From a virus (taxonomy: Duplodnaviria > Caudoviricetes): a stretch of 37,551 nucleotides of DNA. Both the position numbers and the translations under genes were made by a program. The stretch lies in IMG/VR virus record IMGVR_UViG_3300037188_000016, positions 1-37,551 of that record; one strand, 5' to 3'. Under the pieces are notes generated by a model. The model did not search any database and was not told the origin of the DNA. It was given only the letters and a program-made list of their open reading frames with translations. Within the stretch, counting starts at the first letter, position 1. Every line of letters begins with the position of its first letter. Positions 1-37,551 of the stretch are shown piece after piece.

Positions 1-92
1 ACACGAACGCAATCGTAATCACTGGTAACGCTAAACTTTACATTCGGAAATGCTTTCTTTAATTCAGCTTTTACTATTCGACCTATTTTCAT
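1..92 (-). CDS. 5' part of an LPD29-like protein (MKIGRIVKAELKKAFPNVKFSVTSDYDCVR...), runs off the window edge
   Basis: ATG at 92 with GAGGG RBS and a sigma70 promoter upstream. The ELKKAFPxVKFSV motif resembles the large polyvalent protein domain 29 N-terminus, and the matching C-terminal half is at the other end of the window. Confidence 0.65.
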   Translation of the reverse strand, partial: MKIGRIVKAELKKAFPNVKFSVTSDYDCVR

Positions 93-124
93 GCTTATTT
101 ACCCTCGTTGTTGTTGATAGGTGA

Positions 125-153
125 ATGATATATGTCGATAGTCGTCATGTCAA
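125..153 (-). promoter_or_regulatory. sigma70 promoter for the leftward operon that starts at 92
   Basis: On the minus strand: TTGACA (153-148), 17-nt spacer, TATCAT (130-125). Confidence 0.75.
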
Positions 154-183
154 GAGTCGACACAAATATTTATTGATTTATTC

Positions 184-218
184 TTATCCCCATACTTATT
201 CACGTATTTTGTGGATAA
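184..218. promoter_or_regulatory. cluster of three DnaA-box-like 9-mers
   Basis: TGTGGATAA (210-218) is a perfect TTATCCACA on the minus strand. TTATCCCCA (184-192) and TTATTCACG (196-204) each have one mismatch to TTATNCACA. An AT-rich stretch lies at 164-183. Confidence 0.55.
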
Positions 219-309
219 CTGCCTATGTGCTATCTTTAGAACTGAGCGGTGCATAGGATTTGCCCGCGAAGTTATTAATCGATTAATAATTTTTACAAGG
301 AGCGCTTAA

Positions 310-492
310 ATGAGCGAAGTAAAAGACTATTCAGAGATGAAAGAGGATACCCATTACAATGGCGTTCCCTCTATGTACGGCAAAATGGTTAATAAACAGA
401 ATGCCGAACAACCAAAGTATTGCGAGCCTGGTATGCCATCAGACGATGGTGCTATGAAAGGCGCTAAACGCAACGAACAAGCTGGCCCATAA
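310..492 (+). CDS. small hypothetical protein, first gene of the late operon
   Basis: 60-aa ORF with AAGGAG RBS, in the operon direction. Confidence 0.65.
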   Translation: MSEVKDYSEMKEDTHYNGVPSMYGKMVNKQNAEQPKYCEPGMPSDDGAMKGAKRNEQAGP

Positions 493-518
493 GTCGGACA
501 CTACAAAAGGGTCGTGCT

Positions 519-893
519 ATGGGAACACCCAATAAGTACAAAAATGAGTACTGTAAAAAAGCGGAGGAGATTCTTGCCGGTGGCAGGAGTCTCGCTGCTG
601 TTTGTGCAAAATTAAACATAGCCAGGTCTACTTTGTACGAATGGCGCGATAATAACCCAGAATTTAAGCAAGCGATTGAAAAGGGATTACAGAAGTGCCA
701 AGCCTATTGGGAAGAGCTGGGCATTGATGGCGTGACGGGCAATTATGAGAAGTTTGCCGCAGCTCCTTGGATTTTCACCATGAAGAACCGCTTTCGTGAT
801 GATTACACCGAAGACAAAGACGATAAGCAAGACAATGCCGTTTCGGTATTGGAGAAGATTATTACCGGTGAGATAAAGGTCAAGAATGATTAA
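519..893 (+). CDS. terS: terminase small subunit
   Basis: N-terminal PxKY motif and HTH (SLAAVCAKLNIARSTLYEW..PEF), WIFTMKNRF motif; overlaps the large terminase start. Confidence 0.85.
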   Translation: MGTPNKYKNEYCKKAEEILAGGRSLAAVCAKLNIARSTLYEWRDNNPEFKQAIEKGLQKCQAYWEELGIDGVTGNYEKFAAAPWIFTMKNRFRDDYTEDKDDKQDNAVSVLEKIITGEIKVKND

Positions 894-2388
894 TGTCTAT
901 GACTTGGAAGAATTTGCACCAGCGTTTTTTAAAATAGCCGATAAGTCAGGGCAACTTACGGCCTTTGAGTTTAATCGTGCTCAAAAGTATGTACATGCGA
1001 AGCTTGAAGAACAGCTTGCAAGACTTGGTTATGTGAGAGCAAATATATTAAAAGGCCGCCAACAGGGCATTAGCACGTATATAAGCGGTCGTTACTTTCA
1101 TAAGGCTCTCACCCTACCTGGTACGCAAGCGTTCATTCTAACCCACATGGGAGACGCTACACGCAGCCTTTTTGCAATGACCAAGCGATACAATTTGAAT
1201 TTGCCGCCTGGACTTGCTCCAAAGCCCGACAAAGATAATGAAAACCAGTTATTATTTAACAAGCTCAACTCTGGTTATAGGGTAGGAACTGCGGGCAGTA
1301 AAGAGATAGGCCGGTCAATGACAAACCAGCTTATGCACTTATCGGAATATGCTTTTTATGACAACCATATCGAGATTAAGCGCGGAATTGAGCAAACAGT
1401 GGCCGATATTCCTGGAACAGAGAAAATAAAGGAATCTACAGCCAACGGAATTGCAAACGCTTTTTATCTGGACTGGCAAGATGCTAAGGAAGGAAAAAGC
1501 GATTACATAAATATCTTCGTGCCGTGGTATTGGCAAGATGAATATACACGCAGTGCGGAAGGCATGGAGCTGACCGAAGAAGAAAAAGACTGGATGATGT
1601 TGTACGGCCAAGATGGTCTTACAGCGCGTCATCTGGCATGGAGACGTAACAAGCTGTCAGACTTTGACGGTGACTATGGGCAGAAGTGCAAAGGATTTAG
1701 CCAAGAATACCCATTTACGGATGAGGAGGCGTTCTTAAACTCAATCACTGATACCTTTATCACGGTCGAGCCGGTACAGCGAGCCAGGAAGGCACAAGTA
1801 GAATCTGATTCAGCTTTATTGCTTGGGGTTGACCCCGCAAGAGGCGGACAAGATAAAAGCGCCATCATTAGACGACGTGGCCGAAAAGCTTATAAAAGCG
1901 AAACGTTCCAAGGATTGGACACAATGCAGCTCGTGGGGAAGATTAAGCACATTATTGATACTGAACGACCCCACAAGGTATTTATTGATTGCATTGGCAT
2001 AGGCGCGGGTGTTGTAGATAGATTGCACGAAATGGGTTATGAATGTGTAATAGGTGTGAATGTGGCGAGAGCTGCCAATAACCCTGACCAATTCTTAAAC
2101 CTACGTGCGGAATTATGGAGCGAGATGCGTGACTGGTTTAACCAGGATATGCCCGTACAGATTCCAGATGACCCAGATTTACAAAAAGAATTGTGTGGCC
2201 TGGGCTATGACTACAACAGCTCAGGGCGCTTAGTAATTGAAAGTAAGAAGGACGCAAGAAAGCGCGGCATGAATAGCCCAGACAAAGCAGACTCGTTAAT
2301 GATTACGTTTGCTTATGGACAACATGCGGGAACGTCTTCTTATCAACCTAATTTTATACCGGAGCATACAGCAGGTCGATTGATTTAA
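886..2388 (+). CDS. terL: terminase large subunit
   Basis: ATPase motifs (ILKGRQQGIST, MHLSE Walker B, ESTANG coupling motif) and an RNase H-like nuclease domain (LGVDPARGGQD...SPDKADS). Confidence 0.95.
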   Translation: MINVYDLEEFAPAFFKIADKSGQLTAFEFNRAQKYVHAKLEEQLARLGYVRANILKGRQQGISTYISGRYFHKALTLPGTQAFILTHMGDATRSLFAMTKRYNLNLPPGLAPKPDKDNENQLLFNKLNSGYRVGTAGSKEIGRSMTNQLMHLSEYAFYDNHIEIKRGIEQTVADIPGTEKIKESTANGIANAFYLDWQDAKEGKSDYINIFVPWYWQDEYTRSAEGMELTEEEKDWMMLYGQDGLTARHLAWRRNKLSDFDGDYGQKCKGFSQEYPFTDEEAFLNSITDTFITVEPVQRARKAQVESDSALLLGVDPARGGQDKSAIIRRRGRKAYKSETFQGLDTMQLVGKIKHIIDTERPHKVFIDCIGIGAGVVDRLHEMGYECVIGVNVARAANNPDQFLNLRAELWSEMRDWFNQDMPVQIPDDPDLQKELCGLGYDYNSSGRLVIESKKDARKRGMNSPDKADSLMITFAYGQHAGTSSYQPNFIPEHTAGRLI

Positions 2389-2413
2389 AACAAACCAACT
2401 AAAAGGATTTAGT

Positions 2414-4723
2414 ATGGCCAAGAAAGCGGAAAAAATCGCGCATGAAGCGCGTTTAGCTTGTGAAAAATGGCGTGAAGGCTTCAAGTGGAACATTGACCAA
2501 TACCACGAGATGCATACCTTTGTACTCGGCCAGCAATGGACGGACGAGGAAGAGGACGACATGATTAAGACGTTTCGTAAAGTGCCGATGGTTGCTAATA
2601 AACTCGGTGCAATGGCGAACTCTTTGCTTGGTGAGCAGCAACAAAACACCCCGCAGCTTCAAGTCGTTCCAATGACAAATTGTGACGAGAACACAGCCCA
2701 TTTGCGAGAGTTGATTGTCAAAGACATTATGTTCTCAACTGATGCGACAATCACTTATCAGGTGGCAGCCGGTCAAGCTGCAATTGGTGGCTATAGTGCG
2801 TTCTATGTGGGTACTGATTACACACACCAACGCTCGTTTGACCTTGATATTTGTTACGGTCACTTCAAAGATGCCACGCGAACATACTTCGATATAAGTG
2901 CCGAGACTCCAAACAAAACGGATGGTATGCACTGCGGTTATATAACACGCATGAGTCGCGACAAGTTCCGCGAGATTTACGGTAAAGATTTAGAAGAAAA
3001 AATATCAAAGACCATGAGTCCAACGGCAAGCGTTGAAGAAATAGCCCTTGCAGTGCAACCCTCGGAAGGTGAAGACCCGTTTACCTGGGCGGATAATGAA
3101 GCAATTACAATCCTTGACCATTTTAAGCGTAAATTTGAGAACGATACGCTTTATAAACTATCGAATGGTAAAACTTATAATCAAGAAGAGCTTGACGAAC
3201 TGATAGAAAAATCACGCGAGATGAATGCCAAGCTTGACGAGAACCGCGACGATTTAGATTTAACCGCTGCAATTGGCCAGAATATGCCAGGCATGAACTT
3301 GATGCCTCAAGATACCAATATGGATTTGATGTCTACAGATACCAGCGAAGCCCAAGGCACAGCAAGTATGGGTGATTCTAACGCCGAAGAAGTCGAAGAA
3401 GTAGCTCTTGAAGATGATTATGACATGATGACGCTTTGGGATGATGGCGAACCGGTGCGTATTGAAGACAAGCGCAAATTCAAATCATACAAGATATGGC
3501 ATTACAAAATAGCCGGTGATTACATCCTTGAAGATGGTGAGTTTCCAGCCGAGCAGCTCCCCGTTATATTCATGGATCAAAACAGTTTCTATGATAAAAA
3601 CGGCAAGCAAATTTGTCGCAGCTTCTTTGGTGATTGTAGAGATACACAGCGTTATATCAACTACATTCGCACTCAATCAGCCTTTATCCTCAAGATATCT
3701 CGCTATGATCAGTTCATAGGCTCCAAGAAGAACGTACAGGGATTAGACACTCAACGAAACTGGCGTGACCCAAATAGCGTACAGGGGTTACTTGCATACG
3801 ATGAAAGCCCATCTGGCGCTAAACCTGAGCAATTAAGACCGCCTGAGCTGTCAGCCTCTTTGCTTCAACAATACGAGATTGCAATACAAGATTTGTACCT
3901 TGCTACAGGCTTATATCCTACCCAGCTCGGACAACAAGGCAATGAAGTGTCAGGTACGGCAATTGATGCCCGTACACGACAAGGCTCGTACTCAACCTAT
4001 TGTTTCTTTAATTCCGTGAATCGTGCCATTACAACCGGTGGCTCTGTGGTCAATGAAATGATTCCCCGTGTCTATGATTCAGAGCGCGTTATTACCTTGA
4101 TGATGCCTGATGAGGGCATGAAGAACATTACAGTTAACAAACAAATGGATGATTACGGTGAACTTATTGAAAACGACATACGCAAGGGAACTTATGAAGT
4201 CAGACTCAAAGCAGGGCCAAGTTTTGAAGGACAAAAAGAGCAAGCCTTACAGTCATTACGTGAAGTTCTACAAGCCGATCCTGAAACATTTAAACTTGTG
4301 GCAGACCTCTACGCTGACAACTTGCCCCTCTCAAACAACCTCGAAATCAAGAACCGATTAAAAACGATTGTGCCGCCTGAAATCATAGAAGCGGGTAAAA
4401 CGGGCAAGATGCCACATGAAAGCGGTCAACCTACGCCTGAACAAATGATGATGCAGCAACAAATGCAAATGCAAGAGCAACAAATGCAAATGCAGCAAAA
4501 AGAAATCCAACTAAAAGAGGAGGAGATACGACTAAAACAACAAAAAATCCTAATGGATGCACAAGTAGCACTTCAAAAGCTTGAAACGGAAAAACTGGTG
4601 GTGGCAGGAGATATACAAGAGCAGGAGCTTAGGTATCTCGCGGAAACACAACGCACACAAAGTGATGAGTCAATCGCTCACGCTGACAATTTGGTGAGGA
4701 TTTTGACGCATAAGATTCAATAA
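2414..4723 (+). CDS. portal protein, P22-like
   Basis: 769 aa directly after terL; GQQW, RDTQRYINY and EVSGTAIDAR motifs; C-terminal Q-rich coiled-coil barrel. Confidence 0.9.
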   Translation: MAKKAEKIAHEARLACEKWREGFKWNIDQYHEMHTFVLGQQWTDEEEDDMIKTFRKVPMVANKLGAMANSLLGEQQQNTPQLQVVPMTNCDENTAHLRELIVKDIMFSTDATITYQVAAGQAAIGGYSAFYVGTDYTHQRSFDLDICYGHFKDATRTYFDISAETPNKTDGMHCGYITRMSRDKFREIYGKDLEEKISKTMSPTASVEEIALAVQPSEGEDPFTWADNEAITILDHFKRKFENDTLYKLSNGKTYNQEELDELIEKSREMNAKLDENRDDLDLTAAIGQNMPGMNLMPQDTNMDLMSTDTSEAQGTASMGDSNAEEVEEVALEDDYDMMTLWDDGEPVRIEDKRKFKSYKIWHYKIAGDYILEDGEFPAEQLPVIFMDQNSFYDKNGKQICRSFFGDCRDTQRYINYIRTQSAFILKISRYDQFIGSKKNVQGLDTQRNWRDPNSVQGLLAYDESPSGAKPEQLRPPELSASLLQQYEIAIQDLYLATGLYPTQLGQQGNEVSGTAIDARTRQGSYSTYCFFNSVNRAITTGGSVVNEMIPRVYDSERVITLMMPDEGMKNITVNKQMDDYGELIENDIRKGTYEVRLKAGPSFEGQKEQALQSLREVLQADPETFKLVADLYADNLPLSNNLEIKNRLKTIVPPEIIEAGKTGKMPHESGQPTPEQMMMQQQMQMQEQQMQMQQKEIQLKEEEIRLKQQKILMDAQVALQKLETEKLVVAGDIQEQELRYLAETQRTQSDESIAHADNLVRILTHKIQ

Positions 4724-4742
4724 ATGACAGGGAGATGTCGAA

Positions 4743-5654
4743 ATGGCTACAGAAGTGAGCAATATAGATGATTTGTTAATGGGGGGTAATTCGCCTTCAA
4801 TTCCGGCGACACCCGAAAGCAGATATGAAGAGCAAGATACACCCGATACTTCATACGGTGATATTGAGTCACCAAATTCTGATGAATCACATGACGAGCA
4901 CACGAGTGAACCAGAAGAACCGGAGCACTCAGAAGAATCGCCAGAAGAGGATCACAAGAGAGACGAAGATTATGACGATTATGGAAATACTAAAACGCCT
5001 CCTAAAACGTATACTGAGGAAGAAGTTAACGAGCGCATTAATAAAGCAGTTCGTGAGAGGCTTGCTAGGGGTGACAATAAGAATCAACAGCCTTCGCAGC
5101 AACAAGTGGCGCAGCAAGCTCAAGGGTTCGAGTACAACCCCGATTCTGAGGAGTCATGGGAAGGGCAATTAGAGAAATTCGTTGAACGAACCGTTTCAAA
5201 AATAGGACAAAAGCAAGCCCAGCAACAACAGCAAGTCCGAGATGAGCAAGTCCAAGCTGAATTTGAGGATAAGTTTAGCCGTGGCATGAGTCGATTTAGT
5301 GATTTTAGAGATGTTGTAGGGGCACAGCCTGTAACAGACCCTATGACCTATGCACTTCGTGGATTGCCCGACCCAGCCGCTTTTATTTATGCAGCCAGCA
5401 AACGCCATCCTCAAGAATTGTCACGGATATCACAAATCCAAGACCCTGCGGCTCAGATTATGGAAATGGGAAGGCTTGAGGAACGTATGAGAAAAGCCGC
5501 ACCAGGAACTAAAGCACCAAAGCCCATTAGTAAAAGCCGCGAAGACTCAGGATTACCGGTTAAAGCGAAGAAAACTGATCCTTCCATTGAGGACTTAATT
5601 GCAAAGGCTGATGCAAAAAGAAAGCAGCAATTGAACCAAAAAAGAGGAAGATAG
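4743..5654 (+). CDS. scaffolding protein
   Basis: Lies between portal and coat; acidic disordered N-terminus, helical core and basic C-terminus. Confidence 0.75.
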   Translation: MATEVSNIDDLLMGGNSPSIPATPESRYEEQDTPDTSYGDIESPNSDESHDEHTSEPEEPEHSEESPEEDHKRDEDYDDYGNTKTPPKTYTEEEVNERINKAVRERLARGDNKNQQPSQQQVAQQAQGFEYNPDSEESWEGQLEKFVERTVSKIGQKQAQQQQQVRDEQVQAEFEDKFSRGMSRFSDFRDVVGAQPVTDPMTYALRGLPDPAAFIYAASKRHPQELSRISQIQDPAAQIMEMGRLEERMRKAAPGTKAPKPISKSREDSGLPVKAKKTDPSIEDLIAKADAKRKQQLNQKRGR

Positions 5655-5659
5655 CTGAT

Positions 5660-5688
5660 TTGACAGATAGTTAATCACGTTCTAAGAT
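5660..5688 (+). promoter_or_regulatory. sigma70 promoter upstream of the capsid gene
   Basis: TTGACA (5660-5665), 17-nt spacer, TAAGAT (5683-5688). Confidence 0.7.
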
Positions 5689-5849
5689 GTTTTTAATTGC
5701 AGTACAGACGTGTATCGGCTATCCGTCAGCCAAAGTTATAAAAATGCAGTGGCGCGTATTTCGTCTTCCGCCGGACAAATGGTAGTTAGGCACTTAAGCA
5801 TGATGCTTGAGTAATTAATAAACATTTGTTCGGTCAGGGAGATAGAACA

Positions 5850-7097
5850 ATGGCTAACGTATTTAGAGAAACCCAGTACGTTCTGGATGACGTATTTGTA
5901 CGCTTCTGGAACAGTCTTGCATTTGCAAGAACCGCTAATAGAAACCTCGAAGGCGATTTTAAGAACTTAAGATTCGCTACAGGTCAAACAATCGACTACC
6001 GCTTAGAAGAAAGATATCTCGCTGGTGAAGGCGCTACAGCTACAGCCGAAGCCCGTGTACAGGTAATCCGACCTCTAACAATTTCTAAACAATTCCGTAC
6101 CATGATTGAATACACAGGTTTCAACCTGACCTTCGACCGTGCGCGAGATGAACCTTATTTAGAAATGGCGAACGCTCCAAGAGCTAAACGTCTTGGTAAC
6201 TTGGTTGAGAACTTCATTGCTGACACGTTCCAGACTCAAGTATATCAATCCGTTGGTACTCCTGGCGTTCCTGTAGACTTCAATACGATTCTAAGCGCTG
6301 ATGCTTTAATGACTCAGCTTGGTATACCAGAAGATGGCAAGCGTTATGCTGCTGTTCCTCCTCGCGTATCTGCTAACTTGAACAATGACTTGTACAACGT
6401 CTTCAACAACACTGTAAATACTGGTGCGTTGATTGACGGTTTCATCGGTCACTTGTCAGGTTTTGACTTCTTCAAGACTAACTTCTTGCGTCGTCAAATT
6501 GCTGGTGCTGGTCAGTTAGGCGGTACTCCTCCTGCTGGTATGTTGCTTGCAGGTACTGTAACCAATGGCCCTATCGTTGGTGGCAATACAATCGCTGTGA
6601 CTGGATTGGGTCAAGCTCCTGGAACTGTAGTATTTAATCTAGGTGACGTGATTCAAGTAGCTCCTGCTGCTGGTGTGTACATGGTTAACCCTTTGACCTA
6701 TGAACCCATCTATGAAGCTCCTGCGCAATTCGTTGTTACTGCTCAGGTCATTTCGTCTGATGGTAACACTGCAACTATCCCTGTTAACCCAACAATCGTT
6801 ATTGATGGTGCTCGTCAAAACATCAGTGCTGCTATTCCTAACGGCGCTCAAATGTTGCTGTATGCATCTCATAACGTGTCATTGGCTTATCACACTCAAG
6901 CTGTGGTCTTTGCTGCTCCTCCTATCAAAGAACTTCGCGGTGGTGTTGAGGCTGTGACTCGATACTCTGACCTGTACAAACTTTCTATGACCTACTCCTT
7001 GGGTGCGGACATCAGAAACTACGAACAGTTAGACCGTATCGACGTTATCTGCGGGGTCGCAATTAACCCTGAGTTTGCTGTGATGATTATGTCCTAA
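5850..7097 (+). CDS. major capsid protein, P22 coat family
   Basis: Start ATG at 5850 (MANVF) with AGGGAG RBS; 415 aa; G..I.Y, insertion domain and C-terminal DRIDVICG...PEFA motifs; highly expressed-type codon bias. Confidence 0.92.
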   Translation: MANVFRETQYVLDDVFVRFWNSLAFARTANRNLEGDFKNLRFATGQTIDYRLEERYLAGEGATATAEARVQVIRPLTISKQFRTMIEYTGFNLTFDRARDEPYLEMANAPRAKRLGNLVENFIADTFQTQVYQSVGTPGVPVDFNTILSADALMTQLGIPEDGKRYAAVPPRVSANLNNDLYNVFNNTVNTGALIDGFIGHLSGFDFFKTNFLRRQIAGAGQLGGTPPAGMLLAGTVTNGPIVGGNTIAVTGLGQAPGTVVFNLGDVIQVAPAAGVYMVNPLTYEPIYEAPAQFVVTAQVISSDGNTATIPVNPTIVIDGARQNISAAIPNGAQMLLYASHNVSLAYHTQAVVFAAPPIKELRGGVEAVTRYSDLYKLSMTYSLGADIRNYEQLDRIDVICGVAINPEFAVMIMS

Positions 7098-7104
7098 AGC
7101 TGCC

Positions 7105-7130
7105 TGGTTCCTTCATTCGTGAGGGAACCA
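7105..7130 (+). terminator. stable stem-loop after the capsid gene (partial terminator or mRNA stabiliser)
   Basis: TGGTTCCTTCA-TTCG-TGAGGGAACCA; the U tail is weak. Confidence 0.5.
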
Positions 7131-7151
7131 CAATTTGAACAGGGGTTAAAG

Positions 7152-7364
7152 ATGCACGTAGAAGAAACCGAAGAATTAGTACCCTATCTTGGAAAACAAG
7201 TTTCTCGCCGAGGATTTAGAGCCTTCATTTATGCAACTGATGGCCGAGAGAAGATTGCAGAATCATACGATGAATTTGACCTCTTCACCCATAGTGACGA
7301 ATGGTTTGCCACAAAAGAGGAAGCTGCTTTACCTAAGAAGCCCCGTAAAAAAACGGAGGGATAA
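7152..7364 (+). CDS. small hypothetical virion-module protein
   Basis: Likely ATG at 7152 with AGGGG RBS; TAATG coupling to the next gene; basic C-terminus. Confidence 0.65.
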   Translation: MHVEETEELVPYLGKQVSRRGFRAFIYATDGREKIAESYDEFDLFTHSDEWFATKEEAALPKKPRKKTEG

Positions 7365-8305
7365 TGGCTTACACATTCCGAGACTTTGCTTTTCAAATGT
7401 ACCGTTTGATAAGTGCGTCTAATCCTACAACGCCGCTCCAGGGTGATGATGAGAAACTCTGCTTGCAGGTTTTAAATCAACTCATGCAATCCTATGCGGG
7501 CAATGGTCAAATGCTAACGATAGCAAAGACTTTGACTTGTCCAATAAATATCGGGATTCATACCATCCGCTTTGTGGATAACAATTACCCGACAGACACG
7601 ATTATGCGCGAGATTGTGACTCTTACTTTGAATTCACCGTCTTTCACTGTTGCTGATGGAACATTGTATAATCCTGGCGAGCAGGTAACAGGCAACGGAA
7701 TACCCACATTGAGTTTTATTGATTCAATAGATGGCAATATAGTGACATTGAATAATGTCTCAACCATCTCAGGTACATCTACACTTCAATTTATTCAGCC
7801 AATTGTTATACCTGGAATTGTATTTATCAAGCAAGGAAGGCTCGCAAATCTGGATAATGCCTGGTTAGTTTTATCCGGTGTGACATACCCATTAATTGAT
7901 AAATCACGTGATGACTTTTTGGCGGCTTGGAAATATGAACCACTAAAAGGATTGCCACGCTTTGCAATCACATTCCCCGATACCGAATTTGTTGACATTA
8001 GGCTTTATCCTGCACCTAGTCAGTTCTTTGAATTCTTTTGCAGAGGAAAGTTTCAATTATCGTCATATACAAAAGACTCTGATATGTCCAATTTACCTCA
8101 ATATTTCATACGATTTTTACTCTTGGCGGGTGCGCGTGACGTATGTATGTACAAAGGACGTGCGGAAGCCTGGACACCAAAATTAGAACAAATGTACATG
8201 GAAGCATACGACATTATGGTATCAACCAGTGAAGTGAATCTCTCCATTACTGGTGACGAGCAATCCTTACTTAACGGCGCATGGCGTGTGAGGGCGGGAA
8301 TATAA
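7364..8305 (+). CDS. head-to-tail adaptor / DNA stabilisation protein (P22 gp4-like position) with an inserted beta-rich segment
   Basis: Synteny; helical N-terminus (CLQVLNQLMQSY), LYPAPS motif and C-terminal LP..F..FL helix. Confidence 0.65.
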   Translation: MAYTFRDFAFQMYRLISASNPTTPLQGDDEKLCLQVLNQLMQSYAGNGQMLTIAKTLTCPINIGIHTIRFVDNNYPTDTIMREIVTLTLNSPSFTVADGTLYNPGEQVTGNGIPTLSFIDSIDGNIVTLNNVSTISGTSTLQFIQPIVIPGIVFIKQGRLANLDNAWLVLSGVTYPLIDKSRDDFLAAWKYEPLKGLPRFAITFPDTEFVDIRLYPAPSQFFEFFCRGKFQLSSYTKDSDMSNLPQYFIRFLLLAGARDVCMYKGRAEAWTPKLEQMYMEAYDIMVSTSEVNLSITGDEQSLLNGAWRVRAGI

Positions 8306-10086
8306 TGCCTATTCAAGCGCTGCCAATATTTTGCTATTACGACGTACAACGATTCACTCAGTTTGGAGCAATGGACTGTGCGAACTGGTATGGCATTCAA
8401 GTCGAGTCAGCCAAGAAACAACAAGCACTCTACCCAGCTATGGGTCGAAAGCATGTCCATTATTTGAATGAAAACCGTCTTGTTTATAACACGGAACCAC
8501 GAGATGAGTTTCGCACAATTAATTACATGTATGTAGTTGAAGGCACAGAAGTCATAGCTTATGACACTGCATTTAATGCCCAAAGCATTGGAAATATATC
8601 ATTGACGGGCGAATTATGGTTTGCCTATTTGCCGGTGGGTAATGCGGTTTATGCGCTGCTGACCACTGGAACCAATATTTATATCATCACTGAGATTGGA
8701 ACATCAGTCACAATGACTTTGTGTACTGACACGAATGCCCCCCAAAATCCTCAGTATGTAGCCGCTTTCGGAGGCCGATTTGTTGTCAATCAAATGGGAA
8801 CCCCGATAAATTATCTTACTCAGATTAACTTGGGAGGCTCTCCCCCTGTTGATCCGGCTAAGATTTTTACTATCCCGGACGGAGGAGCTGGATTCGCCCT
8901 GTTTTTCAGCTCTTCTGGGATTGTAAGGTCTTATGCAGTATTACACACGCAATTATACATTTTCACAGACTTCACCACAGATATTTGGGCGAATATTGCC
9001 ACTCAAATCACAGTAGCGGGTGTGACCCGTGAGTTTCCGTGGAAAATAAATACATCCTACAATTGGGATTATGGGATTGCAGATCCATTAAGTTTATCGG
9101 TGGACTTTGGACGTATGGTCTGGCTTGGCAAAAATTCAAATGGCCTCGTCTCGTTTATGGCTTCTGATGGTGGTCAACCTGTTGATATATCCACTCAAGC
9201 TATTAACGTATTGCTTGAAAATGCATCTGATACCGATAATGGTTTAAGCCCATTCTTGCGAGCAACAACAGATGGATTTTTATACCAGTATGAAAACACC
9301 ATTTTTTATAGAGTTTCGGCAGGAATATATGACAATACGCAACTTTTAGACCCCACGACATTCGCAAATTCAATTGAATATAATTTTTCAACTAAAACAT
9401 GGGCGCGTGTCATTGAATTAAATGGTAGTCGTTGCCGTATTCAAAAACATATTTATTTTAATAATAAACATCTTGTCATAGTCCAAGGCGACCCCGCTAT
9501 TTACGAAATGGCAGGTAACATTTACTATAATGAATTACGCAATCCTGCACAGCCAGATATTCAAGCAACGGATGCTTTTCTAAAATTCCCAATGCGTTAT
9601 GAATTGGTTACGCAGCAAATTTATAATGAAGACTATTCGGAATTTATAGATGATTATGTCGAAATTGACTTTGTATTTGGTGATCAAACGTTTTATCGTA
9701 GCAACGCACCCTTTCTCAATACCACTTTTATTATTGATGAAATGGACAACGGGCAAGTACCTCCAAGTCCGGTTTATATGGTCACGGAAGATGATAAATT
9801 CATTATTACGGAAGGTTCTAATACCCCTTCATTCGACGACAATCACTATAATGCCTTATTTAAGCCTCATATTGAGTTATATTATTCTGATGATGGTGGC
9901 GTATCTTTTATCACTGCCGATTTAAGGGAATTTAGCCCATTAGGTCATTACCGTTGGCGTATGCGTTGGTATGAACTCGGAATAAGTCGAAATCGTTGCT
10001 ATAAATTAGTTTGTGTAAGCTCGGCTCCTGTTGTTATTCTAGGAGGTGTACGCAATACACGTCGAGCAAGCGGAGGGGCTAATTAA
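8305..10086 (+). CDS. tail hub / packaged DNA stabilisation protein (P22 gp10-like)
   Basis: ATG at 8305 via TAATG overlap; beta-propeller character; C-terminal YSDDGGVSF...LGHYRWRMRWYELG motif. Confidence 0.85.
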   Translation: MPIQALPIFCYYDVQRFTQFGAMDCANWYGIQVESAKKQQALYPAMGRKHVHYLNENRLVYNTEPRDEFRTINYMYVVEGTEVIAYDTAFNAQSIGNISLTGELWFAYLPVGNAVYALLTTGTNIYIITEIGTSVTMTLCTDTNAPQNPQYVAAFGGRFVVNQMGTPINYLTQINLGGSPPVDPAKIFTIPDGGAGFALFFSSSGIVRSYAVLHTQLYIFTDFTTDIWANIATQITVAGVTREFPWKINTSYNWDYGIADPLSLSVDFGRMVWLGKNSNGLVSFMASDGGQPVDISTQAINVLLENASDTDNGLSPFLRATTDGFLYQYENTIFYRVSAGIYDNTQLLDPTTFANSIEYNFSTKTWARVIELNGSRCRIQKHIYFNNKHLVIVQGDPAIYEMAGNIYYNELRNPAQPDIQATDAFLKFPMRYELVTQQIYNEDYSEFIDDYVEIDFVFGDQTFYRSNAPFLNTTFIIDEMDNGQVPPSPVYMVTEDDKFIITEGSNTPSFDDNHYNALFKPHIELYYSDDGGVSFITADLREFSPLGHYRWRMRWYELGISRNRCYKLVCVSSAPVVILGGVRNTRRASGGAN

Positions 10087-10382
10087 TGTCCACTATCTTT
10101 ATAGACCGTATCGATGCTGCGCCTATTCTAAGTGATGATTTTGAGCCTCCATTTGCCACATGGCTTGCTGTTTTGGTCAACGTGATCAATGAAAATATGC
10201 TGGACATTCAGAATGCCTTTAATCTTTTAGAAGCACAGGGCTATACGGCTGCTGAAATCGCCTCCATGTTTTCTGCCGGAAATTTAGAAAACGGGATGAT
10301 ACTTTATGATACCGATAATGATGTTTATGTTGGGGTTCAGGCTGGCGCATTAGTCAAATTTACGACGACCTCATACCCATAA
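10086..10382 (+). CDS. small virion/tail protein
   Basis: 98 aa, translationally coupled; GMILYDTD motif. Confidence 0.6.
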   Translation: MSTIFIDRIDAAPILSDDFEPPFATWLAVLVNVINENMLDIQNAFNLLEAQGYTAAEIASMFSAGNLENGMILYDTDNDVYVGVQAGALVKFTTTSYP

Positions 10383-10391
10383 GGAGATGTT

Positions 10392-11048
10392 ATGAGCTGG
10401 CTATCAAGTTTCTTACACCCAGAAAAAAGCTATGACACGGCGCAGCAACAACTTGATCAATATTACAATCAAGGTCAGGGCTATTTAAACCCCTATAATC
10501 AAAATGGGCAAGATGCCTATGGCGGTTACAAAGGAGCTATGGACAAGCTTTTAAATCCTGCCGCTTTACAGGATGAATGGTCTAAAAATTACAAAGAAAG
10601 TGATTTGGCCAAGCAAAATGAAGCAATGGCTTCTCAACAAGGATTAAATGCTGCGCAACAAATGGGTTTAAGCGGCTCATCTCCTGCCATACAAGCTATT
10701 CAATCAGGAACCAGCGGAATTGTAGCCCAAGATCGTCAAAAATATCTTGATGATTTGATGCAAAAATACATGACTGGTATCGGAATCGGCCAAGATATTT
10801 ATGGAAAGGGAGCAAGTGCTGCTAACTCCATGAGCCAAAATGCCATGACACAAGGGCAAAATTCTGCACAAACTCAATTTAATAAGAAGAACGCTCAAGG
10901 TGATTTGTTTGGTAAACTCTTAGGAGGCGGGATTGGTTTAGTCGGCAGTGCTTTAGGTGGCCCAATTGGTGGGGCATTAGGAGCTGGACTGTCTCAGTCT
11001 ATGGGTTGGTCGCCAAAGGGTAGCTACAATCCTATGGGGAGTAGATAA
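10392..11048 (+). CDS. DNA ejection (pilot) protein, gp7-like
   Basis: Q/G/N-rich, LNPYNQNG motif, Gly-rich hydrophobic C-terminus; synteny. Confidence 0.7.
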   Translation: MSWLSSFLHPEKSYDTAQQQLDQYYNQGQGYLNPYNQNGQDAYGGYKGAMDKLLNPAALQDEWSKNYKESDLAKQNEAMASQQGLNAAQQMGLSGSSPAIQAIQSGTSGIVAQDRQKYLDDLMQKYMTGIGIGQDIYGKGASAANSMSQNAMTQGQNSAQTQFNKKNAQGDLFGKLLGGGIGLVGSALGGPIGGALGAGLSQSMGWSPKGSYNPMGSR

Positions 11049-12241
11049 TGGCCTTAAATATTCCTAACACTGATTTGCCAGGTGCAAGTTTTCTAAAAGG
11101 CATTGATACAGGCTCAACGATGTTTTCGCGCCTTATGCAACCTGTTTTAGAGCGGGAAAAGCAAAAACAACAAGCTGAACAGTTTGCGCAAGAACTCGCC
11201 TTGAAAAAACAACAAGAAGCTCGTATGGGTGCAAATTCTGGGTTGAATAGACAAATACTTGAACAAAACTTGCTTAAATTAAAGCATTCCAACGATCCAC
11301 AATGGGCTATGCAACAATTACAGGCCAAGCTCGATTATATTCAGAATTTGGGAAATCAAGGCGGTCAAGGTGGTAATCCTCAAGGGAGTCAAAATATGGG
11401 TGGTCAACAACAACCGCCTGTGAACTTGATGGATATGATTAATCCTGACCAAGGCCAAGAAATGCCTCAAGGTCAAGGGGCAATGATGCCTCAAGAGGAA
11501 CCGCAACAACAAATGATGCCTGATCAAATGCAGGGTCAAGAGCAACCTCAAGAGCCACAAGGTAATAATCAATTACCTGGTGGAATTGATATGGATGAAA
11601 TAAAGCGTGCTTTGACTTATCAGGCTTTAGGATTAAAAGTTCCTACTAATGGCATTTACAAAGAACCTCCTCAAATAAAAAGAATGAATGATTTGCGTTC
11701 TAAAATGGAAGAGGCCAAGTACAAACACGACCTTAAAATAGCTGAGACGCAGACTAAAGAAGATTTAAAAAATGAAGCGACAAAGCATAAAACGATTGAA
11801 GCCGCCAAAAATGACATTCCTCATTTGAAGGACACATTGCGTTCTTTACGAGTCATGAAAAAGATTGCTGATGATCCAAAAAACAGCGACATGTTTGGCC
11901 ATTGGTGGTTAGGACATGACAAAGCCGCGCAACGCATAAAAAATCCTAATGCTGGTACTTGGCAAGTTCATGGGCTTGCGCCTATTGTTGACGCTGAAAT
12001 GAAAATGTCATCAAAAGGCAATATTGTTGCGTTAAAAAGTGCTCAAGCCAATAAGCCAAACTTTGGTGAAGATCAATCCGTTGCGCAAAGTAAACTTAAA
12101 GCACAAATCGACCAAATCGAAAGACGCATTAAAGATACTGAGCAAATAGCAAATCAATCAGGTGGTACAGGAGAAGAAGTTAAGCATTTGAATGGGAAAA
12201 CCTATAAGAAAATAGGAGGAGAATGGCATGAAGTCTACTAA
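11048..12241 (+). CDS. DNA ejection protein, gp20-like
   Basis: Q/P/M-rich low-complexity centre with coiled coils; position in the ejection cluster. Confidence 0.6.
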   Translation: MALNIPNTDLPGASFLKGIDTGSTMFSRLMQPVLEREKQKQQAEQFAQELALKKQQEARMGANSGLNRQILEQNLLKLKHSNDPQWAMQQLQAKLDYIQNLGNQGGQGGNPQGSQNMGGQQQPPVNLMDMINPDQGQEMPQGQGAMMPQEEPQQQMMPDQMQGQEQPQEPQGNNQLPGGIDMDEIKRALTYQALGLKVPTNGIYKEPPQIKRMNDLRSKMEEAKYKHDLKIAETQTKEDLKNEATKHKTIEAAKNDIPHLKDTLRSLRVMKKIADDPKNSDMFGHWWLGHDKAAQRIKNPNAGTWQVHGLAPIVDAEMKMSSKGNIVALKSAQANKPNFGEDQSVAQSKLKAQIDQIERRIKDTEQIANQSGGTGEEVKHLNGKTYKKIGGEWHEVY

Positions 12242-14480
12242 AGTCACAGACCCAGCTATTCTTGCACAATTAAACGGTAGCTCTAAAAAAGTCACCGATC
12301 CATCTTTGCTTGCGCAATTAAATGCCGATGAGGACGAGGAAGAAATACCCTACACTCCTCCTCCTGAACGAAAGGGGCTAAGTGGTATCTGGGAAGATGT
12401 TAAAGACATTCCTGGTAAAGTCCTCGACTATGGATTAAATCTACCTGGTAAAGCTGTTGAATCATGGAAACAAATTGGAACTCAACCAGGCCGTGCGCTC
12501 AAGAATCTAATTGCCGGAGCCGGTGAAACGATAGAAGCCCCTGTAAACCTTTTAGGTGCGGTTGGGCCATATCTAAAAGAACGGGGAATTACCGACAAAA
12601 TACCTGGATTTCAAGTGCCTGATACGGGCATTGAAAAGGCTATGGGAATTGATGACCAGCAACCAGGTGATGATCTTATTCGACAAATGTTTATGTTTGC
12701 CGGAGTTCCAAAAGTATTAGGCAAAATTCCTGGTGTTAAAACTGTAGGAAATAAGATTAAAGCAATGGAAGAATATGCCCCATTGACCAGAAAAGCAGAA
12801 GAACTGGAAAATAAACATGGAGAGGCCAAAATCGAACATGCTGCGGCTACTGATGAATATAATGCCCTTAAAAATTATCTTGAAAGCCAGCCTGGGTTTG
12901 AATCAAGCAATCCTCATGCATTAGAAAGAAAAGCAGCGGAGTCCGAACAGAAACTAGCTCAATTGCGTCAGCAAACCGAAGCAGTACCCGAACATCTACG
13001 AGCTACAGAAGAGCCTACAGCACCCGAAAAAACCCCTTTATCGTTGGTGGAACCTGTACGGCCTGAACAAACCAATATTAATGAATTGCCTAAAACAGAA
13101 GTTAGTGATGAAGGATTGAAACAAGCTGAAAGTTTATTGAAGACAAACGAACAAAAATCAGCCGAACATGAAGCGGCTATTTCCCAGCATTTAGGTATGG
13201 GTAATGCCCATAGAAAACGTGTTGCTCAGAAATTAAATCCAATACTTGAGGCAAGACAAGCTGAAATCGGCAAAGGATATGATGAATACATCAATGGCCT
13301 GAAAGACAAACAGGTCACTTTAACTAATCCAAGGGAAGCAAAAGCCATTACACAAGACATTCATAAGCTTTTAAAGGAGGGTGATACCTCATCTAAAGAA
13401 ATGATTAAACTTACCGATGAACTGGCTAGCCTTGGAAAAGGCGAAACAATGCCTGCTGATAAATTCGTTTCAGCTTATCGAAGTTTGAGAGGAATGGCGC
13501 AAAAAACTCGTTCTAGTGCTTACGGAAAATCACCTCAAGAATTTGATAGGCTTATCGAAGCTGCTGATTCTATGGACGCTGACGTAGGAAAGATGGCAAA
13601 GATTATTGATAGCGGATTGGGAGAAGAAAACCTTGAACAATTGCATGGTTTAAACCATAGATATGCCACGGAAGTAGCCCCATTATTTAAAAATAAATTC
13701 TTCCAACACATGCAAGCCAATAACAAAGCACCTACAAATATGATAGAGCAGCTTACCAATGAGCCTTACATAAAGTCTACAAACCCTAACAAAGTTACGG
13801 GAACACAGATTTTAAATGAGATTATTAAAGGTGATCCGGAATTGCTGCAAAATGTAGTGGGCGAACGCTTTGCCCATAAACCAGAAGCATTGCATCAATG
13901 GGATGAGGCAGCTCACAATTTTACACAACACATGCCTGAATTGATGGAAATGCGTACCAAACACTTTGAATCTAAGCAAGCTGAGGCACAAGCTAAACAA
14001 GCTTTAGAGCAAGCAAAGCATGAACATCAATTGCAACGCGAAGAAGCAGCGGCTAAGGATAAAGAAGCCGTTGAAGCAGCCAAACTTAAAAATACAAAAG
14101 CACGGGAAGAGGCTGCTGCACAAACTCGAACCAAAAAAGCCGAAACTCATAAAGAGAATCAAACAAAGCAAAAAGAACATGAGCAAAAAGCCAAACATTA
14201 TAAAATGCAGCAAGAAATTAATGGGCTTGAAGAAAAATCGGTTAGGCTTAAAGATAGTGCGGCCAAACTACATGAAAAGGCTAATCGAAAAAATATATCG
14301 CTTAAGCAGAAAATGGACTTAGAACATGAATTGAAACAAACTAAAGAGAAGTTAGCCAAGATTGAAAAGGATATTAAGATTAAACATAGACTATATAAAA
14401 TTGCTCTCGGTACTGTTGTCGGAGGAGCAGTAGGAGTTCCTCTGGCTGGAAAAGCTAAAACCTTAATAGGTGGAAATTAA
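12228..14480 (+). CDS. large DNA ejection protein, gp16-like
   Basis: 750 aa, mostly helical; N-terminal KVTDPxxLAQLN repeated twice; hydrophobic C-terminal segment. Confidence 0.65.
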   Translation: MKSTKVTDPAILAQLNGSSKKVTDPSLLAQLNADEDEEEIPYTPPPERKGLSGIWEDVKDIPGKVLDYGLNLPGKAVESWKQIGTQPGRALKNLIAGAGETIEAPVNLLGAVGPYLKERGITDKIPGFQVPDTGIEKAMGIDDQQPGDDLIRQMFMFAGVPKVLGKIPGVKTVGNKIKAMEEYAPLTRKAEELENKHGEAKIEHAAATDEYNALKNYLESQPGFESSNPHALERKAAESEQKLAQLRQQTEAVPEHLRATEEPTAPEKTPLSLVEPVRPEQTNINELPKTEVSDEGLKQAESLLKTNEQKSAEHEAAISQHLGMGNAHRKRVAQKLNPILEARQAEIGKGYDEYINGLKDKQVTLTNPREAKAITQDIHKLLKEGDTSSKEMIKLTDELASLGKGETMPADKFVSAYRSLRGMAQKTRSSAYGKSPQEFDRLIEAADSMDADVGKMAKIIDSGLGEENLEQLHGLNHRYATEVAPLFKNKFFQHMQANNKAPTNMIEQLTNEPYIKSTNPNKVTGTQILNEIIKGDPELLQNVVGERFAHKPEALHQWDEAAHNFTQHMPELMEMRTKHFESKQAEAQAKQALEQAKHEHQLQREEAAAKDKEAVEAAKLKNTKAREEAAAQTRTKKAETHKENQTKQKEHEQKAKHYKMQQEINGLEEKSVRLKDSAAKLHEKANRKNISLKQKMDLEHELKQTKEKLAKIEKDIKIKHRLYKIALGTVVGGAVGVPLAGKAKTLIGGN

Positions 14481-14557
14481 TCTGATAATTTCCAAATGCA
14501 ATATCCACAAAAGATGCCGAAGCATATAGCAAAGACTAAAGTATCATCAATAATCAT
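14477..14557 (-). CDS. antisense small membrane peptide MIIDDTLVFAICFGIFCGYCIWKLSD (26 aa)
   Basis: Not in the ORF track. ATG at 14557 with AAGGGG RBS; promoter TTGTTT (14606-14601), 17 nt, TATACT (14583-14578); one hydrophobic helix. Confidence 0.6.
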   Translation of the reverse strand: MIIDDTLVFAICFGIFCGYCIWKLSD

Positions 14558-14624
14558 GGTACACCCCTTAAAATTGCAGTATAAGCGGGGATTGGACAAA
14601 AAACAAGCATATAAGGATATAATA

Positions 14625-16733
14625 ATGGCACTTGTCAGAGGAAGCAACCCAATATGGTTTGAAGTTGACTTAACAGCCCATGCGTTTGATGATACTTTTT
14701 ACATGTTCGTCTTAGATAACGAAATCCCTTATGGACCATTACCCACTTGGCAAGACCCATTTGGAAATGTTGTCTGGGATAATCCTATAAGGTTTCTGGC
14801 AAATGGCACACTTCCAAATAATATTTATTTTGATCCTGATACTGTCTATAGACTGGAATTTAGACAAGGGCCAACACAATCAGATCCACTTATATATTTG
14901 GTTGAAAATTACGTGCCTGGTTCTAGCGGTACTACTCCTATTAATGAGACTTCTTTCTCCACGGACAATCAAATAAGTAACCCGCAATTTGCTTTGGTTA
15001 ATTTCATAAGTCCTTTAACGCTAAACAGCATCAGCACTCAAGTTATTAATGTAGCACCTAATTGGTTCTTGCATTTAACGGGAACAGGAAACGTTACTTT
15101 AACGCAAGTTTTATTAAATAGCTCAGTGATTGACCCGACAAACGCTTCTTATGCTTTGCAAATTCAATTAAGTGGAAGCTGGACAAATGCTTATTTGAGC
15201 CAAAGATTTAATCAAAATGGTGTATTATGGTCAAATACCTATGTGTCTTCTACCATTACGGCTCTTTCTGGTAATGCGCCGCAAAGTATTTCTGCAACAT
15301 TAGTCGACTCACAAGGCCATACATTAACCGACGTATTAAACTCTACTCCATTAACAGCGGTATTTAATGCTTATCCAGGAATCGGACAAATATTATCTTC
15401 AAGCAATACCGATTTTCCTCCAAGTGCCTATATTGAATATCAACTGGCGTTGCCAAACAACTGCAATATTACAATAACGAGTGTTCAATTAATTTCTAGT
15501 GATATTAATTTTGAATATCCTTATGAGCAAACAACAATTGAACGCCAAATTGATCATCTTTATCACTATTATAATTTGCCTTTGCAGTTCAAGCCCATTC
15601 CAAGCTTTTTGGTAGGTTGGGATTTTGGGTTAAACCCAGCCCAATTGGGAGTGAGCTTTGCACCCTCTGCAAGTGCCAGTATTCCTACTTGGGATCAAAC
15701 CATATTATTTAGTTCGTTAGCGAGCAATTTATCAGTGACCAGAGCTTCCTCTGATGGACGAGGAGCATATCAAATAAGTTGCGCTAATGCTCCAACGCAG
15801 AGTGCTACCATCCAATATATTGATGTTCCAAAATTGTACGATATATTAACAAATGATTTATCGGTGAATGTCGAAGCATTTACTAATGGGGTAACTACTC
15901 TTGGCGCAAATATTTCTATTTGGGTAACGGCTAATGCTAATTTACCTTCTCTTGGCTCAGGGAATTCTTTAGTGACTACTCTTGATGCAAACGGACATCC
16001 AAGTGCAGTAGCCTCTGGATGGGTGGAAATTACGCGAGCAAATCTGAGCAATGCCAATTTCATCATTGGCCCATCTACAGGTCAAGAATTTAACAGTTAT
16101 TCTTTCAATGGATGGAATGCAGCCAATAACACAAGTTCCAATGCTTTGATTGATACGGCTCAATTTGCGGCGATTGTAGTTGGAACAGCGCCAATTGGTG
16201 TTGGAAATACCGTCTTATTTAATTCTATATCCTTGGTTCCAGGTAAAATTGCAACACGCCCAGCTCCTCAAGCGTATGACGAAGTTATTAGAGAATGTGA
16301 ACGTTATTATGAAAAAAGTTATGAAAATGCTGATGTCGCGGGAACTGTTCAAGGGCAAAATTCTTTGTTGTCTTTGCAAAATGGTACGATAAGTGGAGGC
16401 AACGTCGTCTTATTTACTTTGCCGTTTAATATAAATTGGAGAACAGTAAAGCGAACCACTCCAAGTGTTAATCTATTTTCACCCGATACAGGTTCCGGCG
16501 ATACCGTCAGAGGGCATGTTTGGACAAATGGTGTTGAACGAAATGTGGGTGATATTTCCTTGTCTGGAAACTGGACGCTTGGGGCAGTACCCACTGCTGT
16601 CGGAACAAAAAATATATACTTTGTTCCTAAAAATGGAACTTCATATATTGGAACTGCTTCGGTATCAACAACAAATCCGTTCGCATATGTAGCTTATCAT
16701 TATGTGGCCGATGCGAGGCTGGGATTAGTATAA
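14625..16733 (+). CDS. tail protein (tailspike/receptor-binding candidate)
   Basis: True start probably the ATG at 14625 (MALVRGSNP, AAGGA RBS); head-binding-like N-terminus, beta-rich body, ECERYYEKSY motif. Confidence 0.75.
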   Translation: MALVRGSNPIWFEVDLTAHAFDDTFYMFVLDNEIPYGPLPTWQDPFGNVVWDNPIRFLANGTLPNNIYFDPDTVYRLEFRQGPTQSDPLIYLVENYVPGSSGTTPINETSFSTDNQISNPQFALVNFISPLTLNSISTQVINVAPNWFLHLTGTGNVTLTQVLLNSSVIDPTNASYALQIQLSGSWTNAYLSQRFNQNGVLWSNTYVSSTITALSGNAPQSISATLVDSQGHTLTDVLNSTPLTAVFNAYPGIGQILSSSNTDFPPSAYIEYQLALPNNCNITITSVQLISSDINFEYPYEQTTIERQIDHLYHYYNLPLQFKPIPSFLVGWDFGLNPAQLGVSFAPSASASIPTWDQTILFSSLASNLSVTRASSDGRGAYQISCANAPTQSATIQYIDVPKLYDILTNDLSVNVEAFTNGVTTLGANISIWVTANANLPSLGSGNSLVTTLDANGHPSAVASGWVEITRANLSNANFIIGPSTGQEFNSYSFNGWNAANNTSSNALIDTAQFAAIVVGTAPIGVGNTVLFNSISLVPGKIATRPAPQAYDEVIRECERYYEKSYENADVAGTVQGQNSLLSLQNGTISGGNVVLFTLPFNINWRTVKRTTPSVNLFSPDTGSGDTVRGHVWTNGVERNVGDISLSGNWTLGAVPTAVGTKNIYFVPKNGTSYIGTASVSTTNPFAYVAYHYVADARLGLV

Positions 16734-16764
16734 ATTTGCAACTAATTATAGGGAGTATAAGAAG

Positions 16765-17100
16765 ATGACGATTCAATACAATGCTAACTACATCGAAACG
16801 ATGCCTTTTAGCGATACGGCTTTTCAAGTCGCTTGTACTGTAAATGCCGAACAAACAGCAAATATACCTGGTGATGATACAATGCAATATCAGGCATATT
16901 TTGAATATGCTTCTAATTCAAATGTGTTTATTTGTAAAAATGCCACGCCTGTTATTCCTGCTGGTGGAAGCGTCGGCTCTCAGCCTTACAATGAGTTTAA
17001 GCCTAAGAAGCGATATGTTCGAGGTGGTGACGTGTTACACTTTATTACATCAGATGCAACGGCTTATATCGGAGTTACATTAAGACAAATTCAAGGATAG
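16765..17100 (+). CDS. small virion-associated beta-rich protein
   Basis: 111 aa with GGGAG RBS, in the tail cluster. Confidence 0.6.
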   Translation: MTIQYNANYIETMPFSDTAFQVACTVNAEQTANIPGDDTMQYQAYFEYASNSNVFICKNATPVIPAGGSVGSQPYNEFKPKKRYVRGGDVLHFITSDATAYIGVTLRQIQG

Positions 17101-17127
17101 TACACTAACTAATCACAAGGATTCGTG

Positions 17128-19437
17128 ATGGTCGACACTATAAAATTCAGTCAAATGACGGCTGGCGGTGATTTAGCACCTGGCGAAAAGACACCTGGTT
17201 TATTAGGAGGAGCAAACGTTCTTTTTAATAATCCATGGACATTTTTAGCGCCAGGTTCAACTGCTGACAGACCCATACCTTCCGTAGACATTGATGGACG
17301 TTTACGATTCAACACTGATACATTGGTTTATGAATATTACGATACTATTTCATCAAGCTGGGTACAGTTATCAGGAAGTGGTACGGGTACAGTAAATCCA
17401 GGAGCAACGAATGATTTAGCGTTTTATGCTTCATCAGGCACAACTTTATCTCCTATACTTGCCGCCGCCAATTCAGTTTTGGTCACAAATTCCGGCTCAC
17501 TACCCTCGTTAAGTACAACACTTCCAAGTGGTTTAACAATTCCAGGTGCAACAATTACTGGATCAACAGCAGCATTAACGGCTGGTTCCGTAGTGGCTGC
17601 ACCGGTTGCTGGAACCGATTTAGTGAATAAAACTTATGCAGATGGCCTTTATACGGCATCGGTGCATTCGATCACTGGAACCACGAATCAGATTATTGCC
17701 TCTTCTCCTACCGGAGACGTGACGCTTTCATTGCCCCAAGATATTGCTACCGGAAGCAGTCCAACATTTTCTAATTTGCATCTTTCGGGATTATCGGCTC
17801 ATGGTGTATTAGTTGGTGAAGGTGCTTCTCCGTTAACCTCAATTGTCTTAGGTGCTGGCCAAGTATTAATCGGAACCACATCAGGTGATCCATCTGCTGC
17901 GGCCATTGGTTCAGGTCAAAATATTTTAGTTGCTAATTCCAGCGGGGCAATAACTATAAGTTTTACAGGTAATTTGCCTGTGACTAACTTAAATTCAGGA
18001 ACTAGCGCCAGTTCTTCCACGTTTTGGAGAGGCGATGGCACTTGGTCAACGCCAGCAGGAACAGGGGTTACGAGTGTTTCAGGCACGACGAACCGAATCA
18101 CTTCTACAGGTGGAACAACTCCTGTCATTGATATTTCAGCGTCCTATGTGGGTCAAAGTTCAATTACGACTTTGGGAACGATAACCAGCGGTGTTTGGAA
18201 CGGTACTGCTATTGATTTGGCGAGCTATGTAACAGGAAATTTGGCTGTATCTCATCTGAATTTTGGAACAAGCGCATCGTCATCGACCTTTTGGCGTGGT
18301 GATGGAACTTGGGCAACTCCTGCATCGACTGGAACAGTAAATAGTGGGTTAATTAATCAGCTTGCCTGGTATGCTGCAAGTGGAACAACTCTTTCAGGTT
18401 TAGCAACAGCGGCATCAGGGGTTTTAGTTACTTCCGCCGCTTCCGTGCCAAGCATCAGCACGACTTTGCCGAATGGCTTGGCAATGGGAACTCCTGCATC
18501 TTTGACGTTGACCAATGCTACTGGATTGCCTATCTCTGGAATTACAGGATTGGGAACCGGTGTGGCCACTGCATTAGCGGTTAATGTGGGTTCGGCTGGT
18601 GCATTTGTAACATTCAATGGAGCATTAGGAACACCAAGTTCAGGCACTTTAACGAATGCTACAGGTCTTCCTTTATCTACGGGTGTCACAGGGAATCTGC
18701 CTGTAACCAATTTAAATAGTGGAACATCGGCTAGTTCATCAACTTTCTGGCGTGGCGATGGTACTTGGGCGAGTGTTGCTTCTGGAAGCGGTGGATTAAA
18801 AAGTTTCCAAATATTTACTTCTGGAAGCTCTGCAACTTATACAAAACCTGGTGGCGTAACTTCTATTTTAGTTGAACTATGGGGCGGCGGAGGTGGTGGT
18901 GGTGGTGTTGCTGCAACTTCTGCTTCTCAAACAGCAGCCGGTGCTGGTGGTGGTGCAGGAGGTTATGCAAGAAAATATATTGCATCGGCTGCAAGTACTT
19001 ATACTTATACAGTGGGTGCAAGTGGTGCAGGCGGTGTTGCTGGAAATAACGTGGGAAGTACGGGTGGTACAACATCATTTAGTACGGTAAGTGCTACCGG
19101 TGGAACCGGTGGCGGAGGAAGTGCTGCAACGGCTACATCTGCGGTTGCACTGAATGGTTCAGGTGGTGGTGGTTCCGGTTCAGGCGGTGACGTTAACGGC
19201 GGTGGTGCAAACGGTGCATTTGGTGTTATTTTAACAGGTGGTGGTGCTACGCTATCAGGATTTGGGGGCTGTACTGCCAATGGCGGAGGCGGTAGTTATC
19301 TTGGTGGAACTGGAACAGGAAACGCTGCTGTAGCTAACACAGGTTCAGGTGGTGGTGGTGGTTTTGGTACAAATGCTGTAGCTCAAGCCGGTGGCGCTGG
19401 TGCTGCTGGATTAATCATTGTTTGGGAATTTGCATAA
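17128..19437 (+). CDS. tail fibre protein with internal repeats and a C-terminal glycine-rich domain
   Basis: S/T/G/A-rich. [25 protein letters not shown] occurs three times and LTNATGLP twice. C-terminus has [11 protein letters not shown]...[11 protein letters not shown]. Confidence 0.85.
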
Positions 19438-19449
19438 AAGGATTTAAAC

Positions 19450-19707
19450 ATGTCAATTAATTTAATTCTGGGATCGGTAAGTTTTGAAGCAACAGTAAAA
19501 CCTGCTTGGGTTTCGGTCAATACCACAGACGATTTGGCAACATGTATGGCAACAGGATATTTAAACGGAACCGGCGAGACTTGGGGGATCGATTGGACTA
19601 AATTGCCTTTGGTGCTGATTAATCCTTCTGATACCACACCGGTTTGGTTAGCAGTACAAATTGATGCTGAATCTAATATCAATTTAGTTTCACTTTCACC
19701 GACTTGA
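19450..19707 (+). CDS. hypothetical virion-associated protein
   Basis: 85 aa with AAGGA RBS; resembles the N-terminus of the protein at 20815-21666. Confidence 0.6.
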   Translation: MSINLILGSVSFEATVKPAWVSVNTTDDLATCMATGYLNGTGETWGIDWTKLPLVLINPSDTTPVWLAVQIDAESNINLVSLSPT

Positions 19708-19753
19708 TGATATGTTAAGATAATTTTGATTTTTTTAATAGCAATGGAGAGAC

Positions 19754-19996
19754 ATGATGTCAGATGCACCGCAAATGAGTTTGTTAGACCAGTTAAAATT
19801 TCAACGCGCACAGTTTGCTGCCCAAAAAGATTTGGCACAAAATAATCTTAATCAATTAGTTGGTGCAATTTTTGCATGTGACGAAATGATTAAAAAGCAT
19901 GAAGAAGCCGAAGCGACAAAAGGATTGTCACAGGAAAATCTAGGAGATACTTCAAATGGCGAAACTGACAAGCAAGAGCAGGAACAAGCTGCCTAA
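19754..19996 (+). CDS. hypothetical coiled-coil protein
   Basis: 80 aa with GGAG RBS. Confidence 0.6.
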   Translation: MMSDAPQMSLLDQLKFQRAQFAAQKDLAQNNLNQLVGAIFACDEMIKKHEEAEATKGLSQENLGDTSNGETDKQEQEQAA

Positions 19997-20180
19997 AAGT
20001 GATTTTGGATTGCCTGGTGAAAAAAAATATCCGATGCCGGATAAAAGTCATGCCAGAAATGCAAAAAGTCGCGCGTCAGAAATGGAACATAAAGGGAAGC
20101 TGTCACCAGCTTCCAAATCCAGAATTGACGCAAAAGCCGATAGGATATTGGACAGCGGAAAAAGAGGGAGTAAAGCATAA
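19956..20180 (+). CDS. small basic phage protein (DUF6582-like)
   Basis: KLPKSDFGLPGEKKYPMPDKSHARNA motif; AGGAG RBS. Confidence 0.7.
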   Translation: MAKLTSKSRNKLPKSDFGLPGEKKYPMPDKSHARNAKSRASEMEHKGKLSPASKSRIDAKADRILDSGKRGSKA

Positions 20181-20449
20181 TGAATATTCTTTTAAGTGCA
20201 TTAATTAATCATTTCTTAAGTGTTGCCGAGCAAGAACTTATCAAAGACGAGCCTGAAATTGTACAAGCCATAGAGAATGAGCTTAAACTATTAGTATCAA
20301 AGATTGAAAATTTACTTTCAACCAAATCATCCAGTGTAGCAGCCGTTGTTAATCCAATATTAACAAGTGCTGAAACCGTGGCTGATAGCGCAATTAGTGC
20401 TGCGGGAAACGCTGCTGCTGGCGTACAAACTCCACAATCTTCAAATTAA
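20180..20449 (+). CDS. hypothetical protein
   Basis: 89 aa; TAATG coupling; GAGGGAG RBS. Confidence 0.6.
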   Translation: MNILLSALINHFLSVAEQELIKDEPEIVQAIENELKLLVSKIENLLSTKSSSVAAVVNPILTSAETVADSAISAAGNAAAGVQTPQSSN

Positions 20450-20459
20450 GGAAAATATC

Positions 20460-20576
20460 ATGGCTTCAAAAGAAAAGAAAATGGATAAAAAAGAAGATAA
20501 GAAGATGGATAAAAAAATGGATAAAAAAATGGAACGTAAGGGTGAGAAGAAAGGTAAAAAAGATTGCCGTTACTAG
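20460..20576 (+). CDS. 38-aa lysine-rich repeat peptide (MASKEKKMDKKEDKKMDKKMDKKMERKGEKKGKKDCRY)
   Basis: ATG at 20460 with AAGGA RBS; xDKK tandem repeats. Confidence 0.6.
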   Translation: MASKEKKMDKKEDKKMDKKMDKKMERKGEKKGKKDCRY

Positions 20577-20585
20577 GAGATAATC

Positions 20586-20795
20586 ATGGCTTATGATGAT
20601 GTTCCGCGCAAACCTATTGAAGTACGTGAGGGTAGGAAATAAGGATTTAAAGGACACGACCCTCTAATTAAAGAAGCTGGCGATACTGGTAAGTATGGAG
20701 TACGAACTGATGCCGCAGCCGAGGGCGTAGGATATTTGGGTGTAGATGATTTGGATAGGATAAGACGTAAAAATCTTAAGCATAAAACCAGATAA
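20586..20795 (+). pseudogene. 69-codon gene interrupted by one in-frame TAA at 20640-20642
   Basis: AGGAG RBS and ATG, 18 codons, TAA, then 50 more open codons in the same frame, ending just before the next RBS. Confidence 0.6.
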
Positions 20796-20814
20796 ATTAT
20801 AGGGAGATAATTAA

Positions 20815-21666
20815 ATGATTACATCGATTAAAAGGGAGTTTAATCTATTCCCGAATATCGTCGGAATAGTAACAACCGACAATTTAAGTGCAATTACAAC
20901 CGCTGATTATTTCAGTTCTCAAGCCGCTACTGTTGAACTATTAAATAATGGTGTTTGGCAGTGGGAAGTTGAAGACATCGTTTTAATTTATTACGCAACT
21001 GCTCAAATAGGCTGGTTTACTTATGATGCGTCTACTGATGCATTCGTTTCATTAGCTGCCAATGGTGGATTGTCTAATACATTGCCTTCTGGGGATATGT
21101 TTGTTGGTAATGCTTCAAACGTAGCCACTGCTGTTGCAATGTCCGGTGATGCTACCTTAAGTAACACTGGTGTATTAACGATTGCTGCGGGTGCTGTATC
21201 TGGATCTAAGATTGCCAATAATGCTGTTGACTATGCGCAATTGGCTTTAGACGTGGCTGCTACTGCTACAGTAACCTTGACTGCTGCACAGATTAAAGCT
21301 TTATACGATACTCCTGTGCAATTGGTTGCGGCTCCTGGTGCTGGAAAGTTAATTCTCATTGATAGCATTCTTTGGGATATCGCTTACGGAACTGCGCAAT
21401 TTACAGCCGGTGGTGCAATCCAGGCTCAGTATGGAAATACTGTCCATGGTGCGGGTTCTCCTGCTTCTGCTTCTATTGCCGCTGCTACATTGAACGGCGT
21501 TGCTGCAAGTGGATACCTTGCCAACGGTTCAGGTTCAGCGACTTTAAATGCTCCTGCAACTGTAAGAAACACCGCGGTATTTTTATCAAATGCTACAGCG
21601 GACTTTGCAACTGGCGATAGTACTGCTACATTGTATGTTCGATACAGAGTAGTTACACCAGCATAA
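20815..21666 (+). CDS. virion structural protein (fibre or decoration candidate)
   Basis: 283 aa, Ala/Thr-rich; MSGDATLSNTGVLTI and LTAAQIKALYDTPVQLVAAPGAGK motifs; capsid-like codon bias. Confidence 0.65.
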   Translation: MITSIKREFNLFPNIVGIVTTDNLSAITTADYFSSQAATVELLNNGVWQWEVEDIVLIYYATAQIGWFTYDASTDAFVSLAANGGLSNTLPSGDMFVGNASNVATAVAMSGDATLSNTGVLTIAAGAVSGSKIANNAVDYAQLALDVAATATVTLTAAQIKALYDTPVQLVAAPGAGKLILIDSILWDIAYGTAQFTAGGAIQAQYGNTVHGAGSPASASIAAATLNGVAASGYLANGSGSATLNAPATVRNTAVFLSNATADFATGDSTATLYVRYRVVTPA

Positions 21667-21710
21667 GAAGAGTTGTAGATGAACAAGCTAAGGATAGCTT
21701 TCATTTTGTG

Positions 21711-21760
21711 CCTGTGGAGATGCTTAGGATGAGCAAATCTCCACGGGTTCTTTTTCTTTT
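21711..21760 (+). terminator. Rho-independent terminator at the end of the structural operon
   Basis: CCTGTGGAGAT...ATCTCCACGGG stem followed by TTCTTTTTCTTTT. Confidence 0.75.
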
Positions 21761-21811
21761 CCCCAAAATTCTTATTAAATCACTTGTTCATTGGTCAGGA
21801 GGACTTTTGTT

Positions 21812-22213
21812 ATGCAAGATTTACAACAATGGATTAAAACGTGTGAAGGTTTAGATTTAAAATCTTATGTAGATACGAACGGCCATTTAACCATCGGCTG
21901 GGGTAGAAACCTTGAAAATGGTATTCGCTTAGATGAAGCTGAGTTGATGTTTCAAAATGATTATAAGCAAACCGTTGAAGAATTAGAGCAATGCGACTGG
22001 TACACCATGCAACCGGATGGCGTTAAAAATGCTCTTATCAATATGAATTTCAATCTTGGAATTACTAAGATGGAAGGCTTCAAAAAGATGATAGAAGCAC
22101 TGCGAGCCAAAGACTATACACAAGCGGCTCTGGAAGCCTTAGACAGTCGTTGGGCTAACCAAGTACATAAACGTGCAAATGATATAGCGGTGATGATTCG
22201 AGCTGGAAAATGA
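21812..22213 (+). CDS. endolysin, GH24 / T4-like lysozyme
   Basis: ATG at 21812 with AGGAGG RBS; EG....Y.D..G..TIGWG catalytic motif; ALINMNFNLG and SRWANQV motifs. Confidence 0.9.
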   Translation: MQDLQQWIKTCEGLDLKSYVDTNGHLTIGWGRNLENGIRLDEAELMFQNDYKQTVEELEQCDWYTMQPDGVKNALINMNFNLGITKMEGFKKMIEALRAKDYTQAALEALDSRWANQVHKRANDIAVMIRAGK

Positions 22214-22605
22214 GCCTAAAGCCGGAACAAATCGACCATATCAATTTAGTGAACTGGTTTCATTATAATTTTCCAGAATTGGCTGATGACTTACATCACT
22301 TTGCTAATGAACGAAAATGCAGCGAATATGAAGGTAAAAAATTAAAAAAAATGGGTGTTAAAAAAGGAGTTTCTGATTTTTTCCTAGCCGTACCTGTTCA
22401 GAATGAATATGGGGTTTGGTGGGCTGGATTGTGGGTCGAGTTAAAAGTTGGAAAGGGAAAACTTACACCGGAACAATCGGCATTTATCCATCGTAAATTA
22501 CAACGTGGTTATGAAGCCGTTGCGGTCTGGGGTGAGGATGCTGCAAAAGCAGTAATTTTGACTTATTTAAACAGGGGCGTTAAAAATGAGCGAAGCAAGT
22601 TATGA
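22210..22605 (+). CDS. VRR-NUC domain nuclease
   Basis: HFANE...KKMGVKKGVSD...ELKVGKGKLTPEQ (PD-(D/E)xK). Confidence 0.88.
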   Translation: MSLKPEQIDHINLVNWFHYNFPELADDLHHFANERKCSEYEGKKLKKMGVKKGVSDFFLAVPVQNEYGVWWAGLWVELKVGKGKLTPEQSAFIHRKLQRGYEAVAVWGEDAAKAVILTYLNRGVKNERSKL

Positions 22606-23128
22606 GTTTGATCCATGTAGTATAGATGGAAGTGATCAAGAAGAAGAACCAGTAACATTGGATAACTGGAAGCCGAGCGAACATAAACCAAAGATAGTTG
22701 CTTCTAAATGGCGGCAAGATTCTATTGGAACGAATTTTAATCAGCAACCAGGATTGGATGAGTTAAACAAAATCCATATGTTTCTCAAAAAGAAAGCCTC
22801 TGATGCTGATATCATGAAAGCTTTTGGTATTAGCGCTGAAACTTTAATCGCTATCAGAAAAGACAAGTATGACCCTGTTGATGGAATATCCCTCGATAAC
22901 CAAAGCAAAATATACAAAGAGTTTAAGCGTCTTGAAGACCGCATTGAGAGCTTACTCAGAGGCATCAATCATATTGCAGACTGTATGTTCATTGATAAAA
23001 AGTCTAAGGCTGATTATAAAAAGTCATTCAAAAAGCCTAAAAAGGCAAAAGTAGAAAAAAAGCCAAAAGATGAGGAATATGAGGAAATGTGTGAGCAAAA
23101 TGACGATTTTTCCCCAGAAGAAGAATAG
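22586..23128 (+). CDS. hypothetical protein, possibly with an HTH
   Basis: 180 aa; SDADIMKAFGISAETLIAIRK is HTH-like; tail is Lys-rich and then acidic. Confidence 0.6.
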   Translation: MSEASYEFDPCSIDGSDQEEEPVTLDNWKPSEHKPKIVASKWRQDSIGTNFNQQPGLDELNKIHMFLKKKASDADIMKAFGISAETLIAIRKDKYDPVDGISLDNQSKIYKEFKRLEDRIESLLRGINHIADCMFIDKKSKADYKKSFKKPKKAKVEKKPKDEEYEEMCEQNDDFSPEEE

Positions 23129-23157
23129 AATCTGATCCATCCATGAAGGAAACAGTT

Positions 23158-23189
23158 GAGGGGTTCGTTATGCGACCCCTTCTTTATTT
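23158..23189 (+). terminator. Rho-independent terminator
   Basis: GAGGGGTTCG-TTATG-CGACCCCTT followed by CTTTATTT. Confidence 0.6.
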
Positions 23190-23260
23190 CAAAACATCTT
23201 GACATCAAGCCCTCAATACATCAAGATTCCTGCGTTTCAAGACATCAAGGAATCAAGATA
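23189..23260. repeat. 8-bp-period repeat array (consensus TCAAGACA), parH/operator-like centromere
   Basis: tcaaaaca tcttgaca tcaagccc tcaataca tcaagatt cctgcgtt tcaagaca tcaaggaa tcaagata, ending at the parA ATG. Confidence 0.8.
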
Positions 23261-23892
23261 TGATTATTTCAATATTAAATCAAAAGGGCGGTACGGGTAA
23301 AACCACGCTGGCTGTTAATATGGCGCGTGAATATACCAAGCGCAACTGTAAAACATTACTTGTCGATTCAGACGGTCAAGGATCTGCTTTGCGCTGGCAT
23401 GAAGAATCAGGCGGTGAATTAATTGATTTAACGTGCTTGCCTGTTACAACCCTCGATAAAGACGTACTGAAATTTACCGATAGATATCAGAGAATTATTA
23501 TTGATGGCGTACCTAGCGTTTCCCCGTTAACCATTTGCGCAATTAAAGCGGCTGATGTTGTTTTAATTCCCGTTCAACCTTCTCCTTACGATATATGGGC
23601 TACAGAAGATTTAGTTAAACTCGTTAAACAACGTCAGGAATTGAGTGACGGTAAATTAAAAGCGGCTTTCGTAGTCAGTAGAAGAATTAAAGGTACAAAA
23701 ATTGGCAATGAGATTGTAAAACAATTAACCTCTTTTGAATTGCCGGTATTTTTACATGGTACTTATCAACGTATCGAATACGCTAAAGCTGTTCAAGAGG
23801 GAAGAACTGTTTGTGATTTAAAAAGCGAAGCAGCTCTTGAAGTGACAGCTATCGTTAATGAGTTAGAGGAATTTATAAATGGCACTGATTGA
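23260..23892 (+). CDS. parA: ParA/ParF partition ATPase (type Ib)
   Basis: Deviant Walker [23 protein letters not shown] and [11 protein letters not shown] motifs; 210 aa with no N-terminal HTH. Confidence 0.93.
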
Positions 23893-24085
23893 TTCGGGTA
23901 AGAAAATCGATAAAGAGAAGCAGCATAAAGAATTGACTGGTTTAATGAAGAATATGGATATTAAACAATATCCCCTGAGAATTCCTGCCAATCTCTATAA
24001 AAAGGTGCGTATTAAGCTCATGCAGGAAGACAAAAACCTTCGCGAGCTAATCCTCGATATGCTTAATCAATACATCAAGGAATAA
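23879..24085 (+). CDS. ParG-like ribbon-helix-helix centromere-binding protein
   Basis: 68 aa overlapping the parA end; [34 protein letters not shown] fits an RHH pattern. Confidence 0.75.
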
Positions 24086-24087
24086 AT

Positions 24088-24330
24088 ATGAGAAGTAGAG
24101 AAGAACATGTTAAGTTTTGCAAAGAAGAAGCCTATAAGTGTTATGAGTTTCATTTATCTGGTAAACAATATTCTGAGCCTGAAAATGCAATTAGACACGC
24201 TTGCACTACAATGTTGGTTGATATGAGTAAGCACCAAGAAACAGAAAAAGTAGCGGAAGCACTGTGTATGATGGTTATTTTTATTAAAACTGAGAGTGAA
24301 ATGCGTAAATTTATTGATGGTTTTAATTAG
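24088..24330 (+). CDS. hypothetical phage protein
   Basis: 80 aa with AAGGA RBS. Confidence 0.65.
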   Translation: MRSREEHVKFCKEEAYKCYEFHLSGKQYSEPENAIRHACTTMLVDMSKHQETEKVAEALCMMVIFIKTESEMRKFIDGFN

Positions 24331-24333
24331 ATA

Positions 24334-24373
24334 TATAGCAATATAGCAATCAAGACATCTTGACATAAAGACA
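24334..24373. repeat. second 8-bp-period repeat array
   Basis: tatagcaa tatagcaa tcaagaca tcttgaca taaagaca; shares units with the array upstream of parA. Confidence 0.7.
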
Positions 24374-24419
24374 TATTAGGTCTGGTTCTGTGTATAATCA
24401 GACTTAACAAGGAGGAAGT

Positions 24420-25247
24420 ATGAAAAAATGGATTTTAGCAGGATTTATGCTTTTGGCATTTGGATTGGCATATGGATTTTATGATACCGAATTACGACAT
24501 GATTTGCATTATAAAATGTCTTTGGCTTCTCCGTTGCCAATTGTGGATTTGGAACGAATAAAAAAAGTTCACATTATAAACCTTTCAGCTTCAAATAACA
24601 TGGATTGGTTTGATAGAAAATTCCTTGAAGAACCACATATCTATACATCCGATGATTTTTATCAGCGAATCATGGAGCATTACCACGTTATTCATGATGA
24701 ATTAGTTTTGAATTGGAAAATAACTGACGAGCAGACGCTTAAATCACTTTATTTTATGAATGTCGTGTCTAATATGTGGGGTTATGGTAATAAAGGAACC
24801 GACACTAAAACCGGTTGTGCTTGTACCAATGAAATAAATGAACATGCTTTTCCTTGTGAAACTCAATTCATTGAAAACCCAGAAGCCTATATTTACACCA
24901 AGATTGGATGTTGTGCTGATTCAGCTCGCGTTTTTAAATTTCTTTTAACGAAAGCTGGAATAAAAAATAGATACATGCAAAACCCTGGTCATATATTCAA
25001 TGATGTTTGGCTAGGCGGTCATTGGCAATCATTGGATGCAACGACGAATATGTGGTGGCGTGATAGTTGGGAAAATATTCAAAATGCAGAAACTCATTAT
25101 CATTTTAGCGTTTCTATTTTTCCTATGTACGGCGAAGTTTTAAACCATCCTTTCTATAGGCCATTTATTGGTGTGTTCAGGCATTATATGTTGCTTGAGG
25201 CGGTTTATAAGATGGCGAAGGATATTAAGCATCCAGACGTGATTTAA
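24420..25247 (+). CDS. secreted or membrane-anchored transglutaminase-like cysteine protein
   Basis: Signal-like N-terminus (MKKWILAGFMLLAFGLAYG); triad motifs GCCADSA, GHIFNDV and WQSLDAT; own TATAAT (24394-24399) and AAGGAGG RBS. Confidence 0.8.
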   Translation: MKKWILAGFMLLAFGLAYGFYDTELRHDLHYKMSLASPLPIVDLERIKKVHIINLSASNNMDWFDRKFLEEPHIYTSDDFYQRIMEHYHVIHDELVLNWKITDEQTLKSLYFMNVVSNMWGYGNKGTDTKTGCACTNEINEHAFPCETQFIENPEAYIYTKIGCCADSARVFKFLLTKAGIKNRYMQNPGHIFNDVWLGGHWQSLDATTNMWWRDSWENIQNAETHYHFSVSIFPMYGEVLNHPFYRPFIGVFRHYMLLEAVYKMAKDIKHPDVI

Positions 25248-25248
25248 A

Positions 25249-25305
25249 TGGAGGCTCCGAGAGGGTATCCATTGGATATCATATGCGCAAGACGCTGCCG
25301 GAGCC
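25249..25305 (-). ncRNA. 57-nt tRNA-like mini RNA
   Basis: GGCTCCG...CGGAGCC-T-CCA: a perfect 7-bp acceptor stem, discriminator and CCA, with two small internal hairpins. Confidence 0.55.
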
Positions 25306-25313
25306 ATAGCGAT

Positions 25314-25399
25314 TGGTGGAGAGGGATGGATTCGAACCATCGCGCCTTTTGGGAGCAGATTTACAGTCTGCCGACATCAACCACTCGTACCACCTCTCC
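25314..25399 (-). tRNA. tRNA-Tyr (GTA)
   Basis: Acceptor GGAGAGG/CCTCTCC-A-CCA; anticodon arm GCAGA-CTGTAAA-TCTGC; T arm GATGG-TTCGAAT-CCATC; long variable arm; imperfect D stem. Confidence 0.93.
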
Positions 25400-25403
25400 G
25401 AAT

Positions 25404-25507
25404 TGGCGAATGGGGGGATTTACACCCCTACAGCCTTTTACCGGCACAATCTCATAGCCTCACCATACCTGAGCGAGTTTACGCTTTCATGGGTTTGCCG
25501 TCTTCGC
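25404..25507 (-). ncRNA. ~104-nt tRNA-like RNA
   Basis: 3' end GGGG-TGTAAAT-CCCC (T-arm-like) then CCATTCG-CCA; 5' GCGAA pairs with TTCGC; internal stems CGGCA/TGCCG and AGCG/CGCT. Confidence 0.5.
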
Positions 25508-25521
25508 ATTGCTGCTAAGAA

Positions 25522-25582
25522 TGGTGGGGTAAGTAACCAATTCACGAGAGTGTTTATATCGCCCTTTGGCATAAGAACCCCA
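25522..25582 (-). ncRNA. ~60-nt CCA-ended structured RNA
   Basis: TGGGGT...ACCCCA-CCA closing stem; internal GCC-AAAG-GGC hairpin. Confidence 0.4.
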
Positions 25583-25590
25583 TAACTCAG

Positions 25591-25773
25591 TGGGTACTCT
25601 CACCCTGTCACGATTTATCTTTCCTGCCGGACTAGAATCGTTTAGCCCTGATTAACGGGGAAGCTCCGCTCTGTACATTACTGGTTGACACTCTGTACAG
25701 AATTCCTAAACGCCAATCAAGGGCGTTGCAACCGGAAAAATAACGCTGGGAACGCCTTAACGAACCCGAGTAC
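25591..25773 (-). ncRNA. ~183-nt CCA-ended structured RNA
   Basis: GTACTC...GAGTAC-CCA closing stem; helices TTATTTTTCC/GGAAAGATAA, AACGCC/GGCGTT and TCTGTACA/TGTACAGA. Confidence 0.5.
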
Positions 25774-25797
25774 TGTCTCACCGTCATGGGTGATCAG

Positions 25798-26118
25798 CTA
25801 ATTAGCCATAAACTCACTTCCATACTTCTTAATTGCTTGCTTGGACATGCATTCCTTATACAAAAATAACTTGCTGGAAGGATGCGTGGTTGGGTCTTTG
25901 ACGTTATATTTCCACAAACTAGGTGGCATAGTCAACCCGCATTTATCCATATAGGTACTACATTCTTTTAAAATGCATGTAATATGCGCAATGTATCCAT
26001 GTAATGAATCTTTATCCAGATGAATTACACCTAATGCATCTTTGTAAGATTGAATATGAGTGCCTAAAATACCAGCTTGACTCCTGTATTTATTCCAAAA
26101 ACTTATATGAAAGTTCAT
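25798..26118 (-). CDS. hypothetical protein
   Basis: 106 aa; ATGA overlap with the helicase stop. Confidence 0.6.
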   Translation of the reverse strand: MNFHISFWNKYRSQAGILGTHIQSYKDALGVIHLDKDSLHGYIAHITCILKECSTYMDKCGLTMPPSLWKYNVKDPTTHPSSKLFLYKECMSKQAIKKYGSEFMAN

Positions 26119-27839
26119 AACGATCCCTGTGATGGTTGAAAAATTTTCCTTTTTATCCTATACCCATTATCATCTTCATGAAGCATTATATGTGTAGGAG
26201 TGTTAACACTTTGAAGCATTTCTTGCATCTTCTCTCGTTTGTCGAGATGGATATACCAGTCGCTTGGTTTCTCGCAGTGTTTTTTGATGAACTGCCCATA
26301 GAAGACATGACGAGCCTTGTCGCTTATGGGCGTGTAGTTCTCATAAAAGGCTGCTATGCGTCCTTTGTCATCCCGACAGCGATACATACAATTTATTCTA
26401 AATCCTGTTTTAGAGTCCGATATTGCATATTTTGCATCAAGGACTTCAAGTTCTTTCAAGTCCGAGTTTGCTGATGGCAAAGTTAATTTATCATTTGGGT
26501 CTATCAATTCGTGTTGGCAAGCCCTACAATGGCGACTTGCGAGGTCATTTTTAACCCCGCATTCTTCGTTTGGACACTCCTTAAACTCAAAAAAATATTC
26601 GCAACGTTTATCATTGATTACTCCAACGCAACGACGAGCTGTTTCTGTATTTAACTCCATGCAAGCAGGGCATTTTATGACTCTTGGTTTATCATCATCT
26701 AAGGCCGTTCTAACCGCTTTAAGCAAGACTGGATTATCCCAATGACTATGCCGCTCAATATTACCCGCAAAATCTAAAACTAAGGCTCCTGTTTTATTGG
26801 TATTGGGTGACAAGCGTAAGACTCTTCCCATTGTTTGGACGAGGAGAACGAGGCTTTCTGTAGGGCGTAAATAAGCCAAGGTATCGAAAGCAGGAACATC
26901 GACACCCACACTAATGATGGCAATATTAACCAGGTATTTGATTTTTCCTTCACGAGCTGCATTTAAAATCCTTGTTCTTTCATCCTGTGGTGTCTCGCCT
27001 AATATTAAAGCACATTCGTCTGGCGGCAAATGACTCATTATCTCTTCGGCATGTTTTTTCGTTGTCGCAAAGATAAAGACCCCAAATCTAGCTTGGCTTT
27101 CCATGATATGAATGATTTGTTTGCAGATAAGCTCTGTTAAGCGAGCATTTTCACTGATTACCAGGTCAAGTTCTTTAGAATCAAATTTTCCATTGCTCTT
27201 AATTTTAACTTTTGAAAAGTCTATAACAAATTCTGGGTCTATTTTAAAATCAGGGTCAATTAGAAATTTCTGATTGATTAATTGCTCAGTAGTGATGTTT
27301 CCGACTTGTCGTTTGAAGAGACAATTATTTCCAACGATTTCGGTTCCTTTGAATCGGAAGTTTGTTCCGGTTGCTCCGAGTAGACGCATTTGAGGGTATT
27401 CTTGTTTGAAGTGGCGAAGTATCCGCATAAAGACGCTGCGCTCATCAAGATAATTAATCGAATGAGCCTCATCAACAATGATGATATTAAATCTGATTTG
27501 GGCGATTCGTTCATTTTTATTAATTCCGTTTAAAATTGATTGTGGTGTACCGAAAACGACCGGTGCACTTTCGTCTTTCTCTCCCAGAGCAGCACAATAA
27601 ATCGAAGCATTACCGCCTTGTTCTTTAAATGTAGCACAATTATTTCTAACAAGTTCAGCATTATTTACGAGACATAAAGCTCGCTTTTCTAATTTCTCCA
27701 TGCGCAGCAGAATATCGGCCAGCATTAAGCTTTTTCCAGCTCCAACACTTGCCATCAATAAGACTGGATTATCATTTTCTTTAAGGGCGTTCCAACACTC
27801 CTGAACTGCTTGTTTCTGGTAAATCCGTAATTCCTTCAT
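26115..27839 (-). CDS. SF2 DEAH helicase with C-terminal Zn fingers (YejH/RadD-like)
   Basis: LRIYQ Q-motif, ASVGAGKS, DEAH, GATGT, QTMGRVLR and LDFAGNIERH motifs; multiple CxxC pairs. Confidence 0.93.
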   Translation of the reverse strand: MKELRIYQKQAVQECWNALKENDNPVLLMASVGAGKSLMLADILLRMEKLEKRALCLVNNAELVRNNCATFKEQGGNASIYCAALGEKDESAPVVFGTPQSILNGINKNERIAQIRFNIIIVDEAHSINYLDERSVFMRILRHFKQEYPQMRLLGATGTNFRFKGTEIVGNNCLFKRQVGNITTEQLINQKFLIDPDFKIDPEFVIDFSKVKIKSNGKFDSKELDLVISENARLTELICKQIIHIMESQARFGVFIFATTKKHAEEIMSHLPPDECALILGETPQDERTRILNAAREGKIKYLVNIAIISVGVDVPAFDTLAYLRPTESLVLLVQTMGRVLRLSPNTNKTGALVLDFAGNIERHSHWDNPVLLKAVRTALDDDKPRVIKCPACMELNTETARRCVGVINDKRCEYFFEFKECPNEECGVKNDLASRHCRACQHELIDPNDKLTLPSANSDLKELEVLDAKYAISDSKTGFRINCMYRCRDDKGRIAAFYENYTPISDKARHVFYGQFIKKHCEKPSDWYIHLDKREKMQEMLQSVNTPTHIMLHEDDNGYRIKRKIFQPSQGSL

Positions 27840-27951
27840 GTGACATCCTGTCTACTAAGGGTTTTTGTATTAATATGGGCGATTCAAATACTATTGGATC
27901 GTCATTTTCCACATAGGGAGGGTATAACTTTGCAAATTCGTCTTTGGTCAT
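27781..27951 (-). CDS. small hypothetical protein (56 aa, MTKDEFAKLYPPY...)
   Basis: Not in the ORF track; TAATG coupling with the upstream gene; fills the gap but overlaps the helicase start by 59 nt. Confidence 0.4.
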   Translation of the reverse strand: MTKDEFAKLYPPYVENDDPIVFESPILIQKPLVDRMSHEGITDLPETSSSGVLERP

Positions 27952-28268
27952 TAATAATTACCATCTACGCCTTCAATTAAAATAAATTCAACTCCTGCTA
28001 AAGTCTTCCATCGACCTAATAGTTCTTTTTTTATGGAAATAACTTCTTTATCACAACAAGGGCATTTCAACCATTCACAATCCATTCCTTTATCAAACAT
28101 TATATTCAATAGGTGTCCCACGTTAGTTCCGGTTCGTTTTGCTCCAGGAACTTTTTCTATAAGCCATTCGGTTACTTTTTCTTGATTTAATACAGTATTT
28201 GAACAGAAAGGATGATAAGTTGTTTCATGACCATTATTGTGATCAACAAATAAGTAATTAAATTTCAT
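27951..28268 (-). CDS. hypothetical protein
   Basis: 105 aa, coupled within the leftward operon; CPCC motif. Confidence 0.6.
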   Translation of the reverse strand: MKFNYLFVDHNNGHETTYHPFCSNTVLNQEKVTEWLIEKVPGAKRTGTNVGHLLNIMFDKGMDCEWLKCPCCDKEVISIKKELLGRWKTLAGVEFILIEGVDGNY

Positions 28269-28588
28269 CTTAAATTTACCTGCCCCATTTTCTCTAAATT
28301 ACGTTTGATATTATCCAAAACTGTTTGATAGGAATCAGCCACGATCGACATAATCTCATTTGCGCTCACTTCTTTATGTCCTTCATTGAGATATTTATCG
28401 ATGTTTCCTACTGCTAAATTAACCATATTGAATAGGGAAATTTCCATGAAGTCATGAATTCCGCCACGTTTTGCACTGTGAAACTTGTCAAGGAATCTGA
28501 CAAGAAATTCATGGGCATCCATTGCATGATTTTGAGCAATAATATCAGGTGTATTATTTGCCCTTTGAGCGTTTGTTAATTCGTTCAT
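28265..28588 (-). CDS. hypothetical protein
   Basis: 107 aa; ATGA overlaps at both ends. Confidence 0.65.
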   Translation of the reverse strand: MNELTNAQRANNTPDIIAQNHAMDAHEFLVRFLDKFHSAKRGGIHDFMEISLFNMVNLAVGNIDKYLNEGHKEVSANEIMSIVADSYQTVLDNIKRNLEKMGQVNLR

Positions 28589-28854
28589 TTTCCATATTCC
28601 TCTAATTCTTCCCGAACTGATAATCTAATCAGCTTAACTTTTTTATTATGGTCACGCGCAATTTGTTTTGCCATTGGCTTTAAACTTTCCATCCTGGCTT
28701 TATCGGCACATACGAAAGGCATAAATACATTTTGACCGCCAATATGAGCAGTGTGGCCTATAATCCCTTCACCGTCTTTATCTACAGATGCGAAAACATA
28801 AACTTCGGTAATTTTTTCAAGATAATTTTTATGATCAAGTACAACTGTGGTCAT
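28585..28854 (-). CDS. hypothetical phage protein
   Basis: Likely start is the ATG at 28854 (ATGA overlap); VYVFASVDKDGEGI...MPFVCAD motif. Confidence 0.65.
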   Translation of the reverse strand: MTTVVLDHKNYLEKITEVYVFASVDKDGEGIIGHTAHIGGQNVFMPFVCADKARMESLKPMAKQIARDHNKKVKLIRLSVREELEEYGK

Positions 28855-29024
28855 TTTCTGCACTCCACTTCCTCATGCAATAAATTAACAATTGCTTCCT
28901 GGTTAGCAACCAACTGCTTAAGACTATATAACTTAAGTGATTCATCCATTAACTTCGAATCCAATGCGGCTAAGGACAAGCTTTTAAGCTCGCCCTTGTG
29001 TTTTTCACATATACAACTTGTCAT
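28851..29024 (-). CDS. small hypothetical protein (57 aa, MTSCICEKHKGEL...)
   Basis: Not in the ORF track; TAATG overlap with recT and ATGA overlap with the next gene. Confidence 0.6.
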   Translation of the reverse strand: MTSCICEKHKGELKSLSLAALDSKLMDESLKLYSLKQLVANQEAIVNLLHEEVECRK

Positions 29025-30061
29025 TATTTATCTGCCTCTTTGTTTAATCTTGATATAAAATCATCAGCCTGGGCGGTTGTAAGTTCTCCCAATGCTCCTA
29101 CCTCATAATGTTTAAGAGCATCACCGAAACGCTCAGGTGAAAAATCCTTAACAGAAACCAGGGCGTGAATCTCTTTTAATTGCTCAGGTGTTGCCACTTC
29201 TCCGGTTTCATTATTAGCCGTTTTGCCTTTTGCTGCATTTAATTTATCCATTAACGCATCATGCTGACGAGAAGGTTTTTCAGTTGGCGTTTCACCTAAT
29301 TCACCTTCGATAAAGTCTATATCAAACTCTTCACTAGCAGACGCTTTAATATTCTGTATTCCAGCTTCTTGCAGCTCATCCAATGACACGGCTTTTTGCA
29401 TCTCAACACTGCAAGGCAACCATTTAAACAGCTTTCTAAGCACTGTCTTTTTAGCCATCTCTTCATAGTGAGTTACCCATGGGCCATTATTTTTAGACTT
29501 GGATTGATTCTTGATAATGTCCACGTCCTTTTTGCTCATTACATCGAATTGATGACCGCCATCTTTAAGTAGTGCAACCGCATAAACTGCCACTAATTCG
29601 CCACGGTCATTCATAGCTGGTTTATGGATTAAATTTTCTTTCAATCCGAACTCATAGCTAAATTCATCATTTGAATAAACAGCACGAGCCACGAGAGATA
29701 CAATTTGCCCTGACCGTCTGGCTAAGTCCAGGAATCCACGATAACCAGGCATAAACGTACATTCTACTTTACCCGTTTGGTTATTGTTGAAAGGGATTAA
29801 GTAACATGACCCTAAAATACCAGGCTCAAGACCTAATTGACTTGCTTGCATAATCGCAGCAATAAAACTCAAAGGATCGCATTCTTGAAGCTTAGGGGTT
29901 TTCCTAAGCTCAGTCATTGCAATGCGTGCCATTCTTTCAGGCGTTAAATGTTTGGGTAAGCAGCGAGCAATCTCACCTTTCATCTGTTCCAGCAATCCCA
30001 TGACTGACTTTTGGTTAGCCATCATCATGCTTTTTCGTTCAGTAGTGCTCATATTACTCAT
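29024..30061 (-). CDS. recT: RecT single-strand annealing protein
   Basis: LPKHLTPERMARIA, SQLGLEPG..G.CYLIPF, GYRGFLDLARRSG and PWVTHYEEMAKKTVLRKLFKWLP motifs. Confidence 0.95.
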   Translation of the reverse strand: MSNMSTTERKSMMMANQKSVMGLLEQMKGEIARCLPKHLTPERMARIAMTELRKTPKLQECDPLSFIAAIMQASQLGLEPGILGSCYLIPFNNNQTGKVECTFMPGYRGFLDLARRSGQIVSLVARAVYSNDEFSYEFGLKENLIHKPAMNDRGELVAVYAVALLKDGGHQFDVMSKKDVDIIKNQSKSKNNGPWVTHYEEMAKKTVLRKLFKWLPCSVEMQKAVSLDELQEAGIQNIKASASEEFDIDFIEGELGETPTEKPSRQHDALMDKLNAAKGKTANNETGEVATPEQLKEIHALVSVKDFSPERFGDALKHYEVGALGELTTAQADDFISRLNKEADK

Positions 30062-30891
30062 GCCGCTTTCTCCTGTTCATCAATAATTGCATACTTGGGT
30101 ACTGCGAGTTCCTGTACAAGATACCCTTCCCACTTGTTTTCATCCATACACTTTTTTAACTTTCTTTTATAGGCGGTGAATTGGTCAATACCAAACTGCA
30201 AAGCCTCATCTTTCATAATGTAAATCGCTGGTACGTGAGGAGCTTCTTTCTCACACGCCAAAATCACGAACATATCAAAAGGTTTATCGAGTGCCTTGCA
30301 TGCTTCATGTGCCATTCCAGCTTGAAGATAATATCCATACTCCAAAGCGCTTCTCATAAAGCTGTAGGCGCTCGCGTTATTCGTGGTCTTTAAATCCACA
30401 ACCATTTTTGAAGACCAAATGTCAGGCCGTGTTTTAAACTGCAAACCAGTCTCTTTATCAGTCCAGAAAATAGATTGCTCATAAACCGCCTCATCTAAAA
30501 GGGTCGTGACAATTTCATGCTTGCTTACCAAGTCAACCATTTTGCTGACCTTGGCAAATTGGTCATCACTTAACAATATTTTACCGTGACTTTCTTCAAC
30601 AAATATTTCCCACTCTTCCTTCCCTTGTTTGGTTCGTCTATCCACTTTTGGAGCCACTGCAAATTCCATTTGAAACTTTGCCGGCTCTAATAACATTGTG
30701 TGGAACGCCGAGCCTATATTCATTGCTGGTGTTGCTTCTTGCTTCTCAGCAAGACCTGACATTGTTTCATACCAAAAGTGATACGGGCTTTTATCCAACA
30801 ACATCAACTTACTGCGAGAAATACCTTTAGAAGAATGATATTGCTCGTTTGTTATGTCATATACCCCATCTTTATATTCTGTGTTCATCAT
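30058..30891 (-). CDS. RecE/ExoVIII-like PD-(D/E)xK exonuclease (DUF3799-like)
   Basis: Likely ATG at 30891 with AAGGA RBS; YHSSKGISRS, GSAFHTMLLEP, KTRPD..VVDLKTT and YGYYLQA motifs; adjacent to recT. Confidence 0.88.
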   Translation of the reverse strand: MMNTEYKDGVYDITNEQYHSSKGISRSKLMLLDKSPYHFWYETMSGLAEKQEATPAMNIGSAFHTMLLEPAKFQMEFAVAPKVDRRTKQGKEEWEIFVEESHGKILLSDDQFAKVSKMVDLVSKHEIVTTLLDEAVYEQSIFWTDKETGLQFKTRPDIWSSKMVVDLKTTNNASAYSFMRSALEYGYYLQAGMAHEACKALDKPFDMFVILACEKEAPHVPAIYIMKDEALQFGIDQFTAYKRKLKKCMDENKWEGYLVQELAVPKYAIIDEQEKAA

Positions 30892-30916
30892 AGTTTCCTT
30901 TGTTAGTGAAGCGTCC

Positions 30917-30945
30917 ATTTTATGATGAGTGTCGTCATATGTCAA
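30917..30945 (-). promoter_or_regulatory. sigma70 promoter (PL-like) for the recE-recT-helicase-RNA operon
   Basis: On the minus strand: TTGACA (30945-30940), 17-nt spacer, TAAAAT (30922-30917). Confidence 0.75.
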
Positions 30946-31003
30946 TGCTCGACAGATGTTAATATTTTTTGTCTTAAAGTGCAGACAGATTATATGTCGA
31001 ATG

Positions 31004-31032
31004 TTAACATACGTCAAAAATATTGATACATT
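31004..31032 (+). promoter_or_regulatory. candidate PR-like promoter for the cro operon
   Basis: TTAACA, 17-nt spacer, TACATT; overlapped by an operator-like 15-mer. Confidence 0.45.
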
Positions 31033-31058
31033 AGTGACAAATAATTATGAGGTAAAAC

Positions 31059-31256
31059 ATGACACCAAATGACGTTTTAAAAAAATATGGGAGCCAGTAT
31101 CAATTTCACAAAGAAACCGGAATGTCTCATTCCTCTTTGGGTCTTTGGCTCAAACAAGGTTACGTTCCAGAAGACTCTCAATACAAATTGGAGCGTATAA
31201 CAAAAGGCGAATTAAAAACTGAATGGACAGAAGAACCACAGGAGAAAGCAGGATGA
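31059..31256 (+). CDS. Cro-like HTH regulator
   Basis: 65 aa; MTPNDVLKKYGSQYQF...SLGLW...VP...QYKLERITKGELK pattern; first gene after the divergent promoters. Confidence 0.8.
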   Translation: MTPNDVLKKYGSQYQFHKETGMSHSSLGLWLKQGYVPEDSQYKLERITKGELKTEWTEEPQEKAG

Positions 31257-31456
31257 CCGAAACTGATAATATTAAAGCCGCAAAGAAAAGCTTAAAGGCT
31301 CATATTAAGTTTTTAAAAAGCTTAAATGACCATATAGCCAAAGCCGAAGAACCTTTTTTAAGTCGCTCTATGTTTGCTAGCTGGTGTATAGACAAATATC
31401 TAAATGAGCAATTAAAAAATGACATTGAAGAGGCGATGAAAAAAAATGGGAATTAG
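31253..31456 (+). CDS. hypothetical protein
   Basis: ATG at 31253 overlaps the cro stop. Confidence 0.6.
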   Translation: MTETDNIKAAKKSLKAHIKFLKSLNDHIAKAEEPFLSRSMFASWCIDKYLNEQLKNDIEEAMKKNGN

Positions 31457-31649
31457 CATTTGGCTTAGTATTTCACTTTTATTCGTTTCAATCAGTCTTA
31501 TTATCCAAGCAATTTGGTTAAGAGATTTATCTAAAAGGATGGGAAAAATAGAGAATATAATTTTTATTCGCGGCTGGTTAGAATCTGTTGAAAGAGGCGA
31601 GTCATATTCCGATTTGGCTTACATGAAAGAGAAGGGGTTTTTAAAATGA
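31446..31649 (+). CDS. small membrane protein
   Basis: 67 aa with one N-terminal hydrophobic helix. Confidence 0.6.
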   Translation: MGISIWLSISLLFVSISLIIQAIWLRDLSKRMGKIENIIFIRGWLESVERGESYSDLAYMKEKGFLK

Positions 31650-32143
31650 GTTGCATTACAAAAATATTGGAATTAAAAGGTGATAAAGAGTTTTTGGCAT
31701 GTCATTCGCAATCAGGTATTGAAGGAGGAGGGAGTTACAAGGGCTATGAATATATCATCAGTTTTACCTATATGGGTCATCGGTGTGGTTACGTTGCAAT
31801 CGCTGACGGCGTTCCTGGCAGCTATGACGATTTACACTGCCACGGAGGAATCACGTTTGAAGGTAACGACCATGGTTTTAAAAGTCTACTTGATAAACCT
31901 TGCAGTGATTTGTGGATCGGCTTTGATGCTGCTCATTGCGATGACTTGGGAAATCTGGGCACAGCCTTGAAATATTTTGGTCATATACCAGAAGCAAAAC
32001 GCAGCATAGAAACCCTACAATCAATTACTGATGAAAGTTATCGCTCACTATCTGATTTAGGTTGCGTACATCGAACCTTTGAGTTTATGGAAGACCAATG
32101 TAAATATTTAATCGACCAAATTATCGAGAGAAAAGCTGCATGA
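31646..32143 (+). CDS. conserved phage protein of unknown function
   Basis: GHRCGYV...HGGITF...WIGFDAAH motifs, likely metal-binding. Confidence 0.7.
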   Translation: MSCITKILELKGDKEFLACHSQSGIEGGGSYKGYEYIISFTYMGHRCGYVAIADGVPGSYDDLHCHGGITFEGNDHGFKSLLDKPCSDLWIGFDAAHCDDLGNLGTALKYFGHIPEAKRSIETLQSITDESYRSLSDLGCVHRTFEFMEDQCKYLIDQIIERKAA

Positions 32144-32586
32144 ATGAGCAATTTTATGAGTTGTATAAATCTATGCGTGAATTAGTGGAGCATGGAGACA
32201 AAGAATTAAGTGCGCCTTTTCAAGAACTTCTAAGATACACCAAAATAAATTGCGAACGTCTTGACCGTTCCGATCAACAATATTATCGCCGATATCTCAA
32301 TGAACGCCATCTACTTTTTAGATTCCATAAAGGAGGGCTTGAAGAATCAATGCAAACCATCAAAGTCATTGATTCTTTCGAGCATTTATTGGTCATGATT
32401 AACGTTTATTGGGGCGTTCCTTTTACGAAAATGACTATAGAACCTTATCATTATGACGATCGCATTAAATGGGATACTCAAATTGTTATGGTTCATCATA
32501 GAGATAAAAGCTTTCCAGTGGGATTTTTAAATCGTGTTCCAGGATGGACACATAAACAGGGAGAAGTAAATGAAGTTGAAGCATAA
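32140..32586 (+). CDS. hypothetical protein
   Basis: 148 aa, translationally coupled; FRFHKGGLEESM...YDDRIKWDT motif. Confidence 0.65.
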   Translation: MNEQFYELYKSMRELVEHGDKELSAPFQELLRYTKINCERLDRSDQQYYRRYLNERHLLFRFHKGGLEESMQTIKVIDSFEHLLVMINVYWGVPFTKMTIEPYHYDDRIKWDTQIVMVHHRDKSFPVGFLNRVPGWTHKQGEVNEVEA

Positions 32587-33460
32587 GATTCAAGCCGGTT
32601 TAATAGGAGGCGTGACGTTTATTACAGCAGTGTATATAGGCTGTAATCTTACAAGAGTTCCAGCCGGTTATCGTGGGGTTATTGTCAATCTCTATGGCTC
32701 AGATAAAGGCGTATCAGAGCAATCTGCGGGAGTAGGGCGCTATTATCTTGGATGGAATAAAGAAATGTATCTGTTTCCTACCTTCCTGCAAAATCGTTCC
32801 TGGAACAAAGAGCAAGCCATTACCATGCAAACATCAGAAGGGTTAACCATAACCACTGATGCGGGCATTACTTACCAGATTGAACCCGATAACATCGTCA
32901 AAGTCTTTACTAAATACCGTCTGGGCATTGAAGAGATAACCAATACTTTCTTACACAATATGGTTCGTGATGCCATGAACGAAGTGGCTAGTCGCATGAC
33001 AGTAGACCAAATTTACGGCCTAAAGAAAGAAGAATTTATAACATCGGTTAATCAGATTGTCATTAAAGAAGCTGCAAGCAATGGTATTAACGTCGATAAA
33101 ATTTACCTTATCGGTAGTTTTGTGCTTCCTCCTTCGGTGATGAACTCCATTAATACTAAAATTGAGGCTTCACAAAATGCCGTTAAGGTTGAAAATGAAA
33201 TCGCTACGAGTCGCGCCGAAGCTCAAAAAACCATCGTTGAAGCAAAAGCCCGTGGAGAACGACAAATCATTGAAGCCGAAGCAAACGCCAAGCAAATTAC
33301 CTTAAACGCAGAAGCACAAGCCAAAGCAAATAAAATCCTTGCTGATAGCCTTACCCCTGAGTTTGTGCAATACCAGGCAGTCATCAAATGGGATGGTCAA
33401 TTGCCTAAAACAAACGCCTCTAATGCAGTGCCATTTATTAACATAGGAAAGAAATCATGA
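32570..33460 (+). CDS. SPFH/Band 7 membrane protein
   Basis: N-terminal TM helix, VPAGYRGVIV motif, EAEANAK coiled coil, SLTPEFVQYQAVIKWDGQLP. Confidence 0.9.
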   Translation: MKLKHKIQAGLIGGVTFITAVYIGCNLTRVPAGYRGVIVNLYGSDKGVSEQSAGVGRYYLGWNKEMYLFPTFLQNRSWNKEQAITMQTSEGLTITTDAGITYQIEPDNIVKVFTKYRLGIEEITNTFLHNMVRDAMNEVASRMTVDQIYGLKKEEFITSVNQIVIKEAASNGINVDKIYLIGSFVLPPSVMNSINTKIEASQNAVKVENEIATSRAEAQKTIVEAKARGERQIIEAEANAKQITLNAEAQAKANKILADSLTPEFVQYQAVIKWDGQLPKTNASNAVPFINIGKKS

Positions 33461-33690
33461 TATCAAGATGTCTTTTAAAAGCAATTGGACTGCTGATGCT
33501 ATTGATGTTCACGACAGGTATTATTTTGCCGTGGGTAATTAGCAATGTGTTGATGCCTGTATGGATGATTATCTTCACATTAGGAGCCGTCATTGCTTTG
33601 TGGGTCGTTATCTTGGAACGTCCATACCGTAAGCTGATTAAGTTTGCTTTAAGAGCGTATCGCAGGGAGGACAAAGTAAATGTGGATTGA
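33457..33690 (+). CDS. small two-TM membrane protein
   Basis: 77 aa; two hydrophobic helices and a basic tail. Confidence 0.65.
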   Translation: MISRCLLKAIGLLMLLMFTTGIILPWVISNVLMPVWMIIFTLGAVIALWVVILERPYRKLIKFALRAYRREDKVNVD

Positions 33691-34012
33691 ATACGAATTA
33701 AATTTCAAGGGAGAAGTTCGTGAAAAAGGGATGTTTAACTCTGAGCACATCAAATGGATTCAAATCGAACAGCACGGCGGAGGATACGGCGAAGCAATCG
33801 AAATGTACTATGACGGTTATGAGTCTAAGTGCGTATTTATTGCTGATGATAAAGATGCCGTTGCCAAGATCTGGATTGCGCTACAAAATGCTATTGCTGG
33901 GGTTCCTTGCAGCGTCACGGGTATTGGATTTATTAGACCGGTACAACGGCCATTCCTTAACGATTCAACGCTCATTCCTTCGGCTTATAATGGTGAATTA
34001 CCTGTCGACTAG
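33680..34012 (+). CDS. hypothetical protein
   Basis: 110 aa with GGAGG RBS. Confidence 0.6.
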   Translation: MWIEYELNFKGEVREKGMFNSEHIKWIQIEQHGGGYGEAIEMYYDGYESKCVFIADDKDAVAKIWIALQNAIAGVPCSVTGIGFIRPVQRPFLNDSTLIPSAYNGELPVD

Positions 34013-34179
34013 AGCTGTTAAATTTTAAGTACTTGATATAAGATGACCTAATGCCTAAGTTCACAGCTTAAGCATTAGGCTGGCGCAAGCCCCTGACAGT
34101 AAAACGTGTAAATCTTCAATGGACACGTCGTACTGATGACATTTTACCCATTGGAGAAGTAAATAGCAAAGGAGATTTG

Positions 34180-34344
34180 ATGCCAATCGATATTTATGCT
34201 AAATCCGTGCAGCTTTTAGAGCGTGTGGCAAATTCAGTTCATGACCGCGACCCCAAACCGCCCAATTTATTAAGTTTTAGTATGAACGAAATACATATTG
34301 TGGAGGAATGGATAAAAGAGCTTCTAAAGGAATTAAAGGAGTGA
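34180..34344 (+). CDS. small hypothetical protein (54 aa, MPIDIYAKSVQLL...)
   Basis: Not in the ORF track; AAGGAG RBS; followed by a terminator. Confidence 0.55.
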   Translation: MPIDIYAKSVQLLERVANSVHDRDPKPPNLLSFSMNEIHIVEEWIKELLKELKE

Positions 34345-34379
34345 AAAGCCCGAAAGTGGAGACACCAACGGGCTTTTTT
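34344..34379 (+). terminator. Rho-independent terminator, possibly bidirectional
   Basis: AAAAGCCCG...CGGGCTTTTTT. Confidence 0.65.
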
Positions 34380-34436
34380 GCATCTACATCTCAACAAGGA
34401 AGTTCAATATGAAAAATACAACAAGGTAACTATAAC

Positions 34437-34706
34437 ATGAATCATGACATTGACAATATGGGTTTTAGCCAAGAGCAATTACCCTATACGACGCTGGATA
34501 ATCGCAATATCGAATTATTCAATGAATTACAAGTGCTTGGTATGTATACCTATGTTCGCATGATGATTGATCATGAAACGACGACAGTTCCAGTGATAAT
34601 TGATAAACTAATAGAAAAATTCAAGGTCACTCACGATTTTGTTTTTGATGTTTTGAAGAAGTTTGAAGAAACAGGGGTATTAATGATAGTTAAAACGAGA
34701 GATTAA
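34437..34706 (+). CDS. hypothetical protein, possibly winged helix
   Basis: 89 aa upstream of the replication gene; PYTTLDN...LGMYTYV...LKKFEETGVL. Confidence 0.6.
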   Translation: MNHDIDNMGFSQEQLPYTTLDNRNIELFNELQVLGMYTYVRMMIDHETTTVPVIIDKLIEKFKVTHDFVFDVLKKFEETGVLMIVKTRD

Positions 34707-34810
34707 ATTTAGGGCATCCAGCCCTTAGACCTTCAATCAACTGCAAATTGATTAAGGTTACATCCATACAACAACAGTTCTACCACGAACTACAACGAGG
34801 CAATTATAAC

Positions 34811-35785
34811 ATGACTGCGCCAAAAAAAAACCTAAATCATCAGTTATTAGCTCAATTTTCGGGCAATGATTCATTTCTTACTATTCCCAAAATTTATTAT
34901 CGGCTTACTAAAAATCTTAATAAATCTTTATTGCTCAGCCAAGTAATTTTTTATTCAGATAAATCAACGTATTGTCAGGATGGATGGTTTTATAAAACGT
35001 ATCAAGAATGGCAAACCGAAGTATTTTTAAGTGTTAGGGGTATGAGAGATTTATTTAAAGAACTGGTCAATGAGTCCTTAATTGAAATGCGCGTTGCAAA
35101 GGTTCACGGAATAAGAACACCTCTTTTTAGACCCCGTTTAGATAACATAGCAAAAGCTATAGAAGCATTATTACTGTCCGAAATTGACGCACCCGAAGAA
35201 AAGCCAAATGAGCAAAAATTGCCCCAAACGGCAGAAAGTGCCGATAAGGTCAAAAATGTACCTAAACGGCAGAAAGTGCCGGATAGCCAAACGGCAGAAA
35301 GTGCCGTTTCTAATACATATATACAGATCAGTACTTCAGATAAAAAAACAACTACGTCAAAAAACCGTGGTAGTAGTAATTTTTCTAAAACAAAACAAAA
35401 AATGCTCGACCAAAAATGCGAAGATGATTCGAGGACAGACGAGGAATTTTTAAATCACTGCGAACACCACATCAAAAACAATAGCCTTGAGGGCAGCGAT
35501 TACAAACGAGCCATGATGCTCATTGCCTTATTGAAAAAGCTTTTTGAAATAGGTGAGCACTTTAAATCAAAAGGATATGTGAATATTCAAGAGCAAGAAT
35601 CAAAAGCCAAACAAGAAAAAGAACGCCAGCGGTTACAAGCCGAAGCCCAAGACAGGCAACACCAAGAACGCCTCAATAGCTACAATAAATCTTCGGAAAA
35701 AGACAGGCAATCAAAACCTAATCAAGAAAGACGTGGAGTACCTACAAGCCTTAAGGCAATTCTTGGTATGAGCCATGCCAACTAA
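34811..35785 (+). CDS. replication initiator, lambda O-like
   Basis: Likely ATG at 34811; N-terminal LLLSQVIFYS...DGWFYKTYQEWQTE winged-helix motif; internal iterons. Confidence 0.8.
   Translation: MTAPKKNLNHQLLAQFSGNDSFLTIPKIYYRLTKNLNKSLLLSQVIFYSDKSTYCQDGWFYKTYQEWQTEVFLSVRGMRDLFKELVNESLIEMRVAKVHGIRTPLFRPRLDNIAKAIEALLLSEIDAPEEKPNEQKLPQTAESADKVKNVPKRQKVPDSQTAESAVSNTYIQISTSDKKTTTSKNRGSSNFSKTKQKMLDQKCEDDSRTDEEFLNHCEHHIKNNSLEGSDYKRAMMLIALLKKLFEIGEHFKSKGYVNIQEQESKAKQEKERQRLQAEAQDRQHQERLNSYNKSSEKDRQSKPNQERRGVPTSLKAILGMSHAN
35226..35306. repeat. three 18-bp iterons AAACGGCAGAAAGTGCCG, putative origin
   Basis: Exact copies at 35226, 35264 and 35289, each with a CGGCA/TGCCG dyad; an A/T-rich tract follows. 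Confidence 0.85.
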
Positions 35786-36002
35786 ACAAGAATGCCAAAA
35801 AATCATCAGCAATGTAGGCTGGCTATGTGGTTGTAGCCCAAAGTTAATAGCAACGCGCCTATTGAGTGAAGACGACAAACAGGATATGTTAAACGGTGAC
35901 TTAACCGTCGACGTGCTGGAATGCGCTGTAAAATTATGGATGAGTAACGGAATGCCTGATTATGCGAATGGGCTAACGGAACCAATGAAGAAGAGTTTTT
36001 AA
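35775..36002 (+). CDS. hypothetical protein
   Basis: 75 aa overlapping the initiator stop. Confidence 0.6.
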   Translation: MPTKQECQKIISNVGWLCGCSPKLIATRLLSEDDKQDMLNGDLTVDVLECAVKLWMSNGMPDYANGLTEPMKKSF

Positions 36003-36018
36003 CTAACGGATGAGATAA

Positions 36019-36219
36019 ATGCAAACTGGAACTGTAAAGTGGTTTAATGAAGCAAAAGGGTTTGGATTCGTAGCAAGTGAAGGAAAAGATTTTTTTGTGT
36101 ACTTCAAAGAGATTCAGGGGACAGGATTTAAGACTTTGAAAGAAGGCCAAAAGGTGCAATTCGTAGCTGGAACGTCACCTAAAGGCGCATGTGCAAAAGA
36201 AGTAAGCGTTATTGCTTAA
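36019..36219 (+). CDS. csp: cold-shock domain protein (CspA family)
   Basis: [15 protein letters not shown] (RNP1), DFFVYF (RNP2-like), [13 protein letters not shown]. Confidence 0.95.
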
Positions 36220-36586
36220 TCTCTTTTTCTACCTCTGCGTAGTAAAGGTCGTGAACATCTTTTGAGAGCTTATGGAATAAATCTGTAAGCTTGCCTCGCA
36301 ATTCCTCATCAGGGCTTTTGACTATTTCAGCCAAACCGCCATGAGTAATTCCAAGAACAAGCGAGACGTTCTCTAAAAACCTGATAGTGTCTTCTAACTT
36401 TTCAACCTGTGATTTAAGTTTGTCGCTATTATCTGCGTATTCATCACCGCAAATCATGGTCTTAAGTTCTTCTTTCATGAAACCTAGATTATGCGCTCCT
36501 TCAAGCAACGGCTTCATTTTTAAATACCATTCTCCAATTTGATAGCAAATGTGGTCTATTTGTTGTGTTGTAAATCCTAATGACAT
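36209..36586 (-). CDS. hypothetical protein
   Basis: 125 aa; last gene of the leftward operon. Confidence 0.65.
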
Positions 36587-36795
36587 TAACCTTCTCCGTT
36601 TTCAATTAAACTAATATGCCCAATGGCTGCAAACTGAGCCTGGACGGGCGTATCAAACCACTCATCAGACTCTCTGTAAACATCTGTTCCCCAAATTTCC
36701 TGATAAATATCATTGTCTGTGAAGATTTTGTAACCCCAGCCTTGTTCCTGGGGTATTACCTGGTATTCATAATATCCATGCTTATGTCGCATCAT
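36586..36795 (-). CDS. hypothetical protein
   Basis: 69 aa, coupled at both ends. Confidence 0.6.
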   Translation of the reverse strand: MMRHKHGYYEYQVIPQEQGWGYKIFTDNDIYQEIWGTDVYRESDEWFDTPVQAQFAAIGHISLIENGEG

Positions 36796-37088
36796 GCTGC
36801 CTCTAATTTATCGTAAAAACTCAAATATCTACGGCAAAAGCTCGCCAGGCTTTCCATTGCACAAGGATTTAATCCTACCTCGCGCAAAAATGGCTCTGTT
36901 GATTGACTGCTTTCTATTTCCATTAAGTAACCGTACCCCACATTGCGAGCGACCCATACATAATTTTCATCGGCCATCAGGTCATAAAGCGTGACCTCAT
37001 CAAGCCCTTTCATTGTTGGAGCGTCTTCGTCAATGTCTTCCCAGGGATTGTACACTTTTTCATCTGTAATTCTGCATGGCATATTCAT
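36792..37088 (-). CDS. hypothetical protein
   Basis: 98 aa with AGGAG RBS. Confidence 0.6.
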   Translation of the reverse strand: MNMPCRITDEKVYNPWEDIDEDAPTMKGLDEVTLYDLMADENYVWVARNVGYGYLMEIESSQSTEPFLREVGLNPCAMESLASFCRRYLSFYDKLEAA

Positions 37089-37090
37089 GA

Positions 37091-37264
37091 TTAAGCTCCT
37101 ATAGTCCGTTCGTAAAATTTAATCGCTAAATTGTGTTTGCTGCTGCTGTATAAAAACGTTATTCGCTCACCAACTATCTTTGCCACATAAAAAATAAAGC
37201 CATCGGTTAGCAACTCAAATCTGGTGCGCTTGACGCGCACACTATCAATTACTTCGTATTTCAT
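37091..37264 (-). CDS. small hypothetical protein (57 aa, MKYEVIDSVRVKR...)
   Basis: Not in the ORF track; AAGGAG RBS; fills the gap exactly. Confidence 0.6.
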   Translation of the reverse strand: MKYEVIDSVRVKRTRFELLTDGFIFYVAKIVGERITFLYSSSKHNLAIKFYERTIGA

Positions 37265-37275
37265 GATTCAGCTCC

Positions 37276-37551
37276 TTATAGACAAATATCAGACAGTTTG
37301 TGACGTATAAATCCTCTTGGGTTATATCCTTGCATATGGACACTAGAATCATTCATGTCTTTTAAGTTTTCCCAATCAGAGTAATAGCTTTTGTATTCAG
37401 CAAACTTTGATTCATAAATATCTTCGCTGATGTCTCTGGATAAAAAAACATAACTCACTTGTGGGATATCATGGCGACGATTTGTATATTCATAGCTGTC
37501 TGTCATGCCATCAAAATGACCCAGCTTGTATTTGCTGGTTATTTCCTCAAC
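37276..37551 (-). CDS. 3' part of the LPD29-like protein, 5'-truncated at the window edge
   Basis: The frame is open to the window end: VEEITSKYKLGHFDGMTDSYEY...; GHFDGMTDxYEY is the LPD29-type motif. Confidence 0.7.
   Translation of the reverse strand, partial: VEEITSKYKLGHFDGMTDSYEYTNRRHDIPQVSYVFLSRDISEDIYESKFAEYKSYYSDWENLKDMNDSSVHMQGYNPRGFIRHKLSDICL

Follow-up and report, generated by a model that had tools for sequence, protein, structure and literature searches.

The closest known kind of RNA to the elements described here appears to be the stable RNAs of phages T4 and T5, which are similar in build and, judged by sequence, not homologous. T4 RnaC (species 1, 139 nt) and RnaD (species 2, 119 nt) are non-tRNA RNAs that lie directly beside tRNA genes, with gaps of 1–6 nt. 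A T arm lies close to the 3′ end of RnaC. RnaD ends in CCA if the next base is counted, and the annotated end of RnaC lacks CCA. Both are still described as RNAs of unknown function in the T4 literature (PMC3014915; PMC9697503). The T5 stable RNAs (RNAI, RNAIII, RNAIV, RNA1, RNA2, RNA2H and RNA3) lie inside tRNA arrays and are annotated as stable or tRNA-like, function unknown. T5 RNAI combines a 5-bp closing stem with one further base and CCA.

CI of phage P4 is an antisense RNA of the P1 C4 type. P1 C4 is itself a phage small RNA that RNase P matures from a closing stem without a T loop. Bacterial RNase P also matures SRP RNA, which likewise lacks a T loop, and its optimal context is A(−2)U(−1) with G(+1) and a 3′ RCCA (PMC10731613). 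Polycistrons of irregular tRNAs and allo-tRNAs have been recovered from soil and peat; some of these RNAs are charged but unused in translation, and they lie near toxin-antitoxin genes (Mukai et al., PMC5389517). The allo-tRNAs keep an 8/4 or 9/3 cloverleaf and are attributed to Acidobacteria. Finally, phage tRNAs can act against defence systems: a T5-like tRNA-Tyr rescues from retron-Eco7 and tRNA-Lys from PrrC. In this work, the mechanism needs a decoding tRNA, and altered anticodons or stem-loops abolished rescue (PMC11555353).

A predicted RNA cassette at the end of a leftward gene row

The window (the whole stretch of DNA analysed) is an entire virus record of 37,551 bases, rated complete. 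It encodes terminase, portal, scaffold, major head, head-closure and DNA-ejection proteins, as well as ParA with an Arc-like neighbour, RecE/RecT-like genes and a helicase. None of the GenBank phages is close to it (capsid identity ≤29%). Among the best 120 RecT relatives, all eight organism-named rows are Legionella pneumophila (77–82% identity), and the host is thus likely a Legionella relative. A cold-shock protein points to Legionellales more weakly than RecT does (window 29024–31017, 36019–36219). In GTDB genomes a helicase relative was not found and the module-D pattern had no match, so no host genome was found. ParA and the Arc-like gene (23260–24085) suggest a plasmid-like prophage state, and three 23-nt direct repeats at 35213–35306, within the replication-initiator gene, are likely iterons of the origin.

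The cassette occupies 25249–25798 on the minus strand, ~550 nt at the end of a leftward gene row (Table 1). It is bounded by two stop codons, that of a 106-aa ORF (25798) and that of a convergent plus-strand gene (25247); RecE/RecT-like genes lie further upstream of the helicase in the same row. The 106-aa ORF has no match in PHROG, Pfam, PADLOC or the protein atlas. The convergent gene (24420–25247) is a lone gene of 275 aa and low GC; it matches the transglutaminase core weakly (E 3e-4, under the cut-off), and its slot is occupied by different genes in relatives. We found no toxin-antitoxin or defence gene beside the window cassette, and no cassette-specific promoter or terminator above shuffle level.

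Table 1. Features of the cassette and its upstream neighbours in the window, in minus-strand order.
Feature	Description	Positions	Strand	Basis
Helicase gene	superfamily-2 helicase, leftward row	26115..27839	-	PHROG 16, Pfam ResIII/Helicase_C
106-aa ORF	directly upstream of cassette	25798..26118	-	30 relatives
Element A	two hairpins directly after stop of last ORF, not CCA-ended	25745..25798	-	9 homologues
Module B	closing helix and four hairpins, no CCA	25611..25745	-	RNAalifold, 4 homologues
Small hairpin (hp)	after B; source of the CCA of the 183-nt unit	25592..25605	-	comparison of relatives
Module C	60 nt, 5-bp closing stem, ACCA	25522..25581	-	predicted fold
Module D	104 nt, irregular short closing stem	25404..25507	-	alignment of 4
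tRNA-Tyr(GUA)	7-bp closing stem, G1-C72, A73, long variable arm, encoded CCA	25314..25399	-	ARAGORN, Rfam
Module E	57 nt, 8-bp closing stem, two inner hairpins, UCCA	25249..25305	-	5 sequences

The preliminary description of this tract divided it into five CCA-terminated RNAs, each with its own closing stem. The sequence does contain the five intervals, their spacers (8, 4, 14 and 8 nt) and a CCA at the end of each, and ARAGORN and Rfam returned tRNA-Tyr(GUA), with 46.8 bits against an RF00005 cut-off of 29, as the sole tRNA or Rfam match in the tract. A canonical end (5′ G, closing stem, one unpaired base and CCA) is found in three of the five units, namely C, tRNA-Tyr and E. The 104-nt unit (module D) is irregular, with a 5-bp stem that uses the first C of CCA, so that stem and CCA overlap.

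The 183-nt unit does not hold up as one CCA-ended RNA. Its 6-bp closing stem lacks a discriminator base, is absent from its MFE and centroid folds and is unpaired in all three distinct relatives with both arms (L004, L008, L070), and its 5′ arm falls within separately conserved element A. Comparison with relatives resolves this unit as an operon-end element, a four-arm RNA (module B) and a hairpin that had been parsed as one. The non-tRNA units had also been described as having no cloverleaf; none matches a tRNA, but tRNA-like arms are present in two of them. The 104-nt unit contains a T-arm-like hairpin, and the four-arm RNA has an anticodon-like arm (5 bp, 7-nt loop; 25710–25726) and a T-loop-like arm with an invariant loop (25629–25648).

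Searches with ARAGORN and RF00005 over 23500–27500, to an E-value of 5, gave no match except tRNA-Tyr and left modules A–E unmatched. Rfam 15 (including tmRNA, Y RNA, 6S, small ribozymes and C4) gave tRNA matches only in the window tract and in the cassettes of 12 loci; weak matches in the tract to Plastid-psbl-rps4, Esr41 and uup were far below cut-off. By inspection against consensus motifs, we considered and set aside a two-piece tmRNA, a hammerhead ribozyme for A, 6S RNA or a group I intron remnant for B and an HDV-like theta ribozyme for E.

We scored 1000 dinucleotide shuffles of the 554-nt tract for stems of at least 5 bp followed by one discriminator base and CCA. Five such CCA ends occur in the tract, whereas the shuffles average 0.95 (P = 0.003), and the tract's chain of three CCA-ended units standing back to back has P = 0.001. 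With the tRNA removed, P is 0.01 for ends and 0.005–0.16 for chains, depending on settings; these values are optimistic because the region was picked after the fact. The shuffle test speaks against a chance pattern. Four short ORFs of 51–90 codons overlap the tract, and the plus-strand gene stops 2 nt from the end of E, so that the pattern might instead belong to small ORFs or to the plus strand. However, module swaps and single-nucleotide indels interrupt the ORFs, the G-U/G-C exchanges are consistent with the minus strand and the downstream gene differs among relatives. We consider this family of explanations refuted, with a negligible chance of being right.

Related phages carry different, reordered modules

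Relatives were sought with the helicase gene as the anchor, the upstream ORF and DNA patterns. Cassette elements occur at the distinct loci L003, L004 (= L005, L006), L007, L008, L013, L023, L037, L043, L050, L051 and L070; locus L029 also carries a cassette element, cut inside A. Of 15 helicase loci, six have a cassette (three identical), eight (60–73% identity) have none at that slot and one ends within the gene. The A and E models gave no strong match elsewhere in the records of those eight. In L009 and L010 (~6800–8200), plasmid-like and insertion-sequence-like DNA lies 3′ of the helicase in place of the cassette. The element-A pattern matched 18 loci, comprising six already known, two new true loci (L050 and L051) and ten chance matches. 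Chance matches at L055/L056 (~1511–1773) and L059 (~955–1217) correspond to a ~260-nt insertion in an apparent coding gene of an unrelated phage; we take this insertion to have group I intron-like core motifs.

In related phages of 35–38 kb, the same slot holds different, reordered modules. The order is A-B-hp-C-D-Tyr-E in the window, A-B-hp-C2-D-E in L004, A-B2-C2-D-F-E in L007, A-B2-C2-D2-Tyr-like-E in L037, A'-B-hp-C-I-E in L070, A-B-hp in L008, A-E in L013 and A-H-A-like-Tyr in L050; L043 has A alone and L003 has G alone. Module types seen only in relatives include B2 (a T-arm variant), C2, F, G, H, I and a second tRNA-Tyr type. Contig joints fall at module borders (25307/25401, 25308/25606 and 25308/25745). 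One contig joins A to E, another joins B to E via 119 other letters, and loose contig ends have C or the small hairpin followed by B2. Module E stands last wherever it is present.

The tRNA is an optional module. Contigs from three of four runs lack it cleanly, with 25307 joined to 25401, and RF00005 matches occur in only 3 of 18 records. The slot before E holds either tRNA-Tyr(GUA), in two versions of different sequence, or a tRNA body with a replaced anticodon arm. The latter is module I of L070, in which ~50 nt replace the anticodon arm (29 bits to RF00005). The cassettes of the complete genomes G003 and G004 are present without an RF00005 match, G003 having up to five cassette modules and no tRNA, and the L004 cassette also lacks a tRNA.

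Among GenBank phages and plasmids, the non-tRNA part and the L007 cassette had no match at E up to 1, and only tRNA-Tyr matched. The literature searched held no published description of this cassette. The supplements of Fremin et al. (PMC10690425) gave no module match in the parts searched, and the remainder may list one.

Other RNA genes were seen in these records. About 2 kb beyond the cassette, G016 (22506–22881; L089 1501–1876) has tRNA-Asn and tRNA-Gln, parted in L089 by ~225 nt of non-coding DNA of higher GC, in which further modules may lie. Between its terminase and portal genes, G008 (3159–3516; L090 1501–1860) has two degenerate tRNA-like genes (RF00005 41 and 23 bits, ARAGORN negative), one without most of the anticodon arm. 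L007 has an int-alpA RNA match at 10399–10465 (+), with 42.5 bits against an Rfam gathering score of 35.8.

Modules differ in fold, conservation and likeness to tRNA

Comparison of homologous tracts, proposed earlier as a check, revealed double-sided changes in A, B and E. In element A they affect 6 of 17 pairs (nine homologues; 0/500 shuffles). A paralogue of A lies on the plus strand at 23131–23182, right after the stop of ORF 22586–23128 and ahead of parA, and is kept in L007 (8749–8800, -) and L008 (8550–8601, -). Its second hairpin is terminator-like and is followed by a U tract. Element A is likely a cis operon-end element, a reading suggested by this second position after a stop codon and by the U tract. 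Short TCAAG-type repeats 3′ of the paralogue (23205–23259, and again 24067–24089) could be partition sites.

In module B, 11 of 43 pairs have double-sided changes (RNAalifold covariation term −3.44, four homologues). A Lys-like 7-nt hairpin loop, CAUUUAA, occurs in three of four B copies and both B2 copies, where it is closed by C-G in L037 and by G-C in L007. This loop carries A in place of tRNA U33. The window's own B, reading CUUGAUU, does not keep the anticodon-like loop. The small hairpin after B is kept in L070 with one G-U/G-C change, is replaced by a different hairpin without CCA in L004 and L008, and has other sequence before it in an X3-run contig.

Module C is identical to its L070 counterpart at 56 of 60 positions, stem and ACCA unchanged, and differs from an X3 contig at 8 positions over 90 nt. 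Module D combines a constant 3′ half bearing a variant T arm with an exchangeable 5′ half, which is different in L037 and appears in a third version in a loose end of X5. RNAalifold did not recover the closing stem of D from four homologues, and D ends in CCA in three of four copies. D is likely a tRNA-derived body; no alignment to tRNA is obtained for C or E.

In module E, 3 of 17 pairs show double-sided changes (five sequences, L013 left out; 3/500 shuffles), all in the second inner hairpin, of which the L013 copy has a third paired variant. The closing stem of E has only one-sided changes, with one mismatch in L070, and no double-sided change occurs in the closing stems of C, D or E. The inner sequences of D and E are nearly invariant, and those parts of E and B that are single-stranded do not vary at all.

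We compared these modules with silent sites of the adjacent helicase gene. For L070, 10 of 29 fourfold silent sites agree over the final 200 codons of the helicase, while module identity is 93% for C, 84% for E and 70% for B. Against L013, fourfold silent sites match at 15 of 30 positions, and E is 88% and A 69% identical. Because the modules are 70–93% identical while neighbouring silent sites are near saturation, simple decay appears unlikely. Recent exchange of modules between phages could partly account for the high identity. Compensatory changes are independent of such exchange, however, and functionless decay is unlikely.

The slot does contain material that decaying tRNA genes without present function would leave behind, such as module I, the L037 tRNA-Tyr with its mismatched anticodon-stem pairs and the variant T loops of D and B2, and G008 holds its degenerate tRNA-like genes elsewhere. 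Against decay stand a degree of conservation far exceeding that of silent sites, the double-sided changes found in A, B and E, and the failure of C and E to align to tRNA. For A, B and E this explanation appears largely refuted, and for the modules as a whole we rate it highly improbable. Several modules clearly derive from tRNA, so a tRNA-gene origin and present-day selection both hold. The original proposal of a structured non-coding cassette with tRNA-style ends rather than simple decay is supported by compensatory changes, conservation above silent sites, clean module borders and RNase P leader context (see below). As judged from sequence comparison, the cassette is a real, conserved set of selected, structured non-coding RNA elements.

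Unit ends suggest release by RNase P

We tabulated 23 units, which are not independent (E is counted seven times) and have ends set by eye; the table takes in no A, B or hairpin unit and omits D from L004 and L037 and the L051 unit. On this basis, 18 of 20 non-tRNA units (18 of all 23) begin at A(−2)U(−1)G(+1); as background, only 13 of the 144 G in the window tract follow AU. CCA is encoded at the end of only 16 of the 23 units, contrary to the uniform CCA rule first proposed, and is missing from E in three of seven copies (L004, L013 and L070). Against the RCCA consensus, the window copies read ACCA in C and UCCA in E. CCA is thus optional, and A, B and the small hairpin do not fit a CCA rule.

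Because the units begin in the optimal leader context, release by RNase P is likely. RNase P probably cuts at A-U^G before each closing stem, with 3′ ends trimmed to the encoded CCA or CCA added.

Comparison with known systems and possible roles of the cassette RNAs

Like T4 RnaC and RnaD, the window units are packed back to back. Module D has a T arm near its 3′ end as RnaC does, some E copies resemble RnaC in ending without CCA, and C and E share the geometry of T5 RNAI. The acceptor-like closing stem with a short 3′ tail typical of the T4 and T5 RNAs is present in C and E, irregular in D and absent from A and B. By position, modules are immediate neighbours of tRNA genes in the window, L037 and L050, and are not in G003, G004 or L004. 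In blastn searches, nine T4/T5 reference RNAs gave a best E of 0.13 against eight cassettes, the T4 similarity being limited to a T-loop 11-mer of the real tRNA, and the A and E models had no match in the T4 and T5 stretches. T4 encodes eight tRNAs and two such RNAs in 169 kb, and T5 places its stable RNAs in a large tRNA-rich region of a virulent phage. In contrast, a 37-kb phage here carries one tRNA or none, and non-tRNA modules form the majority and are swapped. What is new here is a shuffled, often tRNA-free RNA cassette in a small phage; the stable-RNA class itself has precedent in T4 and T5.

The cassette resembles allo-tRNA polycistrons in its tandem tRNA-like RNAs. Unlike the allo-tRNAs of PMC5389517, C, E and B have no 8/4 or 9/3 cloverleaf: the 12-bp acceptor branch is absent from the folds of B, C and E, and the D stem has at most 5 bp.

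Our preferred reading, to which we give slightly less than an even chance as a whole, is that a modular cassette of folded RNAs is cut into small RNAs that act as tRNA stand-ins or decoys. The cassette would likely be transcribed together with its gene row, and host RNase P and 3′-trimming enzymes would likely cut the transcript into separate small RNAs, with CCA added to 3′ ends where it is not encoded. The released RNAs would act against host systems that bind or cut tRNA: tRNA-Tyr would replace a destroyed host tRNA, and the non-decoding modules would occupy tRNA-binding proteins.

Alternatively, the modules could be cis cutting marks or 3′-end stabilisers that free tRNA-Tyr or define and protect the operon mRNA end, and have no role after release. 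The A paralogue after another stop codon, with its terminator-like hairpin, fits this alternative, as does the fact that CCA is not always encoded. Yet complete genomes such as G003 offer no tRNA to free, a stem alone would suffice although inner sequences and multi-arm folds are conserved, and up to six tandem modules would be redundant for one mRNA end. We consider cutting marks unlikely. That the RNAs themselves are the payload, and not cutting marks only, is somewhat more likely than not, because the modules are mostly non-tRNA, vary among close relatives and occur in complete tRNA-free genomes.

Such a payload could also consist of regulators apart from tRNA defence, either antisense RNAs like P1 C4 and P4 CI or sponges for an RNA-binding protein of the phage or its host, with the tRNA-like end serving maturation only. 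The invariant single-stranded parts of E and B are consistent with this possibility, and the plasmid-like state suggested by ParA and the Arc-like gene would need regulation. Like C and E, C4 RNA has an extended stem and no T loop and is an RNase P substrate (PMC10731613). However, the cassette differs from P1 C4 in being a multi-module assembly at an operon end, in having no Rfam match to such families and in having no target above chance in the phage genome. The longest perfect complement there is 10–12 nt per module, a length no greater than chance for modules A–E. The small hairpin has an 11-mer complement (2/60 shuffles, one of six tests), which has no counterpart in three relatives. This test covered perfect complements, and targets of 7–8 nt are not separable from chance. 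Core regulators would also not be expected to be optional and freely swapped, and we regard a regulatory role as improbable.

The reading as tRNA-mimic cargo draws on the slot itself, which repeatedly holds tRNA-Tyr or a tRNA body and in which Lys-like loops recur. Phage tRNA-Tyr and tRNA-Lys are the two tRNAs shown to rescue from retron-Eco7 and PrrC (PMC11555353). Here the slot holds no working tRNA other than tRNA-Tyr(GUA), Lys-like loops are found in B and B2, and most modules cannot decode, unlike the anti-defence tRNAs of that work. Because rescue needs an intact anticodon and stems, these results favour replacement by a working tRNA and weigh against decoys. It is possible, though on the doubtful side, that the payload works against tRNA-directed defences, with tRNA-Tyr as a replacement and the non-decoding modules as decoys.

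A bolder and rather unlikely extension is an RNA-only anti-defence island, a hypervariable slot that collects and shuffles RNase P-released tRNA mimics in small phages of Legionella relatives. Each mimic would then titrate a different tRNA-targeting nuclease or tRNA-binding sensor.

The cassette adds approximately ten RNA module types not in Rfam. In large phages, stable tRNA-like RNAs are hard to tell from tRNA punctuation; the cassette provides a small set of natural deletions with which to test the function of such RNAs. An RNA-only island, if true, would parallel protein anti-defence clusters at the RNA level, and stable RNAs of the T4/T5 class would gain their first assigned function.
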